64,000 nucleotides of DNA from Candidatus Thorarchaeota archaeon (GCA_048882325.1 JBHLRS010000002.1:1-64000); one strand, 5' to 3'. Counted from the first letter of the stretch, positions 1 to 64,000 are shown. Program-made: numbers and translations. The notes: generated by a model from the letters alone, not told the origin.

Positions 1-47
1 AAATAATTGGCCAATCACTAGAAACTATCTCAACAAGGAAACTGGTT

Positions 48-962
48 CTATATTCCAGCTTCCTGGATCATCTCCTCAATCTTTATCCGTCCCAAACGTG
101 GGAATTTCTTAACTGGATATGAAAGAAGTACATCAACCGACTTTGAGAAGGGAGCGCTCTTCGCAATCCGAGACATCTGTTCAGCTTCCCGAAAGTGGTC
201 AGTCACAAATTTGGCAAAGAGAACAGGTTCCATAGCAGAGTAGAAGGAGAACCAATATGCGTTTGGAAATCTATCCCTTAGCCATCCATCAATCTCATCC
301 ATCCTTGAGGCTTGTTCGTCATACTTAATCTTGAGATAGAACTCTGTGTTCTTTCCGAGACTTAAGTTCCACCTCACTGCAAACCAGAACGCTGTGCTGT
401 CCTGCATTTCCTGAATCGCTCTACTCACACGCCTTGAGGTCAATCCAGTCCTCTCTGAGATTTCACTGACCTGCATCCGAGCATCCTCAAGAAGATATTT
501 CAGAACTCTGAGGTGGAGCTTCTTGATCTCAAATTTCTCTCCACGCGAAGTCAAAATTGTATGAAGTTCAATATCAGTGACCGAGTCCATCGTCCTGAGA
601 AAGGTGCCTAGGTTCTGGAGACCCTCAGCACCTTCATACTCACAATGGAGAAAATAGAGTCTTCCAACACTAGTGACTAACTGACCCACTTGGACAACCA
701 TCAGATTCGATCCGATTTGTTCAATGAAGGTCTCTTCATTTTCAGAACCGTCTGTATGGAGAAGTGCAATCAGATAATCAGAGTCCATCATTGCTGGTCT
801 GAGAATGATAGAACACTCCTCAATGACTCCAGTTTCGTTGAGTCGATCCATCCTCTTCTTGATGGCAGTTGCCGTAAGACCGAGTTGCTCCGCAAGTGAC
901 TGATATGATAATCTACAGTTCTCATCAAGAGCTAGAAGTATTTTCTTGTCTATAGAATCCAA
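48..962 (-). CDS. Lrp/AsnC-family transcriptional regulator, tandem (two HTH-effector units)
   Basis: N-terminal MDSIDKKILLALDENCRLSYQSLAEQLGLT and a second HTH LRVLKYLLEDARMQVSEISERTGLT; TTG start. Confidence 0.9.
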   Translation of the reverse strand: MDSIDKKILLALDENCRLSYQSLAEQLGLTATAIKKRMDRLNETGVIEECSIILRPAMMDSDYLIALLHTDGSENEETFIEQIGSNLMVVQVGQLVTSVGRLYFLHCEYEGAEGLQNLGTFLRTMDSVTDIELHTILTSRGEKFEIKKLHLRVLKYLLEDARMQVSEISERTGLTSRRVSRAIQEMQDSTAFWFAVRWNLSLGKNTEFYLKIKYDEQASRMDEIDGWLRDRFPNAYWFSFYSAMEPVLFAKFVTDHFREAEQMSRIAKSAPFSKSVDVLLSYPVKKFPRLGRIKIEEMIQEAGI

Positions 963-980
963 GACCTACACCCTGACTGT

Positions 981-1361
981 TCACTCAGTCTCAGGTGGAA
1001 TTAGAGCTCTAAATAGGTTGTCTTCAGGAGGTTCTTGAATCTCCTTTGATGCGCAGTAGATGCACCCAGTCCCGATGACTGACAAATCGAAACCCTCATC
1101 CCTAAGTCTTTGAAGATATAACAGATGTTCAGAGAGTCTGTCAATGAGAACAGATGAGTCACACTCCTTTGATTCAACATTCTCGGGGAGAGACATCTCA
1201 ACCTCAATGAAGAATGAATCTCCTCCCTGGATGTCATGTTCCAGAAGAATACGTACCCATGAGGTCTTATGGATGAGGGTTGTCACTTCATCAGGATTCT
1301 TCTTGTCTTTGAGGAGAATCGTTGCTTTATCGAATTTCTCCTTAAGGGTGGATTTTATCAT
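981..1361 (-). CDS. hypothetical protein
   Basis: 126-aa ORF, co-oriented and tightly spaced with its neighbours; no recognised motif. Confidence 0.7.
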   Translation of the reverse strand: MIKSTLKEKFDKATILLKDKKNPDEVTTLIHKTSWVRILLEHDIQGGDSFFIEVEMSLPENVESKECDSSVLIDRLSEHLLYLQRLRDEGFDLSVIGTGCIYCASKEIQEPPEDNLFRALIPPETE

Positions 1362-1430
1362 CTAGTTCACTTAGTAATAATCTCTTGAACTAAATATCAA
1401 ATAGCCTACACCTGCAGGTTAGGAAAACAG

Positions 1431-2900
1431 CTACTCTTTCTCTGAAACGTTGGCAAGGGACTTCGCGAGTTTCTTCTTTGTTTCCAAATCGCTCAGACGG
1501 TTTATCATTATTCTCTGAGCTTGCGGAGACCCTGCTCCATGCATAGACTCGGTAAGGTACCCCACTGCCGCTCGGCCAAGGGTTAGGTTCTCAATAAGTC
1601 GTAGCATCTTCACTCTATCCATAGTATCTACACCCTCAGCTCCAGCCAGATACTTCTCAACAATCTCTCGAGTTTCAGGATTGCTTAATTCTTTGGCACT
1701 TGGACAAGTCACAAAGAGCCCGCCAGCAATGTCCTGTAAAAGTCTGGATATCTCGTAAGGAAACCGAGTTACGTTTTGCTTGCATACATTTGCCAAGAGA
1801 AGGTCAACCAAGTAATTCCCAGCTGGTGTCTGGTGACCAGCAGCTGAGCAAGCAATTCCACAAGAAAACAGAGTTTCGTTCAGGTGTACCATCTCTGTGA
1901 TCTTGTCACGAATGTGTGATGCTTTCTCAACACCATTGTACTCTGCGATGGATGCTGCAGCACCAACTAGAACATCACCCACCCCAACTTTACAACCACC
2001 ATAGCTCTGTCTATGATAGGCTGCAAACGAGTCTACTAGTCGACTGCAGAACTCACTCTCACCATTCATGAATATCCGCTCGTTGGGGACAAACACGTCA
2101 TCAAACACAATGAGACATTCTTGGCCTCCATAAGCTGGATTACCGCAGTCAATATCTCCTGTTTCAGATTCGTCAAGCCTGCGAAGATCACAGGACTGGC
2201 GTCCGTAGTAATATGTGATGCCTTCTGCATCAGCAGGAATGGCACAACAAATGGCATAGTCTTTGTCTTCATTCCTCATTGCCAGCGTGGGCATGATTAG
2301 ATGCTCATGGGAATTGACTGCTCCTGTTTGGTGAGCCTTTGCGCCTCGAATCACAACACCATCATCACGACGCTCTGTAACATGGACATAGACATCAGGG
2401 TCCTTCTGTTCGGAAGGCCTTTTGCTACGGTCTCCTTTTGGATCAGTCATGCATCCATCGATTACCCAGTCTTCTTTTTCGGCATTCTTGACATAGTTGA
2501 TTAATCGTTGATGATAGTCAGTACCAAACTTCTCGTCTATCTCATAAGTCGTGAGATAGACAGCATTGAGAGCGTCCATCCCAACACATCTCTGAAAACA
2601 TGTTCCGGAAACTTGTCCCAACAGCCGTTGCATCTTAACCTTATCCTGAAGGTCATCTGTACTATTGTGGAGATGGCAGAATCTGTTGATAGTGTCCCCG
2701 GTGATGACAGATTTGGCAGTCATGAGGTCAGAAAACTCGGGATTATGAGCAAGATCATAGGTCAGTGCTACCGAGTTAATTGATGCCCTTATTATCGGAT
2801 GTTCAAGTGGATTCTCTATCTTCTCCCCGAGCATGTAAATCCTAAGAGGGCCACGTTTTCTTAGACTCTCGATATATTCTTCACCAGTCTTCAGAACCAT
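1431..2900 (-). CDS. abfD: 4-hydroxybutyryl-CoA dehydratase / vinylacetyl-CoA isomerase (HpaB/AbfD family)
   Basis: GTCFQRCVGMDA, MTDPKGDRS, RGAKAHQTG, HRQSYGGCKVG and ESMHGAGSPQAQR motifs; start placed at MVLKTGEEY. Confidence 0.9.
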   Translation of the reverse strand: MVLKTGEEYIESLRKRGPLRIYMLGEKIENPLEHPIIRASINSVALTYDLAHNPEFSDLMTAKSVITGDTINRFCHLHNSTDDLQDKVKMQRLLGQVSGTCFQRCVGMDALNAVYLTTYEIDEKFGTDYHQRLINYVKNAEKEDWVIDGCMTDPKGDRSKRPSEQKDPDVYVHVTERRDDGVVIRGAKAHQTGAVNSHEHLIMPTLAMRNEDKDYAICCAIPADAEGITYYYGRQSCDLRRLDESETGDIDCGNPAYGGQECLIVFDDVFVPNERIFMNGESEFCSRLVDSFAAYHRQSYGGCKVGVGDVLVGAAASIAEYNGVEKASHIRDKITEMVHLNETLFSCGIACSAAGHQTPAGNYLVDLLLANVCKQNVTRFPYEISRLLQDIAGGLFVTCPSAKELSNPETREIVEKYLAGAEGVDTMDRVKMLRLIENLTLGRAAVGYLTESMHGAGSPQAQRIMINRLSDLETKKKLAKSLANVSEKE

Positions 2901-2977
2901 AGGCTTTGCCACCCATTGCAACTGTGGATTCTTCAATATGTGCTTCAATCACTTAAGAGCTGTTCTATAAACAAGCG

Positions 2978-3670
2978 TTAATTTTCCCACGCTCTAAAGT
3001 TCTCCAGAATGCCAATGACTTCGTCGTCTGGAACATCATACCAATTTTTGTAGGCATTGGCAACAGCAAAGATAAAGCCAGTTTCTATCCTTGGACAGAT
3101 GAAATTGGATACCTCTCCACCAATCATGTCTGCAGCACTACCTGATGAGGTTGGTACGGCCACTGTGACGCTATTAGGTACAAGATTTCTGACTGATTCA
3201 ATTGCCGCCATCATGGTGTATCCACTTGCCAACCCATCATCAACCAAAATGACATCCTTATTGGATGGGTCGAGGATACCTACGAGCCCTCGATAATCAG
3301 CCTTTCTTCTGTCAATCTGACTCTGCGTCTGTTTGACCACCATGTCTATCTGATGCTGGTTCAGACCTATAGATCGAACCAGCCTCTCATTTAGTAGTAG
3401 GGATCCATAGGATGTTAGTGCTCCAAAGCCAGCTTCAGTATTTCCGGGAACTTGAAGCTTTCTTACAATGATTGCATCTAGCTCCGAATCAAGAGCTTTG
3501 GCAATCTCAGCGCCTACAGGGATACCACCATTTGGTATAGCAAGAACCACTGGTCGAGCTGCAAAACATACTTTTGTCAATTCTTGAGCTATGACCTTAC
3601 CAGCCTCAGAGCGGTTCTCATAGGAGTACAAATTCTTCCCCTTGCGAGGAAATACAATCAATGTCCACAT
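2978..3670 (-). CDS. type I phosphoribosyltransferase family protein
   Basis: VLAIPNGGIPV, VRKL, and PRPP-binding loop VILVDDGLASGYT; start uncertain. Confidence 0.85.
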   Translation of the reverse strand: MWTLIVFPRKGKNLYSYENRSEAGKVIAQELTKVCFAARPVVLAIPNGGIPVGAEIAKALDSELDAIIVRKLQVPGNTEAGFGALTSYGSLLLNERLVRSIGLNQHQIDMVVKQTQSQIDRRKADYRGLVGILDPSNKDVILVDDGLASGYTMMAAIESVRNLVPNSVTVAVPTSSGSAADMIGGEVSNFICPRIETGFIFAVANAYKNWYDVPDDEVIGILENFRAWEN

Positions 3671-3792
3671 AAGGTGTGCGAAAGGTCATCTATTATTCTT
3701 CAACAGAGATTTTGCCCTTGGAAATTAAAACTTGACTTATGTATCCGGAGAGATTCCCGGAATATATAACAGATATAGAATGAAACCTGAAT

Positions 3793-4788
3793 GTGGTGTT
3801 TCGCGTGTCAGATTCAAAACACAGATTGCTTTACCTTTCACAAGCTGACATCAATAAGATTGACCTCCCTATGAAGGAGATAATTCAGCTGCTAGAGATC
3901 GCATTCACAGAGAAAGCGGAGAGTAGGGTTGAGATGCCTCCGAAGCCTGGAATACATCCAGGTGAGTCAGACAACTTCATCCATGCTATGCCAGCGTACA
4001 TTCCAGCATTGAACTCTGCAGGTGTGAAATGGGTAAGTGGTTTCCCACAAAACCAAGAGAAGGGATTGCCTTACATCTCAGGGCTACTCATTCTGAACGA
4101 CCCCGAAACCGGTCTTCCAATCTCGGTCATGGACTGTGTCTGGATTACGGCCAAGCGGACTGGTGCTGCGACCGCAGTTGCGGCGAAACATCTGGCCCGA
4201 TCTGACTCGTCAGTCATTGGAGTTCTTGGATGTGGAGTTCAGGGTAGGAGTAATATTGAGGCGTTAAATGTCGTGTTCCCATTGAGGCATGTCATGGCAT
4301 ATGACATATCTCCCAAGGTCTCGGTAAAATATGCAGAAGAGATTGAGGACCGTTTTGGATTGGAAGTCACAGTTGTGGATGGACCTCAGGAAGCTGTTAC
4401 TGGATGTGATATAATTGTAACAGCTGGACCCATTCTCAAGAGGCCTCATGCAACAATTCAAGCAGGTTGGATGGATGAGGGAGCATTTGCATCTCTAGTT
4501 GACTTTGACTCCTATTGGCATCCTGATGCGATGCGAGAGTCAGACAAGTTCTGCACAGATGATGTTACGCAACTTGTCCATTATCAGCAGGTCGGATATT
4601 TCCAGGATATCCCACCCATTCATGCAGACTTAGCTGAACTTGTTTCAGAGAGAAAAAAGGGGAGAGAAACGAAAGAGGAACGTACCATGACATGCAATCT
4701 TGGACTGGCAATGGATGACATGGCAGTTGCACCATCACTCTATGAGAGAGCTATTGAGAAAGAGATAGGGACTTGGCTACCATTATAG
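3793..4788 (+). CDS. ornithine cyclodeaminase / alanine dehydrogenase / mu-crystallin family protein
   Basis: HAMPAY, GVKWV, ITAKRTGAA, Rossmann GCGVQG, GLAMDD. Confidence 0.9.
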   Translation: MVFRVSDSKHRLLYLSQADINKIDLPMKEIIQLLEIAFTEKAESRVEMPPKPGIHPGESDNFIHAMPAYIPALNSAGVKWVSGFPQNQEKGLPYISGLLILNDPETGLPISVMDCVWITAKRTGAATAVAAKHLARSDSSVIGVLGCGVQGRSNIEALNVVFPLRHVMAYDISPKVSVKYAEEIEDRFGLEVTVVDGPQEAVTGCDIIVTAGPILKRPHATIQAGWMDEGAFASLVDFDSYWHPDAMRESDKFCTDDVTQLVHYQQVGYFQDIPPIHADLAELVSERKKGRETKEERTMTCNLGLAMDDMAVAPSLYERAIEKEIGTWLPL

Positions 4789-4824
4789 TCCAAAGAAAAA
4801 GTAAAGGATGAAAAGTGATGCGAT

Positions 4825-5445
4825 TCAGCGAACAATACCAACTTTGACTGTTGATACAAGTGCATCTTTGATCTTATCCCATTGGAATTTCATTCCAGCT
4901 GTTATTAAGAGGTTTGATAGACCATTGATGGCACTAAGCAGAATAGTTGCAACACTGTTGGGATCAACGTCCTTTCGAAATTCCCGAGTCTGAACTCCCT
5001 CCTCTATTGTGCTCTCCAACAGTTTGACGACTGCGAGTTGTTGCTCTCGATGTTGTTTCCTCATTTTTGGCAATCTCGAAGAGGCAACCTGAAACTCTAA
5101 GTCCATACGACACATCACCTCAGAAACATCACAGATTGAAGCAAAAACCAAGTCTGCAGCCTTCTCCAGTTTTGCCAAAGCAGTTGGTTCTTGGTCAATA
5201 GCTGATTTGAGCTGGTTGTAGTTTATTGTAGCAAACCTCTTCTGAAGTTCAAGAAAGAGAGTTTCCTTGCTGTCAAAGTAACCGTAGATAGCTCCTTTAC
5301 TAAATCCACTCTCTGTCACAATGTCATCAATAGATGTTTCATGATACCCCTTTTTTGAAAACAGGGATAGGGCCGCTTGCAGGATCTTTTCCTTCATCAT
5401 GGTCTTATATTCATCAGATACTTTTGGAGACAATTTCAACACCAC
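4825..5445 (-). CDS. TetR/AcrR-family transcriptional regulator
   Basis: ILQAALSLFSKKGYHETSIDDIVTESGFSKGAIYGYFDSKETLF. Confidence 0.93.
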   Translation of the reverse strand: MVLKLSPKVSDEYKTMMKEKILQAALSLFSKKGYHETSIDDIVTESGFSKGAIYGYFDSKETLFLELQKRFATINYNQLKSAIDQEPTALAKLEKAADLVFASICDVSEVMCRMDLEFQVASSRLPKMRKQHREQQLAVVKLLESTIEEGVQTREFRKDVDPNSVATILLSAINGLSNLLITAGMKFQWDKIKDALVSTVKVGIVR

Positions 5446-5459
5446 ATGTCATATATATA

Positions 5460-5477
5460 AAACTGACCAGTCGGTTT
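5460..5477. promoter_or_regulatory. putative TetR operator (copy 1), upstream of tetR
   Basis: Imperfect palindrome AAACTGACCAGTCGGTTT next to a minus-strand TATA-like TTTATATT; near-identical copies at 6930 and 6961. Confidence 0.75.
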
Positions 5478-5496
5478 AATATAAATCTTGTGTAAT

Positions 5497-5529
5497 AAAG
5501 AAGGAGGTGTGCCCTTGAAATCAAGGGCA
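5497..5529 (-). terminator. hairpin + pyrimidine tail downstream of the MFS gene
   Basis: Inverted repeat TGCCCTTGA-aa-TCAAGGGCA, followed on the minus strand by CACCTCCTTCTTT. Confidence 0.6.
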
Positions 5530-5543
5530 ACAAACCGTCAATC

Positions 5544-6902
5544 CTACTCCTGATCAGGAGTAATCTCACCAAGAGTCTTTATGGACCTGTTCAAAATACC
5601 AAAGATTCCGACCATAGCGAGGAGAATTCCACCGACAAGATACCATGCCTGGATACCGAAAGCATCCCCGATTCCTCCAGCTAAAGCCAGACCTATGGGG
5701 GTCATAGCAGGACCAAGACTAATTAGGACAGTGAAGACTCGACCCTGAATTTCGGGGGGTACAATCGACTGAACCACGGCCATTATTGAACCACTGGCTA
5801 ATGGGATCATCATTCCAGCAACGAACATTGCACCTATAGCGAGTTGAATGAGATTCGCAGGTGCAAGTCCAACCATAAAGATGCTTACCGATCCTGTAAG
5901 GATTGCGACCAATGCAGTTACCATTCTTCTCTTGAAACCACCCCAAACACCAAGTGTAACGCCTCCTAGTACCATTCCAATACCCATCATTGACTCGATC
6001 CAAGCTAGCTCGAATGCACCACCTGCAAAGTGGAGTAGTACGAGGAGTGGGGTGAGCGCAAAGGTGGGAATCAGAACGACATTGGTCATCATTAAGCCAA
6101 AAGTCAGGAACCTTCCACCTTTCCAGTTCTTCATGTAAGAGAACCCTGTCACGATATCTTGAGCAACCCCAGAAATACCAGAGTTGGATTTTGAGGTTGG
6201 GAAATTAGGTTGAGGGATTCCGATGAATAATAGCGGTAGTATGGCCATTGCAGCTGTAGCTACATCTAGCAGGATCGTATAGTGTATAGGCAGTAGAACT
6301 AGAAGGAGAGCTCCTAAAGCAGGCGCAGCTATCCTTGCCAGACCTTGTAGAGCCTGATACATACCATTCACTCTTGAGAGGTGCTCATCAGGAACCATTA
6401 AGGAAGCTGAAGCTTGCAGAGCAGGCCATTGGAAGCTGCCCATTGTTGACCGAATTGCCATAACAGCGAAGACATGTATGATATCAACAACACCCATGGA
6501 CCAGAGCAATGATAACCCCACAATAGTAAGAGCAGAAAGGGCATCTGCAGCAATCATGACTCGTTTTCGATTCCATCGGTCGACCAACGCCCCAGAAAAT
6601 GGACTGACTAATATCTGAGGTAAGACCACCATCATCGTCGCTAGGGAGAGAACAACTGCACTCCCGGTCGTAAATGTCAGCCACCAAACAAGTGTGAACT
6701 GGACAAGTGCACTTCCAACCAATGAGAATGCTTGCCCACTAAAGATCTTCATATAGTCACGAGTTTGATTTCTCATCAGATCTGGTGTCTGAAGAGGATT
6801 TTCCACAGGCACTAATTCAGTGGGAGATACTACTATTGTAACCTGCTGAGTGCTCTGTGTTGTGCTATTGGATTTTGCTTCGTTTCTTGAAATTAAACTC
6901 AA
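5544..6902 (-). CDS. MFS efflux transporter (DHA3/MefA-like)
   Basis: GQAFSLVGSALVQF, motif A GALVDRWNRKRVM, about 12 hydrophobic segments, QGRVF; true start may be downstream. Confidence 0.9.
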   Translation of the reverse strand: MSLISRNEAKSNSTTQSTQQVTIVVSPTELVPVENPLQTPDLMRNQTRDYMKIFSGQAFSLVGSALVQFTLVWWLTFTTGSAVVLSLATMMVVLPQILVSPFSGALVDRWNRKRVMIAADALSALTIVGLSLLWSMGVVDIIHVFAVMAIRSTMGSFQWPALQASASLMVPDEHLSRVNGMYQALQGLARIAAPALGALLLVLLPIHYTILLDVATAAMAILPLLFIGIPQPNFPTSKSNSGISGVAQDIVTGFSYMKNWKGGRFLTFGLMMTNVVLIPTFALTPLLVLLHFAGGAFELAWIESMMGIGMVLGGVTLGVWGGFKRRMVTALVAILTGSVSIFMVGLAPANLIQLAIGAMFVAGMMIPLASGSIMAVVQSIVPPEIQGRVFTVLISLGPAMTPIGLALAGGIGDAFGIQAWYLVGGILLAMVGIFGILNRSIKTLGEITPDQE

Positions 6903-6929
6903 TTGCGTGAACCTTCCTTTGAATTAATA

Positions 6930-6978
6930 AAACCGACTGGGCGGTTTTTATTATTAAAATAAACTGACTAGTCGGTTT
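6930..6978. promoter_or_regulatory. putative TetR operators (copies 2 and 3), upstream of the MFS gene
   Basis: AAACCGACTGGGCGGTTT (6930-6947) and AAACTGACTAGTCGGTTT (6961-6978); the second overlaps TTTATAAA (6976-6983). Confidence 0.75.
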
Positions 6979-7074
6979 ATAAATGTTTTGCTTTTGCTTA
7001 ACGGAGCAATCTTTCAATGACAGCTGAAACGTAATGATTATTTTAGAGAAAATCCTCGCTACAATGATTACAAA

Positions 7075-7992
7075 ATGGATATTGTCGACAAGCAGCTACT
7101 AACAGAACTCACAAGAAACTGTAGAAGCTCCTATCAGGACCTCAGTCTGAAGTTTGGCTTTACTGCCAATGCGGTAAGGAAACGTATCGACAAACTTCTT
7201 GCTAATGGCACACTTTATTCATTCACGATTCGTCCTGCATTGAATTCGATGAATGGGAATATTGCAATTTCATTAATCGAAACTGATGGCGATGAATCAC
7301 CAATTGAATTCATGGAATCGCTTGGGACCAATGAAATGGTTGGAGAGATCAATCCAATTGCGACCAAAGATAGAGGATTCTATTTGGTCATTTCTGACTA
7401 TATCGGAGCTGATGGGATTCTCGAACTTGGTGCTTTCTTCAGAAAGCTTGACCATGTCGACAAGGTGACTATGCATCCAGTAATAACTGATCAATTCTAT
7501 CATGGCAAGTCTGTTGAATTCAAGCAACTGGACCTCAGAGTGATGAAGCATCTGGCTCATGATGCAAGGATGCCAATTAGTAAGTTAGCAGAGAAAGCCA
7601 ATTTGACTGCACGTAGAGTTCGCAACATTCTGAAAAGACTCAATGAAGATCAAGGTCTAATCTTCACAATTAGATGGAACACAGCAGCGGCTGGAGCTGT
7701 CAGGGTTTTCATCGTAGGTGAATACGATCAGAAAAAGTCAGACCACGAGAATGTTGTCAACTGGCTTCAAAAAGAGTATCCAAAGGAATTCTGGCTTTAC
7801 TGGATTTCAACAAATGAGCCAACTATTTTCGCTAGCTTTGCAGTAGATTCCATAGAGGAAGCCAGAGTAATATCAATCGAGATTCAAAAGAATACAATGC
7901 TGAAATCAATCAATACTTGGTTGTGTTATCCACCTATGAAGTTCAAAACTTTTCCAGAAATCTGGTTAGAAGATATGCTTGCTGATATTTAG
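7075..7992 (+). CDS. Lrp/AsnC-family transcriptional regulator, tandem
   Basis: MDIVDKQLLTELTRNCRSSY... and DLRVMKHLAHDARMPISKLAEKANLT; paralogue of 48..962. Confidence 0.9.
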   Translation: MDIVDKQLLTELTRNCRSSYQDLSLKFGFTANAVRKRIDKLLANGTLYSFTIRPALNSMNGNIAISLIETDGDESPIEFMESLGTNEMVGEINPIATKDRGFYLVISDYIGADGILELGAFFRKLDHVDKVTMHPVITDQFYHGKSVEFKQLDLRVMKHLAHDARMPISKLAEKANLTARRVRNILKRLNEDQGLIFTIRWNTAAAGAVRVFIVGEYDQKKSDHENVVNWLQKEYPKEFWLYWISTNEPTIFASFAVDSIEEARVISIEIQKNTMLKSINTWLCYPPMKFKTFPEIWLEDMLADI

Positions 7993-8044
7993 TTTGAAAT
8001 GCAATGACATCTGTTATGTAAAGATGAGGTTATCGAGATTTTTA

Positions 8045-8230
8045 CTATATCAGGAAATATTGGAGGAAAGAACAAGACTGGACATCCTCCCTCAATGATC
8101 CAGTACCAATCAGAGGATCATCAAATCCTGATTTTTCAACGACGCGCTCTGTTACGTTGAAAACTTTGTGAGCAACAACCAGAGTAATCAATAACGATAT
8201 CAGCCACGCAAAAAGGATTGGATCTATCAT
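8045..8230 (-). CDS. small membrane protein (uncertain)
   Basis: ATG start followed by a hydrophobic helix ILFAWLISLLITLVVA. Confidence 0.35.
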   Translation of the reverse strand: MIDPILFAWLISLLITLVVAHKVFNVTERVVEKSGFDDPLIGTGSLREDVQSCSFLQYFLI

Positions 8231-8683
8231 AGCAATCAGGGTGTAAGTGTATTAATTGAATATGATATCTCGCCAAAGAGATGGTTGGTCTTCCATCCAT
8301 TTGGTTCACTATTTGACCTAAAACAGAACGCTCTACTTCGTTTTCATGTAGTTATGGGAAAGAATAGACAAAGGCGTGATCCTCGCACCCTTGCGGAGTG
8401 TATCAGACCTAGCACGTATATTTATGGCATTGTCTTTATCAATAAAGTACGATTGCGAGAGGGATTGGCATATTTCTTCCAATATAGTCTGAAGTTCCGA
8501 AGCAGCTATACAACGAGTTTGCATCTTTGGTACTAATTGGTGGAATGGCAAGTACTTCAAAAGTGGTCATCATCATTTGAGGTTCGAATTGAGGAGAAAA
8601 GGCATGAGAAACAAAGTTCAGCATTCACGAGCTTCTCAACTTCTGTTGGACTTAGATTCTCTATTTGATTTCTAGACGTATGG

Positions 8684-9985
8684 TCACCTACGTTTCACAA
8701 TAACTATTACTGATATTATGAATACCCCGCTCATAACTCCCATAAGAATAAGAGTGGGCGGAAAAACGAGAGAGTTAGTAGGAGACGTAGACGGTATTGT
8801 CGGAGATGTAGTTTGGAATGTATTTGTGGGAGCAGGTTGTTGTGTCAATTGAGTCCATTCATTATTGTTTGGATCATAAGCCCATGTCTTCCCGTATGTA
8901 ATTAAATCATTACTACTAAGACCACCAAAAGCTCCGCCATATATTATAATACGATCTGATTCGGTATCGTATGCTGCGTTGTGACGACTTCTTTCAGGAG
9001 GACTAGGGATAAGGCTACAGCAAGGACCAAATGGACTCATTTCTGTCCAGCTTACTGTGTTGTAATCAAAGAACCAAAAATCACCATATACATCATTCTT
9101 TATACCACCTCCAAAAAGGACAACAATGTCCGATTCACTATCATATGCAAATGAAAAGGATGCGCGTTCAGATGGATGGACAATGTTTGTGAGGTTCTCC
9201 CAAGTATCACTATTATAATCATAAGCCCAAGTATCAGAAAAGAAGTAGGATTTATTGGCAATTACATGAAAGCCTCCAAAGAGAATTACTCTATCACTCT
9301 CTGAATCATAAGTCATTTTATGATTTGAACGAGTCGAGGGAAAAATACTAGGACTCATCATTTGCCACTCGTTGATTTCAGGATCAAAAACCCAAGTTCG
9401 ATTATCATAGGCATCACGTCCGCCAAACATGATTATCTTGTCACTTTCTATGTCATATGCCATGCCGTGCGCCCTTCTAGAATCAGGAGTATTAATTGGA
9501 AATAGCTGAGTCCAATTGTTTGTGTTGTAATCAAAAATCCAAGTGTCGTTTTGAGATTCCAGAGTTGATAAATCATGCATCCCACCAAAAACGAGAATTC
9601 GATCTCGGTGGGAATCATAAACTAAGGGAGATTCTGATCGACCCGGAGGCCTTATTTGTGGATTCAGTTTGGTATATGTATCCAAATTGAAATTATAAGC
9701 CCAAGTTTCGTTTTGGTCTTTGGATGAAACAGATAGATTCCATCCACCAAATATGATTATTCTGTCTGATTCCTCATCATATACTAATCCTGAGTCTCCT
9801 TTTACTGGGAGAATAGACTGATCACTCAGAATAATTCCCGTATCGAGTGTACTGGTGAGTTCCGAAGTTTCAGCACCATCTGGAACTATTAGAAATAGGT
9901 TTGTGTATCTAGCTGTTGATAAAACAAGTAGAGAAACAATGATTATCCTTAGAGCATATTGAATTCTGATTCTCACATGATTCAT
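8684..9985 (-). CDS. Kelch-repeat beta-propeller cell-surface protein
   Basis: About 6 repeats of YDxESDRxIxFGG...TWxYD; N-terminal signal-like segment, Thr/Pro/Ser linker, C-terminal TM helix + KRR. Confidence 0.9.
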   Translation of the reverse strand: MNHVRIRIQYALRIIIVSLLVLSTARYTNLFLIVPDGAETSELTSTLDTGIILSDQSILPVKGDSGLVYDEESDRIIIFGGWNLSVSSKDQNETWAYNFNLDTYTKLNPQIRPPGRSESPLVYDSHRDRILVFGGMHDLSTLESQNDTWIFDYNTNNWTQLFPINTPDSRRAHGMAYDIESDKIIMFGGRDAYDNRTWVFDPEINEWQMMSPSIFPSTRSNHKMTYDSESDRVILFGGFHVIANKSYFFSDTWAYDYNSDTWENLTNIVHPSERASFSFAYDSESDIVVLFGGGIKNDVYGDFWFFDYNTVSWTEMSPFGPCCSLIPSPPERSRHNAAYDTESDRIIIYGGAFGGLSSNDLITYGKTWAYDPNNNEWTQLTQQPAPTNTFQTTSPTIPSTSPTNSLVFPPTLILMGVMSGVFIISVIVIVKRR

Positions 9986-10155
9986 TTTGCATTCTTCCCA
10001 ATAAGTAATCGCGGCATGACAATGGGACTTCCAGATCTGAAACGTAAGATTTGAGATAACATCCTTGAAACAACAATTAAAAGAATAGCTTCACTTCGGT
10101 ACAGTACTAAATTGATTATAGTAAAATTGTTTTAATTGAGTTTCAACTGACAAAT

Positions 10156-10213
10156 AAGGATGGAAGGAGATGCGACCCACGGAACCTTGCGGGGTGTGTC
10201 AGACGCGGCCCAT
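10156..10213 (-). terminator. GC-rich hairpin + CTCCTTCCATCC tail
   Basis: Downstream of the GT87 gene; shares the tail with the elements at 16685 and 17233. Confidence 0.45.
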
Positions 10214-10280
10214 TTGGTTTTAGGCAATTGTGGCTTTATAGAGATGCAGTAGGAGATGAAAGAATAGTATCGAAAGTAAT

Positions 10281-11570
10281 TCATAGCTTTCTTACTGAAT
10301 ATACAGAATTTGAGAGACGATGATACAGGAAATAGAGAATGAGTAACCATATCGGAATAATAGGGTCGAATCCAAGTAACAGGTAGTGGAGAAGTATTCC
10401 AATAGTGAAGAAAGCAAGTAGATTGTTGGATCCTGACCAGAGTATATCCATTGCTTGATTATCATCATGATACGTGTATAACTCAAGCATTGATGGAGCG
10501 AGAAATGCATACCAGACTGCTAGAAATAGAAACCATGAGTCCGGATATACTAGAAGAATCAGAAAGGTCATGTCTGTGAAGTGATGAAGATAGTTCTTCT
10601 TCTCAAGGGGCGTCCTCACGAAACGAGTATAACTTCTTAGGAAAATACCCCCTCCTAGAATCAAGATAAGCACAATTTTAAGAATGAAAAATTCCGAGAT
10701 GGGTACAAAAGCCAAGATGAGTTTTGTTAGACTCGTACTATGCTGTCCTGCAAGTTCTTCGAAAAGATTCACCTGAATGAGTTTGCCTAATGCCGCTGGA
10801 TAGAAACTGAAATACAGAATGTTAGGGACCATGGATAGGAGGAAACCAGCTAATGTTCCCACACATTGCTTTACTGGGAGAGAGAATTGAAAGCGACCTA
10901 TCATTGATAGTGGAAATAAGAATGGGAAAAGTAGAACGAAGAAAGGCTTTAGATTCGTAGATAATCCAATGAGCAATCCTATAAGAAGAAAGTGTTTCCA
11001 AGATTTCTTTGTGGAAGATTGTACCAGAAATAATGCAAGTATACTGCAGAGGATTGCGAGCTGAGTGATCTGACCAAACATGATGTTAATGATATGTTGA
11101 GGAGCAATGAATACAAAGAGAAGTGTCTTCTCAAAGTTCTTTGTTGTTACGGTGACTCCTCTCTGCAGACTTACTTGGTAAACAAAATAGACGATTCCAA
11201 AATTGCAAAACATCATTAATGTGATGTTGACCAAATAGAGACTGATCATCGGTGCACCTACAAATAGCGCCATAAAAATCGCGAAAGAGGGGAGATATCT
11301 GAATGGTAGACCATTTGGATTGACTAAGTAGATGTCTGCAGGAGAATTTAGGAACTCCAACCCAGCTTCATAGAAGACCCGAAAATCCACAGTGTATACC
11401 GTATCGAGGTAAGTTCCATGAAAAAGTAAGACGACAAACCCAATTACGACACCAGAGTAATAGATTAGATTGAAAGCTAGACCGACCTTAAGCAGGCGAG
11501 ACTGTCTGAAGTAATCCTGGAAAGATGGACTTGCATCAACCCTCTCCGTCACCAAATTAGAACACCCCAT
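10281..11570 (-). CDS. GT-C fold glycosyltransferase, family 87 (DUF2029)-like
   Basis: DFRVFYEAG...PFRYLPSFA, NIMFGQ, NLKPF motifs; polytopic membrane protein. Confidence 0.8.
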   Translation of the reverse strand: MGCSNLVTERVDASPSFQDYFRQSRLLKVGLAFNLIYYSGVVIGFVVLLFHGTYLDTVYTVDFRVFYEAGLEFLNSPADIYLVNPNGLPFRYLPSFAIFMALFVGAPMISLYLVNITLMMFCNFGIVYFVYQVSLQRGVTVTTKNFEKTLLFVFIAPQHIINIMFGQITQLAILCSILALFLVQSSTKKSWKHFLLIGLLIGLSTNLKPFFVLLFPFLFPLSMIGRFQFSLPVKQCVGTLAGFLLSMVPNILYFSFYPAALGKLIQVNLFEELAGQHSTSLTKLILAFVPISEFFILKIVLILILGGGIFLRSYTRFVRTPLEKKNYLHHFTDMTFLILLVYPDSWFLFLAVWYAFLAPSMLELYTYHDDNQAMDILWSGSNNLLAFFTIGILLHYLLLGFDPIIPIWLLILYFLYHRLSNSVYSVRKL

Positions 11571-12094
11571 AGGAGAGCTTCAGCAACAATTAACGAAACT
11601 CCAGATGCTACGAATAGTCCGACTATGAGGATAGCCTCAGGCCATTTGTAGCGTTTGGTCCACCTAACATCAACAAGAAAGAATGGTAGTAACAAACCAA
11701 TAATCATAACAGCCATCAGAATAAGATTCGGGGGTTGTATATAGTTACGTGCATCCATGAGGATCATGTAGATGGAAACAGCTACAACTGGAGGGTGAAG
11801 TGTGACTCTTTCAACAAAACCCCATTTTCTATTCGTCGCCCAATAATCCTGAGACATGAACCGTCGCATGAAGTTAATGTCCCAAATTGATGTGACCACA
11901 AGAATTGGAAAAGCAACTATTACCATTACATTGAACGGCCAGAATCCTAAACCAAAAGCGAGAGCTAGACAAGTGTAGTACGAGAAGAAGCGACTGAAGT
12001 ATCTACGTCTGAATTGGAGCTCCTCTACTAGTTTGAACTCAACAATCCATACTCGAAAAAGAAGGAAGAAGACCCCCAGAATGACCATGACCAA
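11549..12094 (-). CDS. hypothetical polytopic membrane protein
   Basis: About 5-6 TM segments; overlaps the start of the GT87 gene. Confidence 0.75.
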   Translation of the reverse strand: MVMVILGVFFLLFRVWIVEFKLVEELQFRRRYFSRFFSYYTCLALAFGLGFWPFNVMVIVAFPILVVTSIWDINFMRRFMSQDYWATNRKWGFVERVTLHPPVVAVSIYMILMDARNYIQPPNLILMAVMIIGLLLPFFLVDVRWTKRYKWPEAILIVGLFVASGVSLIVAEALLWGVLIW

Positions 12095-12214
12095 TAATTC
12101 AAACCTCGATATTCCAGACTAGTGAGCCCGTGCAATGATAAACCTCTTTAAATCAGTTTGTTACTGGCTTTTTCGAAAGTCTTGTCTGAAAGAATTTTAA
12201 ACGGAGAATAAAAG

Positions 12215-12637
12215 GTGGCTGGAGTTATTGAACTATCAAGGTCTACAGGAAAACGATTAATGACCTGGAGCATTGGTAGTTTCATAATTGGGATAATCCT
12301 AGTGTTTAGTTCACCAGGTACAATTCTCGGTGGAATTGGACTTCAGGCTGTCATCTGGGGAGCGATTGATGCAGCCATTGCAGCATATGTTCTTTTCAAA
12401 CAGAAAGAATACTCAGCGGAAAAAATAGCAAGCACTGTTTACAAAAACATCTACTTGGACATTGTCTATCAAGTTGTTGGATTAATCATCATTATGGTTT
12501 TTATTCAAGACCCATACTTGGTGGGTAATGGGATAGGCGTGATCGTTCAGGGATTCTTTCTATTTCTGTTGGATGTCTTATATTACAATTCACTCAAGGC
12601 TTTGGTAAAAGAAACTATAGCCAGTTCTATTGAATAA
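12215..12637 (+). CDS. hypothetical 4-TM membrane protein
   Basis: GIGLQAVIWGAIDAAIA and GIGVIVQGFFLFLLD helices. Confidence 0.75.
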   Translation: MAGVIELSRSTGKRLMTWSIGSFIIGIILVFSSPGTILGGIGLQAVIWGAIDAAIAAYVLFKQKEYSAEKIASTVYKNIYLDIVYQVVGLIIIMVFIQDPYLVGNGIGVIVQGFFLFLLDVLYYNSLKALVKETIASSIE

Positions 12638-12764
12638 TAAAAATAACATTTTAACTATACTTAGAATAATCTATCTATTTGTATAGATAGGAATGTTAAA
12701 AAAGAGTACTCTTGGTTTTTCGCATTCCAAAATTCAGGACCAACAAAGAAGACGTGTGAGGCAT

Positions 12765-13709
12765 ATGAATAAGAGAAAATATGTGAAACAATACAAGTGG
12801 TCCAATATATACGCAATGATGCGAGGTGGGGGAGGAAATCTACAAGAGTGTACTGATGATTTCAAAGGACGCCTGGTTGTTATCACAGGTGCTACATCAG
12901 GTATTGGATATGTAACTGCCAGAGAGTACGCTTCACACGGAGCGAACCTTCTTCTCATTAATAGAAACGAAGAAAAGTCGATTGCTCTCTGTGAGGAGAT
13001 TCGCCAAGAATTTCAGGTAGAATGCGATTACAAGATTGCAGATTTTTCACGACTGTCTGAAGTGCGTAAAATTGGAGAGGAGATTCGAGAATCAGACCTA
13101 GAAATGGATGTCTTAATTCATAATGCAGGCATCTATTCAACAGCCAAGATAATTACTGAAGACGGTCATGAACTCGTGTTTCAAGTAGACTATCTTTCGT
13201 CTTTCGTCCTGAACTACATATTGAAAGACAAATTGAAGACTCAGGGAAAAGCACGCATCATCTTTGTCAATTCTGAGGGCCATCGCTTTGCTGTTTGGGG
13301 CATAGGATTACATGACCCCAATTATGAGAAACGTCGACACACGGGTTTGGGGAGTTATGGTGTTGCGAAAACAGCTCAGCTTCTTTCAATGATCAAATTT
13401 GCTGAATATTTCGAGGGTAGTGGTGTCACCATAAATGCAATGCACCCTGGAAATGTCAAAACCAATAGTGGTTCACAAAATGGCAGAATCTATCGCTGGT
13501 ACAAGAGAAACATCATTAATCGTGCCGCGAAAGACCCTGAAATATCAGCAACAGCATTGTATTATCTCGGAGTTTCAAAAGAAGTCGAAGGAATAACTGG
13601 GAAGTTCTTCAATCTCACAACCGAGGTAGAGCCCGCACCTCCTGCATTGGACAGGGAGGTGGCAGAGAAACTTTGGCATAAATCCGTAGTGATGGCTGGG
13701 TTGCAATGA
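12765..13709 (+). CDS. short-chain dehydrogenase/reductase (retinol dehydrogenase-like subgroup)
   Basis: VITGATSGIG, HNAG, YGVAK (YxxxK), HPGNVKT; start placed at MNKRKY. Confidence 0.9.
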   Translation: MNKRKYVKQYKWSNIYAMMRGGGGNLQECTDDFKGRLVVITGATSGIGYVTAREYASHGANLLLINRNEEKSIALCEEIRQEFQVECDYKIADFSRLSEVRKIGEEIRESDLEMDVLIHNAGIYSTAKIITEDGHELVFQVDYLSSFVLNYILKDKLKTQGKARIIFVNSEGHRFAVWGIGLHDPNYEKRRHTGLGSYGVAKTAQLLSMIKFAEYFEGSGVTINAMHPGNVKTNSGSQNGRIYRWYKRNIINRAAKDPEISATALYYLGVSKEVEGITGKFFNLTTEVEPAPPALDREVAEKLWHKSVVMAGLQ

Positions 13710-15301
13710 GCGAGAACTATCATAGAACCATCATTGTTGGCGCAGGTATGGCTGGGTTGACTGCTGCAGTGTATCTTGCAAGAGCAGGACACAACGTCCT
13801 TCTGCTTGAGAAGAACAAAGAATGTGGTGGACTCCTTAGTTCGTTTAGTAGAGAAGGATTCACATTTGATGCAGGTGCACGGTCAATCCTGAATGCAGGG
13901 GTAATTCATCCAATGCTCAGAGAACTCGGAATCGAGCTTGACTTCCTTGATAGTCCCGTATCAATAGGAATCGAGAACGATGTCATCAATCTATCTCCCG
14001 AAACTGGCTTGGATGATTACAAACGATTGCTAGAGAAATTGTATCCTGAGAGCGTCAACGATATTGACAAAATCGACTCGAAAATTAGAAAGATAATGAA
14101 AGACATGCAGATCTTGTACGCTATAGATAACCCGAACTTTAGGGAAGAGAAAGACGGAGCGTATCTCAAACAACTCCTCGGTTGGTTGCCAAAATTCCTG
14201 CCTGTCTTACGACGAATGAGTAAACAGAATGAGCCTGTTGAATCGTATTTAGCAAAATTGACTTCAAATCAGTCCCTAATCGATATCATCGCACAGCATT
14301 TCTTCAAGAAGACACCGACCTCTTTTGCCTTGGGTTACTTCTATTCCTATACCGATTATATGTACCCAAGAGGAGGTACAGGTGAGTTACCAAAGGCGAT
14401 ACTACAAAGAATCATTGAATTAGGTGGGAAGATTCAGACTGAGACTGATATTGTCGAGGTCAACCCTTCAGAAAAAATAGTGAAGGACAGGAATGGAAAC
14501 TTGTATTCATTTGACACTCTCATCTGGAGTGCAGATTTGAAAACACTATACAGAAACTTGGACACCAGAGATTTGGATGAAAAGGTCACATCTAAGATAA
14601 TAGAACAGAAGGATCTTCTTCTTTCAAAACGTGGGTGTGATTCTGTCTTTTCATTATTCATTGGTGTAGATATGCCTCTAGAAGCATTTAGCACCATCTC
14701 AAATGGACACTTCTTCTATACTCCATCGAAAGATGGACTGGGGGAAGTACACTGGTCAGAATTAGATTCTTTGATTGAGAATTTTGAGTCTAAATCAAAG
14801 GAAGATGTTATACAGTGGTTGAACAAGTACTGCCGATTAACGACATACGAGATCTCGATTCCAGCATTCAGAGACCCTACATTAACTCCGAAGGATAAGA
14901 CGGGCTTAGAAATTAGTATGCTCTTTGAATACGATTTAATGAAGAAAGTCGAGGATGCCAATTGGTATGAAGAGTTCCGAACAGAGATAGAAAAACGCAT
15001 GTTGGATACCCTTTCGAACTCCATCTATCCAGGTTTGAAGGACAAGGTAATCTTTCAGACATCTTCAACCCCACTCAGTATCGAAAAGATAGCAGGAACT
15101 TCAGAAGGGGCAATCGTGGGTTGGTCTTATGTATCACCTGTCCCTGTAGAACACCAACTCCGAAAGATTCCTAGCTCAGTCAAGACACCGATTCCAAATA
15201 TATACCAAGCAGGACAATGGGCGTACAGTCCAGCAGGTATACCTACTGCAATCATTACTGGTTGGAATGCTGCCAAAAATGTAATGAAGACCCAAAAATG
15301 A
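13706..15301 (+). CDS. FAD-dependent oxidoreductase, phytoene desaturase (CrtI)-like
   Basis: IVGAGMAGLTAA...LLEK...GG, FDAG, YPRGG, NIYQAGQW; ATGA overlap with the SDR gene. Confidence 0.88.
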   Translation: MSENYHRTIIVGAGMAGLTAAVYLARAGHNVLLLEKNKECGGLLSSFSREGFTFDAGARSILNAGVIHPMLRELGIELDFLDSPVSIGIENDVINLSPETGLDDYKRLLEKLYPESVNDIDKIDSKIRKIMKDMQILYAIDNPNFREEKDGAYLKQLLGWLPKFLPVLRRMSKQNEPVESYLAKLTSNQSLIDIIAQHFFKKTPTSFALGYFYSYTDYMYPRGGTGELPKAILQRIIELGGKIQTETDIVEVNPSEKIVKDRNGNLYSFDTLIWSADLKTLYRNLDTRDLDEKVTSKIIEQKDLLLSKRGCDSVFSLFIGVDMPLEAFSTISNGHFFYTPSKDGLGEVHWSELDSLIENFESKSKEDVIQWLNKYCRLTTYEISIPAFRDPTLTPKDKTGLEISMLFEYDLMKKVEDANWYEEFRTEIEKRMLDTLSNSIYPGLKDKVIFQTSSTPLSIEKIAGTSEGAIVGWSYVSPVPVEHQLRKIPSSVKTPIPNIYQAGQWAYSPAGIPTAIITGWNAAKNVMKTQK

Positions 15302-15335
15302 AAGAGGGATTGAAGGGGGTGCGACCAGCGCACCC
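15301..15335. terminator. hairpin between convergent genes
   Basis: GGGTGCG-accag-CGCACCC; minus-strand tail CCTTCAATCCCTCTTT. Confidence 0.6.
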
Positions 15336-16615
15336 TATAGGGTCGAATAATTTCTAAACCAAACATTTGCAGTTTCTCTCTTCTTAATTACAACGACGAG
15401 TACAATCAAACTAACGATGATGGAGATTGAAGCACTGACGTAGACATTGAGAGGCCAAGTAGATGCAGTACTATTAGTGGTTTCGTTATGAGAGGTAGTA
15501 ATCGGATTTTGGTTGATATTAGACCAATTAAGTCTGTATGAATTTGCTGAAGGAACATACTCAGCTAGATACTCCCGTGCCCTTTCAACATTCAATTTAC
15601 CATATCCTGACCTGTCATCCCATCCCTCACCAAGAATATCTATAGCACCCCAGACCAATGCATCTTCAATTTGACCATTTGACGCCCATGGAAACTGATT
15701 CCAGAGAAGAACAGCTGAAGCCGCTGCTATTGGTGTTGAACAGGAAGAACCTCCGAATGTTCCATAATCACGTGTAGTCTGCCTATATGCAGGAACGCCA
15801 CCTGCTGGAGCTATCAGAAACAACTTGTCTCCGTAACCACCTTCGTTAAAGTTTCCTCCACTGTCAAATCGTCCGATGACTCGGAAATAGGGCAATGACT
15901 GTGGTATGTCCTTTGGATGCAGTGGATAGAGTGTGTTGTCACATCCTGCGAAAAATAGTGCATCTCCACTTTCATAAAGTTCTGAAACCTTATTCTGGAG
16001 TTTCACCAAAACTGGATCATCAAAATCAAGTAAGTACACTGTCGCGAGAAAACTCATAGTGAAGACCATTTTTCCAAAACTAGTACCCCACTCAAATATG
16101 TCGATCAATTTCTGCAGATATATCCGATATGAATCAACATCTTCAGTAGGATAACTGCCCCATGGCCATGCACTGTACAATGGAGCGTTTACAATCCCAG
16201 CTACACCTATGCCATTATTGATGATGGAAGCAGCTACAGACGCAACTGCTGCTTCATGCGAGCTTGAGCTAGTTGTGGGATAAGGCAAATATGAAGTAAA
16301 ATTGATATCCCAAGAAAAACTAGCCTTCTCAGTTATGTTCAGGTCTCCATTTTGGTCATCGATGACGGCTTCTCCAATTACACACAATCCTATTGCTTCA
16401 GAAGCATAGAAGGAATAGCCATGGTCCCAGACGCTATGGACTTTGATGGCATCTAAATGCCAAGGGTTTCCTACTGGATCATTTGGGATGAGTCCATGAG
16501 CAAGAGGCAGCCTTCCGAATGAATGGATGATTATCATGAGAGCTATTAAAATAGTAATAGTAATTGGTTTCGATATACATAACCTCGAACCTGCTTTATT
16601 GCCCATGCCTTTCAA
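15335..16615 (-). CDS. membrane-anchored S8 (subtilisin-like) peptidase with atypical catalytic motifs
   Basis: PNDP...WHLDAIK, SHEAAVAS, NNGIGVAG, GGSSCSTPIAAA, GYGKLN; signal-like segment and C-terminal TM. Confidence 0.8.
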   Translation of the reverse strand: MKGMGNKAGSRLCISKPITITILIALMIIIHSFGRLPLAHGLIPNDPVGNPWHLDAIKVHSVWDHGYSFYASEAIGLCVIGEAVIDDQNGDLNITEKASFSWDINFTSYLPYPTTSSSSHEAAVASVAASIINNGIGVAGIVNAPLYSAWPWGSYPTEDVDSYRIYLQKLIDIFEWGTSFGKMVFTMSFLATVYLLDFDDPVLVKLQNKVSELYESGDALFFAGCDNTLYPLHPKDIPQSLPYFRVIGRFDSGGNFNEGGYGDKLFLIAPAGGVPAYRQTTRDYGTFGGSSCSTPIAAASAVLLWNQFPWASNGQIEDALVWGAIDILGEGWDDRSGYGKLNVERAREYLAEYVPSANSYRLNWSNINQNPITTSHNETTNSTASTWPLNVYVSASISIIVSLIVLVVVIKKRETANVWFRNYSTL

Positions 16616-16684
16616 CTCGGATGAAGCCTAATCTTCGTCGTAGAATTGTTGCATCGTAAATTAAGAACACTCATCACAGCAACG

Positions 16685-16731
16685 GAAAAGAGAAAGGATG
16701 GAAGGAGGTGCTACGAGTCAAAGCACACCTC
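16685..16731 (-). terminator. hairpin + CTCCTTCCATCCTTTCTCTTTT tail
   Basis: A few nt after the stop of 16737..17177; GAGGTG(T)GCT...AGCACCTC stem. Confidence 0.6.
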
Positions 16732-16736
16732 AATCA

Positions 16737-17177
16737 TCAAAACGCCCATCTAGAGTAGACACCTTTGTATTCTATAGCAAATACAATTCCTGCAAGAATT
16801 GCAAATATCCCTGCTAGAATGGCTGGAGAGGTTGCCAGAATACCTAATGATCCCTCAAGCTGTCCAGCAAACATGAATGCAATAACAATAGTCATAATTC
16901 CTATGCAAACGCCAAAACAGGGAGTGCCTTGAATTCTTTGACCAGTGTCCTCTCGAATCACTACATCGCCATATGAACCTACGTTTCTAAAGATAGCCAT
17001 CATATTTCCAGTACGAGCAAACCAGAAACCGATTAGCATTATGAAGGCAAAGATACCGGATGCCATAGCAGCTGTTCCATCATCAAATCCAACAAGAGCG
17101 ACTATGAGTTGTACTATGCAGAGAATGGCGGCAATTACGAAGAGTAATGCGCTTTTCATTGAACCAGCCATTTCCAT
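16737..17177 (-). CDS. hypothetical 4-TM membrane protein
   Basis: Four hydrophobic helices; AGGTGG SD-like sequence upstream. Confidence 0.75.
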   Translation of the reverse strand: MEMAGSMKSALLFVIAAILCIVQLIVALVGFDDGTAAMASGIFAFIMLIGFWFARTGNMMAIFRNVGSYGDVVIREDTGQRIQGTPCFGVCIGIMTIVIAFMFAGQLEGSLGILATSPAILAGIFAILAGIVFAIEYKGVYSRWAF

Positions 17178-17232
17178 ACCACCTGATATTGGAACTTGCT
17201 CTTACATGCAAATCACACATAAGAAGGTAATT

Positions 17233-17272
17233 GAAAAGAGAGAGGGATGGAAGGAGTGTGACAAGCACACCC
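17233..17272 (-). terminator. hairpin + CTCCTTCCATCCCTCTCTCTTTT tail
   Basis: Downstream of the PEPCK gene; near-copy of the 16685 element. Confidence 0.55.
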
Positions 17273-17407
17273 GAGCAGGGATGTCAGGCCCGGTCCGTTT
17301 CAAATCGAAATCATCGAAAACAGACATTTTTCTAAGGATGATGGAATGCGTATTTTGAACGATGAGAAAATAAACCAGTTCATTGTAAGATTCCACTCTT
17401 TGTATAA

Positions 17408-19285
17408 TCACACATATGCTGAGGGCAAAATGCAGTCACCGAGGTCTTTCTGAAACTCCAAGAGGCGCGTTCGCTGCTCTTCAAGAAGATCGAATAATAT
17501 CGGGGGTGTGTCATCGACAGATTTCTTGTAAATCTTAGAGATCCTGTCAATCTTTCCAATATGTTCAGGCACTCTCGTTGTGAAGTGGAGGTCATATTCC
17601 ATGCGAGTATAGTCTTTGTTTCGATGGGTCTGGAAAAGCTCTTCAAGATCCTTAAATCTGGGGATGTAACCGGTTGGGGTTTCGATAGCATCAACCTCAC
17701 CATGAACACGTAACTCCATCCACTTCAACCAGACAGCTTTGTCAAGTTTGTCAGTCAAGAAATTACCATTCGCATCTCTCTGGAAATAGTTGACAGCGAA
17801 TATCAATGGAACATGTTCAGCTTTCTCGATAAAATCAAGATGGTTCTTAATATAACGACCCAATGGTATTGAAATGAAGTCGAGATTGGAAAATGGTTGG
17901 AATTTCCTTACACCACTAGGCCCGAGAGTTGCAGCTGTGGTCTCAGATTCTAGACTTGCACCCATAGTAATGACACCATGTTTCCAGTCAAGAGACTGTT
18001 GAACTGGAACCCATGTGTCCCTATCACGACCACCATAGATAATGCCACCAACTTCAACACCTCGGGGGTCGTCCAATGCCTCATCTAAATTGGAGAGTCC
18101 CTCTAAACCAATTGTGTACCGCGCATTCTTGTTTGCATATGGGATTGCTTCACCATGACGGTCTACTTTACCAGGGAACCACTCTCCAGAATGATTAGTT
18201 CCAATTTCAGGTGGTTCGAAACCATCATCCAACCAACGTACTCCTTCGTCTTCAGTTATGAGAACATTCGAAAAGATAGTTGGTCGTTTTGACTGGAGGG
18301 CATCCCATATCACTGGATCATCTTTCTGAGTGACTGAACGGATAATTCCAAAAATACCACGCTCGACATTAACTGCACGAACCTTTCCATCAATTATGCG
18401 AAGGTATGCAAGGTCATCACCAACAATGGTGTTACCTCGTACCATTGATGTGCTGGTCTTGCCACAACCAGATGGAAATGCTCCGGTGAAGTAAGTCTTT
18501 CTACCTGCAGGTCCATGAATTGCCATGAGAAACATGTGTTCAGCCAACCATCCCTCTCGGTTGGCTTTCCTAATAGCCAGACGTAGAGCGAGTTTCTTCA
18601 GGCCAATTGTGTTCCCAGCGTACTGAGTATTCATACTATAGACGGTATTTTCTTCATAGTCAATCATTACTCCGCGTTTCTTCCAGTCGATGCTGACCGA
18701 ATGAACTAACTTTCCTGACGAGTGGAGCATCCAGAAGATTTCTCGGTCCTCAGGTATCCTTCTGAAGTAATCGTATCCACGTCTATAGAGAAGATCTTCA
18801 CTATGGGCAACATAAAATGAGTCCGATATCTGAACTACAGGTACTGAGAATTCAGAGTCCAGTGGACCTAAACAGAAGAATCGAACAACCATTTTCTTGT
18901 GGTCCATGCTTCCCTTCAATCGTTTTTGAACAATTTCAAGACCTTTGTTGCGGTCCATCTGTGATAGTTGTTCTCCAAGGTTGTCACCTTCCGGAACAAG
19001 ATAGACTGTGGTTTCTTTATCACGAGCCTGATCGTGAAAACCATCGAAGTGTACAGTGTGATAAGGATTAGCAAGCGGGGTCTCTTCACCGCGGGCAATA
19101 GCAGTTCTACGAATATACTCTGTATCCATCTTTGAATCATTACAAATGAAGACCTTCATTGGTTTGCAGAGTTGGATTGCATCTGCTACAAACTTATGAA
19201 CTCGCTTGTTGGGAATAGCAAGTAGTTTCCGAAAATTCGCATCTGTCAATGCATTTTCTAGAATCTTAATGGAGTCATTCATCAT
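17408..19285 (-). CDS. pckG: phosphoenolpyruvate carboxykinase (GTP)
   Basis: YAGNTIGLKK, GWLAEHM, GAFPSGCGKT, VGDD, NARYT, IYGGRD, SETTAA. Confidence 0.95.
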   Translation of the reverse strand: MMNDSIKILENALTDANFRKLLAIPNKRVHKFVADAIQLCKPMKVFICNDSKMDTEYIRRTAIARGEETPLANPYHTVHFDGFHDQARDKETTVYLVPEGDNLGEQLSQMDRNKGLEIVQKRLKGSMDHKKMVVRFFCLGPLDSEFSVPVVQISDSFYVAHSEDLLYRRGYDYFRRIPEDREIFWMLHSSGKLVHSVSIDWKKRGVMIDYEENTVYSMNTQYAGNTIGLKKLALRLAIRKANREGWLAEHMFLMAIHGPAGRKTYFTGAFPSGCGKTSTSMVRGNTIVGDDLAYLRIIDGKVRAVNVERGIFGIIRSVTQKDDPVIWDALQSKRPTIFSNVLITEDEGVRWLDDGFEPPEIGTNHSGEWFPGKVDRHGEAIPYANKNARYTIGLEGLSNLDEALDDPRGVEVGGIIYGGRDRDTWVPVQQSLDWKHGVITMGASLESETTAATLGPSGVRKFQPFSNLDFISIPLGRYIKNHLDFIEKAEHVPLIFAVNYFQRDANGNFLTDKLDKAVWLKWMELRVHGEVDAIETPTGYIPRFKDLEELFQTHRNKDYTRMEYDLHFTTRVPEHIGKIDRISKIYKKSVDDTPPILFDLLEEQRTRLLEFQKDLGDCILPSAYV

Positions 19286-19552
19286 TACAGACCTCGTTAG
19301 AAGCAACTTGCCCGCGTAGGGTCTGTCTACAAGTTCAATATAATTCCGTCGCCAGCTGCAACTATCTTCTCATATATAGTTCCTATTCGATTTATTCCAG
19401 TCAGGGATATGAACCATTTAGCACAATTCATAACCTATTGAGACTCTTTCAATATGTTCTGCCAAACATGTCGGAAACGACAAGACTCAAATGTGAGCAA
19501 GCAGCGAAACGGCCCAGAAGCCTGAGGAAGGCAAGACCCTTGTGGTGATTCT

Positions 19553-21736
19553 ATGCTGAAGGAGTTCACCTATGATGTACCAATGATTGAGCGCGGATAC
19601 GCCAACCAGACGCTCTACGTGAATCTAAGCAACAACGAGATCAAAATCAAGCCCGTGGATGACAAAATGAAAGAGACCTTCACTGGCGGCAAAGGATTTG
19701 ATCTCTGGCTTATGTGGAATGGACTTCCAAAAGACCGTGTTGTCAAATGGGATGACCCCGAGAACGAGATATGCATTGCGACTGGCCCTCTAGGTGGAGT
19801 CACTCAGTATCCAGGCGCAGGTAAATCAATTGTCACTGCAATCTCACCCATGACAGGTATACCCATTGACAGCAACGTTGGGGGATATGCGGGACCAAAT
19901 CTGAAGTTTGCTGGTTTCGATGCGATGGAGATTCAGGGCAAGGCTGAGAAGGACATCTATATCCTTATCGATGGCGATCATGGGAAGATTGAGATTCATG
20001 AAGCGGCTGACCTTCCTAATACAGCATATGAGATCACTCGTGTGCTTTCTGAGCGTCACACTGAGAAAGAGGGAAAGGACATGGCCGTTGTGACATCCGG
20101 ACCAGCAGCTGAGCATGCATGGATGGGCTGTCTCAACTTCTCATGGTGGGATATGAGGAGAAATGTCCCACGGTACAAACAGGCTGGTCGGGGTGGTATT
20201 GGAACTGTCTTCAGGAATAAGAAGATCAAGGCCATCGTCATGAAGAAAGAGAAAATCACTCTCGAGATGAATGGACCCGCTGACATCGAGGCAGTCAAGT
20301 CCGTTGGTCGTAATCACTCGGGAGAGATTCTACAACTCGACCCGAAGCAGAATAGAATGAGAGTCGTTGGAACTGGTCACCTTCCATCAATCATGAACGA
20401 GTTCGACTTACTTCCAACTCGTAACTTCAGGACAGGGAGTGACCCCGAGGCAAAGAACCTCTTTGGTGAGGTTTGGGAGGAGATATACACAAACTCTGGC
20501 AAAGGATGGGATGGTTGCTGGAGACCCTGTGCCATAAACTGCTCACACTGTATCGAAAGCTTTGTACCAAAAACCGGACCCTTCAAGGGCAAGAACGTCG
20601 TGGTCGATGGACCTGAGTATGAAACCATAGCTGGTTGCGGATCAAACCTTGGTGTCTTTGAACCACACTGGGTTGCTGAAATGAACTTCTATGCAGATGC
20701 TTATGGTATTGATACTATTAGCTTTGGTACGACAATGGGTTTTGTGATGGAACTCTTTGAGGAAGGCCACATTGATGAGAAAGCCACAGGAGGTCACAAG
20801 CTCAAGTGGGGAGCAGCTGAGGAGGCACTAGCAATCCTACATGAGATGGCTGAAGGCAAGGGCTTTGGTGGAGAGCATTTTGGAAAAGGAGTTCATTACC
20901 TCAAAAGCTATTTCGGTGACAACTTTGGCGTAGACAAACAAGTCATGCAGGACATCGGAATGGAGCATAAAAATTTGGAATACTCTGAATATGTGACCAA
21001 AGAGAGTCTTGCTCAACAAGGAGGGTATGGTCTCACACTGAAGGGACCACAGCACGACGAGGCATGGTTGATTTTCATGGACCAGGTTCATAATTACTTA
21101 CCAACCTTTGAGGACAAAGCAGAAGCGCTTCATTACTTCCCTATGTGGAGAACCTGGTTCGGTCTCAATGGCCTCTGTAAACTGCCGTGGAACGATGTAG
21201 TTCCAGCTGATAACGCTGACACCGATGAACCAGCAAAGGTACCAGGTCACGTGGAGTTCTATGCTAGGTTCTTCGAAGCCATGACAGGGAGACCAACGAA
21301 AGGTGACGATCTTATCTGGATGTCGGAGAAGGTTTACAACTTCCAACGTATCTTCAATCTCAGACAGGGGAAAGGTCTCAGAATACATGACTCGTTCATC
21401 CCGTACAGGAGTGCAGGGCCGGTCACAGATTGGGAGTACGAGTCACGAGCCGACAGATATGATGAACAGCTTAGGGAGATTGGTGTGGATATTTCAGGAA
21501 TGAGCACCTCTGAGAAAAACAAGAAGCTACGTGAGTATCGAGAGGAACGATATCGACTTCTGACCGACGCGGCTTACAAGAGACGTGGTTGGACTCGAAA
21601 TGGAGTGCCCACACTGGAGAAGATCAAGAAACTTGGACTTGATTGGATTCCTGAAGTGGTAGAAATCGTGAAGAAAAACGAGAGTTCTGAACCTCCTAAG
21701 GAAACCTTACCTGCTTCTGATGATGCTTGGAAGTAG
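19553..21736 (+). CDS. aldehyde:ferredoxin oxidoreductase (tungsten-pterin, WOR family)
   Basis: GGKG, DSNVGG, QAGRGGIG, DGPEYETI, GIDTIS, RGWTRNGVPT. Confidence 0.92.
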   Translation: MLKEFTYDVPMIERGYANQTLYVNLSNNEIKIKPVDDKMKETFTGGKGFDLWLMWNGLPKDRVVKWDDPENEICIATGPLGGVTQYPGAGKSIVTAISPMTGIPIDSNVGGYAGPNLKFAGFDAMEIQGKAEKDIYILIDGDHGKIEIHEAADLPNTAYEITRVLSERHTEKEGKDMAVVTSGPAAEHAWMGCLNFSWWDMRRNVPRYKQAGRGGIGTVFRNKKIKAIVMKKEKITLEMNGPADIEAVKSVGRNHSGEILQLDPKQNRMRVVGTGHLPSIMNEFDLLPTRNFRTGSDPEAKNLFGEVWEEIYTNSGKGWDGCWRPCAINCSHCIESFVPKTGPFKGKNVVVDGPEYETIAGCGSNLGVFEPHWVAEMNFYADAYGIDTISFGTTMGFVMELFEEGHIDEKATGGHKLKWGAAEEALAILHEMAEGKGFGGEHFGKGVHYLKSYFGDNFGVDKQVMQDIGMEHKNLEYSEYVTKESLAQQGGYGLTLKGPQHDEAWLIFMDQVHNYLPTFEDKAEALHYFPMWRTWFGLNGLCKLPWNDVVPADNADTDEPAKVPGHVEFYARFFEAMTGRPTKGDDLIWMSEKVYNFQRIFNLRQGKGLRIHDSFIPYRSAGPVTDWEYESRADRYDEQLREIGVDISGMSTSEKNKKLREYREERYRLLTDAAYKRRGWTRNGVPTLEKIKKLGLDWIPEVVEIVKKNESSEPPKETLPASDDAWK

Positions 21737-21783
21737 AGGACATTGGAAAACCCAGGAGATTTTCTTCTTATCTATTGTTCAAA

Positions 21784-22590
21784 CTACTTCTTTTTAAAAC
21801 CGTCAGCCCAACCTGGATGACAGGTAGGACAAAGATTGGGAGTCAGAATTTCCTTTCCCTTCACAATGTTCCCTCGATTTATTGTGATCCAATCTACATT
21901 ACATTTAGGACATAGAGCCAGTGACACCTGTGTTTCTACTCCACACTCAGAACAGCGTACAGCGTGAGGTATTGTAACATTAGACCCAAACATATCCTTG
22001 AAAATCAATGAATCTGAAATGCCTCTAAATTGCATAGCCGCACTTATTCTCTCAGGTAGTGGTTTTGTTTCTGGACTGAAACACTTGGGACAATACCAGA
22101 TGAATTCTTTCTTGGTTCTACTCCAGTCTAAAGCAGGACTCACTCGCTTTTCTCGTATCTTTCCGGATGTATATACAGAAGAATAAGTTGCAGGTTTGGT
22201 TGTAGGATAGAACTTAGACAGTAGATATCTTGCAGAAACATACCCTGCGATGTTGAAGAAGACTCCAAAACCAAATCCTATGCTAATATATAATATCCCA
22301 TCACCTCGTGGATCATTAAGAACAGATAAGAGGTCCTGTTCGAAGAAGTACATGTACATCACAATGATTCCAAAAAATGCAACACCACAGAGGATAATTT
22401 CGAGCCATGACAAATTTCCCGATTTGCCATGTCTTGGATATGCCCATCCAGGTCGCAATACTTTCGATACCAATACTGTGATCAAGAAAGTGATGATAAA
22501 ATCAAACAGAAGGATGTATGGCAACACCAGACCGTTCATGGCAACAATCTCGTTATCAAAATGACCTGATTTCATATAAAAATCATTCAA
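21784..22590 (-). CDS. 3-TM membrane protein with C-terminal Zn-ribbon cluster
   Basis: Three hydrophobic helices, then CPKC, CSEC, CPKC, CPTC. Confidence 0.7.
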   Translation of the reverse strand: MNDFYMKSGHFDNEIVAMNGLVLPYILLFDFIITFLITVLVSKVLRPGWAYPRHGKSGNLSWLEIILCGVAFFGIIVMYMYFFEQDLLSVLNDPRGDGILYISIGFGFGVFFNIAGYVSARYLLSKFYPTTKPATYSSVYTSGKIREKRVSPALDWSRTKKEFIWYCPKCFSPETKPLPERISAAMQFRGISDSLIFKDMFGSNVTIPHAVRCSECGVETQVSLALCPKCNVDWITINRGNIVKGKEILTPNLCPTCHPGWADGFKKK

Positions 22591-22888
22591 ATTGCTAACA
22601 AAACAGTTAGAATGTCAAGACTCGGTCTAAAATTATCAGTTAAGTATATACTCAGTTCATCGTCGCTGGATTGTGGTACTACAACTCATCGAAACACTTC
22701 CAAACATCTATTGAAGCATGAAAATGAAGGAGAGGGTTTGCACCTCTCTCCTAATCCCAACCAATCTAGAAGATAATGGTGCAACCCCACCCTTGAGTGT
22801 TCTAGCCGCTCGGGGGTACCACTTTTCCAGATAGTCATTTCTTGACTGAAACAAAGGATTCAATACGGTAGTTTCCTATTGTTCTCAG

Positions 22889-23278
22889 TTGATAGAAATG
22901 ACAGCAGTTGGTTATTTTGACGGAACAGATTCCCTACTACTCACTAAACTTGCAGCAAATGGAATCTGCACAGTTCCTCTAGGAAATGAGTGGGATGGTC
23001 ATGGAAAAATTGCCACGCAAATCGAACCTGGTGAAGTTGACCTCATCATTGCCTACCTTCATAAACTACTTCCTCCCAAGGATGTTGAGTCTGGACCGAT
23101 TCCTACACCTGTTAATCTACTATTTAGAGCAAAGACCTACAACATCCCAGTGTATGTCGTGGTACCTAAGGAGTTCCAGACGGAAGCTAAAAAACTCTTG
23201 GGAGAAGCTTCAGAATATGTCACAATGGTGACCTCAGACGATCTTGAGGGAGAAGTAAGAAAAAAGCTAAGATTCTAG
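22889..23278 (+). CDS. hypothetical protein (alpha/beta)
   Basis: 129-aa ORF with globular composition; no function recognised. Confidence 0.75.
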   Translation: MIEMTAVGYFDGTDSLLLTKLAANGICTVPLGNEWDGHGKIATQIEPGEVDLIIAYLHKLLPPKDVESGPIPTPVNLLFRAKTYNIPVYVVVPKEFQTEAKKLLGEASEYVTMVTSDDLEGEVRKKLRF

Positions 23279-23315
23279 CCTCCTAAGAGGACACATCTTA
23301 AAAAATGTGATGCAC

Positions 23316-23745
23316 TCACCCGCTAATATAGCTCGTCATCAACAGTCTATAGATGATTGCCAGTTCAACAACAATACCAATCAGAAGTAAATCTGAAAGA
23401 GAGATGTTCAAAGAATCTTGGGGAATAGTAGGTGTTCCCGGAGTGGACACTGGTGCTCCACTGAAACTGAAGTTGTGAGAACGGTCTCAATGGAAAAGGC
23501 ATCCTATGGATTCTCTGAATCTCGATGAAAGAATCAGAATCGTCATGGTGCTAGTTTCGTTTCCCAGCGTCATTCCTCATACGTGTGTCAGTATTGAATT
23601 TGAAAGATAAAAAATCCCTGGAATCTCTAAATTCTTCAACTTTCGCTTCTATAAATTCAACCCGCTTCTGATAAGCGTTTCAAACCTCATCAAAGGTTTC
23701 TGGTAGTTGATTATTGGCTCATCCAATGAAAGAACTGCATATCTC
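23316..23745 (-). pseudogene. decayed gene remnants (repeat of the C-terminus of 23746..24891; 3' end of a paralogue of 26601..27380)
   Basis: Manual translation gives EICSSFIG*ANNQLPETFDEV*NAYQKRVE and ISLSDLLLIGIVVELAIIYRLL, with stops and frameshifts. Confidence 0.6.
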
Positions 23746-24891
23746 TCACCATTCATATTTCGTTCCGGATTCTTCTATTCTCTTTTTGTATGCTTGGATG
23801 ATCATATTCAGAGTTTCAGGAGTAAGGCTTAGTGCCCAAGCCTCAAACGCTTGACAAATCTCACGATCTGGAAGTTCAAGCATTTCCTGCAGAGTCATGC
23901 GTTCTTGTGACTCTGGAAGAATTTCAACAGTTGTCTCAATATTCCTTCTAGCTGCAACTGGATTTACGAAAAGTTCAGCCACAATCTCTTCATCAGTCCT
24001 TCTCTGGAGTCGTTCCATTCTTTCAATACCCTCGATGAAAGCTTGAAGATTTTCAGACCACGCTCTGGCGCTTCCAGTCATTTGTTTAGTGAATCTATCC
24101 ATACTCTCTTGATATGATCTCAGGTAAGCCTCTGCTTCGGCTGCGGATACTTTTACTCTGCATTCCACAAGTACTTCTGGAGTAGCATACTCGTCGGTAC
24201 TTGTTGCTTTGACAAGGACTTTAATTCCTCTTTTCATGCAGCTGAAGGTATAGATAGATACGCTTCCAGTGCCAGGTTTTTTGCCAGCTGCTATAGTTAT
24301 TGGAACGATTTTGTGCTCTGTTTCCTCAGGAGGCTCCATATTCCAACCATCCTTTTCCAAATCATCGATAAGATTCCTCATTTTCCTGTCAATAATTACT
24401 TCCTGATCGTTCCACCAAATATGCTGGGTTAATTCCTTTCTCTCTGATTCGATGTTTACGTAGACCTCAATCTCTCCTGTTTTTTCATCACCTGTTACTT
24501 TGCGTTGCATCCATCGATAACTCTTGTCTAGTTGCACAGGAGCTTTATCAAGGGTCATTGAGAAATATCCGCCAATGAAGATTAACAATGATCCAACTAT
24601 CATGAGGATTCCTGCTAATTGAACAATACTATAGTAGACAACAGAAATCAGAATTCCTATCATTAGCCAAACAAAGCCCCAAGCAATTTCATCCATACCC
24701 TCACCAATATAGCAGCAGCAAGAAAGTAGTACAAATATACAGAATCCCACATATCCAATTATCACCCCGAGCCAAGCTACCCCTGATGTGATTTCGGAGT
24801 ATGCACCCAAAGCAATTCCCAGTCCAAGGCCTATAACAAATAGGATTGAACCTAGTTCAAACAACTTTGCCAATTTTGTAGCTCTACTCAA
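23746..24891 (-). CDS. hypothetical protein, 4 N-terminal TM helices + soluble domain
   Basis: 381-aa ORF; LLSCCC after the second TM helix. Confidence 0.8.
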   Translation of the reverse strand: MSRATKLAKLFELGSILFVIGLGLGIALGAYSEITSGVAWLGVIIGYVGFCIFVLLSCCCYIGEGMDEIAWGFVWLMIGILISVVYYSIVQLAGILMIVGSLLIFIGGYFSMTLDKAPVQLDKSYRWMQRKVTGDEKTGEIEVYVNIESERKELTQHIWWNDQEVIIDRKMRNLIDDLEKDGWNMEPPEETEHKIVPITIAAGKKPGTGSVSIYTFSCMKRGIKVLVKATSTDEYATPEVLVECRVKVSAAEAEAYLRSYQESMDRFTKQMTGSARAWSENLQAFIEGIERMERLQRRTDEEIVAELFVNPVAARRNIETTVEILPESQERMTLQEMLELPDREICQAFEAWALSLTPETLNMIIQAYKKRIEESGTKYEW

Positions 24892-25094
24892 GATAATCCC
24901 TCTCCCGGTCAGGACTTATTCGTGGCTGACCCACATCTGCCGTTACCACCTTGTTACATGAATAGAAACCGGATAATAAATTCTTCCTGATTATGATCCT
25001 GCTGTGCTATGTATACAACTGGAAAACTCTATATCTTGTGAATCCAACAGTTCGGTAAGGTAGGTGTATTCTTCGTGCTGGCGTCAGAGGGATT

Positions 25095-26582
25095 GTGATG
25101 GATTCTGCATACAAAAACACAATAGCCGCGATATTCTTTATTTTTGGGATTACTATAATTCCAGTTTTGTCGGATAGAGTAATAGGTCCACGTGAGATGG
25201 GACTAATTGTGGGAGAAATTGTCGTTTCTGTAGTGTCAGGACTTGTTGTACTTAGTGCATACATGACAACTAAATCGAGTGATGATGAAAGTGACGAGGA
25301 GTCACAATCAGATAATATCGCAGATTCAGCCATCTTTTGTTGTTGTCTAACTATCATTCTCATTACAGTGTTGTTCCTTATTGTCACTACACTCACTGGC
25401 ACAATCACTGACATGGGAGGACTAGTTGTCATAGGTGTTGTTGCTGGAATTTTGATACTCGTATTCTATGCTTGCATTGATCTAATTCCAGAGAAACAGA
25501 GTGAAAAGCATGATTCAGAAGAAGGAGAGAATGAGAGAACACCAAAACCTGGTCACGTTCTTGGAGGTCATGAACCAGTTCAATATTATGAACCGGATTA
25601 TTCAGATGTACCTCATGGGTTTCGTAGGTTAGTTGTGAGTAGGTCACAAAAAACAAGGATGGCAAGAGATGATGGATTGCCAAGGAGACCAATACCTGGA
25701 GTGGCTATGGCTATCAGAGAATGGGAGTATGAAACTCCTGATTCCAAAACGAAAACTCAAACAGAGAAGACGCAAGAACAGCAAGTGAAAGTGACTCGCG
25801 GGGGTGAGTTTGTGGGCAACAGGATGAGATTCAAGGTGAAGATTATCAATGATTCGCCCTATGTTATCACAGATGTAACAGTATACTTGCTATCATATCC
25901 TACCGAAGCATTGCGATTCTCTGGTGGTAACGACAAGGTCTTCTTCCCAAAAATAGAGCCAGGTGGTTTCCGTAGCCCAACCTTTGATTTCATGCCGACT
26001 CAAGACTGTGTCAGAGGAGAGATTGTTGCAGGGGTTTCGTTCTTGGACAATGAGGGAGACCCAAAGATGAAGAACACAAGACCCTTTGTCATAAGATCTG
26101 TTTGTGATTTGCTTCTCCCCCAGAAGATTGCACCACAGGATTTCGAGCTAAGACTCAAAGAACTTGAGTGTGGTGAAATCGTAGTGAAGATTGAAGAATG
26201 GACCCCTGAAGAGATGTTTGAAAAGGCTTTGAAGATTGTTGATGAATCGAACTTTTTTGAGGTCAGCAGCAAAAGTGACGAATCAGATGGAGTCACACAT
26301 GCTAAGATAGTAGGTTTTGCACAAGGGAAGTATACAGGTAAAGAAGTTGGGGTCGAGATTCTCATCACAGGACATTCACAGACAAAGGGTGCCTCCTGCA
26401 CCATTCGTGTGTCCGGAGAGGATCAAGCAATGATACTTCCAGCCATTGATGATCTCCGAGAGCGGCTCAGTGCATGGTTGTGTCCCAGGTGTTCGAGTCC
26501 ACTTTCGCTCTCAAATGTCGAGGACCTGCGGGAAGGGAAGGTTGTAGAATGTCCTTTCTGCGAGGTGACCATTGGACGGTAG
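25095..26582 (+). CDS. membrane-anchored adaptin/COP-appendage-like protein with Zn ribbon (paralogue 1, 4 TM)
   Basis: RGGEFVGNRMRFKVKIIN...KIEPGGFRSPTFDF...CTIRVSGEDQAMILPAIDDL...CPRC...CPFC; ORF certain, function inferred. Confidence 0.65.
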   Translation: MMDSAYKNTIAAIFFIFGITIIPVLSDRVIGPREMGLIVGEIVVSVVSGLVVLSAYMTTKSSDDESDEESQSDNIADSAIFCCCLTIILITVLFLIVTTLTGTITDMGGLVVIGVVAGILILVFYACIDLIPEKQSEKHDSEEGENERTPKPGHVLGGHEPVQYYEPDYSDVPHGFRRLVVSRSQKTRMARDDGLPRRPIPGVAMAIREWEYETPDSKTKTQTEKTQEQQVKVTRGGEFVGNRMRFKVKIINDSPYVITDVTVYLLSYPTEALRFSGGNDKVFFPKIEPGGFRSPTFDFMPTQDCVRGEIVAGVSFLDNEGDPKMKNTRPFVIRSVCDLLLPQKIAPQDFELRLKELECGEIVVKIEEWTPEEMFEKALKIVDESNFFEVSSKSDESDGVTHAKIVGFAQGKYTGKEVGVEILITGHSQTKGASCTIRVSGEDQAMILPAIDDLRERLSAWLCPRCSSPLSLSNVEDLREGKVVECPFCEVTIGR

Positions 26583-26600
26583 ATTCTGATTATTGAGTAA

Positions 26601-27380
26601 TCATTTTCCAACTTTCCTCTTCACGAAGAGTGCAACTATAACTGCAGTCTCGACCAAAATACCAACAATGAGTAGTCCACGAAGATCCAAGCCAAATAGA
26701 ATAGGAGCTGAGGATTCTAGTTCATCAATGATGTTAGTTGAAACAAGGGTGTCGGTAAATGATGCAATGTTCATGTAATCATCAGTCCCAGGCCAACGAT
26801 GAAGATACTTCTTGATTAGAACACCAAATTGAACATCATAATGATGACGTGCTGTATAGTCCCAGTTGTTAGAGTCCACGTATTTGCACTCTACAACCCA
26901 ACAGTAAACTGATACATCTCCAACTTGGACCTCTTCCTTTGTTTCCACTGTGAATATTCGAGTGATATAGGTACCATAATTGATGCTGACGTTTTTTCTT
27001 AGTTTCCAATCTGAAACATCCCGCCACAGAGGATACATTGATCCATCAAATGTTTCATTAACTTCGTTTTCATAGTATGTATAGTCCCATGAGGGGTATG
27101 AAACATTCCGGATTGTGTAGTCGAGATTACCACCTTGAGAATATCCATGGCGAAGCTGAAAACTACTGTTGTCTGGTTGGAGCCATTCTAGCACCTCAAA
27201 TGATTCTGTGGCATGAATAGTGGACATCATGAAGTATTCGTCTTCTATATCATACGTAAGAGAGAGTCCAATTGGAAAAGATGGTGTTGGGAGGGTTTGT
27301 GCTGTGACTGGTCTTAAAATGAGAAATATAAGAACCAAGACAGTGGAACTAGTGCCAATGGATACAACACCGTTTCTCAA
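26601..27380 (-). CDS. exported cell-surface protein with C-terminal TM anchor
   Basis: Signal peptide ending VTA-Q, beta-rich body with N-x-S/T sequons, C-terminal TM + KRK. Confidence 0.75.
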   Translation of the reverse strand: MRNGVVSIGTSSTVLVLIFLILRPVTAQTLPTPSFPIGLSLTYDIEDEYFMMSTIHATESFEVLEWLQPDNSSFQLRHGYSQGGNLDYTIRNVSYPSWDYTYYENEVNETFDGSMYPLWRDVSDWKLRKNVSINYGTYITRIFTVETKEEVQVGDVSVYCWVVECKYVDSNNWDYTARHHYDVQFGVLIKKYLHRWPGTDDYMNIASFTDTLVSTNIIDELESSAPILFGLDLRGLLIVGILVETAVIVALFVKRKVGK

Positions 27381-27495
27381 TCACTGACCCCGAATTAACG
27401 ACGTTCTGAAGGTAGATAAAGTCTATCTCAATCCATGTTGGAAAGCATCATTCTTTTCGACATATTATTAGGTTAGATTCCTGTGAGTAAAATCG

Positions 27496-28407
27496 ATGCA
27501 GCTCCTTCCTGAAACCTATATCCTTGGTGTGATCAGTGCTCTTTTGGCCATGTTCTTCTTCGGAGCAACGAATCTCGTCTACAAAAAGATGAGTGATGAT
27601 ATAAGTGTCATGGATATTATGTTCACCCGAATGTGGGTAAGTCTACCAGTTGCCTACATATTCGGCGTCGCAGCATCTGGATCTATTACATTCACATTGC
27701 CAACACAAGCTTATTTTCCTCTAATTCTTTCAATGGTAATTGGAGTTCTCATTGGAGATGGAATGTACTTCTACAGTCAAGAGAGAATAGGCGTCGCTCG
27801 TGCGTTTCCTATAGCAATGAGTTACCCGCTCTTAGTTTACTTTCTTGCCGCATTGTTTTTAGGAGAACCAGTCATCCCCCAGAGGGTAGTTGGTTCATTC
27901 ATCGTTGTGTTTGGTGTTATCATGATTGCGAGGGCAGAGCAAGATGAAACCAAGAACAAGAATCGGTGGGGTGTTGGTGATGTAAGGATTGGTCTTATCT
28001 TTGTGATTCTTGTTCTTGTGTGTTGGGCGATGAGTGATGTCATCTTCCAGTTTGCGCTAATTGGAGTCGCTCCTGCAGAAGCTAATTTCTATAGAACACT
28101 TGCTGCTTCCTTGATACTTGTACCAGTTTTCCTTTCTTCATTAAGAGGGGAGAGGAATTTCCCAAGCAGACGAACCACAATTTTCGCACTAGCTACAGGA
28201 ATTGTTGCACTGGGGTTTAGCCTTATTGCTTATAGTTTCGCAATCAAGTTTGTAGGTGCTACCGTGACTTCTTTGATAGTAGCATCCGCACCTATGATGA
28301 CAGCTCCTCTCTCTGCAATCTACCTCGATGAAGATGTGAATCAAAAAGTATCTGCTGGTACAATTCTAACTTTTGCAGGTGTGCTGATGGTAATTTTCAT
28401 TGTGTAG
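27496..28407 (+). CDS. DMT/EamA-family transporter
   Basis: Two 5-TM repeats: IGVARAFPIAMSYPL...FLGE and VGATVTSLIVASAP...YLDE. Confidence 0.9.
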   Translation: MQLLPETYILGVISALLAMFFFGATNLVYKKMSDDISVMDIMFTRMWVSLPVAYIFGVAASGSITFTLPTQAYFPLILSMVIGVLIGDGMYFYSQERIGVARAFPIAMSYPLLVYFLAALFLGEPVIPQRVVGSFIVVFGVIMIARAEQDETKNKNRWGVGDVRIGLIFVILVLVCWAMSDVIFQFALIGVAPAEANFYRTLAASLILVPVFLSSLRGERNFPSRRTTIFALATGIVALGFSLIAYSFAIKFVGATVTSLIVASAPMMTAPLSAIYLDEDVNQKVSAGTILTFAGVLMVIFIV

Positions 28408-28472
28408 TCAAGTTCATCAAAGATTTTAAAGCCCCCCCTGAGCAAAGCTTCACAGGTAATAAACCACATTGG

Positions 28473-29600
28473 TTGGTGGGAACGGGTTATATGCTAGTGT
28501 TGCTTCAGCTTATTGATAGTTTCCTGAACGGAATATTGATAGTACTGTTTCTATTCTTAGCCTGTATAGCTGTGGGACTTGGGTGCACCGGTGGAAAATC
28601 AGACCCCGCAGAAGTAATACCAGAAAGTGTGAAGAAGGAAATCGGTCTGGCTCCTGAACGACGGCCGACAATAGCTAAGGGGTGGAGAGAGCTCCCACGT
28701 GAGATACCCCCCAGACGAACCGTTAGAACAACCAGACCTATTCCTGGAGTATCTCATGCTGTGAAAAGAATACAGAGACCTCCTGCTTTGTCAGAGAAGA
28801 AGGTCAAAGCTCTCAGAGGCGGAGAGTTCGTTGGAAACAGGATGAGATTCAAAGTCAAGGTGTTGAATGAAACTCAATACATGATTACCGATGTCACAGT
28901 TTATCTATTGTCATACCCAAAGGATGCACTGAGATTAGCTGGTGAGGAGGATGATTGTCAGTTTTCGAAAATTGAACCAGGGGGATTCCGATCGCCAAGC
29001 TTTGATTTCCTCCCCACACAAGATTGCGTTCGTGGAGAGATTGTTGCTGGTGTGTCCTATGTCGACATGACTGGAAAGGCACACACACTTAGTACCGACC
29101 CATTCATCATTAGAGCGGTTTGTGACCTTCTGATACCAGACCAGGTGACACCAGAGGATTTCGCCCTTAAACTCAAGTCACATGAACATGGAGAGATAGT
29201 AATCAAGGTGGATGAATGGACACCCGAGGAGATGTTCGAGAAGGCTCTTCGAATCACCGATGAATCCAACTTCTTCGAAGTCAGTAGCAAGATGGAAGTC
29301 AACGATGGTGTTGCATTTGGTAAAATCTCAGGAATGGCCAGGGGAAAATACACCGGCAAGAGTATCGGTGTTCAGATAAGCATCTCTGGACCGTCCAATG
29401 AGAAAGGAGCTTCATGTACCATTCGGGTTTCTGGAGAAGACCAAGCAATGATTCTCCCAGCAATCGATGACCTTAAGGAGAGACTGAGTGCATGGCTTTG
29501 CCCGATGTGTGGCAGTCCATTGACATTGGACAACGTTGAGAAACTAAAAGATGGTAAGGTGGTCGAATGTCCATTCTGTTCAGTTTCAATTGGACGCTAA
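28473..29600 (+). CDS. membrane-anchored adaptin/COP-appendage-like protein with Zn ribbon (paralogue 2)
   Basis: One N-terminal TM; same conserved module as 25095..26582. Confidence 0.65.
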   Translation: MVGTGYMLVLLQLIDSFLNGILIVLFLFLACIAVGLGCTGGKSDPAEVIPESVKKEIGLAPERRPTIAKGWRELPREIPPRRTVRTTRPIPGVSHAVKRIQRPPALSEKKVKALRGGEFVGNRMRFKVKVLNETQYMITDVTVYLLSYPKDALRLAGEEDDCQFSKIEPGGFRSPSFDFLPTQDCVRGEIVAGVSYVDMTGKAHTLSTDPFIIRAVCDLLIPDQVTPEDFALKLKSHEHGEIVIKVDEWTPEEMFEKALRITDESNFFEVSSKMEVNDGVAFGKISGMARGKYTGKSIGVQISISGPSNEKGASCTIRVSGEDQAMILPAIDDLKERLSAWLCPMCGSPLTLDNVEKLKDGKVVECPFCSVSIGR

Positions 29601-29621
29601 TGAGGAGGTTGATGTGGCTTT

Positions 29622-30710
29622 ATGCAATTTGCAGAGATTGAGTTCACAGTAAACGTGCTCATATTACTCTCCTGTTGCTGTTGGGCGTTGGTGAGGGCGG
29701 CTTCTGAAGAGGAAAAGAAACCGAGGAAAAAGAGAAGATATCGAACTGGTACCGTAGATGAATACATCAAGGGAAGACCGCGAACAAGTGGTCAAGATGT
29801 CTTCCCCAGTCGTAGATATAGTACCCCGATGTATCCAGCTCGACCCGCAAAGAAGCCAATTCCTGGAGTTGCATCATCCCTGTCGAGGGTTTCTGAAGAT
29901 CCAGAACGGAGTGAAGTAAAGGCTCTTCGGGGTGGGGAGTTCATAGGTAATCGAATGAGATTCAAGGTCAAAGTTAGAAATGACTCAGAATTCATAATTA
30001 CAGATGTCAGAGTGTATCTACTCTCATTCCCGAAGGAAGCTCTCCGACTTGCTGGAGAGGATGATGCATACTTCTCCAAGATTGAGCCTGGAGGTTTCAG
30101 AAGTCCAGCATTCGACTTTCTGCCAACTCAAGACTGCGTGAGAGGCGAGATTGTAGCTGGACTCTCATTTGTTGATATGAAGGGAAAAGCTCACACAATC
30201 AGCACAAAACCATTTGTCATTAGAGCTGTATGTGACCTGCTTCTCCCCGACCAAGTTAGTCCAGAGGACTTCGAGCTCAAATTGAAAGAGCATGAACACG
30301 GGGAGATCGTCATCAAGGTAAACGAGTGGACTCCTGAGGAGATGTTTGAAAAAGCGCTAAAACTCGTAGACGAATCGAACTTCTTTGAGGTTAGTAGCAA
30401 TCTTGAAGTGACTGAGGGAATTGTCTATGCAAAAATAAGTGGATATGCGAAAGGGAAGTACACCGGAAAGAGTGTAGGGGTTCAAATAAGCATCACTGGA
30501 CCGAGTAGTGAGAGGGGTGCAAGCTGTACTGTGAGAGTGTCAGGTGAGGACCAAGCAATGATCCTCCCGGCTATCGATGACCTGAGAGAACGGCTCAGTG
30601 CTTGGCTTTGCCCGATGTGTGGATCAACACTGACTCTTGAGAATGTTGAAGACCTGAAGCAGGGCAAGGTAGTGTGTTGTCCTTTCTGTGACGTTTCTAT
30701 TGGAAGATAA
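29622..30710 (+). CDS. membrane-anchored adaptin/COP-appendage-like protein with Zn ribbon (paralogue 3)
   Basis: N-terminal TM with SCCC; same conserved module; GAGGAGG SD-like sequence upstream. Confidence 0.65.
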   Translation: MQFAEIEFTVNVLILLSCCCWALVRAASEEEKKPRKKRRYRTGTVDEYIKGRPRTSGQDVFPSRRYSTPMYPARPAKKPIPGVASSLSRVSEDPERSEVKALRGGEFIGNRMRFKVKVRNDSEFIITDVRVYLLSFPKEALRLAGEDDAYFSKIEPGGFRSPAFDFLPTQDCVRGEIVAGLSFVDMKGKAHTISTKPFVIRAVCDLLLPDQVSPEDFELKLKEHEHGEIVIKVNEWTPEEMFEKALKLVDESNFFEVSSNLEVTEGIVYAKISGYAKGKYTGKSVGVQISITGPSSERGASCTVRVSGEDQAMILPAIDDLRERLSAWLCPMCGSTLTLENVEDLKQGKVVCCPFCDVSIGR

Positions 30711-30814
30711 TCAGCCAAATCGATTAATATACACAAAAAGAAAACAACAAACAGGAAACATCGTCTAGGGGGCGATGTAACTCTGGAAATACAGGACATG
30801 GAAATTCGAAAAAC

Positions 30815-33604
30815 ATGATGGAGTTTCCTAAAGAGGTAAAGTTTCGGTCAATATGGCGATCATATCAAGCTCGAGTGCTTTCTGAGCTTGACCAACATCT
30901 TGATGATAACAAACTGCATGTGGTGGCGGCTCCTGGCTCAGGAAAGACCGTCCTTGGTCTTGAGGTTGTGCACCGAATAAATAGACCAACCTTGATACTA
31001 GCACCGACCTTGGCAATTCGAGACCAATGGATTCAAAGACTAGTAGAATTATATCTGCCAAAGAACGCTAAAACACCAGAATGGATTTCAAGAGACCTCA
31101 CCGATCTTGGTTTCATAACAGTTGCAACCTATCAAGCATTACATACAGCAATGAGTCGCAAACTTAAGGAAGAGATAGGAGTTCCGGAGGAAATTGAAGA
31201 GCTACATGAAACAGAACAGATTGAGAAGCTGGAGGAGGATCTTGAGGAAGAGGATGACGCAACAAGTGACATTCATTCTTGGCTGGACCAAACCAAGAGA
31301 AGAAAAAATGCACCCCTTCCAGATCTTGTTGAGCAATTGATAGATCGAGGGGTCAATACAATTGTACTTGATGAGGCGCACCACCTAAGGTCAAGCTGGT
31401 GGAAAAGTCTCACATCACTGATCAAAGGACTTGGACAACCAACAACACTTGCACTCACTGCAACACCTCCATTTGATGTCCCTCCTGCAGAGTGGGACCG
31501 TTATATGGAACTCTGTGGACCTGTGGATGCGCAGATTCCAGTTCCGGAGCTAATAATGGAAGAGAATCTCTGTCCACATCAAGACTTGGTGGTATTCTCG
31601 ACACCATCTGAAGCTGAGAGTGCAGAGATTACTAAGTTCAGGACGGAGGTCACGTTGTTTGTCCGAAACCTCCAAACAAAGCATCAGTTTCGAAACTATA
31701 TCCGAGCACACGAGTGGCTGAATCCACCTGAATCTCATATCGAAGAGATACTCGACCAACCGGAATTCTTCTCTAGCATCCTTGTTTACCTGTATCATCA
31801 TGGAGTCGAAATTCCTGAGTCAGCGATAGAGATTATAGCAGATTCAAAGCGCGGCATTCCTTCATTCAACCTAGAATGGTTTGAGATTCTCCTGACTGGA
31901 ATCCTTTATCCAAAGGGAATAGACCGACCAAAACTGGATCCGTTTCTTGAGGAAATTCGTGCTGATCTCAAACGCATTGGTGCACTAGAGAGGAGGAAAG
32001 TGTTTCTCAGAAGTGCATCAGCTGTGGATAAGATTCTGAAACAAAGCATTTCGAAATTACAGCGAATTGTAGAGATAGCACAAAAGGAGAATGAGTCACT
32101 CAGAGAAAACTTACGAATGGTGATTTTGACAGATTATATCAGACAAGCCTTCATGCCTCAGACTCCCGACGACCAACCAATCTTGAATAAGATCGGAGTT
32201 GTACCAATCTTCGAAGCAATAAGGCGTGAAGGTTTAGATCGGTCGAGAATTGGTGTATTAAGTGGTTCATTGGTCATCATTCCATCAAAATCTGAAAGTA
32301 AATTCCGAGAGTGTGCAATGGCCCTTGGTATTGACAGTAATGAGATGGCATTAAAGCCCTTGATTCATGATTCGGAATTCCTTAGAGTGCGAGTAAAGGA
32401 TTCTGAAAAACATAAGCTTGTAAGAGCTGTTACAGACTTATTCACGATAGGTGCCGTGAATATACTCATCGGTACAAAGAGTCTCCTTGGAGAGGGATGG
32501 GATGCACCATCAATCAACTCATTGGTACTTGCAAGTTTTGTAGGATCGTACATGCTCTCAAACCAGATGAGAGGAAGAGCAATCAGAAGTGAGAGGGGGA
32601 ATCCCGACAAGACAGCGAATATCTGGCATCTGGTTTGTATTGAGCCAGAATCCCGTCTAGCTGGTGAGGATTTTGATACGATGCTAAGGAGATTCAAAGC
32701 TTTCGTAGGTGTGTCCTCAGTTGAACCAGTAATAGAAAACGGATTTGCCCGATTGGATGTTGGAAAACCACCGTTCGAAAAGGATGAACTCAAAGCCTAC
32801 AACCAACGCATGTTTGCTCTTGCCAAAGATAGAGACGCCATTCGACGTTCGTGGGATGAAGCTCTGCGTAGAGGGGAAGAAGGAGTTCGTCTTGTCGAGG
32901 ACATTCAAGCTGAAAAGGTTTACCTACCCAGAGGCTTTGTCTTCAGCAATACCATTTCCGCTTTGTTTTGGCAAGGACTGTTTTTGGCAGGTTACATTAT
33001 ATCCGAATATGCTGAAGGAATGGCACCCCCAACATGGGAAGCATTCCTATTCACACTCCTCGTGTTATTCATCATTTGTCTGATAATAATGGCTCCAACA
33101 ACATTCAAGGCAATCTATCTATTCATCAAACATGGACCAGTAAAGAATAGCCTAGAACAAATCGGAACAGCTGTATTGAAAACCCTATGTCACATAGGCG
33201 AAATCCGGACAGAATACAAGGAGATGCGTGTGGTCATTGAGGAAGGAGAATATGGATTAGTATTCTGTAGAATAGATGGTGGAAACGCTAGGGAGAAGTC
33301 CTTGTTTCTCCAAGCTTTACAGGAATTACTTAATCCAATTGAAAACCCAAGATATCTCCTTGTCAGGAAATCAATGTGGTGGAATCGATTCACTCGTAAG
33401 GACTATCATTCTGTACCATCAATCATTGGTGCAAAGAAGGAATATGCTGAGTATTTCGCAGACCAGTGGAGTAAACGGGTTGGTCGGATGAACCTTATCT
33501 ATACAAGAACTAGGGATGGAAGAATTGAACTAATTCGCGCCCGTAACAAGTCCCTGTCTGCTACATTCAGACCGAGATCAGAGCGTCTAACAAGATGGAA
33601 ATGA
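30815..33604 (+). CDS. SF2 DExH helicase (ResIII/Rad25-like) with C-terminal TM hairpin
   Basis: APGSGKT, TYQ, DEAHH, LTATP, LGEGWD, QMRGRAIR; two hydrophobic helices near the C-terminus. Confidence 0.88.
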   Translation: MMEFPKEVKFRSIWRSYQARVLSELDQHLDDNKLHVVAAPGSGKTVLGLEVVHRINRPTLILAPTLAIRDQWIQRLVELYLPKNAKTPEWISRDLTDLGFITVATYQALHTAMSRKLKEEIGVPEEIEELHETEQIEKLEEDLEEEDDATSDIHSWLDQTKRRKNAPLPDLVEQLIDRGVNTIVLDEAHHLRSSWWKSLTSLIKGLGQPTTLALTATPPFDVPPAEWDRYMELCGPVDAQIPVPELIMEENLCPHQDLVVFSTPSEAESAEITKFRTEVTLFVRNLQTKHQFRNYIRAHEWLNPPESHIEEILDQPEFFSSILVYLYHHGVEIPESAIEIIADSKRGIPSFNLEWFEILLTGILYPKGIDRPKLDPFLEEIRADLKRIGALERRKVFLRSASAVDKILKQSISKLQRIVEIAQKENESLRENLRMVILTDYIRQAFMPQTPDDQPILNKIGVVPIFEAIRREGLDRSRIGVLSGSLVIIPSKSESKFRECAMALGIDSNEMALKPLIHDSEFLRVRVKDSEKHKLVRAVTDLFTIGAVNILIGTKSLLGEGWDAPSINSLVLASFVGSYMLSNQMRGRAIRSERGNPDKTANIWHLVCIEPESRLAGEDFDTMLRRFKAFVGVSSVEPVIENGFARLDVGKPPFEKDELKAYNQRMFALAKDRDAIRRSWDEALRRGEEGVRLVEDIQAEKVYLPRGFVFSNTISALFWQGLFLAGYIISEYAEGMAPPTWEAFLFTLLVLFIICLIIMAPTTFKAIYLFIKHGPVKNSLEQIGTAVLKTLCHIGEIRTEYKEMRVVIEEGEYGLVFCRIDGGNAREKSLFLQALQELLNPIENPRYLLVRKSMWWNRFTRKDYHSVPSIIGAKKEYAEYFADQWSKRVGRMNLIYTRTRDGRIELIRARNKSLSATFRPRSERLTRWK

Positions 33605-33611
33605 TAAATGA

Positions 33612-33635
33612 GGTGTGAGATAGGATTCTCACACC
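33612..33635. terminator. hairpin between convergent genes
   Basis: GGTGTGAGA-taggat-TCTCACACC perfect 9-bp stem. Confidence 0.6.
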
Positions 33636-33649
33636 CATTACACTGAATG

Positions 33650-34321
33650 TTATGCAAATCCCCGGCTTGGACCAGAACCTAGCCTAAGTTGAGCATAACG
33701 AGCGTCATCGTGTGGAGCAGCTCCTTCAAGCTGCCTTTGCAGCTTTTTGTACTCATCCTCGCAAGTCGCTTGGAGCTGGAACTTTGTTATGCTAAGTCTG
33801 ATTTCATTTCTGGTAATCTCCTCGATGAAATGAGGTGGAACAAGAAGGTCAATGTCAGGTTGAGCCCTAATACGCTCGAGCAGCTCTTCAAAAAACCCAC
33901 CACCAAGTACAAGCCACATGACATTATCCCGGTCAAACCAGATATCAATGACAAATCCAATCTTGAAATTATCAGAATCAACGACCTTTATGTCAGAGAG
34001 CTTTGAGAAAGTATAGTCGTCTTCGCCCAGTACTCCCGGGTCAATGGTCTTTTTTAGAGAGTCTTTTTCAACCTTCAAGTAGACCTTGTCAGATATCGAG
34101 GCGACATCCTCGAGTCTGATAACAGGATCAATATCAGGTCTTACGCCAATAGATTCGAGAAACTCCTCGATTCTTCCACCTCCCAGTACGATGTACTTCA
34201 GGTCCAGTCTATTTTCGCCACAGCCAAAAATCCAATCGTTTACCTCACCAACGTTCACGCCATTGGAGTCGACAACATCCTTGCTTCGAATTTCACTGTA
34301 CTTTAGTTCACAGCAATCCAT
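33650..34321 (-). CDS. tandem PRC-barrel domain protein
   Basis: Two repeats: YSEIRSKDVVDSNGVNVGEVND / FSKLSDIKVVDSDNFKIGFVID, each followed by LGGG..EE.LE.I...PDID. Confidence 0.85.
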   Translation of the reverse strand: MDCCELKYSEIRSKDVVDSNGVNVGEVNDWIFGCGENRLDLKYIVLGGGRIEEFLESIGVRPDIDPVIRLEDVASISDKVYLKVEKDSLKKTIDPGVLGEDDYTFSKLSDIKVVDSDNFKIGFVIDIWFDRDNVMWLVLGGGFFEELLERIRAQPDIDLLVPPHFIEEITRNEIRLSITKFQLQATCEDEYKKLQRQLEGAAPHDDARYAQLRLGSGPSRGFA

Positions 34322-34452
34322 TATCCCAAACCTCGTGTTTATTCACAATAGTTAACATTTAAGCTTTCGTGTTATTCACTGCGAAATGCGTTAGGAAAAG
34401 AAAAACATACATCCTGAAAAAGGATTGGGAGCCCGAAATGGGGCTCAAAAAT

Positions 34453-34755
34453 CTAGTAGACTTCTCTAGGACTCTCTCTGAGGCGATCAGGAAGCTGACC
34501 ACCCTCACCCAAGACCTCAAGCTCGTGGTCTCGGCCATATCGACCACCGTCGTTGCAGAGGAAGCCTGTCTTTGTGATGCCCCTAGCTTGACGCTCAGCG
34601 GCACGACGAGTAATCATGGTTTTTCCTGATGGAACTGTCATAATCAACTTCTTCTGGGTTTCATCAATCACCAGTAAGATTGTATCATCACTGGCACTAC
34701 GTGTGGTCTCGAAAAATTGAGAGGTCGACTCATTAAACTCGAGGTAGACTGGCAT
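34453..34755 (-). CDS. small gelsolin-domain-like protein (putative)
   Basis: DDTILLVIDETQKKLIMTVPSGKTMITRRAAERQARGI follows the strand-strand-long-helix pattern of gelsolin domains; GGAGG upstream; hairpin at 34429-34446 downstream. Confidence 0.55.
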   Translation of the reverse strand: MPVYLEFNESTSQFFETTRSASDDTILLVIDETQKKLIMTVPSGKTMITRRAAERQARGITKTGFLCNDGGRYGRDHELEVLGEGGQLPDRLRESPREVY

Positions 34756-34863
34756 TCGGAATCAAAGCCTCCAAGTGGCTACTTAAACTAGAATGGTTTC
34801 TGGGCGTTTATTAATGAATCTCGCGCGAGTTCCATTATAGAATTGGTTCACTATTGTTGCAAA

Positions 34864-35544
34864 TCATAGGAGATGCGCAGTTCCACAATGAGCGCACACA
34901 ACAGCGTTCTCAAACTCACCTGGTAATGGTAGTGGGGCTCCGCAATTTTGGCATTTGAGGTCTCTTATCTCCGACCGTTTCTCCTGAGGGATGTTCAATT
35001 TGAAGACTCGTTCTGCAACATCCTGAATGGTCTTCCCAACCTTTTGAGCAGCTTGACCAATCGAACTCCTTTCAGGATCGCTCAAGGAACCAAGACCAAC
35101 AGCTCTGAAGAAGTTGTCAATTGCTCGCCCAATCTTTCCAAATACTGAACCGGCTTTGTATGACATGACCTCAGGAACCTGCAGTTCTAGAAGTTCAGTG
35201 TCGGGATGGCCGGGGATTTCATATCCTTGTTTCCAGTCGACTCGCTCTGAGCGTATTGAGGACAATGCCTGACCACAACTGGGACAATACATCTGCCACT
35301 CCTTACCGAAGAACCCTTTCCTTTTCTTTCTTTCACCAACATTGTACCAACAGCGTTTGTGTGCGAGTTTTTCACAATTGGGACAAGGGAAGAGATGAAA
35401 TGTGTCGGGTTTGACTTTGGCCGTTCCACCAGTGTGTATCTTGAGATATGCAAGGTCGTCACCCGTGTTGTTGAGGAGATACTTACCACAGATGAAACAG
35501 GTTCTTCCATCCAACTTGTTCATTTTATCAGGAGTGATTTTCAT
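34864..35544 (-). CDS. Zn-finger protein: C4HC3 (PHD/RING-variant-like) + C-terminal Zn ribbon
   Basis: CFIC...CPNC-x4-H-x2-C...CPSC; CQNC...CAHC. Confidence 0.75.
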   Translation of the reverse strand: MKITPDKMNKLDGRTCFICGKYLLNNTGDDLAYLKIHTGGTAKVKPDTFHLFPCPNCEKLAHKRCWYNVGERKKRKGFFGKEWQMYCPSCGQALSSIRSERVDWKQGYEIPGHPDTELLELQVPEVMSYKAGSVFGKIGRAIDNFFRAVGLGSLSDPERSSIGQAAQKVGKTIQDVAERVFKLNIPQEKRSEIRDLKCQNCGAPLPLPGEFENAVVCAHCGTAHLL

Positions 35545-35829
35545 GTCATAAGAACCTCAATGATTCCCAAACCATGAGGCAATAAGAACCTTACAGATTG
35601 TGTATTTTAACAAAATCCGAAAGGCTCTTAGCACCGACTTGAATTCGAACACAACCGCAGTGTGTCATTCCTCAGTCAACCATTTAGTTTACTCAGACTC
35701 TTTAATATCGAGAGTTATTATTGACCTGATGAGGATTTGAGGAGTGTTCCACATAGTAATATGCAACTGTCATTATGATACTGAGTTATATTAGGAAGAA
35801 TCAGAGAGAATCAATGGCGGGTATTCACC

Positions 35830-36480
35830 GTGTTCGAATATGTTCAAGAGAGAGAGGTTGGCAAAAGACTAGAACCCAGAACCATGGTGTATGTCATAAC
35901 AACAGGAGAGCCAAAAGGATTCAATTATCAAGAACTTACAGAACGTGGTGAGAACCAATTATTCGAGATGGCAAGGTCCCGAGTAGCAAGCGGAGTGAGA
36001 GTCCTGTATTCAGCTACTGACAAAATTGCTGTGATGTCATCTGAGGTTTTGGCAAAAGAGTTTGAATCAAAAGTCAAGAAAATGAACTGTCTTGATTCTG
36101 TTAAGTTCAGTAAGGGAACTGATACTCTTGAGGTCGTGGGAGAAACCATGAAGCAAATGTGGCAAGATGTAGACTTTGTACCACCAGTTGGAGAGTCTTT
36201 GGCTGAAGCGAGAGTTCGTTTTGGAAGTTGCATGGGTGGAATAGTAGCGCGACATCAAGACGATGTAGTAGCTGTAGTCGTAGATCCTTTAATCGCATTT
36301 CTTTTCTACTCTCATGTTACTGCAACACCTTTAGATATCAGCGAATGGTATTCAATGGGTCATGCAGCATGTGCTATGTATGAGTACTCACGTGGATGGA
36401 GTCTTGTAATACCGCCAGATAACAGCTATTTGAGTGATCCCACCACAGTTCATGATATATTACCAGAAGAGCTGTTCTGA
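35830..36480 (+). CDS. histidine phosphatase (phosphoglycerate mutase-like) fold protein lacking the catalytic His
   Basis: LTERGENQ, LYSA, GESLAEARVR; RHG replaced by TTG. Confidence 0.75.
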   Translation: MFEYVQEREVGKRLEPRTMVYVITTGEPKGFNYQELTERGENQLFEMARSRVASGVRVLYSATDKIAVMSSEVLAKEFESKVKKMNCLDSVKFSKGTDTLEVVGETMKQMWQDVDFVPPVGESLAEARVRFGSCMGGIVARHQDDVVAVVVDPLIAFLFYSHVTATPLDISEWYSMGHAACAMYEYSRGWSLVIPPDNSYLSDPTTVHDILPEELF

Positions 36481-36486
36481 GTGATT

Positions 36487-36526
36487 AAAAAAGAGAGAGA
36501 AGAACCGGAGCAAATGTCCGGTCTTC
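36487..36526 (-). terminator. hairpin + pyrimidine tail between convergent genes
   Basis: GAAGAACCGGA...TCCGGTCTTC stem; minus-strand tail TCTCTCTCTTTTTT. Confidence 0.55.
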
Positions 36527-36535
36527 ATAGATAGA

Positions 36536-39500
36536 CTATCTTCGTCTATAGAGTACGCAGACGATAATGACTAAGACAACCACTCCGCCAACTATCAGGT
36601 AAAGTGTCATTGGGTTGCCTTCACCATTTGTGGGTGGAGGTGTGGTGCCACTCTGATGTGCACTTGTGTATGCAACGAACACAGGATCACAGATGATCTC
36701 ATGTCCACCCCAGTTCTCATAGCCAGCGGTCATGAACAACATGGATGCATCTACATTCCAATCAGTTATTGTCTGACCAGACGATGACTGATACATCGCA
36801 CTGAAGGCACCTATAGGTACAGTAGAAGAGCCTGAGATATAGACATTAGCATGGTTGTCCCCGCCCCAGGTGTAGGGGAGACCACCCATTGTCACATTAG
36901 CATATGGGCTGTTAGCCTGTCCAAACTCATAGTACTCTGCACCAACACTCTCACGATTTGTGTCAGTCACTGGACGGTCATCTGCAGAATGAGTGGTGCG
37001 ACCTGCGGTTCCAAGAACTCCGAAGAAATTCACTGCGAGGCTACGATCATTGAGGACACTCTGATCGAATGTGTCTAATGTGAAATCACCTATCCTTTGG
37101 TCTACCTTGAAAGAAACAGCGTGATTCCAAGTGGACGGATCCTCTGCATCATAGACTACCTGATCCACATTGAATGATATGTCAAATGCCATTTCATCGA
37201 CTGTGGCATGAGAGATTGCATAGTCAAAGTCTCTCTGGTTCAATTCGAGAGACCCTTCGTAGGACTCACGGAATGCCCAAGGACCTCTGACTCCACGAGA
37301 GTGTTCAATTAGTAGTGGATAGATTGTCACGTCAACGTCGTAGATTGAAACTCCAAAGCTTACTTCAGTATCAGGTGATACAATTACCTCACCAGTTCCA
37401 TTGGTAGCACCAAAAGGTTGGCGGAACTCGACAGATCCAACTGTATCAATAAGGATCAAGTGAGTTACCTCATCAGTAACCAATTGACCGTCTTCAAAGT
37501 AGAAGTCTGGTGCTTTGGGTGAAGCACCGAGTGGATCGTCATTGAAGATTAGCAACCCAGCATACTGAGCTCTGAAGTGTGCAGCCAAACGACTACTCTC
37601 AGAAACACCAACCAGGAATGCTTGATGTGTTCCCCAGAAGAACCACGTTGTCGTCCATTCATTACTCTCAAGACCTGTTATTGCACTCAAATCAAGAGTA
37701 CGATTTTCGGTCATCCAAGCAACATACTTGTATTCAGGTCGAGCAATCTCATCCACTCTGTCAGCCCATAGACTGTTTCGAATGCCATCGAGCTCACCCT
37801 GAGTGACAGGTGTCATATCTGTGTGATACCAATAGAATGTTTCATTGGCCTCAAAAGCCAGTTCGAAGTCAAGGGTTCCCATCCAATTCCCGGACAAGAA
37901 CTCATCACCATTTCGTCCCGGCGTCGGATCAAAGCCTACACCTACTTGCATCATTTCGACAGAGGTGTTGCCCCAATCATGCCAGTATCCTGTGCGCTTG
38001 ATGAAATACTGGTCATCAGTCGTGAAGACATTACCATCAAGATCGATAGCACCCTCAGTGGTTACCACCCATCTCTGCGGTTCAAAGAAGTCTACCTCAC
38101 CCAAAATAAAGTGAGCGGGACTCCAGATTACGTCACTGTCAACCTCTTCATTGAATGATTCAGTATTGTTTCCTGGTTCAGGCCCAGCTGGATAGAGTTG
38201 CCAGTTGTTCTGGCCAGCCAGTGAGATGTTCATCTGCCACCAGCCAAGTCCGCCTGATGCAATGTGCGCTGAAGATACCACCATTGAGGGCGTTTCTGGG
38301 GCAAATTCCAGACCAATATCTAATATGGACTCTGTTGGACCGATAGACCAGCTCCAATCGTGAATCACAATCAAGCCAATATTCAGTTTCTCTTCGGTAC
38401 CCACGAAGACTCCGTCAGTACTGTGAACAAATTTAGTTATAGTAGATACTGACCACACGACATCATGGACAAAGTCAACTACAATATAGTGACGAGTAGT
38501 GTGTCGCCAGTAGTGTGTCGCATTGGACTCGAAACCTTCCGTTTCAAACCATAGCGTGATGTTGTGTCTGTCGACATGGAAATAGAGCCCAGCAATATCG
38601 ACCTGAAGTGCAGCATCAACGGAAACGTTGTTTTGGTTGGTTTCGAGGTATGTGGTACCATTGACTAGGTCTGCAGGAGCATGGATATTAAGAGTCAGGT
38701 TGAGAATGTCACCTGGAAGTGCTCTGTCCGCGATAACACCATCCTTCTTAAGGAAAGCTTCTATGAACTCTTGCTGGAAGGCAAGACTCACTGTGTTGTG
38801 CTTCTCCATGTCAGGATGCGCCTGAAGCCAGTGACCATCTTGACTGAGTACATACCAGAAGGAGGGATCTGGAGTAATTTTGCCTCCAACCTTGAACTCA
38901 TCTGAGTCAAGATCCAACTTGTTTGCGAATGATCCAGTCCAAGTGATCTTGGCTCCACCATTCTCGACTGTGGTTCCACTTGCTACATAGAAGTCAGACA
39001 CTGGAATAGTTGCATTGTAATCGAAATCGAAGTCGACAGTCCACATCAGTATCTCCGCATTCCAAGTCCATGTGATATTGGTAAGATGGCCTCCGATAAC
39101 AAATGCGTCTGTACCATTGTAGACAAAGAACAGAGTCAAGGGCATCTCAGTACCATGAATCCATGGAGTTGCTGGAGAGAAGAAGTTCAAAGGCATTGAG
39201 AAGTTGTAGGGTCTAGTGTATTCTCCATATGTGGTTACAAATGGAAGTACAGCAGCTCCAATTGCTTCATTTGCCTCGAGGTTCAGGGTGAACTCATCAC
39301 CCACGTCAACGTAGTGGAGGATATCACCAGCTCCGTCAACAACCTCAGCATAGTAGTACCGTGGTAGTTCGAAAATGTGACTCGCAACATCAATTCCAAG
39401 ACCTAGAGGTGGAACTGCAAAACCTCCTGCGTTGACAGCAGCTAACCACGATGGTGTTACTGGACGACCAAGTGTGTCGATTGCTTGCATACCGGTCCAG

Positions 39501-40063
39501 AAGATGCGTCTAACAATCCGCATTGTGAACCTAAACGCAAATGTGAGCTCTAATCGATCTAGTCCAGTGTTTTCAGAGTAAACTGAGTTCCCAGAATCTA
39601 GAGCTACAAAATCTGAAGGTACAGGTGCTTCAACTCCAGCTACAGCATGAAAACTCAGAACATTCCAGGCATCTCTTGTGACGTTATACTCCAGCACAAA
39701 GAAGGTGCCCCCATCTTCACCAGTGGATCCCCAAAAGTGTACTGCATCAAGTGCAATGCCCTCACCGAGGAAGGAGTTGGGTATTGTGATATCAACAAGT
39801 AGATCCACACCAGGTTCTACTCGGTAATGATTCTCAGCAATGGAAGTTCCATTGTCTGCATAGAGAATATCCACAGTTGGTTGAGGACCAAAAATCCACT
39901 GAGATTGTTCTTCAGTGTGCTCGAACGTGTCCTGTTCATTTGTGACTTCCCAAGCCACGTACAAGAGTGGATCTCCTGTCGTTTGAGCTTTCACGAAACT
40001 TGCAGTAGCAACGAAGCTCAAAACCAGGAGAGCCACAATGAATATTGTGTTAGTTCTTTTCAT
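36536..40063 (-). CDS. large exported cell-surface (S-layer-like) glycoprotein
   Basis: Signal peptide, acidic beta-rich body, many N-x-S/T sequons, TTPPPT linker, C-terminal TM + RRR; GAGGTG SD upstream. Confidence 0.85.
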   Translation of the reverse strand: MKRTNTIFIVALLVLSFVATASFVKAQTTGDPLLYVAWEVTNEQDTFEHTEEQSQWIFGPQPTVDILYADNGTSIAENHYRVEPGVDLLVDITIPNSFLGEGIALDAVHFWGSTGEDGGTFFVLEYNVTRDAWNVLSFHAVAGVEAPVPSDFVALDSGNSVYSENTGLDRLELTFAFRFTMRIVRRIFWTGMQAIDTLGRPVTPSWLAAVNAGGFAVPPLGLGIDVASHIFELPRYYYAEVVDGAGDILHYVDVGDEFTLNLEANEAIGAAVLPFVTTYGEYTRPYNFSMPLNFFSPATPWIHGTEMPLTLFFVYNGTDAFVIGGHLTNITWTWNAEILMWTVDFDFDYNATIPVSDFYVASGTTVENGGAKITWTGSFANKLDLDSDEFKVGGKITPDPSFWYVLSQDGHWLQAHPDMEKHNTVSLAFQQEFIEAFLKKDGVIADRALPGDILNLTLNIHAPADLVNGTTYLETNQNNVSVDAALQVDIAGLYFHVDRHNITLWFETEGFESNATHYWRHTTRHYIVVDFVHDVVWSVSTITKFVHSTDGVFVGTEEKLNIGLIVIHDWSWSIGPTESILDIGLEFAPETPSMVVSSAHIASGGLGWWQMNISLAGQNNWQLYPAGPEPGNNTESFNEEVDSDVIWSPAHFILGEVDFFEPQRWVVTTEGAIDLDGNVFTTDDQYFIKRTGYWHDWGNTSVEMMQVGVGFDPTPGRNGDEFLSGNWMGTLDFELAFEANETFYWYHTDMTPVTQGELDGIRNSLWADRVDEIARPEYKYVAWMTENRTLDLSAITGLESNEWTTTWFFWGTHQAFLVGVSESSRLAAHFRAQYAGLLIFNDDPLGASPKAPDFYFEDGQLVTDEVTHLILIDTVGSVEFRQPFGATNGTGEVIVSPDTEVSFGVSIYDVDVTIYPLLIEHSRGVRGPWAFRESYEGSLELNQRDFDYAISHATVDEMAFDISFNVDQVVYDAEDPSTWNHAVSFKVDQRIGDFTLDTFDQSVLNDRSLAVNFFGVLGTAGRTTHSADDRPVTDTNRESVGAEYYEFGQANSPYANVTMGGLPYTWGGDNHANVYISGSSTVPIGAFSAMYQSSSGQTITDWNVDASMLFMTAGYENWGGHEIICDPVFVAYTSAHQSGTTPPPTNGEGNPMTLYLIVGGVVVLVIIVCVLYRRR

Positions 40064-40248
40064 ATCTTACACCTCACCAAAAACCTAGCGTGCCGCATCT
40101 CCTCTGCGAGATGTAAGAGTCGAATGCGGGTTCTTGATTTATTGGCGCGATCATCAAAGGTTCTTTCCTAGTAACCTCTGATGGAAAAACCGACGAACTG
40201 CAAATAATATCCTACAATTTTGCATATAATATATTATGGATGAATCAT

Positions 40249-42315
40249 CTATAGCTCATCAAAGTAGACTCTGAGAAGCTCTGCTACACTCCTTGCCCGA
40301 GATACTGTACCTCGATCTCTATGTGGTTTTGAACCATCGAACATTCCAGATACAGTTCCAAGACACCCGCGTCGAACTGCATTAAGTACAGGTCTGAAGA
40401 TGCTCTTCTCAGCTTTTGCTTTATTTGCCTCTGTTCGTCCATTTACATTCAACCATGCAGTTATGTAGGGACCTATAAGCCACGGATGAACAGTGCCTTG
40501 ATGTGTTGCAGCAGCCCTGCTCTTTGGACCACCTGTATAAGCTCGTGCATATCGCTTGTCAGATGGAGCTAGAGTTCGCAACCCAAATGGAGTAAGTAGC
40601 TCCTTAGTGACAGTTTTTAGAACAGAGTTCGCCTGTATATCATCCAAGATTGGGTACGGCAAACTGATTGCGAAAATTTGATTGGGTCGGATGGATTTGT
40701 CATTTACATCGTCAGTGACGACATCATAGAGATAACCTATTTCCTCATCCCAAAATGTTTGTTGGAATGCTTCTTTGATCCATGAAGCAACTGCTCTAAA
40801 TTCGTAGGGGTCTCTCCCAACAAGATCACACATGTCACCCATAGCCATTAAGACATTGAACCAAAGAGCATTGACCTCGACACATTTTCCGAGTCGTGGA
40901 GTGGCAGTCCAATCGCCTATTCGTTCGTTCATCCAAGAAACCTCAACACCCTCGATCCCAGATATAATCAATCCGTCATGATCCTCATGGATGTTGAATT
41001 TGGTCCCGATTCTATAAGCGGCAATAATAGACTCCATTGTATCCCAAATTATTCCTCTAAGGAACTCGACATCGTTGGTAGCCTCAATATAGTTGTGAAC
41101 TGCCATGATGAACCACAATGATGCATCCACAGAATCATATTCAGGCTGGATTCCTCTGTCAGGAAAGTCATTGGGTACTAAACCATACCTAGAGTGTCGA
41201 GCATAATTTGTAAGAATGGCTCGCGCGTCTTGAAACCTGCCTATCGACATAGTCAGTCCTGGTAGTGCCACCATAGCATCTAAGCCTATATCGGCCAACT
41301 CATGATATCCAGCAATAATAGACCGCATCTTTGTAGAAGCTCTATCAACGATGAAGGTGTCTGCATCTAGAATGAGCCATTCGATATCTTCATCGCGAGT
41401 TCTTTGAGTCATTGCATAGGCTCGGTCGTTTAGTATTTTACGTCGTCGTAACTCTTCAAACCGAAGTTTGGCAAAGTCCTTTCTCTCTGCTTTTGCAAGA
41501 GAACCAAGGCGCTTCATCAACTGCTTCTGGGTGGGACTCACAGCAAAGAGAAATGACAGGAAGTGATCACCTGGTTCGAGTGTAGTATGAAAAACTCCAG
41601 GAATAATCATCTCTTCTTCATGAGGTAACCCCATTGCTTTGTCTTTTCGATAAATCTGGGGTTCGGTTACTCGAACTTCACTCGGTGTGAACTCAGCATC
41701 GGGGGTATATGCATACATCCAAGGACTGTTCGGGCGATCATCATATGAGAAGTATGAATGCTCATCCACCACCTCCACTCCTGGAGTGAAATCTAAGTGT
41801 GGTGGTCTTGCGTGAAGATCTCTACAGGTCTGAATCGGTGTTACGGTGAAAATAGTTTCTTCAGTGTTTTTGATCTCGTAGTTTACTACTGTGATGTTTC
41901 GCCTATAGGCCATGAATACCGTCTTCTCTAGTTCAACAAAACCAGTCTTGTAGACCATCTGTGGTAGAGGATTCAATTCGAAGCGTTTCAAGTATCGGTA
42001 TCCTCGATGAGTGACACCGCTCTTTGTTTGCTCAGTACTAAGATTGCACTCGCCCTCTTTATTGACAAGTGCTTCATCTAATCGGGATAGTGTCAACCAT
42101 CTATCAACCGGGGGATTCAGTGATGATACAAGAAGTCCATGATACCCCCTCACATTCAAACCTACAATCGTTGAAGATGTATATCCGCCAAGACCGTTAG
42201 CATACAGCCACTCAAAAGTAACTGCCCTATTCAGTCTAAGGTCTGCATCTTCCAGAGTAATCACTGTGGGGTCTCCATCCAGTTCTGAATGTAATTGTGC
42301 TATCGAAATATGCAC
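40249..42315 (-). CDS. amylo-alpha-1,6-glucosidase / glycogen debranching enzyme (GH133)-like, catalytic residues substituted
   Basis: EWLYANGLGGY, YHGLL, IIAGYH, GLVPN, VDASLWF, GKCVEVNALW, IRPNQIFA, GLRTL; start uncertain. Confidence 0.88.
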   Translation of the reverse strand: MHISIAQLHSELDGDPTVITLEDADLRLNRAVTFEWLYANGLGGYTSSTIVGLNVRGYHGLLVSSLNPPVDRWLTLSRLDEALVNKEGECNLSTEQTKSGVTHRGYRYLKRFELNPLPQMVYKTGFVELEKTVFMAYRRNITVVNYEIKNTEETIFTVTPIQTCRDLHARPPHLDFTPGVEVVDEHSYFSYDDRPNSPWMYAYTPDAEFTPSEVRVTEPQIYRKDKAMGLPHEEEMIIPGVFHTTLEPGDHFLSFLFAVSPTQKQLMKRLGSLAKAERKDFAKLRFEELRRRKILNDRAYAMTQRTRDEDIEWLILDADTFIVDRASTKMRSIIAGYHELADIGLDAMVALPGLTMSIGRFQDARAILTNYARHSRYGLVPNDFPDRGIQPEYDSVDASLWFIMAVHNYIEATNDVEFLRGIIWDTMESIIAAYRIGTKFNIHEDHDGLIISGIEGVEVSWMNERIGDWTATPRLGKCVEVNALWFNVLMAMGDMCDLVGRDPYEFRAVASWIKEAFQQTFWDEEIGYLYDVVTDDVNDKSIRPNQIFAISLPYPILDDIQANSVLKTVTKELLTPFGLRTLAPSDKRYARAYTGGPKSRAAATHQGTVHPWLIGPYITAWLNVNGRTEANKAKAEKSIFRPVLNAVRRGCLGTVSGMFDGSKPHRDRGTVSRARSVAELLRVYFDEL

Positions 42316-42407
42316 ACTTTAAGGGTTGTGTCACATTCGTTAGGCTCAGACAGGCATCGTCATAAGGAGGTCGTCTTTTCGAACTTGCTACAGTTGGAGA
42401 GACGTCG

Positions 42408-43694
42408 ATGACAAAAGATGACTACGGAGAAATCATTGAAGATGAATCTGTAGTCGATACTATTGATAACTCAAAGGACAGATTTGGATTGAGTGGAAAT
42501 CTCCAACGTCTTGCCTTTGTCACTGGTATAGCTCAGTTTGTCATGAGTGTTTGGGCTTGGCAATTCAGCATCTTTCTTGAGGCAAGCGTGAATGAATTAT
42601 GGCAAATAGGAATTACGTTCTCAATTGGAACCTTTGCTACAATTATCGGATATGTTGTTTCTGGTACATTGGCAGATTATATTGGAAGAAAAAACGTGAT
42701 GATAGTAGGTTTTATCCCAATGTTTTCGGGACTCCTTGCTCTTCGATTTCTCCCTATCTGGCCAATCATTCCACTGGAATATGCTACGATACAGATTGGA
42801 TGGGCATTCATTCTCATCATGACGAGTGCAATCCCGGCAGATGAAATCGCACAAACTTCTGGCGTGAATGCGGCTCGTACCTTCAATATGGTCCTATTGC
42901 CTGCCTTTCTAATAGATGGCTCAAGCCCAATAATAGCTGGTATTCTCCTAAATGCTGGTTATGTTGCAGGAGACCTTCATTTACTAGCTGCAATAGGAGC
43001 TCTTGTTGCTATGGTGGCGACACATCTAGGAGTCAGGGAGTCTCTTGGTGAGGACATCATTAAGAGAGCCAAATCGGGATCAATCATCACGATTCGAGGA
43101 TTGGGACGGAACTTCTGGGTCTTTGTATCTGGAATGCTGGGATATGTCTTCGTGATGAATTTCGCATTTCCCTATCTGGGAAATCTTGTCGTAAACGAAT
43201 GGGGTGTAAGTGAATCAGTATATGCATTCGCTTGGAGCGCATGGTCATTCACATGTGTAATTTCAATGTATGGTGTTGGGTCTGCAACGGACAAGAACAT
43301 CAGACTTGCGTTGGTCGTGGGTCTCTACTCCACAGCGATAATCGTAGGTCTCTACTCTTATGGTGCTTCTTTGACAGATCTAATCATTATGAACATTCTA
43401 TTAGCTGTCCCGATAGTGATTTGGAGCGGAGCGGAAAAGACACTCGCAGTAAACGGAGTTAGTGAGGAAATGAAGGGTAGAGCATTAGGAACATATCAGT
43501 TCTTAATGGCTTCAACAAGATTGATTGGCCAATTCATAGGAACTTTGCTTTGGGAATACTTTGGTAGTCTAAGGACAGTGTTCGGAGTCGCTAGTATTGC
43601 AGGTATGATTGTAGTGGTGTGGCTTACATACGCTCTTATGACACTGAAACTAGAATACAGAGGAGAATTTGGAACACTCACCAATACCGAGTAA
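42408..43694 (+). CDS. MFS transporter
   Basis: Motif A GTLADYIGRKNV, MKGRALG, about 12 TM. Confidence 0.88.
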   Translation: MTKDDYGEIIEDESVVDTIDNSKDRFGLSGNLQRLAFVTGIAQFVMSVWAWQFSIFLEASVNELWQIGITFSIGTFATIIGYVVSGTLADYIGRKNVMIVGFIPMFSGLLALRFLPIWPIIPLEYATIQIGWAFILIMTSAIPADEIAQTSGVNAARTFNMVLLPAFLIDGSSPIIAGILLNAGYVAGDLHLLAAIGALVAMVATHLGVRESLGEDIIKRAKSGSIITIRGLGRNFWVFVSGMLGYVFVMNFAFPYLGNLVVNEWGVSESVYAFAWSAWSFTCVISMYGVGSATDKNIRLALVVGLYSTAIIVGLYSYGASLTDLIIMNILLAVPIVIWSGAEKTLAVNGVSEEMKGRALGTYQFLMASTRLIGQFIGTLLWEYFGSLRTVFGVASIAGMIVVVWLTYALMTLKLEYRGEFGTLTNTE

Positions 43695-43750
43695 TCTTCT
43701 TATCTTCGTTTATGTGGATAAAATACTAACAGGAGCCCTGAGGGAGTATT

Positions 43751-45673
43751 ATGAAAGACGATGACTCATCTTTCATTGGCCGTCGTTTACGTCAAACGGG
43801 GGACCTGCTGTTAGGCGGAGCACAGAAACAGGTTGGAGACTATAGGTCAAAATTCGAAGGACTCAGAGGTACGTATGATGATTTTCTGTCTAAACTTATA
43901 GTTTCATATTCGGGTGCAAAATTCGACCCAGCATTTGTTGACAAATTCTTTGGAAAACGGAATCTTTCCTTTGCCGGAATAGATGGGACAATTCTGAAGT
44001 ATGATGTGTTCGATCTGGTTGTGTTCTTCGCTGGTGCTTACAGTGCTCATGGGGAGGTTGACATCTCAGACAAGGGGGATGCGACTATCACCTATGACGA
44101 GAAATATCTTGAACGAGGAATTGGAGTTTCCAGCGTTTTACCTGTATATATCAATGAAGTCCCGCTTATTGATCAGACACTTTTAATTCGTGGCGATGAT
44201 GGACAAGTTGATGATTCTTTCACATTTACTGATGCATGGGTGGTTGATAATTCAGCCTTTGCAGACTTTTTGATGGGGCTTGCTGAGTTTTACTTAGGAT
44301 ACCAGCTTGTGAGTTCAGAGAATCCAGTTGATATTCTATTGTTGGACCGAGTCTTTTCTTCCGAGATAGCATCATTCTATGCTGAGACCTCTGACTTCAG
44401 ATTGAGTCTTGAACATGAGTGTGGGTTGATTGGTCACAAAATCGATGGTAAGCCCTTCAATAAGACCGAGTGGGTGTTTGCCAGGAAACTGTTTGGCAAT
44501 ATGAATTTTGATACACCTCCCGGTAGAGGAGAATATCTACTGCCAAGAATTATAATGGAACTCGGAAGAGAATCGGGTTTTGCATTAACCAGAGATGAGA
44601 TTGCTCAAAGACTTGGACTTACTGATGAGTTTCATCTTGCAAGATTGGATAAGGAGCTGGAAAAGGGGATTAGGGGCTCAGGGGAAACTAAGGGCGTTAT
44701 TACTCGAAAAGGAAAACACTTTGTTCTGAAAGCAGAGTATCGCGAAATCAGAGAACGGACTAGGAAATTAGTCGAAGAAGTATGTGGTCGTATTTTCTCC
44801 TCTGATCCCAATGTATCATATGAAGAACGTTTCAAGGTTGATGGTCGATGGATCACAACAAATGATCTAGCGTTCCTTAGTCTTGCATCACTGCATCTAA
44901 CAGTTGAAAGAAGTTGGGAGAACAGGACTCTGTTGATAGGAGTTGCGAAGGACACCTCAGCGAGAGACCTCAAAAGACAGGTCCTTCCAGTCCTTAATCA
45001 TGTAGGAAGGTTTACTGGTGGTTTTGGAGATAAAGGTCAAGATACACCAGACACGGATCGAATGATTTTACAGTGGATCTCGCTTCATGAGATGGATCGT
45101 CTCAAAGTTCCGTGGGCAACGGTAGAATATGATACTGCGTTTAAGACAGTAGTTCCACACTTTGAAAGATTACCCGGTCTTGTTTCAGGGGCACGGAGGA
45201 ATCAAATATCCCTTGAACGGACCTTCGCAAAGGCTTACTTCCAACTCTGTCAGGCAACTTCTGACCCGAAGCTGAGAAGCAACGTCTTACTCTATGACAG
45301 ACTTGTCTATCCTGAGTTTGACAAGAATTCCAACCAATTGACAAAACTTCATCATGATTATGAGAACAGACCAGATAGCCCTGAAACAGTTGAGGTTCTT
45401 TTCTACGAGGGGGTTGATAACCCAATTCAATCGTTTATCATGCCTCTCTTCAAGATGATGACAAGCATGAGTATCCCTGAGTTGTTTGGCCATTTGAAGC
45501 CACTCTATATTGCAGACAAAGTAGCTAAATACTATTGGAATCAATTCAAGGGGATGGTAGAGAGTACGGGAATCTGGCTAGTTAATCGTCCTGATCTTAG
45601 AGAGTTTCTATTCTATTTGAGTAGTTTTAGAGAAAGGAGGTCTAGTATTGAGCAATCAAGAAAAACAAGTTAA
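43751..45673 (+). CDS. nurA: NurA-domain nuclease with an inserted HTH-like segment
   Basis: FAGIDGT, ILLLDR, IGVAKDT, LYIADK motifs; adjacent to a HerA gene. Confidence 0.75.
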   Translation: MKDDDSSFIGRRLRQTGDLLLGGAQKQVGDYRSKFEGLRGTYDDFLSKLIVSYSGAKFDPAFVDKFFGKRNLSFAGIDGTILKYDVFDLVVFFAGAYSAHGEVDISDKGDATITYDEKYLERGIGVSSVLPVYINEVPLIDQTLLIRGDDGQVDDSFTFTDAWVVDNSAFADFLMGLAEFYLGYQLVSSENPVDILLLDRVFSSEIASFYAETSDFRLSLEHECGLIGHKIDGKPFNKTEWVFARKLFGNMNFDTPPGRGEYLLPRIIMELGRESGFALTRDEIAQRLGLTDEFHLARLDKELEKGIRGSGETKGVITRKGKHFVLKAEYREIRERTRKLVEEVCGRIFSSDPNVSYEERFKVDGRWITTNDLAFLSLASLHLTVERSWENRTLLIGVAKDTSARDLKRQVLPVLNHVGRFTGGFGDKGQDTPDTDRMILQWISLHEMDRLKVPWATVEYDTAFKTVVPHFERLPGLVSGARRNQISLERTFAKAYFQLCQATSDPKLRSNVLLYDRLVYPEFDKNSNQLTKLHHDYENRPDSPETVEVLFYEGVDNPIQSFIMPLFKMMTSMSIPELFGHLKPLYIADKVAKYYWNQFKGMVESTGIWLVNRPDLREFLFYLSSFRERRSSIEQSRKTS

Positions 45674-47564
45674 ACACAAGCTATTCACAGATTTCGATGG
45701 AGCTTTTGAAGGCAGACTTGCAAGAGTCATCCCAGTTGCAGCCAATTATACATCGGAGTGGTCTGGCTCCGCAGCTCGATATGATTGCCGAATCAAGATT
45801 CGGTACAACAAAGAACTGATGGCACAACTCGAGGAGGGTATGCTCTTGGCTGTCAAGAATTTCAGGGGGCAGTCCAAGAGGGCAGCGAAGGAAGGGATTG
45901 AACGATTCACTGTGATGGTGATAAGTAAGGTATGGCCACTACACTATGGGCTCGGAGGGGTCAGCGATAGTCACTATTTCCCACTTCAAATGGAAATCAT
46001 CGAACAGTCGGTACCGGACTGGTCAACCGATGACCAAGCAACAATGATGGTTCACATGAATGCTGTTCCAATCAACTACGATCTCGTGATTGATAAGACA
46101 GGCAATATAGAGTTTAAGAAAGGATTTTCATACCCGCTAGTGGGAGAGAAGGCATATGTCATTGACATGGAAACTGTTGACCTCATTTACAACGATAAAG
46201 TGAAGAAGGCAATGGGGTTCACAAAGAAGACTTCAGTTGCTGACCCGAAGAAGGATCCTCGTGTTGGAGTATTGAGGATGTTTATGGAGTCTGGACAGGA
46301 AGTACCAATCTATGTTGACTTGACTAAACTAGTACGGTACCACTTTGGCGTATTCAGCTTTACAGGCGGCGGAAAGAGTAACCTACTCTCTAACTTGTTT
46401 AGGAGGATTCTCTATCATGACAAGGACACTAAGCTGGTTATATTCGACATTAGCTGTGAGTATCCCTTCCTGTTGAGTGATGTTTTCATGGATTCAAAGA
46501 TATCTAGTCTCATTGTTCTTGAGGATGAGGCTAAGACATCAGAACACTTTGCCAGGTCCATTGTTAAACCAAGAGATTTCGAAGAGGATGATAGAGCAAA
46601 CGAAGTCCTAAAGCAGATTTATGACAAAGGGAATGTAACTTTCTACAATAGACCATTGACACAAGTTCCAACGTTTGGCAGTCTCATGCAAGAGATGAGA
46701 TCGATACGGGCAGAGAACTCCAACAGACCAACATACGTTTCAGCAATGGATGCTATCATGGACTTCGTGGCCGATTACATCAACAAGGCGGGCAAATCAG
46801 AACATGACGAGCTCGACACTGCATTCATTGACCAACTGGACTCCACAGCAACTCAAGCAATGACTACTTTCAAAGTTAGTGAGAAATCCAACGTATTCGC
46901 ATGGGCAACGACCAGATCAAGTTTGAAAGGGGTTCTCACCAGGGCACAGAAAGCGAAGAAGTCTGGTGTCACAGTTAAAGAGCTCAGAAAGAAACTCAGT
47001 GGACCTGAGCGAGTCATATGCATCTCGATTGCAGACCCTGATACATTAAGAGACCTCGTTATAAAACTGACCAGTGCAGCACTTCGCTATCGAAAGAGGA
47101 GCTTTGAGATCAAGCCACAGATACTTTTTGTCTTTGATGAGGCACAGGAGTTCATCCCCTCAAATGCCTCAGGTCATCTCGGACAAACGAGTGCAGCTGT
47201 GGAGAGGTTACTCAGACAGGGAAGGAAGTATGGACTAGGTGGAGCTATTGCCACACAGAGAATTGCTTACCTGAACACGAACATCATGCAACAGCTTCAT
47301 ACTTTCTTTGTGGGCACACTCCCACGACCCTATGACAGGACGGTGGTAAGTAGCTCATTCCAGATAGATCTTAGTATTCTTGATAAGACACTCGAGTTTC
47401 CACCTGGGTCATGGCTTTTGTCAAGCTATATCGCAACGGGACTTGACAGTGTTCCAGTTTTTGTGAAAGCTGATAATTCGGAGGATGTTTTGAGGGAACA
47501 TGTTGAATCTGTGTTAACCAAGAAAAATAAGACCGATGAAGAGGAACAAACAAAACTAGGTTAA
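45648..47564 (+). CDS. herA: HerA/FtsK-family ATPase (HAS barrel + motor domain)
   Basis: HFGVFSFTGGGKSN, IFDISCEY, DEAQEF, GRKYG, ATQR; overlaps the end of nurA. Confidence 0.85.
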   Translation: MSNQEKQVKHKLFTDFDGAFEGRLARVIPVAANYTSEWSGSAARYDCRIKIRYNKELMAQLEEGMLLAVKNFRGQSKRAAKEGIERFTVMVISKVWPLHYGLGGVSDSHYFPLQMEIIEQSVPDWSTDDQATMMVHMNAVPINYDLVIDKTGNIEFKKGFSYPLVGEKAYVIDMETVDLIYNDKVKKAMGFTKKTSVADPKKDPRVGVLRMFMESGQEVPIYVDLTKLVRYHFGVFSFTGGGKSNLLSNLFRRILYHDKDTKLVIFDISCEYPFLLSDVFMDSKISSLIVLEDEAKTSEHFARSIVKPRDFEEDDRANEVLKQIYDKGNVTFYNRPLTQVPTFGSLMQEMRSIRAENSNRPTYVSAMDAIMDFVADYINKAGKSEHDELDTAFIDQLDSTATQAMTTFKVSEKSNVFAWATTRSSLKGVLTRAQKAKKSGVTVKELRKKLSGPERVICISIADPDTLRDLVIKLTSAALRYRKRSFEIKPQILFVFDEAQEFIPSNASGHLGQTSAAVERLLRQGRKYGLGGAIATQRIAYLNTNIMQQLHTFFVGTLPRPYDRTVVSSSFQIDLSILDKTLEFPPGSWLLSSYIATGLDSVPVFVKADNSEDVLREHVESVLTKKNKTDEEEQTKLG

Positions 47565-47566
47565 GT

Positions 47567-48274
47567 TCAAGGTTTCTTAGAACGAATTTCGTCAACGTTG
47601 CGTTGCTCAGCCAGTTCCCCAAATAGGTGTCCAGAGCGTTTCGTCTTGGTTTCAAGATAAGCCCTACTATATTCAGTGGGCTCCATAATCAAAGGTAGTC
47701 GTTCATCGATTCTTATCCCTGCATTAGATAACTGTCTAATCTTCTCTGGATTATTGGTAAGTAGTTTGATTGATTTCACTTGTAAGTTGTTTAGGATACT
47801 AGCGGCTATGCCATAATCCCTCTCGTCAGGTTTGTAGCCCAGGTGGATGTTTGCATCAACTGTATCAAGACCAAGGTCCTGAAGAGCATATGCTCTGATT
47901 TTCTCAGTGAGACCAATGTTACGGCCCTCCTGTCTCAGATAGAGAAGAACACCCTCACCTTCCTCTTCGATAATCTTCATTGAAGTCAGGAGTTGGTCAC
48001 GGCAGTCACAACGTTGACTACCCATCACATCTCCTGTCAAGCATTCGGAGTGGACTCGGGTAACAACACCCTCTTTACCAACGATATTACCTCTGATGAT
48101 AGCAGTGTGCTCCTTTACATCGCATGGACTGATGAAGCCAGCAATCTGAAACGCTCCAAATCTGCTAGGGAGGTCAGCCACTGCTACTAGTTGGACACAG
48201 CATTCATCAGTGACGCAAACCTGCTTCTCACTAGCGATTAGTAGCATATCGATTTGATCTTGGGAGAGCTTCAT
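47567..48274 (-). CDS. ribA: GTP cyclohydrolase II
   Basis: RVHSECLTGD, SQRCDC, YLRQEGRNIGL, DTVDAN, LLTNNP; start placed at MKLSQ. Confidence 0.93.
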   Translation of the reverse strand: MKLSQDQIDMLLIASEKQVCVTDECCVQLVAVADLPSRFGAFQIAGFISPCDVKEHTAIIRGNIVGKEGVVTRVHSECLTGDVMGSQRCDCRDQLLTSMKIIEEEGEGVLLYLRQEGRNIGLTEKIRAYALQDLGLDTVDANIHLGYKPDERDYGIAASILNNLQVKSIKLLTNNPEKIRQLSNAGIRIDERLPLIMEPTEYSRAYLETKTKRSGHLFGELAEQRNVDEIRSKKP

Positions 48275-48391
48275 TATTTTCGGAATGGGGCGATAACCTA
48301 TGCTTGATATACCTTTGTGAATAACAGAATCCGACAGTTCTAAATAGCACCAACATTTTCCCGGACGATATCGTTTCACGAGGGATATCAA

Positions 48392-49459
48392 TTGACCAGA
48401 AACCATGAAGCTGCCTCAGAGAAGAGCCAAGCTTGGCTCAAGGAGAACACAAAAAGATACGCTTTCAAGAAACTTGAGAGAGAGATTATTCAGACCGGAG
48501 CCTGTGTTGAATGTGGCTCTTGCGTCACTGGTTGCCCTGTCGATGCTTTAACCGGAGAGCGCGTGGAGAGCAAGTATGTTCCTACACTGACTGGCAAGTG
48601 TACTGCCTGTGGAATATGCTATGCGATGTGTCCTCGCATTTCTATATTGGAAGACGATCTCATCGGAGAGTATTCGAGTGTTTGGAAAGTGAGGACTCTT
48701 GGAGATCATAATCGTCAAGATGGAGGTGCTGTCACAACGATTCTTGGTTATATGCTCGAGAAGAATGAAATCGAGGCAGCAATTGTTGCAGGTCAGTCTG
48801 ATGAGCTGCCCTGGATGCCTGTTGCAAAAAGAGTCACCACGAAAGAAGATCTACTCGCATCAGGCGGGACTGTCTATACACACGCGCAGGTGATTGGAGA
48901 GATGCACAATTTCTTCAAGGAGAATTTCTCTTCAGTTGGTGTAGTGGGTACAGCGTGCAACATTGATGCTATTCAAAGAATGCAGCAGCACGAGGGAAGT
49001 TATTTGAAACTTGATTCAAAGACAGATGTCTTCAAAGTAAGTCTCTTCTGTATGGAGTCCTTCGATTATAACGGTCTTGTAGGATTCTTGAAAGGTGAAG
49101 GCATCGATATTGGGAAGGTCGAACGATTTGCCATCACTAAAGGCAACTTCATCGTGACAGTTGGCGGAGAGGAAAAGAGCTGGCCAGTAAAGGATCTTGA
49201 TGCCATTTCAGCCTCCTCGTGTTCATATTGCACTGATTTGACTGGAATGAACTCAGATCTCTCATGCGGGAATATTGGTTCAGATGATGGTTGGACCACA
49301 GTTATCGTCAGAAGCAAGAGAGGAGATAAAATCTTCAAATCAGTCATCAAAGAAGGACTCGTGGAAGCAGAGGAGATCGACCAAGCTGCTTTACAAGCTG
49401 TGATTAACACTGCACGATCCAAGAAGCATAAGCGTTTCAAACTGAAACCGATTCATTAG
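48392..49459 (+). CDS. coenzyme F420 hydrogenase/dehydrogenase beta subunit (FrhB/FdhB family) with N-terminal 2x[4Fe-4S]
   Basis: CVECGSCVTGCP, CTACGICYAMCP, QDGGAVT, VGTAC, LFCMESF, CSYCTD, DLSCGNIG. Confidence 0.9.
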   Translation: MTRNHEAASEKSQAWLKENTKRYAFKKLEREIIQTGACVECGSCVTGCPVDALTGERVESKYVPTLTGKCTACGICYAMCPRISILEDDLIGEYSSVWKVRTLGDHNRQDGGAVTTILGYMLEKNEIEAAIVAGQSDELPWMPVAKRVTTKEDLLASGGTVYTHAQVIGEMHNFFKENFSSVGVVGTACNIDAIQRMQQHEGSYLKLDSKTDVFKVSLFCMESFDYNGLVGFLKGEGIDIGKVERFAITKGNFIVTVGGEEKSWPVKDLDAISASSCSYCTDLTGMNSDLSCGNIGSDDGWTTVIVRSKRGDKIFKSVIKEGLVEAEEIDQAALQAVINTARSKKHKRFKLKPIH

Positions 49460-49523
49460 GAAATACCCTCTTTGAGATGAATTTCGAGTGAATTCATAAG
49501 AAACGTTGATTCTCAAAGAATAG

Positions 49524-50048
49524 ATGAAGAATAACATCCTGCTAACTGGCAAACCTGGAATTGGGAAAACAACTGCAATAAGAACTGTAGTTAACGAACT
49601 CGGTTCTAGTAGAGTTGCTGGTTTTTTGTCGGGTGAGATTCGAGAGAAAGGACGAAGAGTTGGGTTCAGAATAGAAACACTTTCCGGAAAATTAGGAATA
49701 CTTGCTCATGTGAATCAGAGAGTTGGACCGAAAGTAAGCAAGTATAGAGTCAATATTGAAGATATTGATTCAATCATGGTATCAGAGATGAAGATGGCGC
49801 GTGAATCAAGTAGAATAATCATCATAGATGAGATTGCTAAGATGGAGCTCTACTCGCAGAATTTTGTAAATGAAGTCCGTAAGTGTCTAGACACTAGGCA
49901 GGTTCTTGGAACAATCCAAGAAAGGCGCCTCACTTTCCTTGATGAAATCAGAGCACGGGAGGATGTGCTCATAATTAAACTGACTCCTGCTAACCGTGAC
50001 CGGGTTCCTTTGCAATTACTCGATTTATTTAAGGAGCAAACTATCTAG
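49524..50048 (+). CDS. nucleoside-triphosphatase (THEP1/NTPase_1 family)
   Basis: LTGKPGIGKTT, GRRVGF, IIDEIAKMEL. Confidence 0.92.
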   Translation: MKNNILLTGKPGIGKTTAIRTVVNELGSSRVAGFLSGEIREKGRRVGFRIETLSGKLGILAHVNQRVGPKVSKYRVNIEDIDSIMVSEMKMARESSRIIIIDEIAKMELYSQNFVNEVRKCLDTRQVLGTIQERRLTFLDEIRAREDVLIIKLTPANRDRVPLQLLDLFKEQTI

Positions 50049-51798
50049 TTTTGGTTCTGAAGTAGAGGATAAAAAGCACTAGTAATGAGAGTGCGCCAAA
50101 TATCACTACGCCAGCATAGAGGAGAGCTGGAACTCGGTCAATTCCCTGGCTAGTGATTTCAATGTCCATCCATCCAGAGTCGTAAACAAGATTGACTGAT
50201 GAGTTATCGGTTGCGAGAATCTTGAACCAGACCACTACTCCATGTTTGTATTCTCCGAGATGTGCCGTGAAGACATTCTCGATTTCAGATTGTTCCATGT
50301 CTAGAGTTTCGTACTCAAACTCTGTAGAATTAGGATCTCCCACGCCCCATTGAACCTGCAGCTCGCTGATGTTGTTCAAGTCCCAGACATATGCATGAAC
50401 TGTCAGGTTGTTTGTAGTCCTAGTCGAGAATGTTTGGAATGTCCGAATCTCAGCCACTGTGGGAGGATGGGCATCTGGGGAAACCTCGACCTCTATCGAT
50501 GAATAGGCAGTTTGATTGAAGAAGTCTGTGTAACTCATGTTGTAGAGGTATATGCCAACTGCAAAGCCATCCACATCAAGGACATAGTCCTCACCACGCC
50601 AGGTGCCATTCTCGTAGGCCTCGCCGTTCAATGTGAGATTGAAGTAGTATGGATTACTCTCCTCAATGGTCCAATTGATACTGTACCCCGTATATCCTTC
50701 TTCATATATGAGGTCACCAGAAGATGTGATAACTGGAGCACGAAGGTCTTTGTAGACTGTTACATTAACTGAATCATTGGACATTCTACCGTCATCATCA
50801 AATAGTGTGAGTGTGATAGTGTAGTTCCCAAGGTAGAGACCATCTACTACAGTAGAGATGTTCCCACCATCAGGATCAGTAAAGGTCCAATCAGACTCCA
50901 CTACATCTATGAACGTATGGAACTGTGACACATTCCCATAAGTTGTGTCATTGTAATGAATCACACCGGTAATAGTGTAGTTCTTTGGATTACTGTCATA
51001 GGCGTGCCAGATGATTTCAAATCCCTCATCTCCAAATTCGTAACTAATGTCAGTAGGAGATGTGATCGTTGGGTTTGTTGTATCAGGAACAACTGTGACA
51101 TTAACATAACTAGTTGCGTTCCTGCCAAAAGTGTCATTCACGAATAGAGAATAAATATACCATCTGGAAACATTCAAACCATCAACATTAACCGTAATGT
51201 TGTTGCCAGTCCATGGACCAGACACGATCACTGTTGCATTGTTTGTAGGCTCATTGGAAGTTCTTGATACATTGTAGAACTCAGGATTAGCCTCAGTGAT
51301 ATTCCATAATATGTTGTGGCCAAAACTCCCAACCTCGTAAGTGATATTTTCTGGCTGTTGAATTATCGGAGCAGTCTCGTCAAGAATCACTGTTATTGTT
51401 GTTGTTGCAGAAGCACTCTCTCCTTCATCATTTACAACGGTGCAGTTCATGATGAGAGTTTTAGGAAGTGTGTCAATCAATGCATCGCGATAAAGCCATA
51501 CAAGGAAAACTGTGATGTCACCACCGTCCCAGAATCCGAAGTCAAGTTGATGTTCATCAACCAATACTGTGTAATTCGCTGGATTAGGATCGCTAGCATG
51601 ATAGACAATTGTATGACCGGTGGTTCCGTTCTCAAACTGATATGTTGCAGGTCCAGTAATAGTGGGAGCCGACAGGACTGTTGTTGCAGTTGGACTATAT
51701 GATTGCCCAACTTCGCCTGCAGTCAAGGCATAAGGTGATAGTACAAGCCATGCTAGAATGAAGACAAACACAATGTTGCGGCGATTTAGTGTGACCAT
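50041..51798 (-). CDS. cell-surface protein with Ig-like repeats
   Basis: Repeated PxIT...YExG..G..IxW...xNP..Y units; signal-like segment from MVTLNRR; C-terminal TM. Confidence 0.85.
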   Translation of the reverse strand: MVTLNRRNIVFVFILAWLVLSPYALTAGEVGQSYSPTATTVLSAPTITGPATYQFENGTTGHTIVYHASDPNPANYTVLVDEHQLDFGFWDGGDITVFLVWLYRDALIDTLPKTLIMNCTVVNDEGESASATTTITVILDETAPIIQQPENITYEVGSFGHNILWNITEANPEFYNVSRTSNEPTNNATVIVSGPWTGNNITVNVDGLNVSRWYIYSLFVNDTFGRNATSYVNVTVVPDTTNPTITSPTDISYEFGDEGFEIIWHAYDSNPKNYTITGVIHYNDTTYGNVSQFHTFIDVVESDWTFTDPDGGNISTVVDGLYLGNYTITLTLFDDDGRMSNDSVNVTVYKDLRAPVITSSGDLIYEEGYTGYSINWTIEESNPYYFNLTLNGEAYENGTWRGEDYVLDVDGFAVGIYLYNMSYTDFFNQTAYSSIEVEVSPDAHPPTVAEIRTFQTFSTRTTNNLTVHAYVWDLNNISELQVQWGVGDPNSTEFEYETLDMEQSEIENVFTAHLGEYKHGVVVWFKILATDNSSVNLVYDSGWMDIEITSQGIDRVPALLYAGVVIFGALSLLVLFILYFRTKTR

Positions 51799-52002
51799 TT
51801 GACTTACTTCCTGATATAGGCTGTTTGTGACTTGCTGACCGCTCGAACTTCTTGGGGCGGTTTTATACCCTTCGGTGGTTGAAGTTCTGTTAAACGAAAC
51901 AAATAGGTATCCGTATGACATAGGCTGATAAGACAGAATGTATGTTCAATAGGAAAGCAGCTCTGTCGAAAACGGGACTAGCAAGACACCGGGGAAGCAA
52001 AC

Positions 52003-52917
52003 GTGCCTAAGGCAATCTATTCTATATGGTGGGATGACGTTCTCGGGCCATCAGTTGGACGTTCATTCCCTGAGGAAGGTGCACTGACGAGCGAAGAAGC
52101 TTTAATCGTTTTCATGGGTCATGGTGTGAATCGAGAGGCCGAGGTAGGATACTCAAAATTGACAAGAGGATTGATTATTTCTTACATGAAACCACCTAAC
52201 TGTATAGCGATTCTTCTGGATGATAATGACAATACTCCAGCCATAGAACGAAACCTCCTACGCCTTGTGAAATACATTGATTTCAACAGTGATAAATGGG
52301 ATGCTGAGCTAGAACGAGCATTTCAGCTGCTAAATGAACTTATAGATGAAACAAGTGGAGCATCGCTCCTTACAAATCCTGGTGTCAAGAAACTTGTGGA
52401 GGATATGTCAAGTAATAGAGTGACATCTCTGAAGCCTAAACACGTTCTACGTGCATCAGTTAGATATCCTGAGGCTCATGATTATCTTGGTTCAGATGAT
52501 GACGAAGTCGTTAGAATGCTAAAGGATCTTGATGATGAGAATGTTCTTGAGTCTCGCACATACGGTCGCCGCGTTGTTTGCAGGCAATGTGGAGATTCAG
52601 ACCTAACTGTTGAGCTATTGTGTCCTAATTGCGATTCGAATGATATTCATAAGGTGTATACACTGTTTTGTCCCAAGTGTAGCAATCAATTCCATGCGGT
52701 TTTAGTTGACGATATCGCAGAAGTCACTTGTTTGAACTGCAAAGAACCAGTCAAGGTTGGTGAATTGGCAATCCTTGATGTTGAACCTCTATGCAATAAA
52801 TGTGGAACTGCATCCAGTGACCCTAGGATAGTCTTTCGATGTGCGACTTGTGGGAAACATCTGCGTGGAGCAGACCTACTCGCAGGTACTGGATTAGCAT
52901 ATTATCGAAAAGAGTGA
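52003..52917 (+). CDS. uDENN/longin-like N-terminal domain + wHTH/multi-Zn-ribbon (TackOD1-like) protein
   Basis: IWWDDVLGPSVGRSFP N-terminus; six CxxC pairs after LKDLDDENVLES. Confidence 0.65.
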   Translation: MPKAIYSIWWDDVLGPSVGRSFPEEGALTSEEALIVFMGHGVNREAEVGYSKLTRGLIISYMKPPNCIAILLDDNDNTPAIERNLLRLVKYIDFNSDKWDAELERAFQLLNELIDETSGASLLTNPGVKKLVEDMSSNRVTSLKPKHVLRASVRYPEAHDYLGSDDDEVVRMLKDLDDENVLESRTYGRRVVCRQCGDSDLTVELLCPNCDSNDIHKVYTLFCPKCSNQFHAVLVDDIAEVTCLNCKEPVKVGELAILDVEPLCNKCGTASSDPRIVFRCATCGKHLRGADLLAGTGLAYYRKE

Positions 52918-52971
52918 ACCGCAACAGTTTTGTGTGCGCTGTTTTGCCTCACGTCGGAGTGAGTTTACAAA

Positions 52972-53838
52972 ATGTCAGTAAACACAGTTAATGTAGGGGT
53001 AATTAAGCTCGGTGCAATTGCTTCAGCCCCACTTCTTGATCTGATTTTCGATGAACGTGCAGAACGTGATGACATTAATGTAAGAGCGTTCTCGAGCGGC
53101 GCGAAGATGGATGAGGAATCAAGTGTCGGTCCAGCTGAATCAGTAATCGCATGGGCACCTCACCTTGTGCTGATTGTGAGTCCAAATGCCGCATTACCAG
53201 GGCCCACCAAGGTTAGAGAAATGTTGGCAAAGGCGAAACTTCCAACCATATCCATCTCTGATGGTCCAGCTGAAAAGGCATTCTACAAAAAGAACGAGGA
53301 AGGAAAGAAGAAACCTCATGTTCTCGAGGGGCAGGGATTCATTGTAATCCCATCAGATTCCATGATTGGAGCCAAGAAGGAGTTTCTTGATCCCACTGAG
53401 ATGACTCTCTTTAATGCCGATGCAATTAAAGTTCTGGCAAACACAGGAGTAATGCGAGCAATTCAGAACGAGCTGGATGAAGTTGTTGCCGCTTTTCAAG
53501 CAGGCGAAACACCTGAAATGCCTCAAGTGAAACTAACAGCGGAAAAAGCAGTGAAGTGTGGATACTTCAAGAACCCATATGCTCATGCAAAAGCCATCGC
53601 AGCGTTGACAATTGCTGAAGCTGTTGCTGAAATAACAGCCAAGGGTTGCTTCAAAACAAAAGAATCAGAGAAGTACATCCCACTCGTCAGTGCGGGTCAC
53701 GAAATGATGAGAGTAGCAGCAAAGCTAGCTGATGAAATAAGGGAGCTTGAAAAAGCAGGAGATTCCGTTCTAAGAAACCCACACGTTTCAAAGGGCAAAG
53801 TCAAGACAAAGACTGCTTTGATGGACAAGCCGAAGTAG
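52972..53838 (+). CDS. mtd: F420-dependent methylene-H4MPT dehydrogenase
   Basis: KLGAI, DERAERDDI, SGAKM, SPNAALPGP, DSMIGAKKEFLDPTEM, NPYAHAKA, HEMMR. Confidence 0.93.
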   Translation: MSVNTVNVGVIKLGAIASAPLLDLIFDERAERDDINVRAFSSGAKMDEESSVGPAESVIAWAPHLVLIVSPNAALPGPTKVREMLAKAKLPTISISDGPAEKAFYKKNEEGKKKPHVLEGQGFIVIPSDSMIGAKKEFLDPTEMTLFNADAIKVLANTGVMRAIQNELDEVVAAFQAGETPEMPQVKLTAEKAVKCGYFKNPYAHAKAIAALTIAEAVAEITAKGCFKTKESEKYIPLVSAGHEMMRVAAKLADEIRELEKAGDSVLRNPHVSKGKVKTKTALMDKPK

Positions 53839-53845
53839 CCCAGTG

Positions 53846-55441
53846 CTACTTCTTCTTCTTCTTTTTCTTTACAGTCTTCTTGACCACCGAACGAGCTGCC
53901 TTCAGAATCTTCTCGGCACCAGCGACACTGAGACCCTCAATCTTAGGGGCCAATCTTTGAGCAGACTCACCAGCTAACTGTGCGGCGGACCCATACCCTG
54001 CAGCTATTAGCTTTTTCTCAAGGCTCTCACCTATGCCGGGAACTCTACGCAAGGGAAGCATTTCCTTGAACTCATCGCCCAAGATGTCTTCAAACTCACT
54101 GTCACTCACATCATTAGAAGCGTCGATGATGTCTAGCTGACTCCGTATTGATGCAAAGTCCTCAGCACCTACAAAGGCATCGACTGTCCGTTTCACTTGT
54201 CGTTCATCAAAATCTAGGTCTAAATCCTCCATCTCGATTTCCCTGCCAAGGGTTGCCGGGAGCGGCCCGGTTAGATAAAGTGCGCCTAAAGAGAGAAGAA
54301 TTGCCATCTGTCCTCCAACTGCCGAGAGTAAGCTAGGTGCATCAAAGGTGATACCCATTATCACGACATTTATGTCCAATCCCCAAAAGAGGGTCATATA
54401 ACCAAGGAAGAAGAACCAGTATAATGAAAGTCGAAATCCCTTTGATTTCACAGGACCAAGTTCAGGCCAAATCAAGAGTAAGCACAAGCCAAGCAAGTAA
54501 CCTTCCACAACTCTCTCTGAGATTAGCAGAGCATCCAACCAATTGGTATCAACAAAGGTAGACCCAAAGATAGTCAGTAATCCCATCAATAGGATTACAA
54601 AACGAAAAGCAGTCTTCCTACCATACCGATCAGATATGAACCCAGCAAGTAGAATTGAAATAATAAATGGCACCATCTCAAGTATCCCGAGGTTGGCTGA
54701 CTGACTTAATGAAATGAATGAGGGAGTTTTAGACAGTTCCAGATTTGTGACCGTATACCAAAGCAAATGTGCTCCAAGAATGAAAGTCATTGGAACGAAA
54801 TACTTGAAGGAACTTCCTGTGATAGTCAGTGAAGCTCGAGCAACTTTCCAAGGTCTAAATGAAGCTGATAGTAGGATTGCGACAATCGACACCATTGTTG
54901 GAAGTGTAATATCATTTGTCAGAACTGCCAAAAAAGAGATACTTTCCATGTATCTATAGAGTGAAGCAATAATAACAGCTGTTGCTAGGAACACTGCTAC
55001 TGTTCTGCCGCGAAAACGCAGTACTACACTCTGATTGATTCTGGCAGACCAAGAAATGAGCATCAATGCTAGACATCCAAAGGTCATTGTTGAGAGAAGA
55101 ATGGGGTACATCTCAGTATAATCAGAACCAATCTCGAGAATACTGAGTAGTCCAATGAAACTTGGAATTAATGCTGCAAAATACATCAAAAAATCGTGTT
55201 TTCGGATTCGATCCACAAGCAATCCAGAAAGGGGTAATGCAAAAACCGTAGTCAAAGCTCCATAACCTAGAAGACCGTAATGATCTTCAATTGACATACC
55301 AAGGTAGCCAAACAAAGTTCCTGACAAAAGGCCAGTAATCACATAAATTGAGAAAGCCATAGGAACTGCGAGTAGTACATAGATAAACATCGTCTTCAAT
55401 GGAAAATCGCGGTACTCTAACAAATCCGTTCCACCTTTCAA
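53846..55441 (-). CDS. MFS-like membrane protein fused to a C-terminal helix-hairpin-helix domain and poly-Lys tail
   Basis: GLLVDRIR, RFRGR, GFISDRYGRK; C-terminal LRRVPGIGESLEKKL...IEGLSVAGAEKI; KKKKKKK. Confidence 0.8.
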   Translation of the reverse strand: MKGGTDLLEYRDFPLKTMFIYVLLAVPMAFSIYVITGLLSGTLFGYLGMSIEDHYGLLGYGALTTVFALPLSGLLVDRIRKHDFLMYFAALIPSFIGLLSILEIGSDYTEMYPILLSTMTFGCLALMLISWSARINQSVVLRFRGRTVAVFLATAVIIASLYRYMESISFLAVLTNDITLPTMVSIVAILLSASFRPWKVARASLTITGSSFKYFVPMTFILGAHLLWYTVTNLELSKTPSFISLSQSANLGILEMVPFIISILLAGFISDRYGRKTAFRFVILLMGLLTIFGSTFVDTNWLDALLISERVVEGYLLGLCLLLIWPELGPVKSKGFRLSLYWFFFLGYMTLFWGLDINVVIMGITFDAPSLLSAVGGQMAILLSLGALYLTGPLPATLGREIEMEDLDLDFDERQVKRTVDAFVGAEDFASIRSQLDIIDASNDVSDSEFEDILGDEFKEMLPLRRVPGIGESLEKKLIAAGYGSAAQLAGESAQRLAPKIEGLSVAGAEKILKAARSVVKKTVKKKKKKK

Positions 55442-55548
55442 GATGTGCGACTCATCAACCTGTTATGGATGTTTCGGGCTACACAACAATTTCGGAGCGA
55501 TATCTTAAAGACTATTCAGAATCTGGAAAAGACAAGGAGAGTAAGTGT

Positions 55549-56457
55549 TTGGTAGACAAACTCGGTGTCAATGAGTTTATGGTCCTCACTGCAGGAGGTA
55601 CACCAATCTTCCATTATTCAAAAACAGAAACAAGAAAGCTGGATGAGCTGTTGTCAGGCTTTCTTAGTGCAATGACAAGTTTCGCCACTGAGTTTGGAGA
55701 GAAGTCAATTCAGAGATTGTCATTTGAAGGATCAGAGCTACTCTATGAGCAGTTTGGATCTGAGTACTTGTTCATCTTTCTCGTTGATTCGGGCTCCTCA
55801 GAGAAAGTTCTACGTGTTGTATTAAGAGAACTCAGTAAACGCTTCCTATCTAGATATCAGACTGAACTGAAAATGGATATTCCCGTGCTTGATGTTTTCA
55901 TGGATTTCCAGACTGATGTGCAAGGAGTCTTAGCATATTATGAGGGAATACTTGTAATTATGTCAAGTCTAAGTGCGTTTGTTATACCTGAAGCTAAGAA
56001 GGATAACATGGATATCGCAATTAGAAGTGGAGGATTTCTAGACGAGTTTCATCGAGACCTCGGCAACTCTGGCAACCGTGTTTTGTCAGCCATTGATGGT
56101 CAGACATCTATCTATGATATGAGTAGAAACTTGGGTTTAGCAGAACCCGAGATTTCTGAGGTAGTCGAATACCTAGCCATAAGGGGGCTTCTCAGAATAT
56201 CAAAACTTTGTCCCTTAATTCAGGAGAAAGATGCTCGATTTGATGCGTACCTCGATTTAATCGGTCTTCCAAGTAAGGACTATCAGCTCCTTGATAGAGC
56301 GAAGTCACTTTGCAACGGTGATCGTTCCCTAGTAGATATCAGTGAACGCCTAGGTGTGGTTCCCGAACAGCTCTATGAAGTTCTTGAGAAGCTCGGTGAT
56401 GAAGTTGAGTGGAAGCTCATTGAAGTAAGTGGTCTAGTGGATGACCCAATGTCTTGA
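55549..56457 (+). CDS. longin + tandem winged-helix protein (NPRL2-like architecture)
   Basis: FMVLTAGGTPIFHY...LLSGFLSAMTSFA longin pattern; AIDGQTSIYDMS and CNGDRSLVDIS wHTH units; TTG start after AAGGAG. Confidence 0.7.
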   Translation: MVDKLGVNEFMVLTAGGTPIFHYSKTETRKLDELLSGFLSAMTSFATEFGEKSIQRLSFEGSELLYEQFGSEYLFIFLVDSGSSEKVLRVVLRELSKRFLSRYQTELKMDIPVLDVFMDFQTDVQGVLAYYEGILVIMSSLSAFVIPEAKKDNMDIAIRSGGFLDEFHRDLGNSGNRVLSAIDGQTSIYDMSRNLGLAEPEISEVVEYLAIRGLLRISKLCPLIQEKDARFDAYLDLIGLPSKDYQLLDRAKSLCNGDRSLVDISERLGVVPEQLYEVLEKLGDEVEWKLIEVSGLVDDPMS

Positions 56458-56538
56458 AAAGCAATTATCGTTCCGGCAAAGGTATTAAGTGCCTTCGTAT
56501 ACCTCATGAATAGCTCGTGCTGATAGGAGGCCACCTCC

Positions 56539-57816
56539 TTGGTTAAAGAAATCATTGTGCTTCGAGATACAGGAATTCTCCTTTTCCACTACAGTGTTAG
56601 TGGAACTCGAAGACTTGATGAGCTTGCAGCAGCTTTTCTTTCTGCAGTCGGTTCATTTGCCAAAGAGGTGAGCCAAGATAGAATTACAGTCATGTCATTC
56701 GCCAAGAACAAACTGGTTTGGGAGCGAAAGGGAGACCTCTACTTTATTGCACTAGTTTCAGAAGAGGATAGTGGGGAGATTCATAGAGTAATACTGCAAG
56801 ATCTTGCTGAGCAGTTTGTCAGTATGTTCTATTCCGATCTTAGAAGAGAGCTTCCTGACTCGAAAAAGTTTCGTGCTTTTGCAGATACTGTTGAGGTGAC
56901 CCTCCAAAAATTCGATGGAATACCTGGATTGGCCCGACGCTACAAAACAATACTACTACCTGCAGAAGATCTAAACACCTTGAAACGAGTGTTATCAGAA
57001 GTCGAGGTCAATCGGGACATTCTTCGAGGCGGCATGGTTTCCTCAAAAGGTTACGTTTCCGTTTCAAATCTGAGGGCATATGAACTCGAAGCGGCATTAG
57101 ACTTCCTACCAACTGTGAAAGAAAAAGTTGAGATGAGGGAACACTCTAGTCTTGAGAAAGGAACTGCATTCCTCTTAGTTCAGATTCCAAAAAAGGGTCT
57201 ATGCGCTTTCGTAGTCAAACTTGGGATGTCTGAGAAAACCTATCTGGATCTTATCAATCCCTTCACTTCGCTCCTCCAACTGACGAGTTTCGAGAATGCG
57301 AGGAAATTTGAACCTGACAAGGTCGAAGGTCCAATCTCGTTCTACGATTTTGATGCTGTTTCAATAGCTATTCCTGAAGAAGACCTTAGACGAGAAACCA
57401 AGATGTCTCTATCATCATTTTCTGATAGTATTCAGGCAGGAGCAGTGCGACTCGTAAATTCTATTACTGAAACCTCCACAGTAGCGGATGTGGTTGAAGC
57501 AAGCGGTCTTATTCGTGAACAAGCAGACGAGGTCCTTGCGCAGTTGATCGCAAAAGGAGTGTTGCGAATTTCAAAACTGTTTCCTGTAATGGAAGATAGG
57601 GATGAAAGATTCGTTGCTTATCTTGAGGTCATCGGAATCAAAAAAAGGGATTTTGATATTGTCGATTCTATCTGGAAATACTGCAATGGAAGTCTATCTC
57701 TAAGGGAGATTTCTGAGAGGTCAGATATCCCAGCCCAAAGAATACTCGACGTCCTTAGAGCACTAGGTAATCATGTGCAATGGTTGAAGGAGAGGATGCT
57801 AAGTCATGTCAGGTAA
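56539..57816 (+). CDS. longin + roadblock-like + tandem winged-helix protein
   Basis: IIVLRDTGILLFHY...LAAAFLSAVGSFA longin; GGMVSSKGYVSVSNL roadblock-like; C-terminus homologous to the upstream paralogue; AGGAGG SD. Confidence 0.7.
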   Translation: MVKEIIVLRDTGILLFHYSVSGTRRLDELAAAFLSAVGSFAKEVSQDRITVMSFAKNKLVWERKGDLYFIALVSEEDSGEIHRVILQDLAEQFVSMFYSDLRRELPDSKKFRAFADTVEVTLQKFDGIPGLARRYKTILLPAEDLNTLKRVLSEVEVNRDILRGGMVSSKGYVSVSNLRAYELEAALDFLPTVKEKVEMREHSSLEKGTAFLLVQIPKKGLCAFVVKLGMSEKTYLDLINPFTSLLQLTSFENARKFEPDKVEGPISFYDFDAVSIAIPEEDLRRETKMSLSSFSDSIQAGAVRLVNSITETSTVADVVEASGLIREQADEVLAQLIAKGVLRISKLFPVMEDRDERFVAYLEVIGIKKRDFDIVDSIWKYCNGSLSLREISERSDIPAQRILDVLRALGNHVQWLKERMLSHVR

Positions 57817-58558
57817 AATAGTTTCAATTCATAGTTTCAGAGGTGGAACCGGAAAGTCAAACATAGCAGCGAATCTAGCTGCAGCAGCTGCATTGGATGG
57901 AAAACGAGTAGCAGTTATGGATACAGATATGGCATCTCCCGGTATTCATGTCATCTTCGGTTTGGGTCGAGAGAAGATGAAGTACACCCTTAATGACTAT
58001 CTTCGGGGATCTTGTGATATCACAGATGCATGCGTAGACCTCACAAATCGACTGAGTATCAAGCAAGGTAAACTGTTCCTCATCCCCAGCTCAATGACTG
58101 CCACAGACATAACAAGAATATTGAGAGAGGGGTATGAGGTTGGTGACCTCAAGAAAGGTTTCACAGATGTGATTAAGAAGAAGGATCTTGATTACCTGAT
58201 TATCGATACACACCCCGGACTCGATCGAGAAACTTTGTTGTCAATGGCAACAGCAGACTATCTGTTCGTAGTTGCCAGAATCGACGAACAGGATTTGCTT
58301 GGAACAGCTGCAACGTTGAGCGTTGCCCGGAAATTGCAGGTACCAGACATTCGAATCATCATTAACAAAAAGCCTGGGATTTACGAGAACAAAGCTATCA
58401 CTTCAGAGGTGGAACAGAAGTTTAAGACAACAGTTGCCACAATCATCCCATTACTTCCATTGTTAATCGAAGCTGGGAGTCGATATGTGGTAACACTACG
58501 CCACCCTGATAGTGAGTTCACAAAAAACATCGAAGAGATTTATAGATTGATGAAGTAA
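57806..58558 (+). CDS. MinD/ParA-family ATPase
   Basis: HSFRGGTGKS, MDTDMASPG, IIDTHPG, IINK; overlaps the upstream stop. Confidence 0.9.
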   Translation: MSGKIVSIHSFRGGTGKSNIAANLAAAAALDGKRVAVMDTDMASPGIHVIFGLGREKMKYTLNDYLRGSCDITDACVDLTNRLSIKQGKLFLIPSSMTATDITRILREGYEVGDLKKGFTDVIKKKDLDYLIIDTHPGLDRETLLSMATADYLFVVARIDEQDLLGTAATLSVARKLQVPDIRIIINKKPGIYENKAITSEVEQKFKTTVATIIPLLPLLIEAGSRYVVTLRHPDSEFTKNIEEIYRLMK

Positions 58559-58560
58559 AT

Positions 58561-58677
58561 CTACCCAACTAGTCTTGGCAAGTAGATAATCGCTAATGCT
58601 AGTAGAAGGATTATCAGACAGACAACAAGAATCAGAGGAAGAAGAATATCTGGACTTGTATCCTCTTGAACTAGCAT
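58561..58677 (-). CDS. 38-aa single-TM microprotein (not in ORF track)
   Basis: MLVQEDTSPDILLPLILVVCLIILLLALAIIYLPRLVG*; GAGGTGA SD 6 nt upstream; fills the intergenic gap. Confidence 0.7.
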   Translation of the reverse strand: MLVQEDTSPDILLPLILVVCLIILLLALAIIYLPRLVG

Positions 58678-58788
58678 GGAGAATCACCTCTGTTCAATTA
58701 TATGTCACAAACTATATCAAATTGGTCATAAGCAAAACACTTCTAACTCGCGTGACATGTTTGAGAGTAGACCGGAGGAAACAGAACC

Positions 58789-59238
58789 ATGGATATAGAT
58801 GTGAGACTCGCAACAGCACAGGACAGGTCTTTGATAGAGGAGTTCTATGTGCGAGAAGGAAAAAACTTCCAACAACTTATACTTCATTCAGGTTCTACTC
58901 CGGTGGGAGCTAGTAGTGAAACCATGTTTGTGGTTGCAGTTACTAGAGGTATGGTTGTCGCTGCGTTGAAGCTTGATATTGCAAGAGACCCCGCAATGGG
59001 ACGGGTCGGGTTCATTCGATATTTTGAGATTGAGGATGACCTTGAAGAAACTGATTTGGGTCAGAAGATGTTGAATAAGACAACAGAGATTGCGGAGGAA
59101 AAGGGACTTCGAGCCTTGAATGCAGTCTTTGATGTGGGAAGGGCAGATCTCTTTGACCTTTATACCGAATCTGGTTATAGAGAGGAACGGAAAGAGGTCT
59201 GGTTGCGTAAAGATTTCCGTCCTGGTGTCTTTGGATGA
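58789..59238 (+). CDS. GNAT-family N-acetyltransferase fold protein
   Basis: VRLAT, MFVVA, LGQKML...AEEKGL, LYTESGY; acetyl-CoA motif degenerate. Confidence 0.8.
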   Translation: MDIDVRLATAQDRSLIEEFYVREGKNFQQLILHSGSTPVGASSETMFVVAVTRGMVVAALKLDIARDPAMGRVGFIRYFEIEDDLEETDLGQKMLNKTTEIAEEKGLRALNAVFDVGRADLFDLYTESGYREERKEVWLRKDFRPGVFG

Positions 59239-61071
59239 TTAGCCAGTAAGTGAGCTCAGACCAAGACTCTTGATTGTTTCCTCTGTTGGAACACCATTCT
59301 TGTCCCAACCCCGAAGTTCATAGAATCGGTCTAGTGATTTCTCAAAATCCTCCCTATTGAGAAAAGCTTTCATCCCTTTTGCTGGACCATCTGTCTCCTC
59401 TTCCCAGAAACGTGCTGGAAGTGTATCATCGTTTCTTGTTAGACCTTCTCTGATGTTGAAGAGACGAGCGAGGGTTTCAACCCTCTGAGCGAATGAAGCT
59501 ATACTCTCTTTGTCATAATTATGTCCAGTGGCTCCATTGAGCATAGTGATATTTTGGCCATGCTTCAAAGGCATGTGATAAGTGAAATGGCAAACAACTA
59601 AACTATCGCGTAGAATTTTGATATCTCTCTGTTCAATCAACGACTCAATCACATCAAGAGCAGATGAGTCTGGTTGATCAGTGGTCTGAGGCCATCCCCG
59701 AAGATGACTCGCGCCCATACTTGAGGTGGCATATGAAAGACCCATTCCTTTTTTGCCTCTTGGATCCCATGCAGGAACATCTATGCCCTTGACATGTACA
59801 GCGAAGGTTTCACTTCCCTTGCCAATCTCAATCGACGCTTGGTGAACGCCCTTTGCAAGGATTGCACCAATTCCTTCTTTGTATGCGATCAATTTGAGAA
59901 GCTTCTTTGCACCTTCAAAGTCTCCAAATGGTAGTGGAAACCCGATGTCTTCTTCTGTTAGTACACCTTTTTCAAAAGCCTCCATCGCAAACCCGATTAC
60001 TCCCCCGGCTCCTATAGTATCGATACCCAGGTCATCACAAAGATAGGTTAATTGAAAGACACACTGAGGATCATGAATCCCAAGATTTCCTCCACAGAGT
60101 CCCAGTGTTTCATATTCGACAGTCGCTTCGACTTCGGTTCCTGGAATGAGTGGATGGTCGGTTTTGTATCCACGAGTACATCGCATTATACAATGCGGGC
60201 AGGAGAGATGTGTACCCATGCTCCATGTTTCAAACTCTTCTGGAGTTAAAGATTCATATCCTTCAAAGTACCCATTCTGGAAATTTCGGGTTGGAAATTG
60301 TCCCCTTTCGTTAGAGACCTCCACGAGGAAAGGAGTACCATATTTCTTGAAGTCAGAATCAGGCTTCTCATTCCAGAACTTAGTGACTGCCCTATTCACC
60401 TCCCGAATAGTATCACGATTATCAGCTTTTATAGTGTTAGTTCCTCTGACAACAACACCTTTGAGATTCTTGGATCCCAGAATTGCTCCTGCGCCCCCTC
60501 TACCTGTTTGATGAGCTAGCTCACAACATCCAGTTGCAGACAGCACAAGATTCTCGCCAGCAGGGCCAATCACGTAAACTGCTGAGCCCTTGTTTGTTCT
60601 TTCATGAAGAATACTCGTCGCTTCCTGTGTACCCTTCCCCCAGATATCCTGTGCGTTTTCAAACCTAACAGAGTCATCCTCTACCACTAAGACGACGGGA
60701 TTATCGGATTTCCCCATGACTGCAATAGCATCATATCCCGCATTCTTGATCTCTCTTCCCAAAGGACCTCCACAGTGCGTATCCAAGAAGAAACCAGACA
60801 AAGGGGATTTGGTGATTAACGACCATCGACCTACATTCGGAGCAGGAAGACCTTGAAGTGGTCCTGTCATGAAGAATAGAATGTTCTCAGAGTCCAGAGG
60901 GTTGACTCCCTGCTTCAGATATCGATACAGTAGATAGGTGCCAAGACCTTTTCCACCTACGAAGTCTTTGTAGACCTGATGTGCAAGTTCCTCAGTACGA
61001 GTTCTTTTTGAGGTCAGGTCTACCCAGAGTATTTTGCCATTCCAACCTTTGAATCTCATGATAATGGACAT
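59239..61071 (-). CDS. aor: aldehyde:ferredoxin oxidoreductase (AOR family)
   Basis: GKILWVDLT, GGKGLG, KSPLSG, GRGGAGA.LGSKNLK, CPHCIMRC, EYET, DPRG, HLR, RGWD..GVP. Confidence 0.92.
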   Translation of the reverse strand: MSIIMRFKGWNGKILWVDLTSKRTRTEELAHQVYKDFVGGKGLGTYLLYRYLKQGVNPLDSENILFFMTGPLQGLPAPNVGRWSLITKSPLSGFFLDTHCGGPLGREIKNAGYDAIAVMGKSDNPVVLVVEDDSVRFENAQDIWGKGTQEATSILHERTNKGSAVYVIGPAGENLVLSATGCCELAHQTGRGGAGAILGSKNLKGVVVRGTNTIKADNRDTIREVNRAVTKFWNEKPDSDFKKYGTPFLVEVSNERGQFPTRNFQNGYFEGYESLTPEEFETWSMGTHLSCPHCIMRCTRGYKTDHPLIPGTEVEATVEYETLGLCGGNLGIHDPQCVFQLTYLCDDLGIDTIGAGGVIGFAMEAFEKGVLTEEDIGFPLPFGDFEGAKKLLKLIAYKEGIGAILAKGVHQASIEIGKGSETFAVHVKGIDVPAWDPRGKKGMGLSYATSSMGASHLRGWPQTTDQPDSSALDVIESLIEQRDIKILRDSLVVCHFTYHMPLKHGQNITMLNGATGHNYDKESIASFAQRVETLARLFNIREGLTRNDDTLPARFWEEETDGPAKGMKAFLNREDFEKSLDRFYELRGWDKNGVPTEETIKSLGLSSLTG

Positions 61072-61086
61072 CCAGATTTTTTCGCT

Positions 61087-61236
61087 CTAATCAATCTCAA
61101 TCTTTGTAATCTTTTCAAGATTGATGTCTCTCAGATTATCGAGTAGCGCCATCAATACATCATTGATTATCCTAGCAACAAAGTCGTTCATGTGAATCTC
61201 TTTTCCCTGTACATACAATACGAAATCAGCTGTCAT
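61087..61236 (-). CDS. 49-aa protein resembling the C-terminal domain of archaeal MobB (not in ORF track)
   Basis: MTADFVLYVQGKEIHMNDFVARIINDVLMALLDNLRDINLEKITKIEID*; directly upstream of aor, same strand. Confidence 0.65.
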   Translation of the reverse strand: MTADFVLYVQGKEIHMNDFVARIINDVLMALLDNLRDINLEKITKIEID

Positions 61237-61399
61237 GGATAGACAACAAATCAACGCAGCATATTAGTCTTACAGAAGTGCTATGTATGAGCTAGTGCTT
61301 AGGAATTGTGATGTGGAGCCGAGTCCGATACGCATTTATACCCTTCATCTTCGTACCATCGCGACTGATGGTGACCATCACCAAGTGAGGAATTCAGAT

Positions 61400-63337
61400 A
61401 TGTCCCAGTTGAGTTCATTAAAGTCAGTAATTAGTGGTGCTGACCAATCGGAAGAACGCGTTGGAAGATTAGCAGGTTTTGGAAGTATCTTTGGAATTAT
61501 AGCAGCTGCATTCGGCCTTATAATGGGTAAGACTCTCATTCCAGTTCCTGGGTTGAGATGGGAGGTGTTTTCCCTTGTACCTTTCGATTGGATGATGGAA
61601 GGAAGTGATCAATATACTCTATTTGTTGCCATTTTCATGGGTCTAATGGCTGCAGCTCTTCTTCTCCAAGGTTTAGGTTCTAGGAAACTTGGAAGTTTCT
61701 TAGGCAGCGGGTTTGTCAATGTTTTTTGGGGAGGTTTTGTGTTTGCAGTTGCAACTGCATATTTCGTTCCAACATCTTTTGCTAGAGTTTTCAGTAACTC
61801 ACTCATTCCAAATTTCATGCCTCTGATGTATTTCCTTGGAGCGTTCTTTGTAATATGCTGGCAACTGACAGCGATAATATATACGGATTCGAGTAAAACT
61901 TGGATTGGTTTCCTCGCTGGTATTCTGAACGCTTTATTTATACCAATGCTTGCAATTGGACAAGCAATCAGTCCAACACTAATCTATGTAGCCTATGGTA
62001 TTCTTCTCGTCGGCCAGTTGACGGCTCTTTTATTCTGGTGGTCACCCTTCAACACTATTCGTGAATTCGCGAGAAGTCCTGACAAAGCCAAAATCGCCTT
62101 TGGATTAAGTGGTTTCGTGACTTTTGCAATTGGACTTGCTGCAATCATTGTCGGTCCAATGGGCATCGAACAAGACATACCAGTCTGGTACCCTTGGAGC
62201 ACATTAGTGAGTGAAACAACATACCTAACTAATCCAGCACTTGTCTTTAGCTTGTTGGCTTTTATGATCTATTGGATTATGTTGGCTCCAAGGCTTGGCG
62301 CCCGAGAACTAAAAGCAGCAGCTATAGGAGAGGACATAGTCAAAGGCGGGAACAAATACTTCATGATGCTCATGGCGATAATGGGACTGATCGCTGCGGG
62401 ACAAGCTGGTGCGTACATAAGCGGAGTTGGAACATGGGGTTTCTTCCTGGTTACAGGACCTGCTGGTGTGATGTTCATTATGGGTGCGTCTTACACTGCA
62501 AAGACCGATATGATTACAGGAATACCATTAGTGGTAACATCCGTTTTTCTTATGGTCCATCCATTTGTCCTTCAACCACTTGTATTCTTGCCATGGATCT
62601 TAATCCTCGTGAGTCAATTCCTTCTGATGATTGAGTCTTGGTGGAGAGGACTTACAGGATTCTCACAAGGAGCACTGGCGGTTATAACCAGTCTCGCCGC
62701 GTCTCTAGCAATAATTATCTTCATGACTGGAGGATTTGGTAGTGGTCCTCTCGCACTTTGGCCAACAAACCGTTGGTTCAACATTACTTTGATTCCTGGA
62801 GTACCTGCAGCAATTCAAGGACCAGCAATCATTGTCCTACCTCTCTTGATACTCCTGATTAGGAATGTGTCCTTAGCGGGATATTCGTATGGTCGTGGAT
62901 ACACTACAGGTGGCATTCTTATGGGTGCAAGTGTTTTGTTCGCGTTCATGATTCCAGCTATTGCAGGAAATGAGAGTGTCGCACATGAGGCTAACACTGG
63001 AGCAGCTCTACTACTAGCATTATACTCTATCAGCCTTGTGCTAGTCATGTCACTTAACATCAATCTAGCAAACGACGTGGAGGACCAAGGTCACGGGTTT
63101 GAAGGTAGCCTAATCAAAGTATCAACTGTTGCAGGACTTATTGCAGCAGCTGTTGTTGTTATTCTAGTGTTGGTAGTCTTTGCTGGAATGCCATCACCCA
63201 CAGAGATTGCTACAATGATTTCAATCATGGTGACCTTTGTGGTTGCGAGTGAGGTTCTATCTATCATAGGCTGGTTCATTGCAGGTGTTAGACTGGGAAT
63301 GCTGAAGGAAGGCTTTAGTTTCTCGAGAATCAAATAA
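61400..63337 (+). CDS. large polytopic membrane protein of unknown function
   Basis: Very many hydrophobic helices (about 18-20 by eye); start placed at MSQLSS. Confidence 0.8.
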   Translation: MSQLSSLKSVISGADQSEERVGRLAGFGSIFGIIAAAFGLIMGKTLIPVPGLRWEVFSLVPFDWMMEGSDQYTLFVAIFMGLMAAALLLQGLGSRKLGSFLGSGFVNVFWGGFVFAVATAYFVPTSFARVFSNSLIPNFMPLMYFLGAFFVICWQLTAIIYTDSSKTWIGFLAGILNALFIPMLAIGQAISPTLIYVAYGILLVGQLTALLFWWSPFNTIREFARSPDKAKIAFGLSGFVTFAIGLAAIIVGPMGIEQDIPVWYPWSTLVSETTYLTNPALVFSLLAFMIYWIMLAPRLGARELKAAAIGEDIVKGGNKYFMMLMAIMGLIAAGQAGAYISGVGTWGFFLVTGPAGVMFIMGASYTAKTDMITGIPLVVTSVFLMVHPFVLQPLVFLPWILILVSQFLLMIESWWRGLTGFSQGALAVITSLAASLAIIIFMTGGFGSGPLALWPTNRWFNITLIPGVPAAIQGPAIIVLPLLILLIRNVSLAGYSYGRGYTTGGILMGASVLFAFMIPAIAGNESVAHEANTGAALLLALYSISLVLVMSLNINLANDVEDQGHGFEGSLIKVSTVAGLIAAAVVVILVLVVFAGMPSPTEIATMISIMVTFVVASEVLSIIGWFIAGVRLGMLKEGFSFSRIK

Positions 63338-63368
63338 TTGCCGCTCCAACCAATTAGAGTGATTAACA

Positions 63369-64000
63369 TTGGTTCCTGATGTAAAGGGTATAAAGACCCA
63401 CGCAGAAGGAGCCACTGTTGCATTTCTATTAATTCATGGTTTTGCAGCGTCAACAGACGAAGTGACAACGCTAAGTGAATTCTTGGCTAATCTGGGATAT
63501 GCATCCTTCGCTGTACAATTAGAAGGCCATGGAACCACTCCTGAAGAATTCAAAGCAACTACTTGGGGAGACTGGTTAGATTCCGCTAAAAGAGGACTCG
63601 AAGTAGTGCGTTCATGGAAACCTAAACATCTTTTCATTGGGGGTGTATCAATGGGTGGTCTCCTTTCCTTACTGATAGCAGGTGAAGAAGATGATATTAG
63701 CGGTATAGTAACGCTTGGAGCTGCGTTAAAAATTCCAGGAATTCTACCCAAGTTATTTCCTATTCTCAAGTATTTTATGAAGTGGCGTGACATCGATCTC
63801 GAAAAAGCGCAACGAGTTTATGATGTGAAGCGATTCAAATATGATAGGGAACCGGTTTCGGCATACGGAGAGCTCTTCGCTCTGCAGAAACTCGTTTGGA
63901 ATAATTTGCAGAAGGTAACGATACCAGCACTCATTCTTCAAGGACTTGAAGACAAAACAGTTGATCCAGCTAGTAGTCAGATCATCTTCGATGGGATTTC
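63369..64000 (+). CDS. alpha/beta-hydrolase carboxylesterase (partial, runs off the window; not in ORF track)
   Basis: LLIHGF, LEGHG, WGDW, nucleophile motif GVSMGG, PALILQG..DKTV. Confidence 0.88.
   Translation, partial: MVPDVKGIKTHAEGATVAFLLIHGFAASTDEVTTLSEFLANLGYASFAVQLEGHGTTPEEFKATTWGDWLDSAKRGLEVVRSWKPKHLFIGGVSMGGLLSLLIAGEEDDISGIVTLGAALKIPGILPKLFPILKYFMKWRDIDLEKAQRVYDVKRFKYDREPVSAYGELFALQKLVWNNLQKVTIPALILQGLEDKTVDPASSQIIFDGI

Follow-up and report, generated by a model that had tools for sequence, protein, structure and literature searches.

Three co-directional genes of a Candidatus Thorarchaeota archaeon, two encoding paralogous longin/winged-helix proteins (A and B) and the third an ATPase of the ParA/MinD class, form one chromosomal operon, which is best explained as a version of the archaeal “ParA-wHTH” gene module that carries longin domains. 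The operon spans positions 55549-58558 of the window, the whole stretch of 64,000 nt that was analysed (GCA_048882325.1 JBHLRS010000002.1:1-64000). Both elements of this description are already in the literature as computational predictions. An NPRL2-like family has been reported in most Thorarchaeota MAGs (Liu et al., 2020, bioRxiv 10.1101/2020.10.19.343400), and a mainly archaeal ParA-wHTH system has been predicted computationally and defined within the ConB2 assemblage of ParA proteins (Li, Burroughs and Aravind, October 2026, bioRxiv 10.64898/2026.10.19.760177). According to the available text of that preprint, such systems combine a ParA gene with one or more wHTH genes, the wHTH proteins having an elongated N-terminal helix and sometimes a profilin-longin-like fusion, and profilin-longin-like domains are frequent companions of TRAFAC and SIMIBI NTPases. 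Because of these two reports the combination is not undescribed, and the view taken in the preliminary description of this DNA, that it lacked any known account, no longer holds. The terms MFS, roadblock, Asgard and Thorarchae do not occur in the main text of the preprint, as far as that text was available.

Gene Organisation and Flanking Sequences

The features of the locus, by position in the window, are the following.

53846..55441, minus strand: MFS-like membrane protein with HhH tail, divergent from the operon (Pfam, synteny)
55463..55476, strand unassigned: conserved intergenic block 1, probably the minus-strand BRE/TATA of the MFS-HhH gene
55497..55510, plus strand: conserved intergenic block 2, read as the probable BRE/TATA of the operon of A, B and the ATPase
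55549..56457, plus strand: gene of protein A, 302 aa, on which the gene callers agree (P0125)
56539..57816, plus strand: gene of protein B, 425 aa (ORF, BLASTP and fold comparison)
56947..57297, plus strand: roadblock domain, an insertion in B that A lacks (structural alignment)
57806..58558, plus strand: gene of the ParA/MinD-class (SIMIBI) ATPase, 250 aa (Pfam)
57830..57862, plus strand: deviant Walker A of the ATPase, HSFRGGTGKSN (orthologue alignment)
58789..59238, plus strand: weakly GNAT-like ORF of 149 aa, at the same position in 32 Thorarchaeota loci

The start codon of A is TTG, preceded by GGAG at 55536-55539, and the intergenic alignment shows both to be kept across genera. At the other end of the operon, the stop of B and the start of the ATPase gene overlap by 11 nt, and the same overlap recurs in many loci. 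When 18 intergenic regions were aligned, two blocks proved to be kept across genera while the rest of the intergenic DNA was unalignable. Block 2 lies about 40 nt upstream of the start of A; the exact sequence of block 1 occurs once in the genome, and its Hodarchaeota equivalent reads as a BRE plus TATA. Judged by their sequence, both blocks are probably the BRE/TATA pairs of two divergent promoters.

The divergently transcribed membrane protein has 12 TM segments and, beyond them, an acidic cytosolic linker, an HhH domain and a terminus that is basic (poly-Lys). Pfam HHH_5 is matched above its cut-off (28.6 bits) and MFS_1 below it (21.5 bits), and an atlas feature search leads to MFS clusters (0.98). 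The gene is syntenic in Thorarchaeota and Hodarchaeota loci, with its HhH tail retained, in agreement with the possible association suggested in the preliminary description. About 230 nt downstream of the ATPase gene, the co-directional 149-aa ORF shows 45-89% identity among the 32 Thorarchaeota loci; it was not present in Hodarchaeota loci and matches Pfam Acetyltransf_1 at E 0.01 at best, under the cut-off. It may be an accessory gene of a family-level cluster.

Domain Architecture of Proteins A and B

A and B are paralogous by BLASTP both over their N-terminal 141 aa (3e-23) and over their C-terminal part (2e-24). Adjacent paralogous ORFs at these positions had been proposed in the preliminary description and are borne out, and the motifs it quoted as shared are present in both translations. 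AlphaFold2 models (A, pLDDT 84, pTM 0.79; B, pLDDT 75) divide A into a longin domain (1-105), a long helical linker and two winged helices (~161-295), with long helices at residues 120-139 and 162-181, and B into a longin domain (1-100), a roadblock domain (137-253) and two winged helices (280-412). Both longin domains have the order beta-beta-alpha-beta-beta-beta-alpha and align with the longins of VAMP7, Sec22b and Ykt6 at VIA Z 13-15, while the roadblock domain of B aligns with Asgard roadblock proteins, MglB, Rag C-terminal domains and LAMTOR at VIA Z 11-12.3 (rmsd 2.4-2.9, 105-116 residues aligned). The longin start and two-wHTH end earlier read in each protein, and the extra roadblock-like domain of the second, are thus confirmed. 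Residues common to A, B and the Hodarchaeota form lie in strand 2 and in helix 1 of the longin domain and in the segment joining the winged helices, and the C-terminal winged-helix region contains many invariant columns. Helix 1 is reportedly the usual NTPase-binding face of longin/roadblock platforms.

The winged helices bring with them the question of DNA binding. The last one of A and B matches the DNA-binding models TrmB, HTH_47 and IclR, exceeding the Pfam TrmB cut-off in the B of the window (33.3 bits). Among 25 orthologues of each paralogue, 23-24 have a TrmB match, the best at E 5.8e-11. The winged-helix matches form a counterpoint to the adaptor reading presented below. A and B might accordingly be TrmB-like transcription factors that act on their own operon and on the divergently transcribed MFS-like gene, with the longin and roadblock domains as sensor or dimerisation modules and the ATPase as a co-regulated passenger, a reading which we regard as quite unlikely. 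It would suit the mildly basic last winged helix of B (pI ~9), the conserved 14-nt intergenic block that is unique in the genome, and the divergent regulator/transporter arrangement, which is common in prokaryotes. However, A is acidic throughout, at pI 4.6-4.8 for the protein and pI 4.5-6 for its winged helices, and basic residues are absent from its putative recognition helix; most of B is also acidic, and protein scaffolding fits this composition better than DNA binding. The intergenic blocks, furthermore, read as BRE/TATA elements of divergent promoters and contain no palindrome, and the whole-chain fold matches are to the non-DNA-binding NPRL2/3. Nor does regulation of this kind account for the ATPase, whose coupling is tight and ancient, whose gene overlaps B and whose conservation is extreme.

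Comparison With Eukaryotic Longin Assemblies

The best 11 Foldseek matches of A are NPRL2/NPRL3 (GATOR1/SEAC) chains, at E 2e-7 to 1e-5 over 350-457 columns. Against NPRL3, 274 of the 302 residues align in order (VIA Z 10.2), and the atlas search also lists a eukaryotic NPR2 cluster (TM 0.41). The AlphaFold2 models of both A and B have the NPRL2/NPRL3 architecture of N-terminal longin, middle segment and C-terminal winged helix. Pfam NPR2 (PF06218) and NPR3 gave no match for either protein at E<=1; HTH_NPRL3 (PF24064) gave E 0.18 for B, and among the orthologues, 25 of each protein, it matched four of A and five of B, with a best E of 9e-4 and every score below 27.2 bits. The sequence parallel with NPRL2 proposed in the preliminary description was not confirmed, the same-region profile match against the PDB (positions 164-220 of A with NPRL2 182-238) being weak, at E ~1 (1.1). 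DEPDC5/IML1 gave no match, a result made uninformative by control genomes which gave none either.

B resembles a different group most closely. Its best Foldseek matches are subunits of tri-longin Rab GEFs (Fuzzy/Inturned, Mon1/Ccz1, HPS1/4; E 4e-9 to 1e-6 over ~270-310 columns), with 245 residues aligned to Fuzzy at VIA Z 12.8. Fuz_longin_1 is also the nearest Pfam longin model, matching 18-22 of 25 orthologues below the cut-off, and the 26.1-bit cut-off of Fuz_longin_1 and Intu_longin_1 is reached by neither A (23 bits) nor B (17.9 bits). The label NPRL2/NPRL3-like, given to the pair in the preliminary description, is supported by the fold of A and not by the Pfam thresholds or the best structural matches of B. 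The tri-longin Rab GEFs (Mon1-Ccz1, Fuzzy-Inturned, HPS1-HPS4) are heterodimers of paralogues; B, unlike them, consists of one longin, one roadblock and two winged helices, and no Rab gene is linked. A tri-longin architecture was rejected, as three consecutive longins are absent from B and from A, a longin followed by two winged helices.

With NPRL2-NPRL3 (Npr2-Npr3 in yeast), the core of GATOR1/SEACIT and the GAP of RagA/Gtr1, the pair shares paralogy, a layout of longin, helical middle and winged helices, and a middle domain inserted in one of the paralogues. It differs in its Pfam scores, in lacking an invariant arginine and a linked Rag GTPase, in having a SIMIBI ATPase as genomic partner, and in that some lineages have a single longin gene. 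The orthologue alignments show no invariant arginine in either longin domain, and the only widely kept one (R89 of A, R83 of B, in helix 2) is replaced in several orthologues. An NPRL2-type arginine finger, an equivalent of which the preliminary description proposed to look for, is therefore not evident, and there is no indication of an NPRL2/FLCN-type GAP. GAP longins carry a GP motif before strand 2 (PMC12290439). Just before strand 2, GGxP is found in A (G17 and P19 invariant) and in the Hodarchaeota form, with GIP in most B orthologues; the motif is lost in the B of the window's genus and is one residue longer than GP.

A role for A and B as a GATOR1-like GAP, or as a GEF like the tri-longin ones, acting on a small GTPase (Rag/Rab/Arf-like) whose gene lies elsewhere, with the neighbouring ATPase functionally unrelated, is highly improbable. 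The fold matches to NPRL2/NPRL3 and Mon1/Ccz1/Fuzzy, the resemblance of GGxP to the GP motif and some ten small GTPases encoded in the genome speak in its favour, but in ~60 loci no small GTPase gene is linked while the ATPase always is, and the absence of an invariant longin arginine weighs on the same side. In addition, none of the genome's GTPase matches covers the roadblock part at the Rag C-terminus, and Gtr1_RagA is not a specific model.

The NPRL2/NPRL3 and tri-longin GEF families both form longin heterodimers that handle NTPases. A further likeness, through the roadblock match, is to MglB-MglA and Ragulator/Rag, dimeric platforms regulating an NTPase that is encoded next door; here, in contrast, the candidate client belongs to the ParA/MinD class of ATPases rather than to the Ras-like GTPases, and lineages that have A alone manage without the roadblock domain.

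The ATPase and Its Relation to ParA-wHTH Systems

The ATPase exceeds the Pfam cut-offs for AAA_31 (64.3 bits), ParA (56.2 bits) and CbiA (53.3 bits) and has an intact P-loop, a DTD motif and a Walker B-like DTHPG, all conserved. It belongs to a variant subfamily of the ParA/MinD (SIMIBI) class. It falls short of the NCBIfam models minD_arch (TIGR01969; 84 bits, cut-off 201.75) and minD_bact (TIGR01968; 58.9 bits, cut-off 212.9). Canonical MinD identity was rejected on both scores and on the absence of the signature lysine of KGGxGK[ST], which reads RGGTGKS here. The earlier statement that the stop of B overlaps a MinD-type ATPase holds for the 11-nt overlap and, by Pfam, for the class. The lysine-to-arginine replacement is invariant in 28 orthologues (Thorarchaeota, the family f2 and Hodarchaeota) and shared by Helarchaeota homologues. 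No C-terminal membrane-targeting helix was obvious by eye on the alignment. The operon resembles MinD/ParA systems with MinE, ParB or McdB in ATPase superfamily and in having partner genes in the same operon, and is unlike these positioning systems in its Walker A arginine, its score under minD_arch and the lack of MinC/MinE or ParB homologues.

[quoted passage not shown] The present ATPase has the arginine, and its invariant DTHPG may supply the PG motif. The gene coupling also corresponds, A and B, with their longin, long helices and winged helices, being encoded directly upstream of the ATPase. The same source calls the wHTH proteins rapidly evolving and proposes a function in immunity. Against that description, the branch of the window evolves slowly, as a single-copy module with a fixed place between housekeeping genes.

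Distribution and Rate of Evolution

The order MFS-HhH gene, diverging from A, B and ATPase, was found in every Thorarchaeota genus examined, apart from a few loci with inserted genes or without A or the MFS gene in the fetched flanks. Hodarchaeota and a sister family of Thorarchaeota have the MFS-HhH gene diverging from one B-like gene followed by the ATPase, and in four genomes of one Thorarchaeota genus it diverges from A followed by the ATPase, B not being found in those assemblies. These gene orders define a constant core of one or two longin-wH-wH proteins plus the ATPase. The membrane protein adjoins this core in nearly all loci, and is missing at the f2 locus and at two Thorarchaeota loci. 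At E<=1e-55 the ATPase was detected in 63 of 76 sampled genomes of family f1, 1 of 1 of f2, 17 of 19 of f12 and 1 of 1 of f28, the last without a full-length B, and in no other sampled family; the B profile matched 72 of 76, 1 of 1 and 18 of 19 sampled genomes of f1, f2 and f12, respectively. The linkage to the ATPase is real and old, and both it and the link to the MFS-HhH gene are conserved across Thorarchaeota and Hodarchaeota loci.

In Helarchaeota and f28, ATPases of this subfamily (49-53% identity, with the Walker A unchanged) follow unrelated genes, for a TPR protein and a 110-137-aa protein, so a longin partner is not required by the ATPase. Two near-complete Thorarchaeota genomes, G128 (97%) and G134 (92%), lack the module, which is therefore dispensable. 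Both observations are counterpoints to the adaptor reading.

The ATPase is single-copy and 77-98% identical across Thorarchaeota genera, with a mean column identity of 85%. In loci permitting both comparisons, A and B (44-57% identity) diverge, by sequence, about as fast as the adjacent metabolic enzyme MTD (49-60%). The module occupies a fixed chromosomal site among housekeeping genes (MTD, AFOR, hydrolase), and the site is the same in a genus whose B is just 50% identical. These data bear on the proposal of an immune (anti-selfish-element) system, in which the winged helices would recognise invader DNA, the ATPase would multimerise on it and coat it, and the longin would aid multimeric assembly. 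The Walker A arginine and the candidate PG motif (DTHPG) of the ATPase, as ConB2 “conflict” marks, and the wHTH genes, sometimes with profilin-longin-like fusions, of the preprint's archaeal systems, as its available text presents them, point that way, as do the HhH domain and basic tail of the adjoining membrane protein, which could bind nucleic acid, and the few near-complete genomes without the module. Slow evolution and fixed housekeeping synteny nonetheless argue against immunity for this branch. Neither rapid wHTH evolution nor a conflict context was seen, given the invariant columns, the MTD-like pace and the housekeeping flanks; no effector gene is present, PADLOC gives a generic P-loop match alone, and the winged helices of A are acidic. 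Immunity is thus an unlikely function here, and that reading fits the slow, chromosomally fixed Thorarchaeota/Hodarchaeota branch poorly.

Proposed Mechanism

From the directly observed gene order, translational overlap, folds, phyletic pattern and conservation, we infer, at somewhat under an even chance, a longin/winged-helix adaptor and regulator for an ATPase switch that works with the membrane protein. The longin/winged-helix proteins would dimerise via their longin domains, A with B, or with themselves in single-gene lineages. The dimer would then serve as adaptor to the variant ParA/MinD ATPase encoded with it and regulate the ATP-dependent dimer cycle of that enzyme, paralleling longin/roadblock platforms on small GTPases and ParB/MinE/McdB-type partners on ParA/MinD ATPases. 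The complex is predicted to act at or with the divergent MFS-like membrane protein and its cytosolic, basic-ended HhH tail. Possible outputs are positioning or tethering, with the membrane or the nucleoid as reference, and the control or sensing of the transporter-like protein.

A bolder version, which we consider very unlikely, is that Thorarchaeota and Hodarchaeota possess an NPRL2/3-like longin platform by which a SIMIBI ATPase is regulated at a membrane protein of transporter-like type. Prokaryotes would then have a transceptor/longin/NTPase signalling unit, mechanistically parallel, or ancestral in logic, to the eukaryotic SLC38A9-Ragulator/GATOR1-Rag nutrient switch. If true, longin platforms would have served ParA-type ATPases before or beside small GTPases.

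Significance

The module is also found in Hodarchaeota, which reportedly belong to a heimdallarchaeial group placed close to eukaryotes. Asgard genomes contain hundreds of longin and roadblock “eukaryotic signature” proteins without known partners. The conserved operon points to a candidate longin partner, the variant ParA/MinD ATPase, and to a candidate membrane component, and in naming both it makes the function testable with three or four recombinant proteins.

Gene Organisation of the Cluster

Two paralogous longin/winged-helix proteins, A and B, are encoded directly ahead of a ParA/MinD-class ATPase and divergently from the gene of a membrane protein, termed here MFS-HhH. The four genes are as follows.

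53846–55441, minus strand: MFS-like membrane protein, with an HhH domain at the C-terminus and a run of lysines
55549–56457, plus strand: protein A, 302-aa product
56539–57816, plus strand: protein B
57806–58558, plus strand: ParA/MinD-class ATPase

Upstream of the TTG start of A (55549) stands GGAG; start and GGAG are kept across genera, and gene callers likewise give a product of 302 aa. The start of the ATPase gene and the stop of B share 11 nt. Close homologues of A, B and the ATPase alike carry a Thorarchaeota label, which places the window in a genome of this Asgard group. A search of the divergent intergenic region for an operator-like palindrome pointed instead to promoters as the better reading of its two conserved blocks.

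About 230 nt 3' of the ATPase gene lies a 149-aa ORF (58789–59238, plus strand), weakly GNAT-like (E 0.01, under the cut-off), whose position and orientation are kept in 32 Thorarchaeota loci at 45–89% identity. It has no counterpart in the Hodarchaeota loci and could be the fifth member of the gene cluster at family level. Two genes upstream, a 304-aa protein (52003–52917, plus strand) combines a TackOD1 zinc-ribbon output domain (66.7 bits) with an N-terminal domain of about 135 aa that has no assignment; its gene is syntenic with that of MFS-HhH in 7 loci.

Paralogy and Domain Folds of A and B

The paralogy shows in two aligned blocks of A and B, one N-terminal (E 3e-23) and one C-terminal (E 2e-24). 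AlphaFold2 models built with family alignments reached a pLDDT of 84 and a pTM of 0.79 for A, and a pLDDT of 75 for B. In both, the N-terminal domain has the order beta-beta-alpha-beta-beta-beta-alpha and matches the longins of VAMP7, Sec22b, Ykt6, SRX and Fuzzy (Z 13–15), while two winged helices form the C-terminal end. Residues 137–253 of B match roadblock domains (Z 11–12.3), including a solved Thorarchaeota roadblock, MglB, LAMTOR and Rag C-terminal domains. Every structural detail of the preliminary description, which had assigned longins and paired winged helices to both proteins and a roadblock-like domain to the second, is therefore confirmed. That A and B should be purely transcription factors is distinctly improbable.

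Columns common to A, B and the Hodarchaeota form fall in strand 2 and helix 1 of the longin and in the linker between the winged helices, and these residues are candidate partner surfaces. Outside the window, the B profile has a single further match in the same genome, an ORF of 305 aa whose N-terminus is longin-like (G000:C6:84946–85272, plus strand; E 1e-8).

Resemblance to Known Longin Proteins

With Foldseek, the top eleven PDB matches of A are NPRL2/NPRL3 chains of GATOR1/SEAC (E 2e-7 to 1e-5, 350–457 aligned columns), and single longin domains all rank below them. Against NPRL3 (VIA), 274 of the 302 residues of A are aligned in order with a Z of 10.2 and a large rmsd. The top matches of B are the tri-longin Rab GEF subunits Fuzzy, Inturned, Mon1, Ccz1 and HPS1/4 (E 4e-9 to 1e-6), NPRL3 not appearing before about 5e-4.

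At the sequence level, a curated cut-off is passed only by TrmB, on the last winged helix of B. Fuz_longin_1, HTH_47 and TrmB give sub-threshold matches in most A/B orthologues, HTH_NPRL3 in only 4–5 of 25; no significant match for A or B was obtained among PDB sequences by phmmer or by profile search, and NCBIfam holds no family for either. A sequence parallel with NPRL2, drawn in the preliminary description, was not confirmed: the A profile matches the same region (NPRL2 residues 182–238), but at a non-significant E of about 1. The pair is thus NPRL2/3-like in architecture, with family membership not demonstrated.

A GGxP motif before strand 2, present in A, the Hodarchaeota form and most B orthologues, resembles the GP motif of GAP longins (PMC12290439) with one residue more. 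No invariant arginine occurs in the longin domain of A or of B. An action of A/B as GAP or GEF for an unlinked small GTPase is very unlikely. A genome search for IML1/DEPDC5 gave no match, but its controls were equally silent, and the Gtr1_RagA search was unspecific, being positive also in E. coli. A complex prediction for full-length A, B and ATPase with row-matched alignments, in which the scored partner was the ATPase and not the A-B dimer, gave 0.01 against a mark of 0.32; its controls were not run, and it says nothing for or against binding.

Three further proteins, P0268 (locus L052), P0356 (locus L054) and P0306, are distant relatives of the C-terminal winged-helix tandem; below threshold, they match either HTH_NPRL3 (E 5e-5 to 8e-5) or the last part of Pfam NPR2 (E 7e-4). 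No ParA-type gene lies near the first two in their fetched loci. Possibly the three correspond to the "few Loki" NPRL2-like proteins in the study by Liu et al. (bioRxiv 10.1101/2020.10.19.343400), who reported such a family in most Thorarchaeota MAGs; the accessible part of that study makes no mention of an ATPase neighbour.

The ATPase

The ATPase passes the Pfam cut-offs of AAA_31, ParA and CbiA and scores far under the MinD equivalog cut-offs, which no gene in the whole genome reaches for canonical archaeal MinD. About four genes of the ParA/MinD superfamily are present in the genome in total, this one in a single copy. Its Walker A reads HSFRGGTGKSN, with Arg at the signature Lys position of ParA/MinD proteins, an exchange found in 28 of 28 aligned orthologues and also in Helarchaeota homologues. 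Mean column identity across Thorarchaeota genera is 85%. The literature search found nothing on RGGTGKS, nor on an Asgard MinD/ParA protein with a longin.

Arg-for-Lys ATPases of 49–53% identity are encoded in a Helarchaeota locus (L056 4117–6753) and in one of another sampled family, f28 (L064 2411–5260), where a 513–528-aa TPR protein and a 110–137-aa familyless protein lie upstream in place of the longin proteins. Here one and the same ATPase type is combined with other partners; when the B profile was aligned by hhalign with the Helarchaeota upstream proteins, no relation emerged.

Conservation of the Linkage

The full-length family is narrow, since just 15 clusters reached E<=1e-30 when 1.84 billion representatives were searched exhaustively with the profile. 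Among 300 sampled Asgard genomes, those with full-length B-type genes belong to f1, the family of the window, to its sister family f2, or to f12, which is Hodarchaeota according to the label of its ATPase. The ATPase subfamily is present in 63 of 76, 1 of 1 and 17 of 19 genomes of these families, respectively, and in one f28 genome.

Gene order was compared in about 60 fetched loci. Most Thorarchaeota genera have MFS-HhH divergent from A, B and ATPase; in Hodarchaeota a single B-like gene precedes the ATPase; and in four genomes of the Thorarchaeota genus g12 it is A that does so, both again opposite MFS-HhH. In f2, a B-like gene and the ATPase are paired without an adjacent MFS gene. The A-only form marks a subset of its genus, not the whole, and none of these four assemblies yielded a full-length B match (best B-profile E about 1e-25).

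L061 5286–7038, L062, L063 and L065: A-only cluster (genomes G167, G248, G227 and G149)

From the three layouts, the constant core is therefore one or two longin proteins with two winged helices plus the ATPase; the membrane protein stands alongside in nearly all loci, and insertions split the cluster genes now and then. The association with the ATPase, noted at first in the window, proved conserved in all three layouts across Thorarchaeota, Hodarchaeota and f2, and neither roadblock domain nor heterodimer is obligatory.

In a tree built from the longin and winged-helix columns that the proteins have in common, A and B form separate clades, with the Hodarchaeota form on the B side and the f2 protein on the A side (97/88); because of long-branch warnings, the tree does not fix the date of the A/B duplication. 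One Thorarchaeota MAG has two A-B pairs of about 70% identity to the window (P0058/P0237 and P0065/P0239; EU527_12105/12110 and EU527_04105/04110), which would be explained by either a genuine duplication or a mixed bin.

Relation to the ParA-wHTH System and Proposed Mechanism

Li, Burroughs and Aravind (bioRxiv 10.64898/2026.10.19.760177) defined a mainly archaeal "ParA-wHTH system", in which ParA is accompanied by at least one wHTH protein that has a long helix at its N-terminus and is sometimes fused to a profilin-longin-like domain, and proposed that the system intercepts and coats invader DNA. The marks given for its ParA assemblage (ConB2) are Arg in place of the Walker A Lys and a PG motif. 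Because the window's ATPase has this Arg and an invariant DTHPG that probably represents the PG motif, and A/B fit the description, the locus is assigned here to this computationally defined kind, as judged by the published description.

The immune role proposed for the system fits poorly here and is unlikely. The ATPase is 77–98% identical across genera, and A/B diverge (44–57%) about as much as the adjacent MTD enzyme (49–60%), where comparable. The cluster is single-copy, and its flanks are constant even in a genus with a 50%-identical B: TackOD1 protein, MTD and MFS-HhH on one side; GNAT-like ORF, AFOR, 684-aa protein and hydrolase on the other. An effector gene is absent, PADLOC gives no specific match, and A is acidic throughout (winged-helix pI 4.5–6). 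The post-cluster genes (aldehyde ferredoxin oxidoreductase, a 671–684-aa protein without Pfam family and an S33-type hydrolase) keep the same order at 59239–63998 of the window and at 4897–9857 of L001, from that same Thorarchaeota genus, which indicates a chromosomal neighbourhood that has long been stable.

The most likely mechanism, held tentatively and at somewhat under even chances, is that the longin domains would mediate a dimer, A:B or a homodimer, serving as adaptor and regulator of the ATP-dependent dimer cycle of the ATPase, the two working together with the MFS-HhH membrane protein. The output of such a system could lie in positioning or tethering, in controlling the transporter-like protein, in a DNA-related action or in defence.
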